From Clostridia bacterium (GTDB lineage Bacteria; Bacillota; Clostridia; TANB77; CAG-508), in NCBI GenBank assembly GCA_017510825.1, contig JAFWMA010000011.1:57646-121645 (forward strand): DNA of 64,000 nt. Reading direction: 5' to 3'. The notes beneath the pieces were generated by a model that searched no databases, was not told the DNA's origin, and saw only the letters and a program-made list of their open reading frames with translations. A program made the position numbers and the translations under genes. Numbering within the stretch: position 1 is the first letter of the stretch; the number at the start of each line of letters is the position of its first letter. This document shows positions 1-64,000 of the stretch, piece after piece.

Positions 1-50
1 GAAGAATCTTTATTAAAATGTGACTCAATGTCCCCATTAAGGAGATGTGT

Positions 51-785
51 ATGGAAGAAAGATTACAAAAGTTTTTAGCTAATTCGGGTGTGGCATCAAG
101 AAGGAAATGTGAACAACTGATTTTAGATGGAAGAATTAAAGTTAACGGAATAATTGCGACAGAATTAGGAACTAAAATAAATCCAGATATTGATAAAATT
201 GAATTTAATGGAAGAGTAATTAAGCCTAATAATGAAAAAGTGTATATTCTTTTAAATAAGCCGATTGGATATGTGACGACAATGAAGGATCAATTTGGTA
301 GACCTACAGTTATGGATTTATTAAAAGGAGTAGATGGCAGAGTTGTACCTGTTGGAAGATTAGATATGTATACATCTGGAGCTTTACTTTTGTCTGATGA
401 TGGTGAATTTATTAATAGAGTAACACATCCAAAAAATGAAATAGAAAAGACATATAATGTTACAATAAGCGGAATAATTAGCAAAGATGAAGTAGAGCAG
501 TTAAAAAATGGTGTTGAGATTGAAAATAATGGTGGGATTTATAAAACTAAACCAGCTAAAGTTAAAGTCCTTAAAATAGATAATGAAAAAAGATTAAGCA
601 GAGTACAAATTACAATTCATGAAGGAAAGAATAGAGAAGTAAGAAAAATGTGTTTAGCTATAAATAAAAAAGTTTTAGCACTTCATAGAAGCAAAATTGG
701 TAACATAGAGGTAAAGAATTTACCGTTAGGGAATTGGAGATTTTTAACTAAAAGAGAAATAGTAGATTTATATAAAATATATTAA
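51..785 (+). CDS. rluB: RsuA/RluB-family rRNA pseudouridine synthase
   Basis: ORF 45-785. N-terminal S4 RNA-binding motif (LQKFLANSGVASRRKCEQLI) followed by the pseudouridine synthase core (VGRLDMYTSGALLLSDDGE). AAGGAG at 39-44 favours the ATG at 51. Confidence 0.85.
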   Translation: MEERLQKFLANSGVASRRKCEQLILDGRIKVNGIIATELGTKINPDIDKIEFNGRVIKPNNEKVYILLNKPIGYVTTMKDQFGRPTVMDLLKGVDGRVVPVGRLDMYTSGALLLSDDGEFINRVTHPKNEIEKTYNVTISGIISKDEVEQLKNGVEIENNGGIYKTKPAKVKVLKIDNEKRLSRVQITIHEGKNREVRKMCLAINKKVLALHRSKIGNIEVKNLPLGNWRFLTKREIVDLYKIY

Positions 786-844
786 ACAAATTTAAATGTA
801 AAAAACTAGGAATAGAGCTTATCAGATAAAAAAACAAAAAAAGG

Positions 845-873
845 TTGACTTTTTATGTGAAGTGTGATATAAT
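845..873 (+). promoter_or_regulatory. Near-consensus sigma-A promoter with extended -10
   Basis: TTGACT (845-850), 17-nt spacer, TGaTATAAT (865-873). It lies in a 630-bp gap containing no ORF. Confidence 0.6.
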
Positions 874-879
874 ATTTAA

Positions 880-1222
880 GTCATTCCCGTTGAGGGAGAG
901 TCGCTAGGGCATATTAGGATAATTTTGGGGAATTATTTTTAATTTGTCGGAGAGTGAGGATCCAATGTTCATTTGAGACCTCAGAAATGTTTTGTGGAAC
1001 CCTACAAGATGGATAGAAACTGTGCTCTGAGGAGCAGTGCCTTGAAATCTAGATAGGAGGGCAGTTGCCTTTTCGTAGGTAAAACAATTTAATTAAAAAG
1101 TACACTTATATGTTGCTCATAAGTGTTGCCAAAATTGCATAAGTATAATGCAGTTGAGGATTTTTATTGGAAGAGCAAAAAACACGGACCAGATACTAGC
1201 CCCAACTAGTATCTGTTTTTTT
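880..1222 (+). ncRNA. Candidate structured ncRNA of about 340 nt, unknown class
   Basis: Bounded by the promoter at 845-873 and an intrinsic terminator (stem 1190-1199/1206-1215, T7 run 1216-1222). No ORF. Visibly more G+C than the flanks. Several local hairpins, e.g. CCTCAGA/TCTGAGG and ACACTTAT/ATAAGTGT. No family hallmark recognised. Confidence 0.4.
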
Positions 1223-1301
1223 ATATGATAGGAAAGCATTTAGTTCTTAGTTAAAATGTGTAATGATTAAATTGAATTTTTGGTTTTTTATAGGAAAATA
1301 A

Positions 1302-1330
1302 TTGACATTACTACTTTTTAGTAATAGAAT
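1302..1330 (+). promoter_or_regulatory. Putative plsX promoter with an inverted repeat in the spacer
   Basis: TTGACA (1302-1307), 17 nt, TAGAAT (1325-1330). Inverted repeat ATTACTA-5nt-TAGTAAT at 1307-1325 sits between the -35 and -10, an operator-like position. Confidence 0.4.
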
Positions 1331-1415
1331 ATTATGTGCATATTATAAAAAATGAAAAGTATATATTATTAAATTACATTTTAGTTTGATATATCTAGAA
1401 AGGAAAAGATATTAA

Positions 1416-2492
1416 ATGAAGATTTTACTTGATGCTATGGGAGGAGATAATGCACCTGATGCTGTAATACAAGGTGCAGTAAATGCAATAAATGATGTTA
1501 AAGCAGAAGTTATACTAATTGGTCAAGAAAATGTTATAAAAAATAAATCTAAGGAAATACTAGGAAAAAATATAGAAGAAATTTCACCAAGGTTAAAAAT
1601 TAAAAATGCAGCTGAAGTTATTGAAATGGATGATATACCAACAAAGGCTATTAAAGGCAAAAAAGATTCATCTATGGTGGTTGGATTTAATATGTTAAAA
1701 AATGGAGAAGGAGATGTATTTATTTCAGCAGGAAATTCTGGTGCATTGTTAACTGGTGCAACACTTCTTGTGGGAAGGATTCGTGGAATAGATAGACCTG
1801 CTTTAGCAGGAATATTACCATCATACCATGGTAGATTAGTACTAATGGATTGTGGAGCAAATACAAATTGTAAACCATTAAATCTTTTACAATTTGCTCA
1901 AATGTCTAGTATATATATGAATACTACTGTTGGAATTGAAAATCCTAGAATTGGATTAGTTAATATTGGGACAGAAGAAACAAAAGGGAATGAACTAGTA
2001 AGAAATGCTTATCGACTATTAACTAAATTTTCAAAAGATTTGAATATTAATTTTGTAGGAAATGTTGAGGGAAGAGAAGCATTTTTAGGAGAAGCTGATG
2101 TAGTTATAGCTGATGGATTTACTGGTAATGTTTTCTTAAAATCAATTGAAGGATTAGGTAAACTAGTAAAAATATCTTTAAAGGAAAGTATGAGCAAGAG
2201 TATATTTAGTAAGATTGCGGCAGTGCCAAATTTACCTGCATTAAAAAGATTCTCTAAAATGGTTGATTATAAAGAATATGGTGGTGCATTGTTTTTAGGT
2301 GTAAAGAAACCTGTTGTAAAAGCACATGGTAGTAGTGATAAGAAGTTATTTGAGTTTACAATAAAACAAGCTGAAAAATTTGTTGAAAATAAAGCAGTTG
2401 ACCACTTAATCGACACATATGAATCAGAATTAAATAAAGAGAAAATGAATGAAATTAAAGCTTATATACAAAAATTAGATGAAAATAATTAA
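1416..2492 (+). CDS. plsX: Phosphate:acyl-ACP acyltransferase PlsX
   Basis: 358 aa. MKILLDAMGGDNAP N-terminus, GNSGALL and ADGFTGNV motifs typical of PlsX. Classic plsX-acpP-rnc neighbourhood. Confidence 0.9.
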   Translation: MKILLDAMGGDNAPDAVIQGAVNAINDVKAEVILIGQENVIKNKSKEILGKNIEEISPRLKIKNAAEVIEMDDIPTKAIKGKKDSSMVVGFNMLKNGEGDVFISAGNSGALLTGATLLVGRIRGIDRPALAGILPSYHGRLVLMDCGANTNCKPLNLLQFAQMSSIYMNTTVGIENPRIGLVNIGTEETKGNELVRNAYRLLTKFSKDLNINFVGNVEGREAFLGEADVVIADGFTGNVFLKSIEGLGKLVKISLKESMSKSIFSKIAAVPNLPALKRFSKMVDYKEYGGALFLGVKKPVVKAHGSSDKKLFEFTIKQAEKFVENKAVDHLIDTYESELNKEKMNEIKAYIQKLDENN

Positions 2493-2571
2493 TAAAAATT
2501 AAAAAAAGACTTGACAATTCTCAAACAATGTAATATTGTTAGGGTAATGTAAAAAATAGGAGGATAAAGTA

Positions 2572-2814
2572 ATGAGTTCAGAGGAAATTTTTGATAAAGT
2601 AAAAAATATTATAGTAGAGCAACTAGGAGTAGCAGAAGGAGAAATTGAATTAGATTCATCATTTATAGATGATTTAGGAGCAGATTCACTAGATATAGTA
2701 GAATTAATTATGGCTTTAGAGGAAGAATTTGATATTGAAATACCAGATGAAGATGCAGAAAAAGTTGTAACTGTTCAAGATGTTGTAGATTATTTAAAAG
2801 AAAATGTTGGATAG
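2572..2814 (+). CDS. acpP: Acyl carrier protein
   Basis: 80 aa acidic protein with the phosphopantetheine attachment motif LGADSLD. GGAGG RBS upstream. Confidence 0.95.
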
Positions 2815-2893
2815 AATTTAATATTATAGTTATGATATAGTTGTGCAATCTTAAGTGTTGCACAACTTTTAAAAATAAAGAGGTTTACATAAA

Positions 2894-3391
2894 ATGAAAA
2901 TACAAAGGTATAGAGAGTTTTTAGAAATAATAGGTGATTTATTAAAGAATGACGAAGTAAAAAAAATGAAGAATTATAGGCAGCATTGTGATATAAGTAC
3001 ATTTGAACACTCAAAAAATGTTGCTTATATTTGTTTTTATATTTGCAAAAGATTTAATTTAGATTATGTTTCAGCTGCAAGAGCAGGAATGTTACATGAT
3101 TTATTTTTATATGATTGGAGAGATAAGAGACCACATGAAAAATTTACAGATTTGCATGCTTTTAGTCATCCGAAAATTGCTTTAGAAAATGCGAGAAAAG
3201 TTACATCTTTAAGTGAAAAAGAAGAAGATATTATTTTAAAACATATGTGGCCTTTAACAGTAAAATTGCCTAAATATAAGGAAAGTTATATTATTACAGT
3301 AGCCGATAAATGTAGTACACTTGCAGAATCTTGGAGATATTTAAAGAAAAAATTGTTAAAAAACAATAGGAAAAAAAGCGAACAATGTTAA
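2894..3391 (+). CDS. HD-domain phosphohydrolase-like protein
   Basis: 165 aa with H...HD spacing (FEHSKNV ... GMLHDLFLYD) typical of the HD superfamily. Confidence 0.6.
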   Translation: MKIQRYREFLEIIGDLLKNDEVKKMKNYRQHCDISTFEHSKNVAYICFYICKRFNLDYVSAARAGMLHDLFLYDWRDKRPHEKFTDLHAFSHPKIALENARKVTSLSEKEEDIILKHMWPLTVKLPKYKESYIITVADKCSTLAESWRYLKKKLLKNNRKKSEQC

Positions 3392-3450
3392 AAAAATATT
3401 GCATTTAGCTATTATGTATAGTAAAATATAATTGTAATTAAGGAGGCAAT

Positions 3451-4116
3451 ATGGAACTAGAGCAAAGCATAAGATATAAATTTAAAAATCATGAATTGTT
3501 AGAAATAGCTTTAACGCACAAATCATATGCAAATGAATATGGAATTCAAAGTAATGAAAAATTTGAATTTTTGGGAGATAGTATTTTAGAATTTATATCA
3601 AGTAAATATTTATTTTCTAATTATAAAAACTTAAGGGAAGGTGAATTATCGAAAACACGAGCTACTGTTGTATGTGAAGAAAGCTTGTTTGAAGTTGCAA
3701 AAAGACATAATATTGCTCAATATATTAAATTAGGGCGTAGTGAGAGAGCAAATCATGGGAATGAAAGTCAATCTATACTAGCTGATAGTATAGAAGCAAT
3801 AATAGCAGCTATATATTTTGATGGAGGATTAGAAGAAGCAGAAAAATTTATAATAGACAATCTAAAGGATGCTATGGAAGTTGCTAGTAAAAATGTTGGT
3901 GTGAAAGATTATAAAACTGTTTTGCAAGAAGAATTACAAAAAAACGGAAATGTTCAAATACAATATAGGGTAATAGAAGAAAAAGGTCCAGATCATAATA
4001 AAACTTTCGTATCAGAAGTTACACTTAATGGAAAAGTACTTGCACAAGGTGAAGGAACTAGCAAAAAACATGCTGAAATGGAAGCTGCTAAAAAAGCTTT
4101 AGAGAGTATTAAATAA
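3451..4116 (+). CDS. rnc: Ribonuclease III
   Basis: RNase III signature (EKFEFLGDSILEF), second catalytic region (ADSIEAIIAAIYFDGG) and a C-terminal dsRNA-binding domain (KDYKTVLQE...SKKHAEMEAAKKAL). Confidence 0.95.
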   Translation: MELEQSIRYKFKNHELLEIALTHKSYANEYGIQSNEKFEFLGDSILEFISSKYLFSNYKNLREGELSKTRATVVCEESLFEVAKRHNIAQYIKLGRSERANHGNESQSILADSIEAIIAAIYFDGGLEEAEKFIIDNLKDAMEVASKNVGVKDYKTVLQEELQKNGNVQIQYRVIEEKGPDHNKTFVSEVTLNGKVLAQGEGTSKKHAEMEAAKKALESIK

Positions 4117-4170
4117 AGGCATTATTTAAACTAGAGAGAAAAATAATAAAGTAATCAAAATGAAAGGGTA

Positions 4171-5217
4171 ATGTCATATATGAAGAAAGAATATGTTATA
4201 CCAATATTTGTACCGAACTTAGGATGCCCAAATGATTGTATATTCTGCAATCAAAAAAAAATAAGTGGACAATCTACTAATGTTACACCAGATGATGTTA
4301 GGGAAACTATAGAGTATTATTTAGAAAACTTCAAAGATAATAATAAATATGTTGAAGTTGCATTTTTTGGAGGCAGTTTTACAGGTATAGATAAAAATGT
4401 TCAAATTGAACTTTTAGAAGTTGCAAATGAGTTTATAAAAGAAAAAAAAGTGAGAAGTATTAGAATTTCTACAAGACCAGATTATATAACTAAAGATATT
4501 TTAAAAATGCTTAGGAAATATCATGTTAAGACAATAGAATTAGGAGTTCAGTCAACCAATAATTATATTTTGAAAAAAAGCAAAAGGGGGCATACATTTG
4601 AAGATGTAAAAAAAGCATCAAAGCTAATAAGGAGGTATGGATTTAGATTAGGTCATCAGATGATGGTTGGATTACCTGAAAGTAGTGAAGCTGATGAAAT
4701 TAATACAGCAAAAGATTTGATAAAATTAAAACCTAAAATTGTGAGGATATATCCTGTATTAGTAATTAAGGGAACTGAGCTTGAAGAAGAATATAAAAAA
4801 AAGGAATATATTCCTTTAACTGTTGAGCAAGCTGTGGAGAGATGTAAAGTTATTACATATTTGTTTAGAAGAAATAAAATAAATGTTATTAGAATTGGTC
4901 TTCAAAATACTGAAGAGATAACTTCACCAGAACAGGATGGTAGTGAAGTTGTTGCTGGTCCATTTCATCCTGCTTTTAGACAATTGGTAGAAGGTGCAAT
5001 GTGGTATGATAGTATAGCTGAAAAAATAAAAAATATAAATGCAAAAGTTAAAAAAGTTGAAATTGAAGTAAATCCAAATGACTCTAATAATGCGATAGGA
5101 CATAAAAAAATAAATATAGAAAAACTTAAAGAATTTTATGATGTGGATGTAGCTATTAAATCTAGTGAAGAAATTGAACCTGGAAAATTTGAAATAAAAG
5201 TATTGGAAACATATTAA
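4171..5217 (+). CDS. Radical SAM protein (ELP3-like family, no acetyltransferase domain)
   Basis: CxxxCxxC cluster motif near the N-terminus (CPNDCIFCNQ). A TIM-barrel-like radical SAM core follows. The start could instead be the ATG at 4180. Confidence 0.75.
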   Translation: MSYMKKEYVIPIFVPNLGCPNDCIFCNQKKISGQSTNVTPDDVRETIEYYLENFKDNNKYVEVAFFGGSFTGIDKNVQIELLEVANEFIKEKKVRSIRISTRPDYITKDILKMLRKYHVKTIELGVQSTNNYILKKSKRGHTFEDVKKASKLIRRYGFRLGHQMMVGLPESSEADEINTAKDLIKLKPKIVRIYPVLVIKGTELEEEYKKKEYIPLTVEQAVERCKVITYLFRRNKINVIRIGLQNTEEITSPEQDGSEVVAGPFHPAFRQLVEGAMWYDSIAEKIKNINAKVKKVEIEVNPNDSNNAIGHKKINIEKLKEFYDVDVAIKSSEEIEPGKFEIKVLETY

Positions 5218-5281
5218 TTTTTATGACGGCTAGTATAAGGTATGATAATACTTTATACTAGTTTTTTATATAACAAGGAAG

Positions 5282-6154
5282 ATGATAGTGATGATATATG
5301 AAATAAATTGTGATTCGTTTGAATTGAAAGATATTTTTGAGTGTGGGCAATGTTTTAGATGGAATAAAGACTCTAATGATACCTATACTGGAATTATTGA
5401 TAAATGTGTAATAAATGTTGAAAAAATTGATAAAAAAATTGTTTTTAATGGGGATATCGAGAATGCTACTCAAGAAGAATTTGAACAAATAATAAAAAGA
5501 TATTTTGATTTAGATAGGGATTATGAAAATATTAAAAATAAACTTTCTAAAGTTGATGGATATCTGAAAGATAGTATCAAATATGGTAAAGGAATTAGAA
5601 TTTTAAATCAAAATTTATGGGAAACTATTATTTCTTTTATTATATCGGCTAATAATAATATTCCAAGAATAAAAGGAATTATTGAAAAAATTTGCAGAAA
5701 ATATGGAGAAGAGTTAAAATGGGAAGGAAAAATTTATTATACTTTTCCAACGGCAAAACAATTATCAAATGCTAGTGTTCAAGATTTGCGAAATCTTGGA
5801 CTTGGTTTTAGAGATACCAGAGTTTTTGAAACAACTAGATTAATAGATAGAGGAATATTTGACTTAGGAGAATTATATATGATGAAAACTGAGTTTGCAA
5901 AAGAAAGATTATTAACTTTACCTGGTGTTGGACCTAAGGTGGCAGATTGTATTCTGCTTTTTTCAGATTTAAAGAGATTTGATGTTTTTCCAATTGATGT
6001 TTGGGTAAGAAGAGTAATGAATGAATTGTACATTCATAATGATGAGGAAGAAAAGGTTAACAAGAAAGAGATACAAAAGTTGGCAAATGAAAAATTTGGG
6101 GAATTGCAGGGGATTGCGCAACAGTATTTGTTTTACTGGAAAAGGGAAGCTTGA
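5282..6154 (+). CDS. ogg: 8-oxoguanine DNA glycosylase / HhH-GPD family N-glycosylase-lyase
   Basis: N-terminal FECGQCFRW motif of Ogg-type enzymes. Helix-hairpin-helix LPGVGPKVADCILLF followed by FPIDVWV (catalytic Asp region). Confidence 0.7.
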   Translation: MIVMIYEINCDSFELKDIFECGQCFRWNKDSNDTYTGIIDKCVINVEKIDKKIVFNGDIENATQEEFEQIIKRYFDLDRDYENIKNKLSKVDGYLKDSIKYGKGIRILNQNLWETIISFIISANNNIPRIKGIIEKICRKYGEELKWEGKIYYTFPTAKQLSNASVQDLRNLGLGFRDTRVFETTRLIDRGIFDLGELYMMKTEFAKERLLTLPGVGPKVADCILLFSDLKRFDVFPIDVWVRRVMNELYIHNDEEEKVNKKEIQKLANEKFGELQGIAQQYLFYWKREA

Positions 6155-6198
6155 TTAAATAATTGATAAAAAAATTAATAAAGATTAGGAGAGTTAAA

Positions 6199-9100
6199 TT
6201 GAAAATAGTTTATGGAAGAGCAGGGACTGGAAAGAGTGAATATGTATTTAGTCAAATAAAAAAATTGAACGGTGTGAATGAGCCTTTGGAACAACCCAAA
6301 ATATATATAGTAACACCAGAGCAATTCTCTTTTACTGCTGAGAAGAGGCTTTTAGAATCATTGGACGGTGAAGCTACTGTTAATGTTGAGGTTTTATCTT
6401 TTGAAAGAATGGCATATAGAGTGATTAAAGAAACTGTAGAAGATGAAAAAATTAAAATTGGAAAATCAGAAAAATCAATGATTGTTTATGATGCAATTGC
6501 TAAATACCAAAAAGAACTCACTTTTTTAGGTAAGTCTTTAGAAAATGTTGATACAATAATTACTCAAATTACAGAATTTAAAAAACATAATATTACAGTT
6601 GAATTATTAGAAAAACAAGTTGAAGAAACTAAAAATCAATATATTAAAGCTAAGCTAAATGATATGCTTATAATGTATAAAGAACTTGAAAATAAAATAG
6701 AAGATAGATTTTTAGATGAAAATGATTTATTAACTATTTTAGCTAAAAATATCGAGAATAGTCATCTTTTTGATAGTGCTATATTTTTTATTGATGAATT
6801 TGCTGGTTTTACTAAACAAGAATATTTTGTAATTAAGGAGCTAGATAAAATAGCAAAAGAGGTCTATATTACTGTATGCTCTGATGATTTAAAAGTTGTA
6901 AAATCTCCAGAAGCGGATATTTTTTATGATAATAAACAAAACATTCAAACATTATGCCAGATTTCAGAAATAGAAAAGGAACAACAGATTCACTTAAACA
7001 AAACACATAGATTTAAAAATGATGAATTGAAACATCTAGAAGAGAATTTCTTTAGTATTCCTTATAAAAGGTATAGTGGAGAAAATGAGAACATTAGTCT
7101 ATTTTTAGCTGAAAATCCTTATAATGAAATAGAATATGTTGCAAGTGAAATAATTAGATTAGTACGTGATCAAGATTATAGATTTAAAGATATTGCTGTA
7201 ATATGTAATAATTTAGAAACATATTCTAGTTTATGCAAAGCTATTTTTGAGGAATATGACATTCCTGTATTTATTGATGATAAAAAAGATATTACTCAAA
7301 ATGCTGTTATAAAGTATGTGTTAGCAATTTTTGATATTTTTACAAAAAATTGGTCATATGAATCAGTATTTAATTATTTAAAAACAGGTTTAGCTGTAGT
7401 TAATAATATTTATGAAGTTGAAAATTACTGTTTAAAGTGGGGGATAAAGGGAAACAAGTTTTATAAGGATGTTTGGAATTATGAAAAAAATAATAATAAC
7501 TATGTAGAGGAACAAAAAATAATAGTTCAGCCATTATTAGAATTAAAAAATAGAATTAAAAGAACTAAAACTGCTAAGGACATCAGTTTGGAATTATACA
7601 GATTTTTAACTTTAGAAAATAATGAGATAAAAATTAAATTAGAAAAACGGAGAAAATAATAAGGATAATGTTGAGTCATATAATCTATTGCTCGAAACTT
7701 TAGAACAAATTGCTACTATTTTTGGAGAAGAGAAAATATCTTTTGATCATTATTCAAAAATACTAAAAATAGGTTTATCTGTTAAGGAACTTGGACAGAT
7801 TCCACAAACTCAAGATAAAGTAACAGTTGGTGATGTAAATAGAAGTAAAACTCATAAGGTTAAAACAGTATTTGTTATTGGAGTGAACGATGGCGTTTTC
7901 CCAAGTATACATACTTCTGAAGGCTTTTTTAATGATAAAGATAGACAGAATTTAAAAGAACAAAATTTTGAATTGGCCAAAGGTACAAGAGAAAAAATGT
8001 ATGAAGAGAATTTTAATATTTATAAAGTTTTTTCTACAGCAGAAGAAAAATTATATATTTCATATTCTTCAAGTGACAGTGATGGCAAGGCTTTAAGAAA
8101 ATCACTGTTAATATCAAAGATAAAAAGAATTTTTCCTAATTTATTAGAGAAAGATAAATTGAAAGATGAAGTGTTAACAAAGACAATTACATTCTCAAAA
8201 CTATTGAATAATCATGAAAATCCTGATTGGAATGAAGTTTTTAGATGGTATGAAGATAATGAGAGAAAAAAATTAGATAGTGCTTTAAGAGGATTAAAAT
8301 ATACAAATGTTCCTTGTAAAATTAATAATGAAAATATAAGAAAATTGTATGGAAATGTTTTAAAAACAAGTGTGTCAAAATTAGAAAGCTATAGGTCTTG
8401 TCCGTTTTCGTATTTTCTAAAATATGGGTTAAGAGTTTCTGAAAAGGAGAAACTTGATGTAAAGCCAATTGATACAGGTTCGTTTATGCATGATATTATT
8501 GATAGATTTTTTAAAATTATAAAAGATAACAATAAAAATGTTAAAGAAGTAACAGATAGTCAAATTAAAGAAATTGTAGAAGTAATTGTTCAAGAAAAGA
8601 CAAATTATAATGGGAAATTTACACTGACAGCTAAATATCGAACATTAGTTCAAAGATTAATAAGGGTAGTTACATCTTCACTTAAGTATATTATTGAAAG
8701 TCTTAGAGAAAGTGAATTTGATGTTTTAGAAACTGAAGCAGTATTTGATACAAATAAAGATTCTACATATCAACCAATAGAAATGGAACTTGATGATGGA
8801 AGAAAAGTATCAATTATAGGCAAAATTGATAGAATAGATATAGCTAAAATGCCAGATGGAAAATATATAAGAGTAATTGATTATAAGTCATCGACTAAAG
8901 ATATTGATTTAAATAAAGTTATTTCTGGATTACAATTACAGTTGATAACGTACGCTGATGCTATATGTGAAAATGATAATGTATTTCCATCAGGTGCTTT
9001 ATATTTTACATTATTGGAACCTAAGATTGCACAAAGAAATTTAGGCAAAGAAGAAATTGAAAATTTATTAAAAGAAAATTATAGAATGAATGGACTGGTT

Positions 9101-9478
9101 TTAGCAGATATTAATGTTATTAAAGCTATGGATACTTCTTTAGAAAGTGGAAAATCAAATAAAATTCCTGTGACATTAAACAAAAATGGAGAAATCAGTT
9201 TTTCGAAGTCTAGAACATTAACTAGAAGTGAATTTGAAAATTTACAAAGATATACTAATAAAATTATTAGGGAGATATCAAAACAAATTTTAAGGGGAGA
9301 TATTTCACTTACTCCATATTATACACAAAAAGAAAAAAGTACTCCTTGTCAGTATTGTGCTTATAAATCAATATGTCAATTTAATTCAAAATTCAAAAAT
9401 AATGACTATAGATATATTCCTAATGATAAGAAAGAAGAAGTACTTAAGAAAATTAAAGATATTCAGATTAATGAGTAA
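6199..9478 (+). pseudogene. addB: AddB/RexB helicase-nuclease subunit B, split by a frameshift in an A5 run (ORFs 6163-7659 and 7688-9478)
   Basis: Walker A GRAGTGKSE. C-terminal RecB-type nuclease with Fe-S cysteines (CPFSYF ... CQYCAYKSIC). Frame 1 stops at 7657-7659. Frame 2 is open from 7643 and continues the protein (KNGENNKDNVESYNLLLETLEQ). One extra A in 7643-7647 would restore a single ORF of about 1090 aa. The likely start is TTG 6199, after AGGAGAG. Confidence 0.85.
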
Positions 9479-9569
9479 GTGATTATTATAAAAAACTATT
9501 GCAAAAATAAAATACTTGTGATAAATTATATGAGTAAAGAGTATAAAATTAAGAAAAGGAGAAAAACAA

Positions 9570-10670
9570 ATGAAAGAAAGAAAGCAAACAAATTTTAAAG
9601 GAAAAATTACAAAAAAACGATATTGCTGCCAAAATGCAGGTATTACACTAATAGCAATAGTAGTAACTATAATAACACTACTAATATTAGCAGGAGTAAC
9701 AATAAATTTAGCGATAGGTGATTATGGAATTATTGGGAAAGCTGAAGATGCCTCGAATTTATATGCAAATACAAGTATAGAAGAAAAAACAACATTATCA
9801 GAAATGAAAAATAAAGTGAAAGAGCAAAAGGAAAAAAGAGAAAATGATGGTTCAACAAAAATCAAAGATAGTTCGGGAAAATTAATAGACTTGGCTAATA
9901 TTGAAACATATTATGGACATGAATTAACATATAACGATCAGACATATCAATTATTTTTGGTTGATGAATTGGGAAAATATAGTAATAAAGAAGGCAGAAT
10001 ATGGATACAAAGAAAAGATTATTTTTCTATGACAGCATCGCAATTAAGTAATAATTTTGAAACAACAGGAATTGCTACTCCAAATTCTATTTTATGGCAA
10101 GTTAATCCTGATTTAGATAGTAAATATGGAAATGAAATAAGAGCATTAAATAGTTGGAGTAGTAGTCTTAAGGGAGTTGCTTATTTGTGCAATACAGAAA
10201 ACTGGAACAGCACATATGTAAAAAGTGAAGATTTGGAAAAAGGAGCATATTCAATTGGAGGGGCAAGCGTAGAAATGTACTGCGATGCTTACAACAAAGC
10301 AAGAAAAGTCAACAGTTCTAGTCCAGGATTTTTTAATGCAAAAGCATTTAATAATAATGGTTTTTATGGATATAGGTATAAGCCTGGAAATGGAAATAGT
10401 ACTTGGCCAGTAGATGAAGATGGATATGGATATTGGACAGACCAAATAAATTATCCTATCTTAACATCAGAGTTTAACTCAATGTTCATATTAAGTGGAA
10501 GTAACTCTCAATGGCTTTCTTCACCAGCCACAGAACGAGATTATAATCTTGCAGTAGTGTATGCAAGTAGTAAACATTTAAGCGGATATAATTATATGGC
10601 TTCTTCAGGTTATAATGTACGTCCTATGGTATCATTGCCATATAGTATGGAAATCCAGCTAACAAATTAA
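9570..10670 (+). CDS. Type-IV-pilin-like exported protein (class III signal-like N-terminus, C-terminal ...VRPMVSLP domain)
   Basis: The N-terminus NAGITLIAIVVTIITLLILAGVTINL resembles the prepilin G/FTLIE methylation motif, but with Ala at +5. Paralogous to 39932-41027 throughout (GAYSIGGASVEMY vs GAYAIGGPPLEMF). Confidence 0.6.
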   Translation: MKERKQTNFKGKITKKRYCCQNAGITLIAIVVTIITLLILAGVTINLAIGDYGIIGKAEDASNLYANTSIEEKTTLSEMKNKVKEQKEKRENDGSTKIKDSSGKLIDLANIETYYGHELTYNDQTYQLFLVDELGKYSNKEGRIWIQRKDYFSMTASQLSNNFETTGIATPNSILWQVNPDLDSKYGNEIRALNSWSSSLKGVAYLCNTENWNSTYVKSEDLEKGAYSIGGASVEMYCDAYNKARKVNSSSPGFFNAKAFNNNGFYGYRYKPGNGNSTWPVDEDGYGYWTDQINYPILTSEFNSMFILSGSNSQWLSSPATERDYNLAVVYASSKHLSGYNYMASSGYNVRPMVSLPYSMEIQLTN

Positions 10671-10806
10671 AAATGGCTCTGACAAGTGGAAAAAGAAAAA
10701 TGTATTTAGAAAACTATGAAAAAAGGATGGATAAAAAATCACAGTGAACATACCGGCTAATATGATTACTCTATTGGTAGAAAAAACAAATTGGAGGTAA
10801 TTTGCT

Positions 10807-11574
10807 ATGAAAGAAATACCAAAAAAAATAGAAAAAAAAACAGAACAAATTGAAGGTCGTAATAGTGTTAGGGAATTGTTGAAATCTGGAAACGATGTTA
10901 ATAAATTATATATTCAAAAAGGTGAAAAACATGGTTCGATAATTGAAATAGTAAAATTGGCAAAAGAGAAAAAAATAGTAATAGTTGAAGAAGAAAGATA
11001 TAAACTAGATCAAATGTCGGAAACTAAAAACCATCAGGGTGTAATTGCTAGTGTTCCTCCATATAATTATTACACTGTTGATGATATTATAAAAGATGCT
11101 AAAGAAAAAAATGAACAACCATTTATTATAGTATTAGATGGAATAGAAGATCCACATAATTTAGGTTCAATAATAAGAACTGCTGTATGCGCCGGTGTAC
11201 ATGGAGTAATAATTCCAAAAAGAAGGTCAGTATTAGTAAATAGTACAGTAAACAAAGCTTCAGCAGGAGCAGTACAATATATGAAAATAGCAAGGGTAAA
11301 CAACTTAAACGACACAATCAAATATCTAAAAGAAAAAGATGTATGGATATATGGAACAGATGTAAAAGCAGAAAAGTTTTATTATGAGGAAAAATACGAT
11401 ACAGGAGTTGCACTTATTATCGGCAGTGAAGGAACTGGAATGTCAAGATTGGTAAAAGAAAACTGTGACATACTTGTAAAAATACCAATGACAGAAAAAA
11501 TAAACTCACTAAATGCTTCTGTATCAGCAGGAATAATAATGTATGAAATTGCAAATCAAAGAAGAAAAAACTAA
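10807..11574 (+). CDS. rlmB: SpoU/TrmH-family 23S rRNA 2'-O-methyltransferase (RlmB-like)
   Basis: IEGRNSVRELLKSG N-terminal substrate-binding domain. SpoU motifs LDGIEDPHNLGSIIRTA, IGSEGTGMS and SLNASVSAGIIMYE. Confidence 0.85.
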   Translation: MKEIPKKIEKKTEQIEGRNSVRELLKSGNDVNKLYIQKGEKHGSIIEIVKLAKEKKIVIVEEERYKLDQMSETKNHQGVIASVPPYNYYTVDDIIKDAKEKNEQPFIIVLDGIEDPHNLGSIIRTAVCAGVHGVIIPKRRSVLVNSTVNKASAGAVQYMKIARVNNLNDTIKYLKEKDVWIYGTDVKAEKFYYEEKYDTGVALIIGSEGTGMSRLVKENCDILVKIPMTEKINSLNASVSAGIIMYEIANQRRKN

Positions 11575-11602
11575 ATATCCAAAAGGAAGGATGGAATAAA
11601 TA

Positions 11603-12991
11603 GTGAAAAAAAAGCTTAATATAAAGTTAATAATTATATTATCCTTTATTATAATACTATTAATTGTAGCAGGAGTTTTATATTTTACAACAGATTTCTT
11701 TAGAACAAAACGAAGTGCTTTTTTTAGATATTTTAATACTACTACTGATGCTTTAAATATTTTAGAAAAAGATGAATATAAAGGGTATAGAGAGAAAAAA
11801 CAAATTACTCCGTACATAAGAAGCGGGGAAGTTACAATACAGAATTCATCTAATATTGCAGATAGTGGAATACTTGATAAAATTAAATTTGGGCTTGTAG
11901 AGAAGACTGACTATAGGAACCAAAAATCTAATATAGATATTTCGATAAAAAAAGATTCTACACTTTTGGAAAGAATTTCAGGTGTAAGAGATAGGGATAT
12001 TTATGGATTTTTTTGTGAAGATGTTACAAATACTTACATTTGTGTAAAGAATGATGATTTAAAAAGAATTGCGAGTGATATAGGAATTGACAATTCTACT
12101 GTGCCAAATGAATTTGCCAATATTAATATAGATAAAGTTGTAGAAATATCAAATATAGAAAAAAAACATTTACTAGAGTGTACTAATATTTTAAATAATA
12201 ATGTACCTGACACAGCATATAACAAAGAAGGAAAGAAAAGAATAAAGATAAATGATAAATCTTATACTACAACTGCTTATTCTTTATCACTTGATGAAAC
12301 TGAAAATTCAAATATACAAGCTGAACTTTTAGATAAGATATCCAAAGATAGTATTTTGATGGATTTTTTTGCTTCTAAGTCTATGTTAATTGGTTTAGAT
12401 GAGAAATATACAAAAATTAATTCTTTAAATGAAGCTATAAAAACAAAAATAGAACAATTAAGAAAAAATCCAAATGAAGCTGGTAAATTAGCTATAACTG
12501 TATTTGAATATAAACAGAAAAATGCAAGAACCGAAATAAAAAGTGGTGATAATACTATTGTTATTGATCATATGGTAGATGAAAATGTTGAAACATCTTC
12601 TATAAAATTTAATAATGTTTTATACCAACTTCAATACAATGGAAATAATTATTCAATTACTTATCAAGATAGTTCTAATAATGATAAAAAGGTAAAAATT
12701 GATTTTAGTCAAGATGGGAGCATTGAAAATAACGATATAAAAAATCATTTGACTATTACTTTTTCAGAGGGCATAAAAAACATTACCTATTCATATAATG
12801 ACAAAATTGAATTTATTAGTAATGGTTCTAAAATTGCAGGATTTGAGGAAAAGGGAAATGTTGTATTAAATGATTATAGTGATGAAGATATTAAAAATTT
12901 TGTACAAAATTTAAAAGAGAAGATTAATTCTGTTTATGTAACTAAGGGTGCAATGATAGGAATAAACTTGGATCCGTTATTTGAAACATAA
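11603..12991 (+). CDS. Membrane-anchored hypothetical protein
   Basis: 462-aa ORF with a GTG start and one N-terminal TM helix (LIIILSFIIILLIVAGVLYF). The remainder is N/K-rich and predicted extracytoplasmic. No recognisable domain. Confidence 0.5.
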   Translation: MKKKLNIKLIIILSFIIILLIVAGVLYFTTDFFRTKRSAFFRYFNTTTDALNILEKDEYKGYREKKQITPYIRSGEVTIQNSSNIADSGILDKIKFGLVEKTDYRNQKSNIDISIKKDSTLLERISGVRDRDIYGFFCEDVTNTYICVKNDDLKRIASDIGIDNSTVPNEFANINIDKVVEISNIEKKHLLECTNILNNNVPDTAYNKEGKKRIKINDKSYTTTAYSLSLDETENSNIQAELLDKISKDSILMDFFASKSMLIGLDEKYTKINSLNEAIKTKIEQLRKNPNEAGKLAITVFEYKQKNARTEIKSGDNTIVIDHMVDENVETSSIKFNNVLYQLQYNGNNYSITYQDSSNNDKKVKIDFSQDGSIENNDIKNHLTITFSEGIKNITYSYNDKIEFISNGSKIAGFEEKGNVVLNDYSDEDIKNFVQNLKEKINSVYVTKGAMIGINLDPLFET

Positions 12992-13002
12992 AACAAATTT
13001 TA

Positions 13003-13046
13003 AAGAGCTAAGTTAGTAATAATATCAACTAGTTAGCTCTTTTTTA
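13003..13046 (+). terminator. Intrinsic terminator
   Basis: Stem AAGAGCTAA / TTAGCTCTT with a large loop, followed by a T run (13040-13045). It separates 11603-12991 from the filament locus. Confidence 0.5.
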
Positions 13047-13097
13047 TTACAATAATATTACAAAAATATTAAATTACTGTAATAAAAACAAATAGTA

Positions 13098-13126
13098 TTG
13101 ATTAAAAAAAATATTTGTTGTATTAT
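13098..13126 (+). promoter_or_regulatory. Putative promoter of the Tad-like locus
   Basis: TTGATT (13098-13103), 17 nt, TATTAT (13121-13126). AGGAGG RBS just before 13162. Confidence 0.45.
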
Positions 13127-13161
13127 TATAAGTGTATTTTAATAATTAGGAGGATTATGAA

Positions 13162-14118
13162 ATGGCAACTTTAAACCCATTAGAACAAAAAGCACGTTCA
13201 TCATTTATTAAAGGATTTGTAATTGCATTAATAATAGGATTATTAATTGCAGGTGGAGTAGGGTACCTTTATATGCTAAAATTGCAAGAAGAAGCAGCTA
13301 GAATTAAAAATCAAAATGATGTATTAATTGTAGCTAAAGATATTAAGTCAGGTGATGAGATAAAGGCAGATTCGTTTAAATCTAAAACTGAAAAAGTTGA
13401 TAAAAGTGTAGTTCCAAAAGATGCTGTATCATCATACAGTCAGTTATTAAAAAATCTTCAACCTGAGGGTTCAGAAATAGATACTAGCACAACAAAGATT
13501 ATTGCTAAATCTGATATATATGCTAATACAATGATTACAAGTAGTATGGTTTCTTTATCAACAGAAGTGCCAACAAATGATTTAAGATTAGAACAATATA
13601 ATATGATTGCATTGCCAGTTGATTTAAAAGCACAAGATACTGTAGATATTCGTTTAAGATTACCAACAGGGCAAGATTATATAGTTATTTCTAAGAAAAA
13701 TGTTACAATTCCAGAGGTATCTGGAGTGCCTTCTTCAGATACAATACAAATGAAAGTAACAGAAGATGAGTTGCTAACCATGTCTGCAGCGATAGTAGAT
13801 GCTTATAAGGTTAAAGGTAGTAAGCTATATGCTGTAAAATATGCAGAACCTGGTATGCAAGAGAAGGTTGTTGCAACTTATATTCCTGCAGCTGAGACAC
13901 TTCAATTAATTGCTACTGATCCTAATATAGTTCAGGAAGCTAAAAACAGTTTAATTACCTTCTATAATGGAAACAATGAAACTTATAGAAAAGGTGTTGC
14001 AGAAGCTATTCAAAATGTTGATTCTGAAACTCAGAGATCAAATGTGGAATCGGCTACATCATCAGAAGCATCAACACAAAAGTCTCAAAGACAACAATAT
14101 TTACAATCTATGCAGTAA
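13162..14118 (+). CDS. CpaB/RcpC-like pilus assembly protein (N-terminal TM plus SAF-like domain)
   Basis: TM helix FVIALIIGLLIAGGVGYLYML, then a SAF-like segment VLIVAKDIKSGDEIKADSF as in Flp-pilus CpaB. First gene of the cluster. Confidence 0.6.
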   Translation: MATLNPLEQKARSSFIKGFVIALIIGLLIAGGVGYLYMLKLQEEAARIKNQNDVLIVAKDIKSGDEIKADSFKSKTEKVDKSVVPKDAVSSYSQLLKNLQPEGSEIDTSTTKIIAKSDIYANTMITSSMVSLSTEVPTNDLRLEQYNMIALPVDLKAQDTVDIRLRLPTGQDYIVISKKNVTIPEVSGVPSSDTIQMKVTEDELLTMSAAIVDAYKVKGSKLYAVKYAEPGMQEKVVATYIPAAETLQLIATDPNIVQEAKNSLITFYNGNNETYRKGVAEAIQNVDSETQRSNVESATSSEASTQKSQRQQYLQSMQ

Positions 14119-14137
14119 AAAGTGAAAGGATATAGAA

Positions 14138-14824
14138 TTGGAACAAGTTGGTTTTTTAGGAAGTTATGATAAAAAAGATATTTTGATAAATGTGGGAAAA
14201 GTACTTACAGGATTGGGAAAAAAAGTGTTAGTTATTGACGCAACATTGATGCAAAGACTAAAATACATTGTCCCAAATGTAAGCAGTAATAGAACTATTA
14301 CATATATAAGTGAATACCAAGGAGTAGATTTTGCATTAGGCTTTATGAATTTAATGGGAATAGCACAGTATTTAGGAACAAATCAGTTACCTTATGATTT
14401 TGTGTTTATAGACACAGATAATGTTCAAACAATGAATTCATTTATGTTTTCCAGATTGAAGACTAATTTCTTTGTAACATCTTATGATCAATATGAGATA
14501 TCAAGGATGATTGAAAACTTTCAATATTATAATCAGCCAATGGAAGTAATAAAGGTAATAATATCTGCAGACAACACACCGAAACAGGCAGAGTATTTAG
14601 CACATCTAATGGAAAAAACACCGGTCAGATTGAAAAAAGCTGAAGTTCATTTTGCTGACACAATTGAAGACCGAAAAGCTACACTCGAGGATCAGCTAAT
14701 GAAAGAGGTAAAATTAAAAAGATTTACAACATCATATAAAGATAGCTTAGAATATTTAGTAGCTGTTGCAGGCGAAAATATAGTTAACCAAGCAGATATT
14801 AAAAGAATTATAAAAAAATTGTAG
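14138..14824 (+). CDS. ParA/MinD-fold protein lacking a P-loop (TadZ/CpaE-like, degenerate)
   Basis: FLGSYDKKDILINVGKVLTGLGKKVLVIDA aligns with the ParA pattern xxKGGxGKTTxxxNLAxxLAxxGKKVLLIDxD, but the Walker A GKT/S is absent. TTG start. Confidence 0.45.
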   Translation: MEQVGFLGSYDKKDILINVGKVLTGLGKKVLVIDATLMQRLKYIVPNVSSNRTITYISEYQGVDFALGFMNLMGIAQYLGTNQLPYDFVFIDTDNVQTMNSFMFSRLKTNFFVTSYDQYEISRMIENFQYYNQPMEVIKVIISADNTPKQAEYLAHLMEKTPVRLKKAEVHFADTIEDRKATLEDQLMKEVKLKRFTTSYKDSLEYLVAVAGENIVNQADIKRIIKKL

Positions 14825-14840
14825 GAAGGTATATAATTAC

Positions 14841-15698
14841 ATGTCAATAATTACATTTACAAACAATAATTTAAATGAAACAGGTCAAACCTTAGCTGCT
14901 TCTGCGGTTGCAACGTGTATGGCTATTGAACATAATTTTAGGATTTTGTTAATGTGTACTGATTTTAATAACAATACAATGGAAAGTTGTTATTTTAATA
15001 ATTATAAAAAGAAGCAAACAGGTTTATTTCAAGGAATGGTGGGAAGACAATCTGATATATCTAATGGTATGGAAGGATTAATCAGAGTTTTTGCCAGTAA
15101 TAGGGCATCAAGTGATGTAATAAAAAGCTTTGCTAGACCTATATTATCTGATGGAAGATTAGATATTTTACCTTCTCCTAAAACAAAAGATTTAAAAGAA
15201 TATAAGAATTTGTCAGTATATTTTTCACAAATTGCAGAGTTTGCAAACCAAAGTTATGATATGGTTTTGGTTGATTTGTCGAAGGAAGTGACAAAGGAAA
15301 ATAGAAACAAAGTATATGATTTGTCAAGTGTAATTGTAATGGGGTTAATTCAAAATCTCGAATCTATAGAGGGCTTTGCAAAAAGGAAAGCCGAGAATAG
15401 TTATTATCAAAAAAATAACATTTTGCTATGTGTTGATAAATATAATCAAAATTCAAAATATACTTGTAAGAATATTGCAAGATATTTAAATGAAAAAGAT
15501 AATCCTGTTGCTGTACCATATAATATCTTGTATTCTGATAGTTGCTCTGAGGGACAAATAATTGATTACATTTTATCAGTTAGACAATTATTTTTTACTG
15601 AAGGAAAAGATGGATATTTTTATGAATGTTTAAAAGATGTAGTTGAAAAAATTAATTATAAACGTGAAGAAGCAGAATATGGTCGTACTAGTACTTAA
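14841..15698 (+). CDS. Second ParA/MinD-fold protein lacking a P-loop (TadZ/CpaE-like, degenerate)
   Basis: IITFTNNNLNETGQTLAASAVATCMAIEHNFRILLMCTDF follows the ParA N-terminal strand/P-loop/helix pattern, with GKT replaced by GQT and no lysine. MVLVDLS is a Walker-B-like strand. Confidence 0.45.
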   Translation: MSIITFTNNNLNETGQTLAASAVATCMAIEHNFRILLMCTDFNNNTMESCYFNNYKKKQTGLFQGMVGRQSDISNGMEGLIRVFASNRASSDVIKSFARPILSDGRLDILPSPKTKDLKEYKNLSVYFSQIAEFANQSYDMVLVDLSKEVTKENRNKVYDLSSVIVMGLIQNLESIEGFAKRKAENSYYQKNNILLCVDKYNQNSKYTCKNIARYLNEKDNPVAVPYNILYSDSCSEGQIIDYILSVRQLFFTEGKDGYFYECLKDVVEKINYKREEAEYGRTST

Positions 15699-15722
15699 CA
15701 AAAGTGAAAGGAGCATAATCGT

Positions 15723-17654
15723 ATGAATATAATTATTAATTCTATTGCTATAGTTTTAATTCTTGTATCAGTTCTTCTATTTATAAGATCAAAGCTTAGA
15801 AAAAAAGAAGAAAGAGAAAAGAAAGAAGAAGAAAAACAGCAAAAAATTGATGTAGATGATAAAACTTATACTCTTGATATGATGATAAAATTTATAAAGA
15901 GGAGATTGGATGAAATAACAAAAGTTAATCTTTATGATTTAGGTTTGTCTGAAGAAGAATTGAAAAGAAGAAAGAATAAGAAGTATGAATTAAAAAAAGC
16001 ATTAAAGGGTTGTACCTATGGAGATGTTAATGACAAAAAATATGTTAAAGAATTAATGTTTGATATATTAGAAAAAGAATATGGTGTCGATGAAACTAAT
16101 ATATCTAAGGCTATTCCTTTTGATGTTCCATCTTTATTAACTCCGCAGGATAAGTTTGATATTTTGATATATATGTATAAAAAAGACTTTGGCTATGAAG
16201 CCTTGAATGAGCTAATAAAGAAATATAATTTAGCTCAACTAAAGTATACTGCTGGTGATGCAAAACCATCTTATGTTATTACTCCTGAAGAAATTAGTGC
16301 GATTTATCAGCAAGAAAACCTTGCTTTATCTTTTCAAGATAAGCTTATGGTTGTTGTTCAGAGAATATACCAATTATATAAAGGATATAGTTCAATAGAC
16401 GAAATTAGAGATATGAATATTGATGGTGTATCTGGAGGTGTTTCTGGTTTGCCAGAAAGTTTCCTAAGTCAGGTTGCGCAGACTGATAGTGGAATTATTA
16501 ATCAAGTTATGGATCATAAAGTGCCTAGAGCTTGTGATAGTATTTGGATTATGTATCATGGTGTTTCTATTCGTTTGGCGTTTTTATCTTTTGGAAATGA
16601 ATCAGAGTTAAAAAGAGTTTGCCAAAATATTTATAAATATAATAATCCAGGGCAATTGTCTGATTCAAATGGATATAAAATAAATGAAATGAAAGATGGT
16701 TCTCGTGTTGTTGTTGTACGTCCTTCAATGTCTGAATCTTGGGCATTTTTTGTAAGAAAATTTGATGTTCAAAGAGCAACATTAGAGCAATTGATAAGAA
16801 TACCGGGAAAAGATACTGCAATAGAATTACTAAAATATTTAGTTAAAGGTGCTAGAATTATATCTTTAACTGGTGAGCAAGGTTGTGGTAAAACAACAAT
16901 GCTTATGGCTATGATTGAAAACATTTATGAAACAATGAATGTCCGTGTTCAAGAAATGGCATTTGAGCTTCACTTAAGAAAAATTTATCCTACAAGAAAT
17001 ATTTTATCACTTAGAGAAACAGAAACAATATCTGGACAAGAGGGATTGGATGTTCAAAAGAAAACTGATGGATCTGTTAATATAATTGGTGAGGTTGCAA
17101 CTGATGAGGTTGCATCATGGATGATTCAGGCTGCACAGGTTGCTTCAAAATTTACATTATTTACTCACCATGCTAAGACTTTTCCAGATTTAATTATGGC
17201 ATTGCGTAACTCAATGCTTAGAACAGGTGTGTTTACGAATGAAAAAACTGCGGAGGAGCAGGTTGTACAAGTACTTAATTTTGACATACATTTAGTTAAA
17301 GACTTTACTGGTAATAGATATATACAAAGAGTTACTGAGTGTGTTCCTGTTGAAGATATTAATACATATAATTATGAACAAAGACAAGAAAAATCTCTTG
17401 AAGGAAAATTTGAAAAATTTGCAGATAATGCAACAAGGTATTTTGAAAAAGTAACAAACAAAGAGCTATACAGATATGTTAATATTATGGAGTATCAAGA
17501 TGGACAATATGTTTTAACAAATAAAATTTCAGATGAAAATCTTAGAGAAATGATAATAAATATGGATGAAACTGATTCTGCTGGATTTAGACAATTTGTA
17601 CAACAGCATTGGGGAACTATTTTAACTGAAAGAGGGGAAATTGTAAGAATGTAG
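15723..17654 (+). CDS. CpaF/TadA (VirB11/T2SSE-family) secretion ATPase with an N-terminal TM anchor
   Basis: Walker A LTGEQGCGKTTML. Asp/Walker B region VNIIGEVATDE. His-box-like FTLFTHHAKT. N-terminal hydrophobic helix IIINSIAIVLILVSVLLFI followed by a K/E-rich linker. 643 aa. Confidence 0.8.
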   Translation: MNIIINSIAIVLILVSVLLFIRSKLRKKEEREKKEEEKQQKIDVDDKTYTLDMMIKFIKRRLDEITKVNLYDLGLSEEELKRRKNKKYELKKALKGCTYGDVNDKKYVKELMFDILEKEYGVDETNISKAIPFDVPSLLTPQDKFDILIYMYKKDFGYEALNELIKKYNLAQLKYTAGDAKPSYVITPEEISAIYQQENLALSFQDKLMVVVQRIYQLYKGYSSIDEIRDMNIDGVSGGVSGLPESFLSQVAQTDSGIINQVMDHKVPRACDSIWIMYHGVSIRLAFLSFGNESELKRVCQNIYKYNNPGQLSDSNGYKINEMKDGSRVVVVRPSMSESWAFFVRKFDVQRATLEQLIRIPGKDTAIELLKYLVKGARIISLTGEQGCGKTTMLMAMIENIYETMNVRVQEMAFELHLRKIYPTRNILSLRETETISGQEGLDVQKKTDGSVNIIGEVATDEVASWMIQAAQVASKFTLFTHHAKTFPDLIMALRNSMLRTGVFTNEKTAEEQVVQVLNFDIHLVKDFTGNRYIQRVTECVPVEDINTYNYEQRQEKSLEGKFEKFADNATRYFEKVTNKELYRYVNIMEYQDGQYVLTNKISDENLREMIINMDETDSAGFRQFVQQHWGTILTERGEIVRM

Positions 17655-17703
17655 TTTTGTTGGTAAGGCTTATTAAGTATAAAAAGGAGGTGAACATTAT
17701 TTC

Positions 17704-19788
17704 ATGAATGAAGATGGAAATCAAACTATTTTACTGATTTTTATGGCAGTTATTGTAATTATTTTTATTGGAATTGTTATTGCATATCTATTTTTAAGAA
17801 AAAAACTTCAGAATGAAGATGTAATAAAAATCAATAATTTGAGAAAAGGTACAGAGGAAAGAAATTTTTCATGGGAAGTGTTCTACCAAAAGTTATATAT
17901 TAGATACATAAAAATTCCTTTTATAAAAACTTACTTATTTAAAATTAGAAGAAGATTAGAGATAAATAATATTGATGATGAGTTTGCTACAAGATTACAA
18001 GCATCAAAAATCATTACTAAGGCTTTGTTAGTTATTATCCCACTTACATTTCTTGTTATATTTTTAACCCATAGTAATATGTTGTTAATGGGAATAATAT
18101 TAATATTTGAAATTTTTATGGTTGATTCCTTTACTGATAGTATGGTTAATAAAATAGATAATAATTTATTAATTCAACAAGCTGATTTTTTTGCGCAAAT
18201 GAGACATTCATATCATGAAAATAATATGGTTGCTGAGGCAATTTATTCTACTGCGCAAGATACTGAACATATTGATGTTGCAAGACAAGCTGAAAGAATT
18301 TATGAAATTCTGAATTCATCTGATCCTGAAAATGAGTTAGAAAAGTATTATGATGTTGCTCCAAATAATTATTTAAGAGAGTTTGCTGGCATATCATACT
18401 TAACTCAGGAGTTTGGTGATAGAAAAATTGACAATACATCATTATACTTAAGAAATCTTGAGAATATTACTCAAGAGATGCAGTTGGAAATCTTAAAAAG
18501 AGATAAACTGAATTATGTATTTCAAAGTTTATCCGTAATTGCTATTGTGCCTATAGTATTATTAGAGCCTTTAAAAAATTGGGCAGTTGATAATTTTTCT
18601 TTTACAAAAGAGTTTTATAAAGGAAATATGGGAACTATAATGCAAATTGCTATTATGGTTGCAACTTTTGTATGTTATATTTTAATACGTAAATTAAAAG
18701 ACAATGGTTCTACTAGAATTGTACAAAATAATCAAAATCCTTGGCAGGAAAAATTATATAAAAGAAAAATAGTTAAAAAGTTTATTGATATGGTTATGCC
18801 TAAGCCTGGAACTAAAGAGTATCGAAAAGATGAAAGACTGTTAAAAGATGCCGGTTCAAGGCTGAAAATTAGATGGGTTTATATAAATAAAGTTCTTGCA
18901 TGTATTTTAACTTTTATTGTTTCTATGGTTGTATTTATTTTAATTCATCAAATTCAGATAAATTTTGTATATACTGAACCTACTACTACATATAATTTAA
19001 TTGGTGAAATGTCTGAAAAAGAGGAAAAAAAGGCAATGCAGGTAACTCAGAGACAAAACAAAATAATTGATCAATTTAGGAGAAAACAGGATACTACTAT
19101 AAATCAAATAAAAACTGCAATGAAAAGATCAAAAGACTATAAGGATATTAAAGATGATGATATAGAAACTGAAGCAAATCAAATTTTAGAAAAACTTAAA
19201 ATAGTAAATGATGAATATTTAAAATGGTTTGAAGTTTTATTAGGACTTGCTTTTGCAGTAGTTGGATATTTAGGACCAACATTGCTTATAAAATTCCAAA
19301 TTAAAGTTAGACAGATGGAGATGGAAGATGAGGTAATGTCATTCCAAACTATAATTATGATGCTTATGAAGATTGAAAGAGTTGATGTTGAGATGATTTT
19401 GGAATGGTTAGAAAGATATGCAGATATATTTAAAGAACCGATTGGTAAATGTTTGAATAACTATGAAAGTGGCGCGTGGGAATCTCTTGAAGAGATGAAA
19501 GATGAAGTGTCTTATGAACCATTTATAAGAATAATTGAAAGTTTACAAACTTCAGTTGAAAAAGTTCCTATAAGAGAGGCATTTGAAGAACTTGATTCAG
19601 ATAGAGATTACTATAAAGAAAAGAGAAAAGAAACTAATGAAAGATTAATTGCAAAAAGAGGTAGAATTGGTAGAACGATAGGTTTTGCTCCTATGATAAT
19701 AACATTTGTTGGGTATTTAATTATTCCTCTTGTATATATTGGTTTAACAAGTATGACTTCATCATTTGACCAGATGTCGAAGATGTAG
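17704..19788 (+). CDS. Polytopic membrane protein with two T2SSF-like halves (fused TadB/TadC-like platform)
   Basis: 694 aa. Two repeats of a soluble helical segment followed by paired TM helices. The C-terminal part (AWESLEEMKDEV...FIRIIESLQTS...LIAKRGRIGRTIGFAPMII) follows the TadB/TadC T2SSF pattern. Sits immediately after the ATPase. Confidence 0.55.
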   Translation: MNEDGNQTILLIFMAVIVIIFIGIVIAYLFLRKKLQNEDVIKINNLRKGTEERNFSWEVFYQKLYIRYIKIPFIKTYLFKIRRRLEINNIDDEFATRLQASKIITKALLVIIPLTFLVIFLTHSNMLLMGIILIFEIFMVDSFTDSMVNKIDNNLLIQQADFFAQMRHSYHENNMVAEAIYSTAQDTEHIDVARQAERIYEILNSSDPENELEKYYDVAPNNYLREFAGISYLTQEFGDRKIDNTSLYLRNLENITQEMQLEILKRDKLNYVFQSLSVIAIVPIVLLEPLKNWAVDNFSFTKEFYKGNMGTIMQIAIMVATFVCYILIRKLKDNGSTRIVQNNQNPWQEKLYKRKIVKKFIDMVMPKPGTKEYRKDERLLKDAGSRLKIRWVYINKVLACILTFIVSMVVFILIHQIQINFVYTEPTTTYNLIGEMSEKEEKKAMQVTQRQNKIIDQFRRKQDTTINQIKTAMKRSKDYKDIKDDDIETEANQILEKLKIVNDEYLKWFEVLLGLAFAVVGYLGPTLLIKFQIKVRQMEMEDEVMSFQTIIMMLMKIERVDVEMILEWLERYADIFKEPIGKCLNNYESGAWESLEEMKDEVSYEPFIRIIESLQTSVEKVPIREAFEELDSDRDYYKEKRKETNERLIAKRGRIGRTIGFAPMIITFVGYLIIPLVYIGLTSMTSSFDQMSKM

Positions 19789-19818
19789 TTTTGATATATA
19801 AGAAAGAAAGGATGAAAC

Positions 19819-20325
19819 ATGGAAAATGCGTCTAAGGCCCTAACAATGGCAGGTGGTATGTTGATAGCAATTGCTGTTGTTGGACTACTTATATTTGGCT
19901 TTCAACAATTAAGAAGTTTTCAAAATACTCAGGATAAGGCAACTAATGTTGGGCAGATTGCAGATTTTAATAATGAGCTTGAAGCTTATAATAAACAAGC
20001 TATTCCTGGACATCAAATGCTGTCTCTAGCTAATTATGTTGTAGATTTAAATTTAAGAGCTGAAGATGAGGGATATGATAAAATTCAAATTATAGTTGAT
20101 ATGAATTTTGAAAATCCCAATGGAACTTTTGGATTATATAAACAAAGAGATTTTGATGATTTTGTAAATTTTGTTGCTAATAAATATGAGAATCTTAGTG
20201 ATTATGGTGACGAAGGTTCAAAAAAAGCATTTAAAGAATTGTATTTTAAATGTAACAAAGTTGAAACTAATAATACTAATGGAAGAATTAATAAAATGGA
20301 ATTTATGAAGATTAATAGAAAATAA
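19819..20325 (+). CDS. Pilin-like protein, MENASKAL family, paralog 1
   Basis: 168 aa. N-terminus MENASKALTMAGGMLIAIAVVGLLIFGF (short polar leader, conserved Gly, about 20 hydrophobic residues), then a small soluble domain. Confidence 0.55.
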   Translation: MENASKALTMAGGMLIAIAVVGLLIFGFQQLRSFQNTQDKATNVGQIADFNNELEAYNKQAIPGHQMLSLANYVVDLNLRAEDEGYDKIQIIVDMNFENPNGTFGLYKQRDFDDFVNFVANKYENLSDYGDEGSKKAFKELYFKCNKVETNNTNGRINKMEFMKINRK

Positions 20326-20337
20326 TAGGAGGTTCTA

Positions 20338-20970
20338 ATGGATAATGCCTCTAAAGCTTTAATAATAGTTGGCGAAATACTAATTGCTATGATGGTTGTT
20401 GGAGTTATTGTTTATTCCATATCTAATTTTGGTCGATTTTCTAAAAATATGAATCAAAAATTAGAACAAAATGCCCAAATTGAATTTAATAATACTTTCT
20501 ATAAATATGAAAGAAGAATTGATATTACAGCTGATGAAATTGTAAGTATAATAAATTTTGCAAAAAATAGTAACGATAGTAATGAGCTATACCTTACTAA
20601 TATAGGATATAGTGATGTTGATAGTAAATCTGTTTTCTTTGTTGATGTATTAGTTGATGGAAATAGTTTTTTTAATAGTGTTAATAAAGATAATTTTGAA
20701 GAAGAAAAAATAAAATTTTTAAATAATTATTCAGAGGAATATTTTAAATGTAATGTCAGGAGTATTAATTCTCAGTTAGTTTCTAATGGTATAATTCAAT
20801 TAACTCCATCATTAAATCAAGATGAGATTACTTTTTTTGGTATTGATAATTCAGATAAAGGAACACAGTTAGTTAGAAAAATTAATTTTCAACTTTTAAC
20901 GGATACAGACAAAAATCATTTTGGAAAAGAGTTTAATATGAGAACCAGGGATTTATTTGTTATTAATTAG
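20338..20970 (+). CDS. Pilin-like protein, MENASKAL family, paralog 2
   Basis: 210 aa. N-terminus MDNASKALIIVGEILIAMMVVGVIVYSI. AGGAGG RBS. Confidence 0.55.
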   Translation: MDNASKALIIVGEILIAMMVVGVIVYSISNFGRFSKNMNQKLEQNAQIEFNNTFYKYERRIDITADEIVSIINFAKNSNDSNELYLTNIGYSDVDSKSVFFVDVLVDGNSFFNSVNKDNFEEEKIKFLNNYSEEYFKCNVRSINSQLVSNGIIQLTPSLNQDEITFFGIDNSDKGTQLVRKINFQLLTDTDKNHFGKEFNMRTRDLFVIN

Positions 20971-20984
20971 GGGTAAAAAGTAAA

Positions 20985-28115: not shown

Positions 28116-30545
28116 ATGGGGAAAATAGTTCTATTAGATGATTTAACAATAAATCAAATAGCGGCTGGTGAAGTTATAGAGAGACCAGCTTCTGTAGTAA
28201 AAGAATTAGTAGAGAACTCAATAGATGCTGGAGCAAAGAATGTTACAGTTGAAATAAAAAATGGTGGTATTTCATATATTAGAGTAACAGATGATGGATC
28301 TGGTATAATGCCAGATGATATGGAAATTGCATTTGAAAGGCATGCAACAAGCAAGATTAGGAAGGCTGATGATTTGAATGTAGTTAAATCAATGGGATTT
28401 AGAGGTGAAGCTTTGGCAAGTATTTCAGCGATTTCTAAAATGGAATTAGTGTCAAAAACATATAAAGAAAAAATTGGATATAAAATAATAGCTGAAGGTG
28501 GAAACATTGTGGATAAGCACGAGGAAGGAGCTCAAAAGGGGACTACAATTACAGTTAAAGAACTATTCTATAATACTCCAGTTAGATATAAATTTTTAAA
28601 GAAGGATTTTACTGAATCAGGTTATATAGAGGATACTGTTACAAGGATTGCTTTAGCTAATCCAAATGTTGCAATAAAGCTAGTAAATACAGGAAAAAAA
28701 GTTATTCAAACTAATGGTAATGGAAAGATTGAAGATTGTATTTATGAGATATTTGGAAGAGAAGTGTTTGATAACATTTTACCAGTTGATTATATTTATG
28801 AAAATTATCACGTTACAGGTGTAATTGGAAAACCAATAATATCTCGTTCAAATAGAACTAATCAAATTTTCTTTGTTAATAAAAGATATGTTAGAAATAA
28901 AACATTATCAAGTGCTGCTGAGCAAGGCTTTAAAGGTTTAGTTACGATTGGTAAACATGGTTTTTTAATTTTGAATATTGATATGAATCCTGGAAAAGTT
29001 GACGTAAATGTACATCCAACAAAACTTGAAATAAGATTTCAAGAAGAGTCTAAAGTTTTTAAAGCAGTATATCACTCAATAAAGGAAACTTTATTGAAAA
29101 GTGATTTAGTTTCAGATCCAGTAAAAGATTATGATGATGTAACACCCAATGATATTCTTAAAGGAATTTCTAATAAACAAAGGGTACAAGCTTGGGATAT
29201 ACAAAATAGTAAAGAAAAAAAGAGCGAAAAACCTAAATTTACAGAGTTTAAAGATACAATATCTGGGTTAGATAGTGAAACTAGGAGAAAATTTATTGAT
29301 GAGATTACAGGCGCTAAAACTCCTGATGATATAATAAAAGGTGCAGTTAAATATACTAATTTAGCCAAAGGTGGATCAATACTTAAAGAAGATAATGAAA
29401 AATACGAACTAGAAAATAAAAAAAATGAATTAAAATCTAAAGAAATTGATGAAGAAGAAAAAACAAATGTAGAAGTTGAGCAGGATAACAATATAAAAGC
29501 TGAAGAGATAGATTCAAAAAGTAAAGCTAAGTTTTTTACAGTTAAAGATGAGACGATAAAAGACACAAACTTTATAGTTAATAAAGAAAATGATAAAGAG
29601 AGTAATAAAACTGAAGAAACTACCTCTATAGATAGTAATTTAGATGAAAAAGAATTAAATAAAATTGAAGATAAAGAAGAAAAAAAAGATCATTTAAATG
29701 ATAAGAAGGATAAGAAAAATAAAAAAAGACTAGAAAGCGAAGATGAAATAATTGAAAAAAATGAAGAAAGGTCAGAAGAACAAGTTCCTGAACTTGTAGA
29801 AGAGAAACTTTCATTTGAGGAAATGTATAAAAAGCTATTTGGAAGAGATATTCAAACAGCCAAAAAAGAATTTGACCAAAAAGTGAAAATTGAAGAACAA
29901 AATAGTCCTATACATAGTATTAAGGATAATGAGATTTCTTTATTTGATATAGAAGGAGTTGAAAAAACTCCTGTGTATCAATTTATAGGTATAGCTTTTA
30001 ATACTTACATTATTCTAACTATGAATGATGAAATGTATTTAATGGATCAACATGCTGCACATGAAAGAATTATGTATGAGAAAGTTAAGAAAAACTATTT
30101 TAATGAAGGTGAGAAAGATTGTCAAATGATGCTTTTACCAGATGTAGTTAATTTGTCAAACAAAGAGATGGGCGTTTTTAGGGATAATAAAGAATTATTT
30201 TTAAAAGCAGGATTTGAAGTAGAGGAATTTGGTGATAATACAGTTAAAATTACTGGGGTTCCAGAATTTTGTCTTGATTTTAACAATAAAGAGATTTTTC
30301 TTGAAACTTTAGATGAGATTGATACAGTTGCTAGAACAGCTAGGCAAGAATTAGAAGATAAATTTTTAGCTACAGTTGCATGTAAAGCTGCTGTAAAGGC
30401 ACATATGGCATTAAGCAAAGATGAGGTAGATAGTTTAATGAAGCAATTGTTGAAGCTTCCAAATCCTTTTAGTTGTCCTCATGGAAGACCAACTGTAATA
30501 AAAATGACAAAGAAAGATATAGAGAAAAAATTCTCAAGAACATAA
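28116..30545 (+). CDS. mutL: DNA mismatch repair protein MutL with an expanded K/E-rich linker
   Basis: GHKL ATPase motifs (VVKELVENSIDAG, DDGSGI, GFRGEAL). C-terminal dimerisation/endonuclease region (DQHAAHERI ... CPHGRP). The linker at about 29100-29900 is K/E/N low-complexity. 809 aa. Confidence 0.95.
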   Translation: MGKIVLLDDLTINQIAAGEVIERPASVVKELVENSIDAGAKNVTVEIKNGGISYIRVTDDGSGIMPDDMEIAFERHATSKIRKADDLNVVKSMGFRGEALASISAISKMELVSKTYKEKIGYKIIAEGGNIVDKHEEGAQKGTTITVKELFYNTPVRYKFLKKDFTESGYIEDTVTRIALANPNVAIKLVNTGKKVIQTNGNGKIEDCIYEIFGREVFDNILPVDYIYENYHVTGVIGKPIISRSNRTNQIFFVNKRYVRNKTLSSAAEQGFKGLVTIGKHGFLILNIDMNPGKVDVNVHPTKLEIRFQEESKVFKAVYHSIKETLLKSDLVSDPVKDYDDVTPNDILKGISNKQRVQAWDIQNSKEKKSEKPKFTEFKDTISGLDSETRRKFIDEITGAKTPDDIIKGAVKYTNLAKGGSILKEDNEKYELENKKNELKSKEIDEEEKTNVEVEQDNNIKAEEIDSKSKAKFFTVKDETIKDTNFIVNKENDKESNKTEETTSIDSNLDEKELNKIEDKEEKKDHLNDKKDKKNKKRLESEDEIIEKNEERSEEQVPELVEEKLSFEEMYKKLFGRDIQTAKKEFDQKVKIEEQNSPIHSIKDNEISLFDIEGVEKTPVYQFIGIAFNTYIILTMNDEMYLMDQHAAHERIMYEKVKKNYFNEGEKDCQMMLLPDVVNLSNKEMGVFRDNKELFLKAGFEVEEFGDNTVKITGVPEFCLDFNNKEIFLETLDEIDTVARTARQELEDKFLATVACKAAVKAHMALSKDEVDSLMKQLLKLPNPFSCPHGRPTVIKMTKKDIEKKFSRT

Positions 30546-30569
30546 ATTAAAATAGGAGAAAATGTAAAT

Positions 30570-30983
30570 ATGGGCACAGGATTAAATATAGCAATTATAA
30601 TGTTAAACCTTTTTTCTATAATTATGCAGATGAAAATGCTTAAAGGGTTTGATAAGGGGAAGACTGTAGCATATATTTTGCTTGGTGAAATTGTTATGTT
30701 TGTTATTAGCTATGTAGTATATGCACTTACTTCTGGAGGCATTCCTAGTGAGGTACATGAAGCATCGAAATGGATGATTTTACTAACAATACTACCAGTT
30801 AATATTATGATTACATATTGTCCAATTTTAAGTTTAATTAATAAAAAAAGCTTTGATGATATTGGTGATATGGAGCTAAAAAAGAAACTATTTATAGTAG
30901 CTGTGGTTGCAGTATTTATTTTTATAATAGAAATAATATATGTAAAAAATATTCAAACTGGTATTGCAAAATTTGCAAACTAG
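30570..30983 (+). CDS. Small polytopic membrane protein, unknown function
   Basis: 137 aa with about 4 predicted TM helices. GGAG RBS. No recognisable motif. Confidence 0.45.
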   Translation: MGTGLNIAIIMLNLFSIIMQMKMLKGFDKGKTVAYILLGEIVMFVISYVVYALTSGGIPSEVHEASKWMILLTILPVNIMITYCPILSLINKKSFDDIGDMELKKKLFIVAVVAVFIFIIEIIYVKNIQTGIAKFAN

Positions 30984-31048
30984 ATATTTAAGTATTAATT
31001 CTAATAAAGAGAAAATTATCAAAAATTTTAGTTAGGAAATTAGAAATA

Positions 31049-31954
31049 ATGAGTGATAAACCGGAGGTTATTGTTATATGTGGTCCAACTGCTTCAGGAA
31101 AAACAAAATTAGGAATAAGTGTTGCTAATTGTATTGATGGAGAAATTGTTTCAGCAGATTCTATGCAAATATATAAGTATATGGATATAGGTACAGCAAA
31201 GCCAACAATGGAGGAAAGAAAGTTGGCAGTTCATCATTTGATTGACTTTGTTGAACCAGATAGAAGATACAGTGTTGCAGATTATAAGATTGATGCAATG
31301 AATGCAATTAAGGATATTTTAAAAAGGAAGAAGGTACCAATAGTTGTTGGGGGAACGGGACTTTATATTAATTCTTTAATTTATAATATAGAGTTTAAGG
31401 AAGAAAAAGTTGATTTAGAATATAGAAAACAGATGGAAAAATATGAAACTTCGGTGTTATATGAAGAAGCTAAAAAAATTGATATTGAAGCAGTGAAGAA
31501 AATTAGTATAAATGATAGAAAAAGGATTATTAGAATTCTAGAAATATATAATTCTACAGGGAAAACAAAAACAGAATTAGAAAAGCAATCTAGAAAAAGA
31601 ATAGAATACAATTATAAGATTTTTGTCTTAAATATGGATAGAGATAAATTGTATTTAAGAATAAATGATAGAGTAGATAGAATGATTAATTTAGGATTAA
31701 TTGATGAGGTAAAATATTTGATAGGAAAATATGATGAATTACCAACTTCTATGCAGGGATTGGGATATAAGGAAGTTGCCGAATATTTAAAAGGAAAGAC
31801 AACAAAAGAAGAAATGATTGAAAAAATAAAACAAGATAGTAGAAGATATGCTAAAAGACAATTGACATGGTTTAGATCATATAAAGGTGCCATTTGGATA
31901 GATGCAGAAAATGATAATAATACTGGTGTTATTCTTAATCATTTGTGTATGTAA
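31049..31954 (+). CDS. miaA: tRNA dimethylallyltransferase
   Basis: P-loop ICGPTASGKT, SADSMQIYKYMDIGTAKP, VGGTGLY. Conserved mutL-miaA linkage. Confidence 0.95.
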   Translation: MSDKPEVIVICGPTASGKTKLGISVANCIDGEIVSADSMQIYKYMDIGTAKPTMEERKLAVHHLIDFVEPDRRYSVADYKIDAMNAIKDILKRKKVPIVVGGTGLYINSLIYNIEFKEEKVDLEYRKQMEKYETSVLYEEAKKIDIEAVKKISINDRKRIIRILEIYNSTGKTKTELEKQSRKRIEYNYKIFVLNMDRDKLYLRINDRVDRMINLGLIDEVKYLIGKYDELPTSMQGLGYKEVAEYLKGKTTKEEMIEKIKQDSRRYAKRQLTWFRSYKGAIWIDAENDNNTGVILNHLCM

Positions 31955-32040
31955 TTAAAAACAATTTAAAACCTTTTTATTGATAAAACAATGTCAAATA
32001 TCATAAGGAGAAAGATTTAATTTTTATTGAAAGGAATGTC

Positions 32041-33537
32041 TTGATTTTGAATAAAAAAAATGACAAAGTACATAATAAAAGAAATAATAGTGGTTTAAGC
32101 AAAGAAGAAATTGAAAAGATTAACAGTATTAATCTTGAGGACAATGACGAACTTAATGATACTGATAGTTTAAAAAATAAAAAAAATAAATTATTAAAAC
32201 CAAATAATAACAAGCTAATTAATAATAAGAAAAATATAATAAAGAGAAAAAAAGACATCAGTACAAGTGAAACTACAGAAGAAAAAAAAATAAGTAAGAT
32301 TAGTAAAAAAGATATAATAAAGTTTTTTTTTGTTTCAATTGTACTTTTAATAATTGCTTTTTATGTATCTCAATCTATTATTAAATTAGTAAAGAATCCA
32401 ACAACTACAGTGTTTATTAAAGAAGGGATTATTGCAAAGGAAGAAACAGATATTGGATATATTATTAGAGATGAAGAGATTGTTAAAGGTGATAATTATA
32501 AAAATGGGATGGAACAAATAATTGGTGAAGGACAAAAAGTTGCAAAAAATCAATCTATTTTTAGATATTATTCAAATAATGAAGATGATTTAAAAAAACA
32601 AATAAAAGATTTAGATGCTGAAATAGAAAAGGCTATTGAAGAGAATAATAATGATTTATTTTCAAGTGATACAAAGATGTTAGATACACAAATAAGTGAG
32701 TATCTTTATAAAATAAATGATATAAATGATGTACAAAAAATACAAGAGAGTAAAAAAGCTATAGATGAAATTTTAACAAAGAAAGCTAAAATTGCTGGAG
32801 AGTTGAGTCCAAAAGGTTCTCATTTAAAGGACCTGATTAATGAGAGAAATGAGTATCAAAGTCAATTAACAAATGATTCAGAATATATTGTTTCACCTAA
32901 AAGTGGAATACTTTCATATAGAGTTGATGGATTAGAAGAAACACTTACTGCTGAAGATTTTTCAAAATATAATCAAGAATTTTTAAATGGATTAAACTTA
33001 AAAACAGGTCAAACAAATGCTACAAATACAGAACAAGGGAAAGTAGTAAATAGTTTTGAATGTTACATTGTTTGCACAAGTAAATCTGAGGAAGCCAAAA
33101 ATGCTGAAGTTGGAGATAAGGTAAAAATTGTTCTACCTAACACAAGAAAGGTGGATGCAACTATTGATTATATTTTAAAAGAAAAAAATAATGAAATGAC
33201 TTTAACTTTAAAATTTGATAGTGGTATTGGAGAATTATTAAATTATAGAAAGATTTCTTTTGATATAATATGGTGGGAGTCAAAAGGATACAAAATTCCA
33301 AATTCTGCGATTTTTACACAAAATAATTTAAATTATGTGATTAAATCTAAGATGGGAATTTTAGAAAGAGTTTTAGTCAAAATTGGTAAGCAAACAGAGA
33401 ATTTTACGATTGTTGAGAACTATGATTCAACTGAAATTCGTGAGCTAAATGTTGATAAAACGGTTAAGACAAAAGTCTCAGTAAACGACGAAATTTTACT
33501 TCAACCTACAAAAGATCAAATTGATTCGACACAGTAA
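32041..33537 (+). CDS. Membrane-anchored coiled-coil protein, HlyD/membrane-fusion-like
   Basis: TTG start. K/N-rich cytoplasmic tail and one TM (FFFVSIVLLIIAFYV). Lipoyl-like hairpin segments (GEGQKVAKNQSIFRYY; VGDKVKIVLPN) flank a long coiled coil. Upstream of sepF, as in many Clostridia. Confidence 0.45.
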   Translation: MILNKKNDKVHNKRNNSGLSKEEIEKINSINLEDNDELNDTDSLKNKKNKLLKPNNNKLINNKKNIIKRKKDISTSETTEEKKISKISKKDIIKFFFVSIVLLIIAFYVSQSIIKLVKNPTTTVFIKEGIIAKEETDIGYIIRDEEIVKGDNYKNGMEQIIGEGQKVAKNQSIFRYYSNNEDDLKKQIKDLDAEIEKAIEENNNDLFSSDTKMLDTQISEYLYKINDINDVQKIQESKKAIDEILTKKAKIAGELSPKGSHLKDLINERNEYQSQLTNDSEYIVSPKSGILSYRVDGLEETLTAEDFSKYNQEFLNGLNLKTGQTNATNTEQGKVVNSFECYIVCTSKSEEAKNAEVGDKVKIVLPNTRKVDATIDYILKEKNNEMTLTLKFDSGIGELLNYRKISFDIIWWESKGYKIPNSAIFTQNNLNYVIKSKMGILERVLVKIGKQTENFTIVENYDSTEIRELNVDKTVKTKVSVNDEILLQPTKDQIDSTQ

Positions 33538-33665
33538 TATTACAAAAATATTACAAAAACTTTAAATTATGATTACATATTGAAAAAACACTTGACATTC
33601 TAATAAAAAAGTAAGATACTTATAGTATCGTATAAACGAATGAGTAATTAGGGAGGTTTCAGAAA

Positions 33666-34121
33666 ATGACTAATGTAGTAAACAAATTGTGGAGTATGAT
33701 TAATGTTAATTCAGGAGAAGAGACAGAAGAATACTACGATGAGCCAGATGAAATATTAGAGGAAGAACAAGAAGAAGTTAAGGGACTATTTGGAAGGAAG
33801 AATAATAAGGTTACGAACTTAGATCGCCAAGTTAAAATGGTAATACTTCAACCAACTGGTTTCGAAAATGCTGAAGAAATTTGTGATTTATTAAGAGAGA
33901 GAAAATCAATTATTATTAATCTAGAATATGTTAATAAAGATGTTGCTAGAAGAATAATTGATGTTGTTAGTGGAGCAGTTCATGTATTGGATGGACATAT
34001 GCAAAAAATATCTAATTCAATCTTCTTGGTAGCACCTTATAACTATAATATTTCAAGTGATGGAAAAGAAGATCTAAAAACAAAGTCACCAGTTTCTTGG
34101 TTAAAAAGTAACAACGCATAA
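33666..34121 (+). CDS. sepF: Cell division protein SepF
   Basis: Conserved C-terminal domain VILQPTGFENAEEICDLLRERKSIIINLEYVNKDVARRIIDVVSGAVHVLDG...IFLVAP. Confidence 0.9.
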   Translation: MTNVVNKLWSMINVNSGEETEEYYDEPDEILEEEQEEVKGLFGRKNNKVTNLDRQVKMVILQPTGFENAEEICDLLRERKSIIINLEYVNKDVARRIIDVVSGAVHVLDGHMQKISNSIFLVAPYNYNISSDGKEDLKTKSPVSWLKSNNA

Positions 34122-34147
34122 GATAATTTGGAAAGGAAAAAGTAGCA

Positions 34148-34600
34148 ATGATTACACCTTTAGAAATAGAAAATAAGAAGTTTTCTAAGAAAAACTTTAA
34201 TGGTTATAATCCTGAAGAAGTTGATGATTTTCTTGATGAATTAGTGAGAGACTACGAGGTTTTATATAGAAAAGCTACAGAAAGTCAAGACCAAATTGAA
34301 GATTTAAGTGAAAAAATTGAGCATTATAATAATATTCAAGAAACATTGCAAAGTACATTAATTATGGCTCAAACTGCGGCTGAAGAGGTTAAAGCAGCTG
34401 CTCAAAAGCAAGCTGAGCAGATTATTAAAAGAGCAGAAAATCAAGCGAAGGAAGCAACTATGGGTATAGACCAAGACTTAAAGTTAAAGAAAAAAGAGCT
34501 TGAAAAAATTAAAAAAGAGTTTGATGTTTATAAAGCTAAAATGGAATCACTACTAATTTCTCAGTTAGAATTATTAAAGGAAGTTAATAAGGATGATTAA
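34148..34600 (+). CDS. divIVA: DivIVA-domain cell division protein
   Basis: N-terminal MITPLEIENKKFSKKNFNGYNPEEVDDFLDELVRDYE is the DivIVA lipid-binding domain signature. A coiled coil follows. Confidence 0.9.
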   Translation: MITPLEIENKKFSKKNFNGYNPEEVDDFLDELVRDYEVLYRKATESQDQIEDLSEKIEHYNNIQETLQSTLIMAQTAAEEVKAAAQKQAEQIIKRAENQAKEATMGIDQDLKLKKKELEKIKKEFDVYKAKMESLLISQLELLKEVNKDD

Positions 34601-34749
34601 TATATAGATTTGGAAAATTACATTTTTGTAACAAAAAAGTTGGAGATATTTGCAAAAAATGCAGATATCTCTTTATTTTATGGCAGAATTGTGATAAAAT
34701 AATAGTGTTACATTAATATTAAGCTAATATTACATTTTTATTAATTATC

Positions 34750-34777
34750 TTGACAAGGAGAAAAATAAAGTTAAAAT
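34750..34777 (+). promoter_or_regulatory. Putative promoter giving a leaderless rsmD transcript
   Basis: TTGACA (34750-34755), 16 nt, TAAAAT (34772-34777). The rsmD ATG (34784) lies 6 nt after the -10, and there is no RBS in between. Confidence 0.35.
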
Positions 34778-34783
34778 AGTAGT

Positions 34784-35377
34784 ATGAGAGTTATAAGTGG
34801 AAGTGCAAAGGGGACTAAAATAAATACAATTGATAGTACGTTAACTAGACCTACTCTTGATAGGGTAAAGGAATCGATGTTTAATATTATACAAACTAAA
34901 ATAAGGGATTCAGTTGTTTTAGATTTATTTGCAGGTAGTGGAGCTCTCGGAATTGAATCATTGAGCAGAGGTGCTAAAAGCTGTGTTTTTTGTGATTCTA
35001 ATATTAAGGCAATAAAAACAATTAATCAAAATCTTTTAAAGACGCATTTACTTGAAAAGTCTTTATTGTTAAATATGGATTATAAAAAATGCCTACAGAA
35101 GCTGTATGATGATTCGTTTAAATTTGATATTGTTTTTATTGATCCGCCTTATAAATCAGACATAGCTGTTAAGGCAATTAAACAATTGATTGAATTAAGA
35201 ATATTAAATTTTGATAGTTTAATTATACTTGAAACAGATGAAATAATTAGGGATGAAATGGAAATTGATATATTACTAAATTCAAATGAAAAAAGTGATT
35301 ATAGCATACGTATAATTGATAAAAGAAAATATGGGAGAGCGAATTTATTATTCTTAGGAATGGATGAGGAGATCTAA
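34784..35377 (+). CDS. rsmD: 16S rRNA (guanine966-N2)-methyltransferase RsmD
   Basis: RVISGSAKG...RPTLDRVKESMFNI, SAM-binding LDLFAGSGALGIE, and the catalytic FIDPPY motif. Confidence 0.9.
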   Translation: MRVISGSAKGTKINTIDSTLTRPTLDRVKESMFNIIQTKIRDSVVLDLFAGSGALGIESLSRGAKSCVFCDSNIKAIKTINQNLLKTHLLEKSLLLNMDYKKCLQKLYDDSFKFDIVFIDPPYKSDIAVKAIKQLIELRILNFDSLIILETDEIIRDEMEIDILLNSNEKSDYSIRIIDKRKYGRANLLFLGMDEEI

Positions 35378-35378
35378 A

Positions 35379-35816
35379 ATGGATATTTTTACTTTATTGG
35401 AAACTTTGGAAGATTTAATAGAAAAAGGAAAGAAAGTTCCTTTTTCTGAAAAATGTATGATCGATCATGATGAAGCTTTGGAATTAATTAAAGAAGTAAG
35501 ATTAAAATTACCTGATGAACTTAAGCAAGCAAAATGGGTTAAAGAAGAAAGGGAGAAAATACTTGCAGAGGCACAGAAAGAAGCAAATGATGTTGTAAAA
35601 GAGGCTGAAAATAGAATAATTTCAATGATTGACGAACACGAAATAACTAAGAAAGCTTATGAGCAAAAGAACCAAATAATGTCTGCAGCGAATGAAAGTT
35701 CAAGACAAATTACACAGGGAGCTAAGGAATATGCTGATAGTATTCTTTCAAATCTTGCTAAATCACTTAGTGAAACTCTAAAGGAGATTGAAAAAGATAG
35801 AAAAGAGCTAAAATAA
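35379..35816 (+). CDS. Conserved coiled-coil protein (family often annotated simply as ATPase)
   Basis: The ORF runs from 35364. GAGGAG RBS favours ATG 35379 (MDIFTLLETLEDLIEKGKKVPFS...). The remainder is a K/E-rich helical protein. Confidence 0.45.
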   Translation: MDIFTLLETLEDLIEKGKKVPFSEKCMIDHDEALELIKEVRLKLPDELKQAKWVKEEREKILAEAQKEANDVVKEAENRIISMIDEHEITKKAYEQKNQIMSAANESSRQITQGAKEYADSILSNLAKSLSETLKEIEKDRKELK

Positions 35817-35829
35817 TAGAGGTGATCTT

Positions 35830-37341
35830 ATGGAGCAAAAATCAAATAAAAAAGTTAATAAAATAATAATTGCTATTTCAGCGATTATTATTTTTGTTAT
35901 ATTAATAGTTGGTATTTTTTTTGTAGCTAGTTATGCTGATAAAGAAAAAGAGGAATTGACTAATAAGAGTAATACTATTATAGAAATGTCAAAAGACAAA
36001 AATGAAGAGGGATATGAAAAAATTACTGAAAATGTTACTGAAGATAACATTGTAGATGATGAAAATCAGATATTAGATAGAAGTTATGGTAAAATTGAAA
36101 TTATTTGGGTTGACAAAAAAAATAATAATATTACTCAACCTTTAAAGCCTGTGTTAAATGGGATGAATGCAATTAAGTTTAATAATACATTGAATAACTT
36201 CGAGCTTACAAATGAAGATGACCAAAGTTGGTTTGACTATTCAACTGGGATATGGGCAAATGCTATGGATGAAAATCAGAGTTTTTTTGTTTGGATTCCT
36301 AGATATGCATATAAGATAATATATTATTCAGATAAAACATATACAAAACCAATTGGATATGCTGATTCTAGGGGTATTTTAAAAATTGGTGATAATAATA
36401 CACTAATAAGAATTGTTAAAAATAATCCAGGTTTAAAAACAGTTGGCAATCATTATATTCTTCATCCAGCATTTATGAACGATACTGCTAGTGGATTTAT
36501 AAATGGCGGATGGGATGATAATCTTGATGGAATATGGGTTTCTAAATATGAAGCTAGTATGGAAGTTAATGGAAAACATACAGAAACTCAAAATCCTCAG
36601 ATAGGAAATGTTGTTATTTCAGATATTGTAAAGGCTGTTAGTAAGCCAAGTGTTTCTTCATGGAGATATATATCTATTGGAAATTGTTATTACAATGCAT
36701 TTAATTATAATAGAAATAGAGAAAGTCATCTTATGAAGAATACTGAATGGGGAGCTGTTGCTTATTTGTCATATAGTAATTTTGGAACAGGTTCAAAAAC
36801 TATCACAATAAATTCTTCACAAGAATATATTGTTGGTGATAGTAAAAATCCTATTGATTCGTTTGTTTATAAAAAAGCTGAATCTTCAAATGGAAATGCA
36901 ACTGGAATATATGATTTGGTTGGAGGAGCTTGGGAATATGTTTCAGCATATATAAATAATGGGTATTATAGGTCACCAGTAAATGGTGGAACTGCTCCAG
37001 GATTTTTATTAGAGAACAATTTAAATTCTAAATACAAAACTATATATTCACATAATGATGCAGATAAAGGAAATGGATTATATAATAGTAATGATGCAAA
37101 TGCAAATTATTTAGCAAATTGCTTAAGAAGGGGAGATTCAATATTAGAAACTTCTACTAATGGATATGGCAATAGCGCATGGAATATTAATGCCTCGCTA
37201 TTTGTTCAGCAAGATGTACCTTTTATGTTAAGAGGTGGAGATTTTGCAAGTGGAGTAAATGCAGGATTATTTAGTTATAATTGTAGTACAGGACAAGCAA
37301 ATGCTGCAGATGGATTTAGAATTGTATTAGCTTTTAAATAA
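35830..37341 (+). CDS. Membrane-anchored exported protein with an FGE/SUMF1-like C-terminal domain
   Basis: N-terminal TM IIIAISAIIIFVILIVGIFFV. The C-terminus MLRGGDFASGVNAGLFSYN...AADGFRIVLAF follows the RGGSW...GFR pattern of the formylglycine-generating-enzyme (C-lectin-like) fold. Related in its ending to 9570, 39932 and 52173. Confidence 0.5.
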   Translation: MEQKSNKKVNKIIIAISAIIIFVILIVGIFFVASYADKEKEELTNKSNTIIEMSKDKNEEGYEKITENVTEDNIVDDENQILDRSYGKIEIIWVDKKNNNITQPLKPVLNGMNAIKFNNTLNNFELTNEDDQSWFDYSTGIWANAMDENQSFFVWIPRYAYKIIYYSDKTYTKPIGYADSRGILKIGDNNTLIRIVKNNPGLKTVGNHYILHPAFMNDTASGFINGGWDDNLDGIWVSKYEASMEVNGKHTETQNPQIGNVVISDIVKAVSKPSVSSWRYISIGNCYYNAFNYNRNRESHLMKNTEWGAVAYLSYSNFGTGSKTITINSSQEYIVGDSKNPIDSFVYKKAESSNGNATGIYDLVGGAWEYVSAYINNGYYRSPVNGGTAPGFLLENNLNSKYKTIYSHNDADKGNGLYNSNDANANYLANCLRRGDSILETSTNGYGNSAWNINASLFVQQDVPFMLRGGDFASGVNAGLFSYNCSTGQANAADGFRIVLAFK

Positions 37342-37369
37342 AATATTTGGAAAATGATAAATAAAAAAC

Positions 37370-37398
37370 TTGACAAAAAGCCATTTACTTAGTATAAT
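37370..37398 (+). promoter_or_regulatory. Consensus sigma-A promoter of rpmF-rpmE
   Basis: TTGACA (37370-37375), 17 nt, TATAAT (37393-37398). Confidence 0.65.
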
Positions 37399-37459
37399 TG
37401 TATAGTGATTTGGAAAAATAATTTTTTAATATATATTATAAGCATAAGGAGGGATTAAA

Positions 37460-37642
37460 ATGGCACAACCAAAAAGAAGATGGTCTAAGCAAAGAACTCA
37501 TACTAAAAGATCTACATGGAAATTAGAAAACAAAAATTTAGTAGAATGTCCACATTGTCATAAACTTACAATACAACATAGAATTTGTCCAAGTTGTGGA
37601 TACTATGATGGAAATGAAGTTATAGCTCAAAAGGCCGAGTAA
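37460..37642 (+). CDS. rpmF: 50S ribosomal protein L32
   Basis: 60 aa. MAQPKRRWSKQRT N-terminus and a CxxC...CxxC zinc ribbon (CPHCHK...CPSCG). Confidence 0.95.
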   Translation: MAQPKRRWSKQRTHTKRSTWKLENKNLVECPHCHKLTIQHRICPSCGYYDGNEVIAQKAE

Positions 37643-37672
37643 TTTACGAAATTTTAGAAAGAGGTGAAGGTA

Positions 37673-37873
37673 ATGAAAGCAGAAATACATCCAGATTATA
37701 CAGAAGCAACGATAACTTGTGCTTGTGGAAATGTTATAAAAACTAATTCAACTAAAGCAGATATGAAAGTTGATGTATGTTCAAAATGTCATCCATTTTG
37801 GACAGGTAATTTAAGAAAAGAAACAAAAGGTGGAAAAGCAGCTAAGTTTAAAGAAAAATATGGAATTAAATAA
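37673..37873 (+). CDS. rpmE: 50S ribosomal protein L31
   Basis: MKAEIHPDY...CACGN...[11 protein letters not shown] is the L31 signature. The ORF opens at 37664, but the ATG at 37673 matches the family N-terminus. Confidence 0.95.
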
Positions 37874-37881
37874 AAATGAAA

Positions 37882-37908
37882 AAGCCTGTGGCATGTGCTA
37901 CAGGCTTT
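37882..37908 (+). terminator. Hairpin terminator after rpmE
   Basis: Long stem AAGCCTGTgGCA / TGCtACAGGCTT (37882-37907) followed by TTT. Confidence 0.6.
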
Positions 37909-37912
37909 AATT

Positions 37913-37996
37913 AAATGAGTCACTGGGGACGGAGCTTTTGACCCACTTTTAGGTCGTTGGGGACGGAGCTTTTGACCCACTTTTATGTCACCATGG
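37913..37996 (+). repeat. GC-rich 34-bp tandem hairpin repeat, locus 1 (2 units plus a partial third)
   Basis: Units at 37913-37946 and 37947-37980 (…GTCACTGGGGACGGAGCTTTTGACCCAC), with a partial unit at 37981-37996. Same family as 50786-50901. Confidence 0.85.
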
Positions 37997-38108
37997 ATAG
38001 AACTATGATACAAGTTGACGAAGAATTTTTTTCTCTAGTGAAAGAGTTGATAAAAATGAGGATGTTAAATTTGATAAAAATAAAGTTGATATTGGGAAGG
38101 ATCTAGAA

Positions 38109-39527
38109 ATGAATGTAGATACAAAAAAATGGACTAATAAAATTATGAGAGTAGCTGAGAATAAAAAATATTTTATTTACACAATGGGATGCCAATTAAA
38201 TGAAAATGATTCTGAAAAGATTTCTGGAATACTAAAGGAAAGTGGTTTGATAAAAACAAGTAATCCAGAAGAAGCAGATATAATTGTATTTAATACATGT
38301 TGTGTTCGTGAAAATGCGGAAGAAAGATTACTTGGAAAAATTGGTGAAGTTAAAAGATTTAAGGAAAACAATGGAGCAATTTTAGTAATAGCAGGATGTA
38401 TGATGCAAGAGAAAAATATGGTTGAAAAAATTAAGAAAAGTTATTCTTTTGTTGATTTGTTATTTGGTCCACATACATTAGATAAATTTCCAGAAGATTT
38501 ATATTATGTGTTGGAAGAACATAAAAAGGTTGATGATATAATAGATATTGATGGAGTAATATATGAAGGTATACCTGTTGATAGGAATGACAAGTATAAA
38601 GCTTCTGTTTCAATTATGAATGGATGTAATAATTTTTGTTCTTTTTGTATAGTTCCATATGTTAGAGGAAGGGAAAGAAGTAGAAATCCACAAGATATAA
38701 TAAATGAGATTCAAGAATTAGCTAAACAAGGCTATAAAGAAATAACATTATTAGGTCAAAATGTAAATTCATATTTGGTTAGTCAAAAATTAAAAGGTGA
38801 AAATGTTGATTATAGAGTTAAATTAAAGGATTCTCAAGAAGAATTAAATGTTAATTCATTTGCGACTTTATTACGTTCAATAAACAAGATAAAAGGAGTA
38901 GAAAGAATTCGCTTTATATCTCCACATCCAAAAGATTTTACTGATGATGTAATAGATGCGATTAAAGATTGTGGAAATGTGTGTAAATTAATTCATTTAC
39001 CATTACAGTCAGGCAGTACAGAGATTTTGAAAGTAATGAACAGAAAGTACACAAAGGAACAATACTTAGGTTTAGTTGAAAGAATTAGAGAAAAGATTCC
39101 AAATGTAACTTTTTCTACAGATATTATTGTAGGATTCCCTGGAGAAACAGAAGAGGATTTTGAAGATACATTAGATGTAGTACGACAAGTTTGTTTTGAA
39201 CAAGTATTTATGTTTATATATTCAAGAAGATTTGGTACAGTAGCAGATAAAATGGAGAATCAAGTTGAAGAGAAAGTTAAACATGAAAGATTTGAAAGAT
39301 TGAAAAGACTATATGAAAGCCAAGTTGAAAAAGTAAACAAATCATATATTGGAACAATACAGAGAATATTTGTTGAAGGAACGAGTAAAACAAATAATAA
39401 GATTTTAACTGGTAGGACAGAATCAAACAAAGTTGTAAATTTTGAAGGTGGCAAAGAATTAATTGGTAAAATGGTTGATGTTAAAATAATATCAGAACAT
39501 ATGTGGTATTTGAAAGGAGAAATATAG
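38109..39527 (+). CDS. miaB: tRNA-2-methylthio-N6-dimethylallyladenosine synthase
   Basis: N-terminal UPF0004 cysteines (YTMGCQLNEND ... NTCCVRE ... GCM), radical SAM CNNFCSFC, C-terminal TRAM domain. Confidence 0.9.
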   Translation: MNVDTKKWTNKIMRVAENKKYFIYTMGCQLNENDSEKISGILKESGLIKTSNPEEADIIVFNTCCVRENAEERLLGKIGEVKRFKENNGAILVIAGCMMQEKNMVEKIKKSYSFVDLLFGPHTLDKFPEDLYYVLEEHKKVDDIIDIDGVIYEGIPVDRNDKYKASVSIMNGCNNFCSFCIVPYVRGRERSRNPQDIINEIQELAKQGYKEITLLGQNVNSYLVSQKLKGENVDYRVKLKDSQEELNVNSFATLLRSINKIKGVERIRFISPHPKDFTDDVIDAIKDCGNVCKLIHLPLQSGSTEILKVMNRKYTKEQYLGLVERIREKIPNVTFSTDIIVGFPGETEEDFEDTLDVVRQVCFEQVFMFIYSRRFGTVADKMENQVEEKVKHERFERLKRLYESQVEKVNKSYIGTIQRIFVEGTSKTNNKILTGRTESNKVVNFEGGKELIGKMVDVKIISEHMWYLKGEI

Positions 39528-39548
39528 ATTGTAAGAAATACTTTGAGG

Positions 39549-39597
39549 GACACCTACCAAAAGCAGATAAAAAATCTGCTTTTGGTAGGTGTCTTTT
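39549..39597 (+). terminator. Strong intrinsic terminator after miaB
   Basis: Perfect 20-bp stem (39549-39568 / 39574-39593), 5-nt A loop, then TTTT. Confidence 0.85.
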
Positions 39598-39715
39598 AAA
39601 GCAAAAGAAATTAAAAAAACTGGAACTTTGTAATAAAAATGTAACCAAAAATTAATATAAATGAAACAAAGGTTAGAAAAGCTTGTAGTTATAAGGGCAA
39701 ACACACATACTGACG

Positions 39716-39755
39716 TTTTACAACTGTTGACATATAGTTGTAAAAGAGATATATT
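39716..39755 (+). promoter_or_regulatory. Putative promoter with a perfect 10-bp inverted repeat around the -35
   Basis: TTGACA (39727-39732), 17 nt, TATATT (39750-39755). The inverted repeat TTTTACAACT (39716-39725) / AGTTGTAAAA (39736-39745) brackets the -35. About 175 nt upstream of 39932. Confidence 0.35.
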
Positions 39756-39931
39756 AAGTGTAAATTGTAAATTTAGATGATTATTCAAAAATTTAGGAAA
39801 AGAATTGGAATTATCTAATTAATATTTTAAAGTTATTAATAAAAAACATATTGGATAAAAGTGCTATTCTAACTATTAGATGTATACCAAAATGCTTATA
39901 TTTTTGATTAGTCTAAAGAAAGGGAGAAAAA

Positions 39932-41027
39932 ATGGAAAGAAACAAAAAGATAAAAAAAGTAAATTTGAATGAAATGGGTATTACACTTGTGGCGTTAGTG
40001 GTAACAATTATTGTTTTGCTAATTTTAGCAGGAGTAACAATAAGCTTAGTTTTAGGTGATAATGGAGTAATTGGTAGAGCTCAATATGCATCAAATATGT
40101 GGGCAAATGCTACAAAGGATGAGTATAAAACATTACAGGAAATGAGCAATGAAGTATCTAGATTAAGTGGAGGTGGCTCTAGTGCTGGAGGAAATACAGG
40201 CACAACAATACATGTAAATGGAACAGATATAAGCACAATAAGTGACTTAAGTACGCATTATGGAGAATTGACAGATTTTACAAGTGTAGCGGGAGTAACT
40301 TGGGATTTGTTTTATGATGATGCAGATAATTATTATTTAATAGCAAGTGACTATGTGCCAGGAAACACATTACCAAATGAATTAGTAACAACAGAACAGA
40401 CTACATCATATTGTGCATATTTTTCAACAGAAACATGGGATGGAAGTTCATATGTTTATGTAGGGACAATAATGGATAATACTCCTTGGAGTAATGGAAC
40501 AACATCAACAACGGTAACGGGAAATCCATTAACTAATAAATATTTAAAATGGGTAAATAGTAGTTTAGTAAGTACTACCAACAATCCAGGTATGAAAGCA
40601 GTAGCATACATGATGGATACAACTAAATGGAGTAATTTTGCTGGTGGAGTAGATGGTGCATATGCAATTGGTGGACCGCCATTAGAAATGTTTGTAAATT
40701 CATATAATGCAAAACATGATACAAAATTAGGAACATATGGAACAAGTGCAAGTGATATAACATCAACAAATGCAAATGAATGTGGATATAAGGTAAAATT
40801 AGGAAATGATTCATGGGATATTTATTGTGAAGGATTAGATACAAGTGGAACAGGAGGAAATACATGGGTTAGGACAGGAGATGATAAGGCTTATGCATAT
40901 TGGTTAGCATCTACAGGAGCTACTTATGAAGAACCTTTGTTTATTGGATTGTTCCGGATCTTTAGGTTCAGGTGTAGGTGGACCGTGTGATTTTGGATTC
41001 CGTCCTCTTGTTTCAATACCAAAATAG
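39932..41027 (+). pseudogene. Type-IV-pilin-like exported protein, paralog of 9570-10670, frameshifted near the C-terminus
   Basis: N-terminus EMGITLVALVVTIIVLLILAGVTISL. The frame-2 ORF ends at 40990 in nonsense sequence (FRIFRFRCRWTV). Frame 3 (open 40908-41027) encodes DCSGSLGSGVGGPCDFGFRPLVSIPK, matching the paralog ending YNVRPMVSLP. The shift is near 40944-40947. Confidence 0.65.
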
Positions 41028-41403
41028 TTTGTTAGTATTATGATAGAGTAGGGTTTATATGGTACATTGAACTGCTAAAAACGAATTACAAAAATACTGT
41101 ATTTGCTAGATGAAAAATTATTAATTTTCAAATTTTTAAAAGATGAATTGTAAAAAATAATAACAATTTCATCTTTTTTTGATTTTATAATAACAAATTA
41201 AAATTAAAAAAATGTGAGGAGATAAAAAATATGGAGAAGAAAGAATTAAAAGCAGGATTTATTGATGAAAAAAAGGATTAGAATATGATTATTATTTGGT
41301 AAATGTCAATAAAAGCAGGACTTCCTTAAAGAATTCCATAAAGCAGAATAATATATTGGAAAGTTGTATGTTAAGCTTTTTGAGTTACTTTACTAGCAAA
41401 AAG

Positions 41404-41432
41404 TTGACTTATTATGTAAAAGTAAATATAAT
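41404..41432 (+). promoter_or_regulatory. Consensus sigma-A promoter upstream of the MYG1-like gene
   Basis: TTGACT (41404-41409), 17 nt, TATAAT (41427-41432). A small hairpin TTAGATTT/AAATCTAA follows. Confidence 0.55.
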
Positions 41433-41521
41433 TATTATTAGATTTACTTTTTAAATCTAAGTACATTGAAAAAGTCCAATTTGTGTAGTTTAATGTTGCC
41501 GAAAGGCGGGAAGGGGCTGTA

Positions 41522-42466
41522 ATGCTTAGTATCAAATTTGGTGAAGTAATAATTACAAATCCAGAATCTGCGAATGCGATAACTCATGCTGGCACTTTTA
41601 ATGGAATTGATGTATATTCTACAGCACTTCTATCTCTTGTATTTTCGCAAGTTAGGGTTGCAAGAGTTGAATCTCTAGATGGTATTGAAATACATCCTGA
41701 TACAATTGTATATGATATAGGAGGAGTATATAATCCTGAAAAAAATAGATACGATCATAGAGATTCTAGGGCTAATGGGTGGCGTTATATGACAAAGCGA
41801 AAGACTTTTGGTCTTTTATTGAAGCAGTTTGGTGAAGAAGTACTTATTCATATGCGACTAGATAAGAAGTATATCAAAGATGTATATGAAAGTGTTGAAC
41901 ACTATTTGGTAGAGGCTATAGATAGAGACGAAGTTCACTCTGAACATAGACATAGAAATGCAATGAATGCTTCTAGTGAGATTTATGATTTTAATCCAGT
42001 AGAAAATGATAGTGATTTTTCAGATAAAGCTTTTTTGAATGCAGTTCAACATGCTGAGATAGTACTAAGAAATACAATAAGAAATGCTATTGGAGTAGCT
42101 ACTGGTCCTGATGCAATTGAAAAAGAGATTGAAAAATCTCATAATGGAATTTTAGCTCCTGAATTTTTCTATCCACTTCAGTGGGAAGTTCATTCAGGTT
42201 CACGTAATCCTAAAAGGGATGAAATATATTTTATAGTTTATCCTTATGTTACAGGGGATTGGTGGGTTGATACTACTAGAACTGCATGGGATAAACATAT
42301 GGAATTCCCAAAGGAATGGGAAGGAAAGAGGGGCGATGATTTTGCGGAAATCACAGGAGTGGCAGATGCTACATCTTGTGATAGTATGGGACTACATTGC
42401 AGAGCTAAAACCCGTGCAGGTGCGATGCGCCTTGCTGAGCTAGCAATTGAGGCTAATAATAAATAA
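41522..42466 (+). CDS. MYG1/UPF0160-family (DHH-superfamily) protein with substituted metal-site motifs
   Basis: Collinear with the MYG1 pattern: THAGTFNGIDVYSTALL (family: THxGxFHxDE), DIGGVYNPEKNRYDHRD (family: DVGGxYD...RYDHHQ), IYFIVYP...W, and a C-terminal ...GLHCRAKTRAGAMRLA. The 3' half is visibly G+C-richer than its surroundings. Confidence 0.65.
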   Translation: MLSIKFGEVIITNPESANAITHAGTFNGIDVYSTALLSLVFSQVRVARVESLDGIEIHPDTIVYDIGGVYNPEKNRYDHRDSRANGWRYMTKRKTFGLLLKQFGEEVLIHMRLDKKYIKDVYESVEHYLVEAIDRDEVHSEHRHRNAMNASSEIYDFNPVENDSDFSDKAFLNAVQHAEIVLRNTIRNAIGVATGPDAIEKEIEKSHNGILAPEFFYPLQWEVHSGSRNPKRDEIYFIVYPYVTGDWWVDTTRTAWDKHMEFPKEWEGKRGDDFAEITGVADATSCDSMGLHCRAKTRAGAMRLAELAIEANNK

Positions 42467-42485
42467 AATGTACTAAAGGCAAAAG

Positions 42486-42517
42486 GCAGGATACCATAAT
42501 TGAGGTACCTGCTTTTT
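42486..42517 (+). terminator. Intrinsic terminator
   Basis: Stem GCAGG(A)TACC / GGTACCTGC followed by TTTTTGCTTTTTTT. Confidence 0.7.
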
Positions 42518-42709
42518 GCTTTTTTTGTGTTTTTAGGAGAGTTACTTTAAGAGACATTAGTTAAAAACAATTTTTTATTAAAAATATGTTTTGGATTGGT
42601 GATTTTTAAAGCATTTCTTCTTAAAACAAAAAAGAATAAAAAAAAGTTGAAATAATTCGCTTTTTGTAATATAATTCTTGTATAAATTTAATAAATTAAG
42701 GAGGATATT

Positions 42710-43585
42710 ATGGGATTTTTTTCTAATGCGTTTTCAAAACAAACTTGTGTATTTTGTAACAATGAGGTAGGTGCTTTATCAAGAAAAAAACTAGTTGACA
42801 AAAACTATATTTGTAAGGAGTGTGAAAAAAATTGTAGTGCCTTTTTAGATCCTGCAAGATTTGACACAGAATATATTAAACAACATATGGAATATATGAA
42901 GAAGCAGGATATTCTTTACAAAAAAGAATTTGAACCAATAGATAAAAAGCAAAAAGATCGTTTTGTTAAAGAAGGATATTATGGTGTTGAATTTGCAGAT
43001 GAGATTGCTATGTTTGAAGTAATAGATCCAAAGGCAAATAAAAGAAATTATAAAGAATTATTTAGATATGATCAAATTAAGGACTATGAAATATATACTA
43101 AGGAAAATATGTCGACAGAAGGTGGAAAAAAGTATGCAGAGGTTGGTGTAAAAATTAAAATGAGTTGTCAAATAGGCCCAAGCTCAGCAGGAATGTCTGA
43201 TGAGGAAAAGAAACATGCGCATCCATATGTAGAAGAGCTTAATATTTTGTGTGCAAGAAATGTAGATAATACATCAGATACTAGTTTGTTAATAGGACAT
43301 TTAAATAAAATATTTGGTAGAGGTAGTGATACTGTGTTTGGTTCAATTAAAGAATCAATTGTTGGAACTGAACATGAAAGACAAGGTTATAAAGCTGGGG
43401 CAGATGCTTTGAAAGCTCTTGGAAGTATGGCAAAGGCAAAAATGTCTGGAGATGAAAATGCTGAAGAAGAAGCTAAAGAAAAAATGGAGCAAGCAGTGGA
43501 TAGTTCATTTGCATTTGTTTCTGAAAATAGAACTACATATGCTAGAATTGCAGATGATGCTGAAAAAAGAGCTTGGGGAGAATAG
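42710..43585 (+). CDS. Zinc-ribbon (DUF4428-like) protein, unknown function
   Basis: N-terminal CVFCNN...ICKECEKNC four-Cys ribbon directly after the start. C-terminal helical K/E/A-rich tail. Has its own promoter: TTGAAA (42647-42652), 17 nt, TATAAT (42670-42675). Confidence 0.5.
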   Translation: MGFFSNAFSKQTCVFCNNEVGALSRKKLVDKNYICKECEKNCSAFLDPARFDTEYIKQHMEYMKKQDILYKKEFEPIDKKQKDRFVKEGYYGVEFADEIAMFEVIDPKANKRNYKELFRYDQIKDYEIYTKENMSTEGGKKYAEVGVKIKMSCQIGPSSAGMSDEEKKHAHPYVEELNILCARNVDNTSDTSLLIGHLNKIFGRGSDTVFGSIKESIVGTEHERQGYKAGADALKALGSMAKAKMSGDENAEEEAKEKMEQAVDSSFAFVSENRTTYARIADDAEKRAWGE

Positions 43586-43743
43586 AATTACTGAATAAAA
43601 AATGTCATACATATTCATTTCCTAAAGTATTATATTCTATTATCTTTATTGCTTCCATAATTGCAATTGTTTTGTAATTTATAAAGATTTAAGAAATTAT
43701 AAATGTAATTATTTTGTAAAAAACGAAAGGTGTAAAAGGTAGG

Positions 43744-44604
43744 ATGAAAGAAACAAATGTTAAATTATTTTTAGGGATTACTTGTGCTGTAATTTATGGT
43801 GTTCTTAGGATAGGAGATTTAGTAGCTCTCTCAATACGTATGGATGGAGATTTGATTAGATATGTATTGGTTGGTATTTCTTCAATTATAGTAACATTTA
43901 TTTTAGTTTTAGTTAGTACTAGAAAAAATAGTAATATGGATATGAATGATATTACAAAAAAATTTGTAGTAGCTCCACTTATTGTTTCAGCAATAATTTT
44001 AGTGTATGGAATATATAGTGTGTATTCAAATTTAGATAAAATAAAAAAGAGTAGCATTTATTCAGTATATTCGTCAATGTTTAAAGATGAGGCTAGTGAA
44101 ATAGAAAATAGTGCAATGACAGGTGCAATATTGAATTGGGGAATAACAGCACTTGTTTATTTAATAACATCTGAAGGTGTGTTGTTTTTTATGAAGAAAA
44201 GAGTAAATGTTTCGCTAGATGATCATTCGGCAAATTTGGCTGACACGATTAGTATGCAAAATGATGTTATTAATTCGGTTGGTCAAGGGTATGCTAATCA
44301 GAATGGTATTGGCCAAGGGTATGCTAATCAGAATGGTATTGGCCAAGGGTATGTTAATCAGAATGGTGTCAGCCAAAGGCCTGCTAATCAGAATGGTATT
44401 GGCCAAGGGTATGCTAATCAGAATGGTGTCGGCCAAGGGTATGCTAATCAGAATGGTATTGGCCAAGGGTATGCTAATCAGAATGGTATTGGCCAAAGAC
44501 CTGCTAATCAGAATGGTATTGGCCAAGGGTATGTTAATCAGAATAATGTTGACAATAGCTCTGTTAATCAAAATGAAAATAGTAATACTGAAACTCAGAA
44601 TTAG
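43744..44604 (+). CDS. Membrane protein with a C-terminal G-Q-G-Y-A-N-Q-N decapeptide repeat array
   Basis: About 4 TM helices in the first 160 aa, then 9 near-perfect repeats of GQGYANQNGI. Confidence 0.6.
   Translation: MKETNVKLFLGITCAVIYGVLRIGDLVALSIRMDGDLIRYVLVGISSIIVTFILVLVSTRKNSNMDMNDITKKFVVAPLIVSAIILVYGIYSVYSNLDKIKKSSIYSVYSSMFKDEASEIENSAMTGAILNWGITALVYLITSEGVLFFMKKRVNVSLDDHSANLADTISMQNDVINSVGQGYANQNGIGQGYANQNGIGQGYVNQNGVSQRPANQNGIGQGYANQNGVGQGYANQNGIGQGYANQNGIGQRPANQNGIGQGYVNQNNVDNSSVNQNENSNTETQN
44281..44550 (+). repeat. 9 x 30-bp in-frame tandem repeat
   Basis: Unit GGCCAAGGGTATGCTAATCAGAATGGTATT begins at 44281, 44311 ... 44521. Two units carry the AGGCCT/AGACCT (QRP) variant. A degenerate tenth unit is at 44551-44580. 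Confidence 0.95.
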
Positions 44605-44763
44605 AATCAAAAAAATGGGATTTATAATTAGGTATAAGTATACACGAATAGCTAGTGTATACTTATTTTTATACTTGTCTTTCAAAAGCTCTTGTTAATT
44701 TTGTAAAACTATGATAATATTACTGTGTTATAAAGGTAAAGAACCTGGAAAGGAAAAACATTT

Positions 44764-47529
44764 ATGCTAGAAGACGAAAAAGTTAAATCTGCGAAATTAG
44801 CAATTGAAAGAAATGAGCAAAAAGATAAATTTACACCAATGATGAGGCAGTATATTGAAACTAAAGCAAATTATACAGATTGTATTTTATGTTATAGATT
44901 AGGTGATTTTTATGAGATGTTTTTTGAAGATGCAATAATTACATCTAGAGAGCTTGAACTAACTTTAACAGGCAAAGACTGTGGTCAAGAAGAAAGAGCT
45001 CCTATGTGCGGAATACCACACCATGCTATAAATTCATATATTCCAAAACTAGTTGAAAAAGGGTATAAGGTTGCGATTTGTGAACAACTTGAAGATCCAA
45101 AAATGACTAAGGGATTAGTTAAAAGGGATGTCGTTAAAGTTATAACGCCTGGGACAATAGTTGATGGAAATATCCTGGAAGAGAAGAAAAATAATTATAT
45201 TATGTCGATATATAAGGAGGGTATGTTTTTTGGTATTGCAGTGTGTGATATTTCAACAGGTGACTTTTATGCGACAGAAATAAAAGAAGATAATAATTTT
45301 GCAAAGTTATTAGATGAAATGTCTAGATATAATCCATCTGAAGTATTAGTAAATAAAATGATGACTGAAAGCAAAATTGAATTAAAGAAAATTCAGCAAA
45401 GATTTGATTGCTTTATTACAGAGGAAGAAGAAAAGAATAATATAGAAAATGAAGAGGTTAGTGATAGAGCTGGTGTGGGAAATGAATCCTATATAATTTC
45501 ATCCGAAAACAAAAAATACTGGAATAGTAAAGGAAATGGTGCCTTTACTAATGATTCAAACAGTATAAAAAATAAATTTGAAGTTTTAGATAAGAATAAT
45601 AATTATGTAGACATTGAGAAAAAGATGTTTGCAATTTGTGCAATTAATGGTTTAATGAATTATGTTGAATCAACTCAAAAAGAATTTCCTCAAAATTTGA
45701 GTACTATCATTTTTTATGAACCTACTAAATATATGTCTCTTGATATAAGTGCTAGGCGTAATTTGGAAATAACAGAAAAAATGAGAGATAAATCAAAAAA
45801 AGGAACTTTGCTTTGGGTATTAGATAAAACCTCTACATCAATGGGAGGGAGGCTTATTAGAAGATGGCTGAGTGATCCGCTAGTTGATATTAATGATATA
45901 AATGTTAGATTATTTGCTGTGAAAGAATTAAAAGATAGCAGGATTTTAAGAGATGATATTACAGATGCCCTAAAAAACGTTTATGATATGGAGAGATTAG
46001 CAGGTAAGATTTCTTATGGAACTGCAAATGCACGAGATTTGATTTCGTTAAAAAACTCTGTAGCTCAATTACCAAAATTAAAGCAGGCATTGTCAAGGAC
46101 CGAGTCTGACTTACTCAAAAATATGTTTCAATCTTTAGATACATTAGATGATTTATATGAATTAGTTGATAAAGCTATAGAAGATGATCCACCAATTACT
46201 CTCAAAGATGGTGGAGTAATAAAAAAGGGATATAATGATGATGTTGATAGGCTGAGAGATATAACCACAAATGGAAAACAATTTCTTATAAATATTGAAG
46301 CTGAAGAACGTGAAAAAACAGGTATTAAGAATTTAAAAATAGGATATAACAAAGTTTTTGGATATTATATTGAGATATCTAAATCATTTGTTAAACTAGC
46401 TCCAAAAGATAGATATATTAGGAAGCAAACTTTAACAAACGGAGAGAGATTTATTACAGAAGAGTTAAAGAAATTAGAAAATGAAATAATTGGTGCACAA
46501 GAAAAAATAGTTAATTTAGAATATACTGAGTTTGTGAAAATTAGAAATCAAATTGAGGAAAATGCAAAAAGATTGCAAATATCTGCAAGTATAGTTTCAA
46601 AGATTGATGTTCTTTGCAGTTTTGCAAGAGTTGCAGAAGACTATAATTATTGTATGCCTGAGGTTAATGATTCTGATGTAATTGATATAAAAGATGGAAG
46701 ACACCCAGTAATTGAAAAAATATTGCCTGCAGGGGATTTTATACAAAATGATGCATATTTAGATTCAAATGAAAATAGATTAGATATTATTACAGGTCCT
46801 AATATGGCAGGAAAGTCAACTTATATGAGACAAGTTGCTCTAATTACTTTAATGGCCCAAGTTGGTAGTTTTGTACCAGCATCATATGCTAAAATTGGAG
46901 TTGTGGATAAGATATTTACTAGAGTTGGAGCATCAGATGATTTGGCTATGGGAGAAAGCACATTTATGGTTGAAATGATGGAAGTTGCTTCAATTTTAAA
47001 AAATGCTACTTCAAAGAGCTTGGTGATATTAGATGAAATTGGAAGGGGAACATCAACATATGATGGTCTTTCGATTGCATGGGCAGTTGCAGAGCAGATA
47101 TCTAAAATAAAAGCGAAGACATTATTTGCAACACATTATCATGAGTTGGTAGATTTAGAAAATAAAATTGAAGGAACAAAAAATTATCATATAGCTGTTA
47201 AGGAACATGGTGAAGATGTAATTTTTCTAAGAAAAATTGTTGAAGGTGGAACAGATGAAAGTTATGGAGTTCATGTTGCGAAGTTGGCTGGAGTTCCAAA
47301 AGATGTTACAAGAAGAGCTAATCAAATATTAAGAACCTTAGAAAGAAAAAGTATATTAAGAAATGAAAAATTATCAAGAACGGAGCAACAAGAAGAACAA
47401 GGACAAATAAGTATGTATAATTACAAATTAGCTGAAATAGCTCATGAATTGGACGCTATTGATTTAAATATAATGACGCCAATGGATGCTATGAATGTTT
47501 TAGCAAAATTAAAAGAAAAAATGATGTAG
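44764..47529 (+). CDS. mutS: DNA mismatch repair protein MutS
   Basis: N-terminal TPMMRQY...FYEMFFEDA mismatch-binding motif. Walker A GPNMAGKSTYMRQ. DEIGRGTSTYDG and TLFATHYHEL. Confidence 0.97.
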   Translation: MLEDEKVKSAKLAIERNEQKDKFTPMMRQYIETKANYTDCILCYRLGDFYEMFFEDAIITSRELELTLTGKDCGQEERAPMCGIPHHAINSYIPKLVEKGYKVAICEQLEDPKMTKGLVKRDVVKVITPGTIVDGNILEEKKNNYIMSIYKEGMFFGIAVCDISTGDFYATEIKEDNNFAKLLDEMSRYNPSEVLVNKMMTESKIELKKIQQRFDCFITEEEEKNNIENEEVSDRAGVGNESYIISSENKKYWNSKGNGAFTNDSNSIKNKFEVLDKNNNYVDIEKKMFAICAINGLMNYVESTQKEFPQNLSTIIFYEPTKYMSLDISARRNLEITEKMRDKSKKGTLLWVLDKTSTSMGGRLIRRWLSDPLVDINDINVRLFAVKELKDSRILRDDITDALKNVYDMERLAGKISYGTANARDLISLKNSVAQLPKLKQALSRTESDLLKNMFQSLDTLDDLYELVDKAIEDDPPITLKDGGVIKKGYNDDVDRLRDITTNGKQFLINIEAEEREKTGIKNLKIGYNKVFGYYIEISKSFVKLAPKDRYIRKQTLTNGERFITEELKKLENEIIGAQEKIVNLEYTEFVKIRNQIEENAKRLQISASIVSKIDVLCSFARVAEDYNYCMPEVNDSDVIDIKDGRHPVIEKILPAGDFIQNDAYLDSNENRLDIITGPNMAGKSTYMRQVALITLMAQVGSFVPASYAKIGVVDKIFTRVGASDDLAMGESTFMVEMMEVASILKNATSKSLVILDEIGRGTSTYDGLSIAWAVAEQISKIKAKTLFATHYHELVDLENKIEGTKNYHIAVKEHGEDVIFLRKIVEGGTDESYGVHVAKLAGVPKDVTRRANQILRTLERKSILRNEKLSRTEQQEEQGQISMYNYKLAEIAHELDAIDLNIMTPMDAMNVLAKLKEKMM

Positions 47530-47602
47530 AATAAAATATTAAGAGTTGTACAAAATGGCAGGATTATGTCAAAAGGGTCGCTCAAAATGGCAGGAGGAAT
47601 TT

Positions 47603-49255
47603 ATGAAAGTTTATTATCAAGGGAAAGAAGTTGGATTACATAGAGATGTAAAGAGAGTTATTGATATGTTTGGTGATAGTATTAGAATATCGCCAAAGCA
47701 TGTTATTGCTTGTAAGGCAAATAATGAAGTTAAAGATTTAAATTATATAATTAAAGAAGGTGATACCATTGAATTATTAGATGTTACAAACAAAGATGGT
47801 TTTAGAGTTTATTTAAGGGGCGCACTATATATTATGAGTATGGCTTTTAAACAACTTTATCCAAATGCTAAATTGATTATTAATTATCAGTTGTCTGGAG
47901 GAACTTTTTGCAATTGTGATAATTTAAAAATTACTGATGATGTAATCAAAAATCTTAAAAACAGAATAAAAGAAATTGTTTCAAAAGATTTAGAGATTGA
48001 AAAAGTTAACATGACAAAGAAAGAAGCAGAAGAGTTTTTTAAAAAAGAAAATGATGAGGATGATAGAGGAAAATTACAAATTTATAATCAAAATAAGGAT
48101 GTTGTTACTCTATATTTTTGTGAAGGATATTATAATTACTTTTTTGGTGCAATGCCTCTTAGAACTGGATATATTGATTTGATAGATGTTAATAAGCATG
48201 GAAATGGATTCATTGTTAGATATCCAGATTCTAATAAACCAACACATCTTGAAAAGTTTAGAGAAAGTAAAAAATTGTTGTCAACATTACAAGAATATGA
48301 AGATATTCATAGATTGATGAAAATAAGAACTGTTCAGGAATTAAATAGTTTCGTAGAAAAGGGGAATGGCAAAGATGTAATACTTACTGCAGAAGCTCTT
48401 CAAGAAAAGAAAATGGCTGAAATAGCAGATAAAATTAGTAGACACAAGAAAATAAAAATGGTTCTTATTGCTGGTCCTTCATCATCAAGTAAAACAACAT
48501 TTGCTAAAAGACTATGTATGCAATTAAGAGTAAATGGATTAAAGCCGGTAACTATTGGTACTGATGATTATTTTGTTGAAAGAAAAGATAATCCTATTGA
48601 TGAAAATGGCGAATATGATTTTGAAACAATTGATTCAATAGATTTAAAGTTATTTAATTCTCATTTAACTAAACTAATTAATGGAGAGAAAGTTGAAATA
48701 CCTAGATTTGATTTTAAAGTAGGAACTAAAAGATATGAAGAAAATAGATTTTTGCAATTAGAAGAAGATGATGTACTTGTTATTGAAGGAATCCATTGTT
48801 TAAATGATAAATTAACTTCAAAGATTCCTAAAGAGAAGAAATATAAAATTTATGTTAGTGATTTGACCGTGTTGAATTTTGATTATTATAATAGAATTTC
48901 AGCATCTGATACTAGATTAATTAGAAGAATAGTTAGGGATTATAATTATAGAGGATATTCTGCATTAGAGACGATTCAAAGATGGTCTTCTGTTTCAAGA
49001 GGCGAAAGAAAGAATATTTTTCCGTTTCAAGAGGAAGCAGATGTAATGTTTAATACTTCATTAGTTTATGAGTTAGCTATTTTGGCAAAACATGCGGTTC
49101 CATTGCTCAAAGAAATTGATAATACACACAAAGAATATGCAGAAGCTAAAAGAATAGTTAGCTTGTTGGAATATTTTAAGGAAATGGATGAATATGCTAT
49201 ACCAAATAATTCGTTATTAAGGGAATTTATTGGGGGAAGTGTTTTTGATTATTAA
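47603..49255 (+). CDS. Uridine/nucleoside kinase-family P-loop protein with an N-terminal TGS/ThrRS-like domain
   Basis: The ORF opens at 47546. AGGAGG RBS favours ATG 47603 (MKVYYQGKEV). P-loop IAGPSSSSKTTFAKRL and a uridine-kinase-like core (VLVIEGIHCLND). Confidence 0.7.
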   Translation: MKVYYQGKEVGLHRDVKRVIDMFGDSIRISPKHVIACKANNEVKDLNYIIKEGDTIELLDVTNKDGFRVYLRGALYIMSMAFKQLYPNAKLIINYQLSGGTFCNCDNLKITDDVIKNLKNRIKEIVSKDLEIEKVNMTKKEAEEFFKKENDEDDRGKLQIYNQNKDVVTLYFCEGYYNYFFGAMPLRTGYIDLIDVNKHGNGFIVRYPDSNKPTHLEKFRESKKLLSTLQEYEDIHRLMKIRTVQELNSFVEKGNGKDVILTAEALQEKKMAEIADKISRHKKIKMVLIAGPSSSSKTTFAKRLCMQLRVNGLKPVTIGTDDYFVERKDNPIDENGEYDFETIDSIDLKLFNSHLTKLINGEKVEIPRFDFKVGTKRYEENRFLQLEEDDVLVIEGIHCLNDKLTSKIPKEKKYKIYVSDLTVLNFDYYNRISASDTRLIRRIVRDYNYRGYSALETIQRWSSVSRGERKNIFPFQEEADVMFNTSLVYELAILAKHAVPLLKEIDNTHKEYAEAKRIVSLLEYFKEMDEYAIPNNSLLREFIGGSVFDY

Positions 49256-49357
49256 ATAGTCAATTATTCTTTTAAATAAAGAAGAAAAATAGTTACAAAG
49301 ATTAGAGTATGGTAATAGATTAGTACTATACTCTTTGCAAAAAAGAGGGGACTAGAA

Positions 49358-50785
49358 ATGGCAGAAGAGATTGAGTGGCGAGAGCTGGATAATTCGGCAA
49401 AAATATTTCCAATATCAGCAGGGAAAAAATATAGCACTGTTTTTAGATATTCAGCAGTATTAAAAAAAGAAGTTGATGCAAATATACTTGTTGAAGCAGT
49501 TGAGAAAAGCTTAGATAAATTTATATATTTTAGAATGAGACTTAGAAAAGGTATGTTTTGGCACTTTTTGGAGTACAATGAAAACCCAGCTATAATTGAA
49601 GAAGAATCAACATATCCATGTGAATATGTAAATCCAAAAGAATGTAATGATTATTTGTTTAGAATTTCATATTATAAAAACAAAATTAATGTAGACTATT
49701 ATCATGTTTTAACAGATGGTAATAGTGCGCTCGAATTATTTAAGGAAATAGTATATCAATACATAGAATTAAAGAATCCAAAGAAATTTGATAAAGAAAC
49801 TAGAGACAAAGATTTCTTGAAATATGACTTAAAAGCGACTGATGATTTTTTAAAAAACTATGATACAAATGTTAAATCAAATATGAATTCAGAAATTGCT
49901 TATGAAGTAAAAGGAGAAAGGCTTCCAATAGAAAAAATTGCAGTTATTCATGAATATATTGACTCAAATGAACTAAAAGCAGTTGCTAAAAAATATAATG
50001 CAACAATTACTCAATATTTATCTGCTGTATTGATTTATGCAATATATAAGTCAAATATGAATATTGAAAAATTCGATAATAATCCAATTAAGTTGTGTAT
50101 TCCTGTAAATTTAAGAAGATATTTTGAGTCAAAGACAATTTCTAATTTCTTTTCTTATTTTACAGTTGTAGCACACGTTAAAGATGATAGATTAGATACT
50201 TTTGAAAAAATATTGGATTTAGTAAAAAAGGAGTTTGAAACAAAACTTACTAAAGAAGAAATAATAAAAACAATGTCTTACAATGTAAAGATTGGAACTA
50301 ATAAGTTTATAAGGATTATTCCAATACATTTGAAAATGCTACTAGTAAGGATAGGATATTTTATTATTCGTAAATATACAACGATGACATTTTCTAATGT
50401 TGGTAGGTTTGGTGTAATTAAAGAATATCAAGAGTTTATTGATCATGTTTTATTTATGATTGCACCTGAACCAGTTGAAAAGATAAAAACATCTGCAATA
50501 TCATATAACAACATCACTGCACTTACATTTACTACAAATATTGTAAATACTGAAATTGAATATGAAGTCAAAAGAATTTTAGAGCAACATGGACTTAAAA
50601 TTGGAATTGAAAGTAACCATATTGTTGCTGCAAAAAAAGAAAACAAAATGCATTTATTAGAAACACCATATCCAGAAAAAATTGATAAGAAAAAATACTA
50701 TGTAAGATTAGAAAAAAGAGTTGAATTATATAAAAGAAAAAGGGAAAACTTTAGAGAAAAACTTAGAAAAAGATTTAAAATGTAA
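49358..50785 (+). CDS. Condensation-domain / alcohol acetyltransferase-like acyltransferase
   Basis: HxxxDG motif in context (YYHVLTDGNSA) about 120 aa from the N-terminus, as in CAT/NRPS-condensation/AATase-fold enzymes. Basic C-terminal tail. Confidence 0.5.
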   Translation: MAEEIEWRELDNSAKIFPISAGKKYSTVFRYSAVLKKEVDANILVEAVEKSLDKFIYFRMRLRKGMFWHFLEYNENPAIIEEESTYPCEYVNPKECNDYLFRISYYKNKINVDYYHVLTDGNSALELFKEIVYQYIELKNPKKFDKETRDKDFLKYDLKATDDFLKNYDTNVKSNMNSEIAYEVKGERLPIEKIAVIHEYIDSNELKAVAKKYNATITQYLSAVLIYAIYKSNMNIEKFDNNPIKLCIPVNLRRYFESKTISNFFSYFTVVAHVKDDRLDTFEKILDLVKKEFETKLTKEEIIKTMSYNVKIGTNKFIRIIPIHLKMLLVRIGYFIIRKYTTMTFSNVGRFGVIKEYQEFIDHVLFMIAPEPVEKIKTSAISYNNITALTFTTNIVNTEIEYEVKRILEQHGLKIGIESNHIVAAKKENKMHLLETPYPEKIDKKKYYVRLEKRVELYKRKRENFREKLRKRFKM

Positions 50786-50901
50786 TTTTGGGTCACCGGG
50801 GACGGAGCAATTGACCCACTTTTGGGTCACTGGGGACGGAGCAATTGACCCACTTTTGGGTCACCGGGGACAGAGCAAATGATCCAAGAAGATTGACCCA
50901 C
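50786..50901 (+). repeat. GC-rich 34-bp tandem hairpin repeat, locus 2 (3 units)
   Basis: Units TTTTGGGTCACYGGGGACGGAGCAATTGACCCAC at 50786-50819 and 50820-50853. The third unit (50854-50901) carries a 14-nt insertion. GGGTCA/TGACCC arms are complementary both within units and across unit junctions. Confidence 0.9.
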
Positions 50902-50997
50902 ATAATATTTCTATTTTATGAAAAGGTACTATTAAATCAGATGAAATAACAAACATTTCTTTAAAATGCAAGAAGAAAGGAATAAAGACTAAATAGT

Positions 50998-52173
50998 ATG
51001 AAAAAAGAATTTACTATAGGTGCAAAAATTGTACGAACTATGTATTACATAATTATTTACATATTTGCTATATTTATGTTAGGAAATATTTTTTATAAAA
51101 TACCTATATATGGAGATGTAGCAACAAGCTATTCTGGAAGTCTAATTCATGTTTGGATAATCGTTGCAACATTATTATTAATTATTTCACTAATTCGCTT
51201 TATAAAAATAAAGAATAAAATTAACATTATAAATTTAATAATTTCAATTTTTAGTGTATTAGTATGTTTTTTTATATTAACTAAAATAATGATTTCTTTT
51301 AATGAGCAGGGAGTGAATGTCAGCTTATTAAAATCATATTTTAAGGAAGATGTATCTAAAGTTCAAAAAGAAGTAACTAACTATGTTGATGGTGAAGGAA
51401 ATGAATTGCCAATAAACCTATACTATAGTGAAAGTAAAAACAATAAGCCAATTATAGTTTATACCCATGGAGGAGGATGGATAACTGGAAGCGAAAATGA
51501 CAATGAATATACATCTAAAGTTTTAGCTAAAAATGGATATGTTGTTGCAAGTATTGGGTATCAACTTTCAACTGAAGAAAAACATTTATGGGACAAAACA
51601 GAAAAACAAATTTTATATGGGATTAATAAAATCGCAACAGAATTAAACTCAGAAGAGATTTACACGATAGGAGATTCGGCTGGTGGAAATTTAGCTTTAG
51701 AAATATCATATAAAATAAATAATGGAATGTATGATGAAGTATATGAAGAAAAATTGCCTAGAGTAAAAGCTGTTAGTGTGAATTACCCTGTTACAAATCC
51801 AAAAGATTTTTATTATAATAATACTAATGTAATGTCTAGTGAATTATCAAAAACAATGGCTAGATGTTATACTGGAGGTTCTCCACAAGAATATCCTAAT
51901 AGATATGAAACAATTTCACCCGCAAATTATATTAGTAAAAATACACCGCCAACATCAATAATTGTTGGTGAAAATGATCCACTAGTTCCACCTTATTCTA
52001 CATATAACTTTGCAGATGGGCTTAATAAAAATGGGGTGAAAAGTAAATTAGTAAAGGTGCCATACTTTGGGCATGCTGGTGATATGTACAAAAATAATTT
52101 GTTTAATCAAGCCTATATAAACTTAACGCAAAAGTGGTTTAATGATAATAAGATGATGCAAATAGCACAGTAA
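50998..52173 (+). CDS. Membrane-anchored alpha/beta-hydrolase (esterase/lipase, HSL-like)
   Basis: Three N-terminal TM helices. Oxyanion motif YTHGGGW, nucleophile elbow GDSAGG, and a C-terminal His context (FGHAGD). Confidence 0.8.
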   Translation: MKKEFTIGAKIVRTMYYIIIYIFAIFMLGNIFYKIPIYGDVATSYSGSLIHVWIIVATLLLIISLIRFIKIKNKINIINLIISIFSVLVCFFILTKIMISFNEQGVNVSLLKSYFKEDVSKVQKEVTNYVDGEGNELPINLYYSESKNNKPIIVYTHGGGWITGSENDNEYTSKVLAKNGYVVASIGYQLSTEEKHLWDKTEKQILYGINKIATELNSEEIYTIGDSAGGNLALEISYKINNGMYDEVYEEKLPRVKAVSVNYPVTNPKDFYYNNTNVMSSELSKTMARCYTGGSPQEYPNRYETISPANYISKNTPPTSIIVGENDPLVPPYSTYNFADGLNKNGVKSKLVKVPYFGHAGDMYKNNLFNQAYINLTQKWFNDNKMMQIAQ

Positions 52174-52436
52174 TGCCAGCAATAACATTAGGAAGATATG
52201 ATTTTGATGTACAATGGGATTCAAGCACTAGTACGGTAAAAGGAACAGGAGTAGCAATATTAAAGCAAGATTCTGCAAATTGGTCAACTCCAACCACTTA
52301 CAATGGCAATAGCTACCCTTGCGTAGCTAGAGGAGGCTATTACGGCAATGATAACTATTTTACAGCTAGTCGAAGTAACGGTAGTAATACTAACAGCCGC
52401 AACGACCTTGGATTTCGCCCACTTTTGTATTTGTAA
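52173..52436 (+). pseudogene. Orphan C-terminal fragment of a pilin-like/FGE-like exported protein
   Basis: 87-aa ORF whose ATG overlaps the esterase stop codon, with no RBS. Ends ...CVARGGYYGNDNYFTASRSNG...NDLGFRPLLYL, the same ending as 35830, 39932 and 9570. About 43% G+C locally, against about 25% nearby. Confidence 0.55.
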
Positions 52437-52605
52437 ACCTGAAGGCTTAAGCCATAGCTCTTCGAAGCAAAGCGAGTTAGAAATATGGTTCACCTCGGAG
52501 CTAGCAATATGAAGAATTGTTGAGAAAGCGTAGAGGCAGCGATACATAAAAAATTTTTGCTAACGCACAGGCTCTTTTTTGTGCGTATCTTATTCCCAAG
52601 ACCAC

Positions 52606-52634
52606 TTGACTAGTTTATGTTAACATGATATAAT
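52606..52634 (+). promoter_or_regulatory. Consensus extended -10 promoter for 52673-53380
   Basis: TTGACT (52606-52611), 17 nt, TGaTATAAT (52626-52634). Confidence 0.6.
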
Positions 52635-52672
52635 TTGTCTATGTTTTGTAAATAATCGTAGAAGGGACTATC

Positions 52673-53380
52673 ATGGCGGAAATTTATAATTATATATTCC
52701 GGATTACAACAATTTTCGAGAAATGTGTAGAAAGGCTGAGTAGAAGGAACCAATTCTTTATACCATGCGATATTCTTCGCAAAGCGATAGACAAGGAAAT
52801 TACTGATTTTATTAAGAAATACATGAACAATGTAATTTCTGAAACTTGCAAGAAAGAACTAAATAATCTTGTTAGTTACTTTACGCAAGAAGGCTTTTCC
52901 TTTATGTCTCAGGTAGAAATTAGAAAATATCCTACTAGTTTTATTGAAGACATAGATGTTAAAATAAGCGATTTTCAATGGGAGAGAATTATAGAAATTG
53001 CTACTGAATATGGGTTTAAGGTATGTATGTGGGATGATATGGAAGTATTAGTAATGCCCACATTGGAAAGTGCTGAAACTCGTGACTTCCTTGACTTTTC
53101 TTTTAAATGTCGGAAGTCTATTGATGAGATAATTATGAAAGAAGGATCTATCTCATTTTACGGTGGTGAATTGTACACTAGGGAGCAAGAAGAAGGAAGT
53201 GAGTTTTTCCATAATAAGTTTATGATATCTAGTTATCAGACAAACTTAGACCCTGAGGTTGATAGAACTGAGTTTTACCTTGACCAGCTAACCTTTTGGG
53301 CTGACACACACAATAAGCAAGTCAAAAGAGAGATCGCTGCTGATGCGATAGTTACAGTAGAGATACTTGAAATTTGTTAA
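52673..53380 (+). CDS. Hypothetical cytoplasmic protein (orphan, island-borne)
   Basis: 235 aa, acidic, no TM and no recognisable motif. G+C-richer than the genome background. Strong promoter upstream and a hairpin terminator (about 53399-53438) downstream. Confidence 0.5.
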   Translation: MAEIYNYIFRITTIFEKCVERLSRRNQFFIPCDILRKAIDKEITDFIKKYMNNVISETCKKELNNLVSYFTQEGFSFMSQVEIRKYPTSFIEDIDVKISDFQWERIIEIATEYGFKVCMWDDMEVLVMPTLESAETRDFLDFSFKCRKSIDEIIMKEGSISFYGGELYTREQEEGSEFFHNKFMISSYQTNLDPEVDRTEFYLDQLTFWADTHNKQVKREIAADAIVTVEILEIC

Positions 53381-53446
53381 AATTGTAATTGTCCTATAAA
53401 AAGAGTGTATATGATTTTTTTTCATGTACACTCTTTTGAATGTTTT

Positions 53447-53675
53447 TGTTACAATTCATGGCCTAGTGTGATTATATATGTACCGTTTGCTCTTGTTGGT
53501 CGCGGGTACGAATGCAATTTGCCTAAATAGTAATTCGGGTTCCCCGTTCCGTCCCAAATTACTATTTGGCCGGCAAATTCATTCTAACTATAATCCGCTC
53601 CCATTCGCGCTACGCTTGGTTGCTACGCGAGCTACACTTTACATATATAATCACACTAAGCCGTGAATTGTAACA
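53447..53675. mobile_element. Complete MITE-like element with 35/36-bp terminal inverted repeats and a nested hairpin core
   Basis: Left TIR GTTACAATTCATGGCCTAGTGTGATTATATATGTA (53448-53482) against the reverse complement of 53640-53674: 33/35 identical. Inner stems GAATGCAATTTGCC/GGCAAATTCATTC and AAATAGTAATT/AATTACTATTT. The core is shared with 63732-63902. No transposase. Confidence 0.7.
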
Positions 53676-53782
53676 GATTTTAAATAAAAGGTAATAAAAT
53701 TTGCGTAATTAATAGAAAAAAAACAAATTATATGATAAAATAATAGTGAAATTAAAAATATATTAAATAAAAGGAGGTCTTT

Positions 53783-54577
53783 ATGAAAAAAAATATTAGG
53801 TATATTATTATTGGTGTAGTTATTGTAGCAGTTGTAATCGGAATTATTATTGTAGGTAATTCAAGTAAAAAGCAAGAAAATCAAGCTCAACAATCTGAAC
53901 AAACAGAACAAGTTGAACAGAAAGCTGAGCAGAAAATTGAACCATCAAAGGACTCATCTGATTTTGTTTTATTATCTGAAGCTATTCCAGATGCAATATT
54001 AGAAATACGTTATTATTCAACATACAATTTTGTAGGTGATAGAATTGATGGATATGAGGAACCTGTTGCTCTTATTACAAAAGAGGCTGCAACTGCTTTA
54101 AAAAAAGTAAGCGATGATGTGATGAAAAAAGGTTATAGACTAAAAATTTATGATGCTTATCGACCTCAAAAAGCTGTTACAAATTTCGTAAATTGGTCTA
54201 AAAACATTGGTGATACAAGAATGAAGAGTTATTTCTATCCAAATTTAGATAAATCTGTATTATTTGATCAAGGGTATATTAACGAAAAATCTGGACATAG
54301 CCGTGGAAGTACAGTTGATTTAACTTTGTTTGATATGAAAACTGAAAAAGAAGCTGATATGGGAGGAACTTTTGATTTTTTCGGAGAGGAATCACATCCT
54401 GATTATAAGAAAATTTCTGGGGAGCAATATGCAAATAGAATGCTTTTAAGAGATTCAATGATGGCACAGGGCTTTAAGCCTCTTGCGGAAGAATGGTGGC
54501 ATTTTACTTTAGAAAACGAACCATTTCCAGATACATATTTTGAATTTCCAGTTTCATCGAAATCTGTAAATAAATAG
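53783..54577 (+). CDS. ddpX: D-alanyl-D-alanine dipeptidase (VanX/DdpX, M15D), with an N-terminal membrane anchor
   Basis: YYSTYNFVG, YDAYRPQKAV, zinc ligands SGHSRGSTVDLTL and EWWHFTL. N-terminal TM IIIGVVIVAVVIGIIIVG. Confidence 0.85.
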   Translation: MKKNIRYIIIGVVIVAVVIGIIIVGNSSKKQENQAQQSEQTEQVEQKAEQKIEPSKDSSDFVLLSEAIPDAILEIRYYSTYNFVGDRIDGYEEPVALITKEAATALKKVSDDVMKKGYRLKIYDAYRPQKAVTNFVNWSKNIGDTRMKSYFYPNLDKSVLFDQGYINEKSGHSRGSTVDLTLFDMKTEKEADMGGTFDFFGEESHPDYKKISGEQYANRMLLRDSMMAQGFKPLAEEWWHFTLENEPFPDTYFEFPVSSKSVNK

Positions 54578-54599
54578 AAATTATTATAGGAAAGTAAAA

Positions 54600-54623
54600 G
54601 AGGCGACAGTGTTCGCCTCTTTT
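54600..54623 (+). terminator. Intrinsic terminator
   Basis: Stem GAGGCGA (54600-54606) / TCGCCTC (54613-54619), then TTTT. Confidence 0.75.
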
Positions 54624-54690
54624 AGGCAATTTGTGTAATTAGTGACAGGCACTTTTGGGACTTCTAAGCTTATATGTATATAGCACTTGT
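54624..54690. repeat. Degenerate or scrambled fragment of the MITE-like family
   Basis: CTTTTGGGACTTCTAAG (54652-54668) matches the TTTGGGACTTTTAG arm. AGCACTTGTTGGTT resembles the CTCTTGTTGGTC of the complete copy. Weak. Confidence 0.35.
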
Positions 54691-54803
54691 TGGTTTATTA
54701 GAAACATGAAAAGTTGGGTTGAAAATAATTATGTAAAATGGTATAATAATTAATGTTAGGATAATAATGAAAAGTTAGTTTAGCGAAAGGTATAATAATA
54801 AAA

Positions 54804-56413
<1,610 letters not shown>

Positions 56414-56445
56414 TTGAAAAATAATGCATAGACTACAAAAAACAC

Positions 56446-56475
56446 TTGACAAATAACGGAAAAATAAAGTATAAT
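56446..56475 (+). promoter_or_regulatory. Promoter of the rimP-nusA-infB operon
   Basis: TTGACA (56446-56451), 18 nt, TATAAT (56470-56475). Confidence 0.6.
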
Positions 56476-56498
56476 AGATGTGTACATAATGAGAGAGC

Positions 56499-56523
56499 AA
56501 GAGTGGAAGCCAATTCCACTCTT
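56499..56523 (+). promoter_or_regulatory. Leader hairpin (possible attenuator) in the nusA operon leader
   Basis: AAGAGTGGAA (56499-56508) / TTCCACTCTT (56514-56523), followed by TACTTGT. Lies between the promoter and the rimP start. Confidence 0.35.
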
Positions 56524-56558
56524 TACTTGTATGAAAAAATAAATGAAAGGATACTTAT

Positions 56559-57023
56559 ATGACAAGTACTGAAAAGAAAATATCAGATTGTGTTAAGCCA
56601 ATTATTGAAGAATTAGGATATTTACTTTATGATGTGATTTATGAAAAAGAAGGTACACAGAATTATCTAAGGATATTTATTGACAAAACTGGTGGAATAA
56701 GCATAAATGATTGTGAAACAGTCAATAATTCTATAACAGATATATTAGATGAAAAAGATTTTATAAAAAGTGCGTATATGCTTGAAGTTTCTTCACCTGG
56801 GATAGAAAGAAGAATAAGAACAAGTGAACATTTACAACAAAACATTGGAAATAAAATAAAGGTAAATACATACAAAAATTTGGATGAATTAAAAATTAAA
56901 GAAGTATTTGGAAATTTAAAATCTTATAGTACTGAAAATATTGTCGTTGAAATAGATGATAAAAAAGAAGTTGAAATTGAAATGGCAAATATTTCGAAAA
57001 TAACAACTGTTTTTGATTGGTAA
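56559..57023 (+). CDS. rimP: Ribosome maturation factor RimP
   Basis: 154 aa. LRIFIDK..GISINDCETVNNSITDILD and LEVSSPGIERRI motifs. Immediately upstream of nusA. Confidence 0.9.
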   Translation: MTSTEKKISDCVKPIIEELGYLLYDVIYEKEGTQNYLRIFIDKTGGISINDCETVNNSITDILDEKDFIKSAYMLEVSSPGIERRIRTSEHLQQNIGNKIKVNTYKNLDELKIKEVFGNLKSYSTENIVVEIDDKKEVEIEMANISKITTVFDW

Positions 57024-57059
57024 AATCAATCTAAGCATAAAGAAAGGAATGATTGGAAA

Positions 57060-58238
57060 ATGAAGAGAAGAGTAGGAAGAGTTGAAAAAAGAGGAATTGA
57101 TACGATAGAACTAATGGAAGCGATGGATGAATTAGAAAAAAGTCAAGGAATAAAAAAAGATGTTTTGATGGAGTCTATTGAACAAGCTTTGGTTATTGCA
57201 TATAAAAGAAATTTTGAATGTTCAGATGAAAACATTAAGGTTGTACTTGATAAAACTGACGGACAGATGCATGTGTATCAAGAAAAAGAAATTGTTGAAG
57301 AGTTAGAAAATGATAAAAAAGAAATGTTACTTGATGATGCAAAAAAAATAAATAAAAATTACCAATTAGGAGATATTGTTCAAATAGAACTTATGCCAAA
57401 GGAATTTGGTAGAATTGCAGCTCAAACAGCAAAGCAAATTATTACTCAAAAAATTAGAGAAGCTTCAAGAGATATAATTTTTACTGAATTTGCTGGAAAA
57501 AAAGGTGAAATAGTTACTGGATTAGTGCAAAAAGCTGATGGTAGAGTAGTTATAATGGATTTAGGAAAAATCGAGGGTATTATGCCAAAAAAAGAACAAA
57601 TTTCTACAGAGCATTATAATGTAAATGATAAAATAAAGGCTTGCATAATTAGTGTTGAAAAAGGTGTTAAAGGCTCAACTCAAATTATTGTTTCAAGAGC
57701 AAGTATAGAATTTGTTAAAAAGCTTTTTGAAATTGAAATTCCTGAAATATATGAAGGCGTTATAGAAATAAAAAGTATATCTAGGGAAGCTGGATCTAGA
57801 AGCAAAGTTGCAGTATTTTCGCCTAATCCAAATATTGATCCAGTTGGATCTTGTGTTGGACAAAAAGGAATTCGTATTCAGAATATTATAAATGAATTAC
57901 ATGGTGAAAAGATTGATGTTATTGAGTGGAATGAAGATCCATCAATATTTATTTCTGTTGCTTTAGCACCAGCAAAAGTTTTAGCTGTAGATATAAAAGA
58001 AGATGAGAGATTTGCACAAGTTATTGTTCCAGATGACCAATTATCTTTAGCAATTGGAAAAGCTGGACAAAATGCAAAATTAGCTGCAAGATTAACAGAA
58101 TGGAAGATAGATATTAAGAGTGAATCGCAATTTAGAGAAATGCTAGAAAAAGGGCAATTAGATGGGGAAAATAAAGAAAGTAATGAAAATGATGATTTGA
58201 TTGAAGACATAGAAAATCAAGATGAAGTTGTTGAATAA
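57060..58238 (+). CDS. nusA: Transcription termination/antitermination factor NusA
   Basis: N-terminal EAMDELEKSQGIKKDVLMESIEQAL, an S1 domain, and two KH domains (GSCVGQKGIRIQNI; LAIGKAGQNAKLAARL). The true start may be an internal Met about 18-21 codons in. Confidence 0.93.
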   Translation: MKRRVGRVEKRGIDTIELMEAMDELEKSQGIKKDVLMESIEQALVIAYKRNFECSDENIKVVLDKTDGQMHVYQEKEIVEELENDKKEMLLDDAKKINKNYQLGDIVQIELMPKEFGRIAAQTAKQIITQKIREASRDIIFTEFAGKKGEIVTGLVQKADGRVVIMDLGKIEGIMPKKEQISTEHYNVNDKIKACIISVEKGVKGSTQIIVSRASIEFVKKLFEIEIPEIYEGVIEIKSISREAGSRSKVAVFSPNPNIDPVGSCVGQKGIRIQNIINELHGEKIDVIEWNEDPSIFISVALAPAKVLAVDIKEDERFAQVIVPDDQLSLAIGKAGQNAKLAARLTEWKIDIKSESQFREMLEKGQLDGENKESNENDDLIEDIENQDEVVE

Positions 58239-58364
58239 AAGATATTAGAATAAGATAAAAAAATAGGAATAAATATTATAATGTTAAAGGGGCAAGATTT
58301 TGAAAAAAAGTATAATTAAAAACAAAAAAGAATTTACAAATACATTGATTGTGGGGGTGATGTA

Positions 58365-64000: not shown

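Follow-up and report, generated by a model that had tools for sequence, protein, structure and literature searches.

Insertion sequences (ISs) of the single-ORF, ISBst12-like group of the IS66 family are about 1.9 kb long and carry one ORF with a DDE_Tnp_IS66 domain between short terminal repeats that start with GT. The ends of IS66-family elements read GTAA. An 8-bp target duplication is a hallmark of the family (ISfinder, IS66 literature). Bacterial MITEs of DDE-type ISs, such as MITEPsy1/ISPsy2 of Pseudomonas syringae (PMC3189936), RUP/IS630-Spn1 and the Correia elements, are short, non-coding and dispersed, with terminal repeats equal to the ends of an autonomous IS, a target duplication of fixed length and a presumed mobilisation in trans. 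REP/BIME and TIRYT repeats, which go with RAYT transposases (Di Nocera et al. 2013), are G+C-rich nested intergenic palindromes, and the bridge RNAs of IS110/IS1111 and the guide RNAs of IS605-type elements are structured non-coding segments tied to a mobile element. The element described here shares each of the listed traits of the DDE-IS MITEs, and is very probably a MITE with the recognition ends of an IS66-family (ISBst12-like, single-gene) IS, a composite interior and the status of a fixed fossil. It differs from those MITEs in that only its outer 15–17 nt are IS-derived, the interior being a stack of unrelated palindromic repeats, in that its subfamilies have only their ends in common, and in that the parent IS is absent from the genome and rare in the genus, where it is intact in one of 44 species.

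The window, the whole 64,000-nt stretch of DNA analysed here, corresponds to C20:57646-121645 of a MAG of 1.43 Mb in 24 contigs (~28% G+C, estimated 83.6% complete), and the genes of the neighbourhood, which include murC, spoVG, mutL, obg and nusA, are those of a typical Firmicute. An earlier note on this DNA had described a 229-bp element with near-perfect inverted-repeat ends (33/35) and two stems nested inside. The element is real, but the element proper spans 227 bp (Table 1), the flanking T and A belonging to the target duplication. The ends (53447-53482 and 53640-53675) are 94% complementary over 36 nt, and both inner stems were found, the first pairing GAATGCAATTTGCC (53510-53523) with GGCAAATTCATTC (53572-53584, with one bulged C) and the second AAATAGTAATT (53525-53535) with AATTACTATTT (53557-53567), while the G+C-rich loop of the core hairpin occupies 53536-53556. 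At the position of the inner arm, other subfamilies carry TAAAAGTCCCAAATAGTATTTCCATA instead of CTAGTGTGATTATATATGTA. The whole 229 nt folds into one rod of -98.8 kcal/mol (shuffles -49.6 ± 4; z = -12.3; 0 of 200 shuffles as stable), the fold of the reverse strand is equally stable, and the G+C content is ~45%, compared with ~28% for the genome. No ORF with a ribosome binding site (RBS) is present, as had been noted: the only ATG frame, of 62 codons (53478-53666), lacks an RBS and is broken in other copies by an 8-nt indel. A promoter-like TTGGCC-17-TATAAT inside the element (53566-53594) was dismissed as chance, its -10 hexamer not being kept in other copies.

Table 1. Features of the element, its family and associated repeats (window positions unless a contig is named).
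Feature	Position	Strand	Basis or remark
Intrinsic terminator of the upstream 235-aa gene	53399-53437	+	MITE inserted in its T-tract
Left copy of decayed 8-bp target duplication (ATGTTTTT); also T-tract of the upstream terminator	53440-53447		5/8 match to 53675-53682
Complete MITE, short form, 227 bp (GTTAC...GTAAC)	53448-53674	+	sequence, fold, family comparison
Left IS66-type terminal inverted repeat (GTTACAATTCATGGC)	53448-53462	+	equals ends of the G024 1,952-bp IS and the G004 1,936-bp copy
Inner arm, subfamily-specific (CTAGTGTGATTATATATGTA)	53463-53482	+	pairs with 53640-53659
Core: scaffold (CTTGTTGGTCGCGGG ... CCGCTCCCA) around long nested hairpin 53510-53584	53483-53607	+	model R1
Genus-wide motif CATTCGCGCTACGCTTGGTTGCTACGCGAGC, the 8-mer CGCTACGC directly repeated	53602-53632	+	common to palindromic elements of G002, G007, G020 and G023 with other ends
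Inner-arm partner	53640-53659	-	
Right IS66-type terminal inverted repeat (GCCGTGAATTGTAAC)	53660-53674	-	family end pattern
Right copy of decayed 8-bp target duplication (AGATTTTA)	53675-53682		
Internally deleted family remnant	24596-24660	+	
Solo left end of the family, 62 nt	27946-28007	-	
Long-form copy, 343 bp in total, running past the window edge (to ~64075; C20:121720)	63733-64000	+	perfect 8-bp duplication GATTGAAT
Module B (~95 nt), copy inside the long form	63906-64000	+	insertion point exactly at the CCCA/TACT junction of the short form
Stand-alone module B	52454-52544	+	between the stop codon of a gene fragment and terminator 52563-52586
Module B copies, G000	C19:85938-86033; C19:88237-88379 / C12:37821-37999; C6:111165-111260 / C10:30857-30951; C24:77547-77638		model R2, alignments A2/A3
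Module B copies, G019	C6:11319-11495; C9:64328-64419; C12:112254-112345		model R2, alignments A2/A3
RAYT-like Y1/HUH transposase genes, intact, C-terminal HTH	G000 C14:16698-17384, C6:17716-18447, C19:58888-59649, C7:6802-7524		

The end pattern GTTACAATTCACRGC, allowing at most one mismatch, has 40 matches in the genome, on at least 12 contigs, compared with none for a control in which the pattern was reversed; the ~40 ends are conserved in their outer 15 nt, and 22 of the 44 species of the genus have the pattern. When the whole assembly was searched by BLAST with the short and the long form, copies were likewise returned from many contigs with unrelated flanks. The idea that the two long copies are no more than a local duplication, or that the inverted repeats arose by chance, is refuted by this dispersal, by the empty reversed-pattern control and by the lack of any shuffle as stable as the element, and no support for it was left after testing. 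The dispersed family that had been proposed from the window is thus real, but the count of at least five copies in 64 kb is not, as four pieces were found there, two complete and two fragmentary. Every copy examined is intergenic, as claimed; the statement that copies lie just after terminators is right for the present element and only loosely true for the others. The long-form copy at 63733 lies ~330 bp upstream of a 16S rRNA gene.

Elements with two ends range from 42 to 350 bp. Those of 42–70 bp are hardly more than two ends, and the 42-bp element consists of two ends only, within a perfect duplication (CTTTTTTT); a class of 133–189 bp also has both ends; the class of 227–240 bp is the subfamily of the present element; that of 288–343 bp is the same subfamily with an extra 95-nt module, one copy being internally deleted; and elements of 342–350 bp have a different interior. 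Inside the outer 15–17 nt, the size classes share scattered motifs only. Copies of the subfamily are 76–83% identical to the present element, a divergence of 17–24%, and in the oldest copy, on C4, the arms have decayed. The two truncated ends in the window face outward and bracket 3.4 kb with a transglutaminase-like gene, murC and spoVG. This stretch (24600-28007) was considered as an autonomous copy and rejected, as it holds these three genes and no transposase; the bracketed segment may be a past composite or the product of an inversion. Other pairs of ends lying 1–6 kb apart in the genome have housekeeping genes only between them, and no transposase. At C13:4143-4498 and C10:21834-22189 the same MITE is found in opposite orientation with identical flanks over at least 356 bp, the pair being either a larger duplicated segment or redundant contigs of the MAG.

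For 18 complete elements, comparison of the flanking 8 nt to the left with those to the right gave a mean match of 4.9 of 8 positions, versus 2.4–2.9 in four shifted controls. At least 6 of the 8 positions match in 8 of the 18 elements, and in 1 of 72 shifted-control comparisons, and three duplications are perfect (ATTATTTT, GATTGAAT and CTTTTTTT). The identical downstream protein is encoded on 24 contigs of other samples, and all assembled versions of their spacer are 100% identical. No empty site was seen among the strain contigs with the flanking genes, all of which carry the identical filled site, and a search for one in four congeners found no orthologue of the downstream M15 peptidase gene; G019 is without uvrC, and the other congeners have no elements beside uvrC and spacers too diverged to align. 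The insertion is fixed and old. Many metagenome contigs of the species (L159-L167) begin mid-palindrome, against window positions 53534-53560, so the MITEs systematically break short-read assemblies. Copy counts are therefore biased by such breaks, and resident IS copies may be hidden.

The autonomous parent that the earlier note proposed to look for was found in a congener, G024, and not in the MITE's own genome. At G024:C10:24594-26545 lies a 1,952-bp IS with two identical ends, the same 15–17 nt as in the MITE, around a single ORF of 547 aa. The ORF matches NF033517 transpos_IS66 with 186.7 bits (cut-off 180) and PF03050 DDE_Tnp_IS66 with 64.7 bits (cut-off 23.1, E = 1.2e-17), together with a weak match to zf-IS66 (19.7 bits for a cut-off of 27.3). 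The G004 copy, 1,936 bp long and with the same ends, is a pseudogene with three stop codons, and a remnant is present in G044. Beyond ~17 nt at each end the G024 IS and the MITE have nothing in common. The same ends enclose a 47% identical transposase in a Mycoplasmatota MAG, a further transposase adjoins one such end in a Blautia MAG, and many gut MAGs turned out to contain the ends when one genome per species was scanned. By chance, single matches in unrelated taxa are to be expected over the 596 Gb scanned with the 17-mer. Among annotated plasmid-borne genes, the closest relatives are labelled "IS66 family transposase", many of them from Bacillus, Geobacillus and Deinococcus, with 27% identity at most. 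The parent thus agrees with the single-ORF IS66 group in its domain, its one ORF, its length and its GT start, and its derived MITEs in their 8-bp A/T-rich duplications, while it departs from the family in its distance from the annotated transposases and in ends that read GTTAC rather than GTAA. In the MITE's own genome, neither tblastn nor the PF03050 profile found an IS66 transposase in the 83.6%-complete MAG.

A resident enzyme of another kind could be thought of as the mobiliser, making the element a REP/BIME-like or TIRYT-type repeat moved by an HUH/Y1 (RAYT-like) rather than a DDE transposase. The genome indeed contains four intact Y1_Tnp genes with a C-terminal HTH, and the scaffold motif of the element reads GCGTAGCGACCAAGCGTAGCG on the reverse strand, with two GTAG beside hairpins as in GTAG-tagged REPs. 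However, the repeats next to the four genes (e.g. GGGTCACTGGGGACGGAGCAC, GTCAAAGGGGCCGGGGCAATTTGACA and GGGGAATTTGGGGACACTTC) are unrelated to the ends and the scaffold of the MITE, HUH/Y1 transposition proceeds without the target duplication seen here at 8 bp, and the ends are those of an IS66-family IS. We therefore consider this origin very unlikely for the element, and applicable at most to its interior scaffold. The four genes were also rejected individually as mobilisers, since each is flanked by unrelated repeats and none by the repeat that it would have to move. Each RAYT-like gene is bracketed by its own G+C-rich hairpin repeats (GGGTCACTGGGGACGGAGCAC and GTCAAAGGGGCCGGGGCAATTTGACA among them), so that several REP-like systems coexist in this 1.4-Mb genome.

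A model of the core (R1, 53483-53607; 146 bits) recovered six copies in the genome and one in the sister species G019, with no match in the 42 other congeners and 0 matches in JGI metagenome contigs in two exact-pattern scans. In G019 unrelated inverted repeats (TATCACAGGTATATAAAGT) surround the core, and IS66-type ends are absent from that genome. The framing scaffold (CTTGTTGKTCGC ... CCGCTCC(C)ATTCGCGCTACGCTTGGTYGCTACGCG) is found genus-wide, in G002, G007, G020 and G023 and, in the MITE's own genome, at C4:81670 and C16:30617; the arms at these loci are different, and the long hairpin is replaced by a short one of G+C. A genus-wide palindromic family (window 53602-53632; L007, L008, L010, L012, L013, L014 and L016 at ~1500) has the form CTTGTTGTCGC, short hairpin, CTCCATTCGCGCTACGCTTGGTCGCTACGCGG, with two direct copies of CGCTACGC at a distance of 13 nt and two GTAG on the other strand; its outer A/T-rich arms vary, and no target duplication was evident around its members. 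As the scaffold occurs across the genus with other arms, and the core occurs in G019 inside unrelated repeats, the element is layered, consisting of an IS66-type shell, a subfamily-specific arm, the genus-wide scaffold and a hairpin limited to two species. Judged by these sequence comparisons, the interior is not derived from the IS and is instead a composite of other repeats. In the history that we favour, the layers were joined when palindromic repeats inserted into a minimal shell of two ends, of which the 42-bp element may be an example.

Could the element, or its core, be a functional structured RNA gene, of a guide, bridge or regulatory kind, that is merely carried inside inverted repeats? 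The fold is very stable (z = -12), the G+C content is high for so A/T-rich a genome, conservation is stronger in the core than in the surrounding arms, the core recurs in G019 inside different arms, and in the inner stem five of ten pairs have changed on both sides between the two species with pairing kept. The earlier note had gone further and suggested an RNA with a meaningful variable loop, on the observation that the loop differed completely from that of the copy at 63733. In fact an alignment of the two needs a single 8-nt indel and a few substitutions, and the C13/C10 copy has exactly the loop of the present element. Bridge RNAs have two loops that vary with target and donor, and no such pattern was found here: the loop is identical between C20a and C13, and the others differ by the 8-nt indel and point changes, so that the loops are identical or homologous across copies rather than target-specific, with no pattern of complementarity to target or donor. 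Searches of Rfam, with the window at the gathering score, the element at E up to 10 and ten related loci at E up to 1, returned only tRNAs and the start of the 16S rRNA. No recombinase had been visible in the window, and this holds more widely, with no match to PF01548 (IS110) above the family cut-off genome-wide and no such gene near any copy. The Rfam result, the lack of an IS110-type recombinase and the homology of the supposedly variable loop leave the bridge or guide RNA idea unsupported, and the element differs from the RNAs of IS110/IS1111 and IS605-type elements also in lacking an adjacent transposase and in its DDE-type ends. Against an RNA gene of any kind, both strands fold equally well, the orientation of copies relative to flanking genes is mixed (three the same, one opposite and two between divergent genes), just 2 of 44 congeners have the core and the JGI metagenome contigs none, decay has reached the arms of the oldest copy (C4), and with a terminator on one side and the next promoter-like sites on the other the element is probably little transcribed. 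We thus regard an RNA gene as highly improbable.

The ~95-nt module of the long copies, module B, has an asymmetric fold of two domains. By manual assignment it consists of a P0/P0b hairpin, followed by P1 around GGAGCA, a P2 hairpin often with a GNRA loop, and AAAGCGRA. In an alignment of 14 copies, which was fitted to the model and so favours the structure, the paired cells make up 88.7% (slid controls 30–53%), and two-sided changes are seen in 18 of 23 pairs, a level reached by 0 of 500 shuffles; the original MAFFT alignment of seven copies has eight pairs with two-sided changes, again reached by 0 of 500 shuffles. Module B has no match in Rfam, is confined to the MITE's own species, G019 and, weakly, G007, and gave a single weak partial match in a scan of IMG/VR. 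Outside the MITEs, all copies point in the same direction as the genes next to them. In the rpmC-rpsQ spacer it is flanked by a duplication of ~45 nt that includes the rpsQ RBS; the rpsN-rpsH spacer holds 1.45 tandem units and is 206 nt long in a 127-kb contig of another sample; in tRNA-Cys a 28-nt flanking duplication comprises the leader and tRNA nucleotides 1–16, and in a 128-kb scaffold of another sample module and duplication occur twice in tandem upstream of this tRNA (L195 1930-2260); in tRNA-Leu the duplication is 27 nt and exact, and G019 has an insertion at this site too, with a duplication of ~45 nt. Further copies in G019 lie upstream of mraZ and, as 1.75 units, in the rpsE-rplO spacer.

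Module B is an independent structured repeat supported by covariation, and more unusual than the MITE itself. Long target duplications of variable length (27–45 nt) in highly transcribed RNA genes are not the product of DDE or HUH enzymes, and one possibility is that module B represents a small, mobile and structured element of a new type, or something akin to a ribozyme, with highly transcribed genes as its targets. On a wider reading, of which module B is the clearest case, the interior modules as a whole might be more than debris, with the IS66-type shell as a vehicle for modules that lead a life of their own at the level of RNA or single strands, which we think unlikely. Two observations were made close to such sites. 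In the spc operon of the same species in another sample, the rplE-rpsN and rpsH-rplF spacers (L199 936-1109 and 1899-2070) are unusually long at ~170 nt and may hold further repeat insertions. On C24 of G000, ~700 nt from tRNA-Leu, an ORF on the minus strand (L186 304-804) has the N-terminus of a serine recombinase (YMRVSTEDQ); it is located 3' of this tRNA-Leu gene, which has module B at its 5' side, and may represent an integrated element.

For the MITE itself, the ends (GTTACWATTCACRGCTA, 15–17 bp) would be the recognition ends of the single-gene IS66-family (ISBst12-like) IS, bound at both sides by its 547-aa DDE transposase acting in trans. Insertion would take place at A/T-rich sites with an 8-bp stagger, the repair of which would create the 8-bp duplication, and the present copy would have landed in the T-tract of a terminator, where the cost of insertion to the host is likely to be small. 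The interior would have been drawn from the genus-wide palindromic scaffold with its CGCTACGC motif, from the long A/T-stemmed hairpin with a G+C-rich loop known only from the MITE's own species and G019, and, in the long copies, from the separate 95-nt structured module. As no IS66 transposase gene is present in the assembly, copies differ by 17–24% and the target duplication has decayed to 5/8, we regard the element as a non-autonomous, fixed and presumably neutral fossil. The earlier reading of a non-autonomous transposon is in this way supported by the conserved ends, the 8-bp duplications, the many dispersed copies and a congener's autonomous IS66-family element, whose ends are the same.

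Several points do not sit easily with a MITE of this kind. The missing transposase in an 83.6%-complete MAG means that mobilisation is not tied to a resident enzyme, the element's own duplication matches at only 5 of 8 positions, the strain contigs yielded no empty site, the four full-length IS copies seen are without a clean 8-bp duplication, and an interior of ~45% G+C has been maintained in a genome of 28% G+C. The paired changes in five of ten inner-stem pairs are, in addition, not obviously expected of a purely neutral fossil. Template switching during replication of quasi-palindromes is an established source of paired changes without selection on an RNA, and could have produced those seen here.

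The locus adds a superfamily of IS66-family-derived MITEs in uncultured, small-genome gut Clostridia, a result of modest value in itself. For annotation, it is of use that these elements break assemblies mid-palindrome and can pass for RNA genes. The wider value of the finding lies in module B, with its unusual insertion pattern, and in the catalogue of interacting repeat families in the lineage, among them a family defined by its 15–17 terminal bases only, with interiors swapped among other palindromic repeats.
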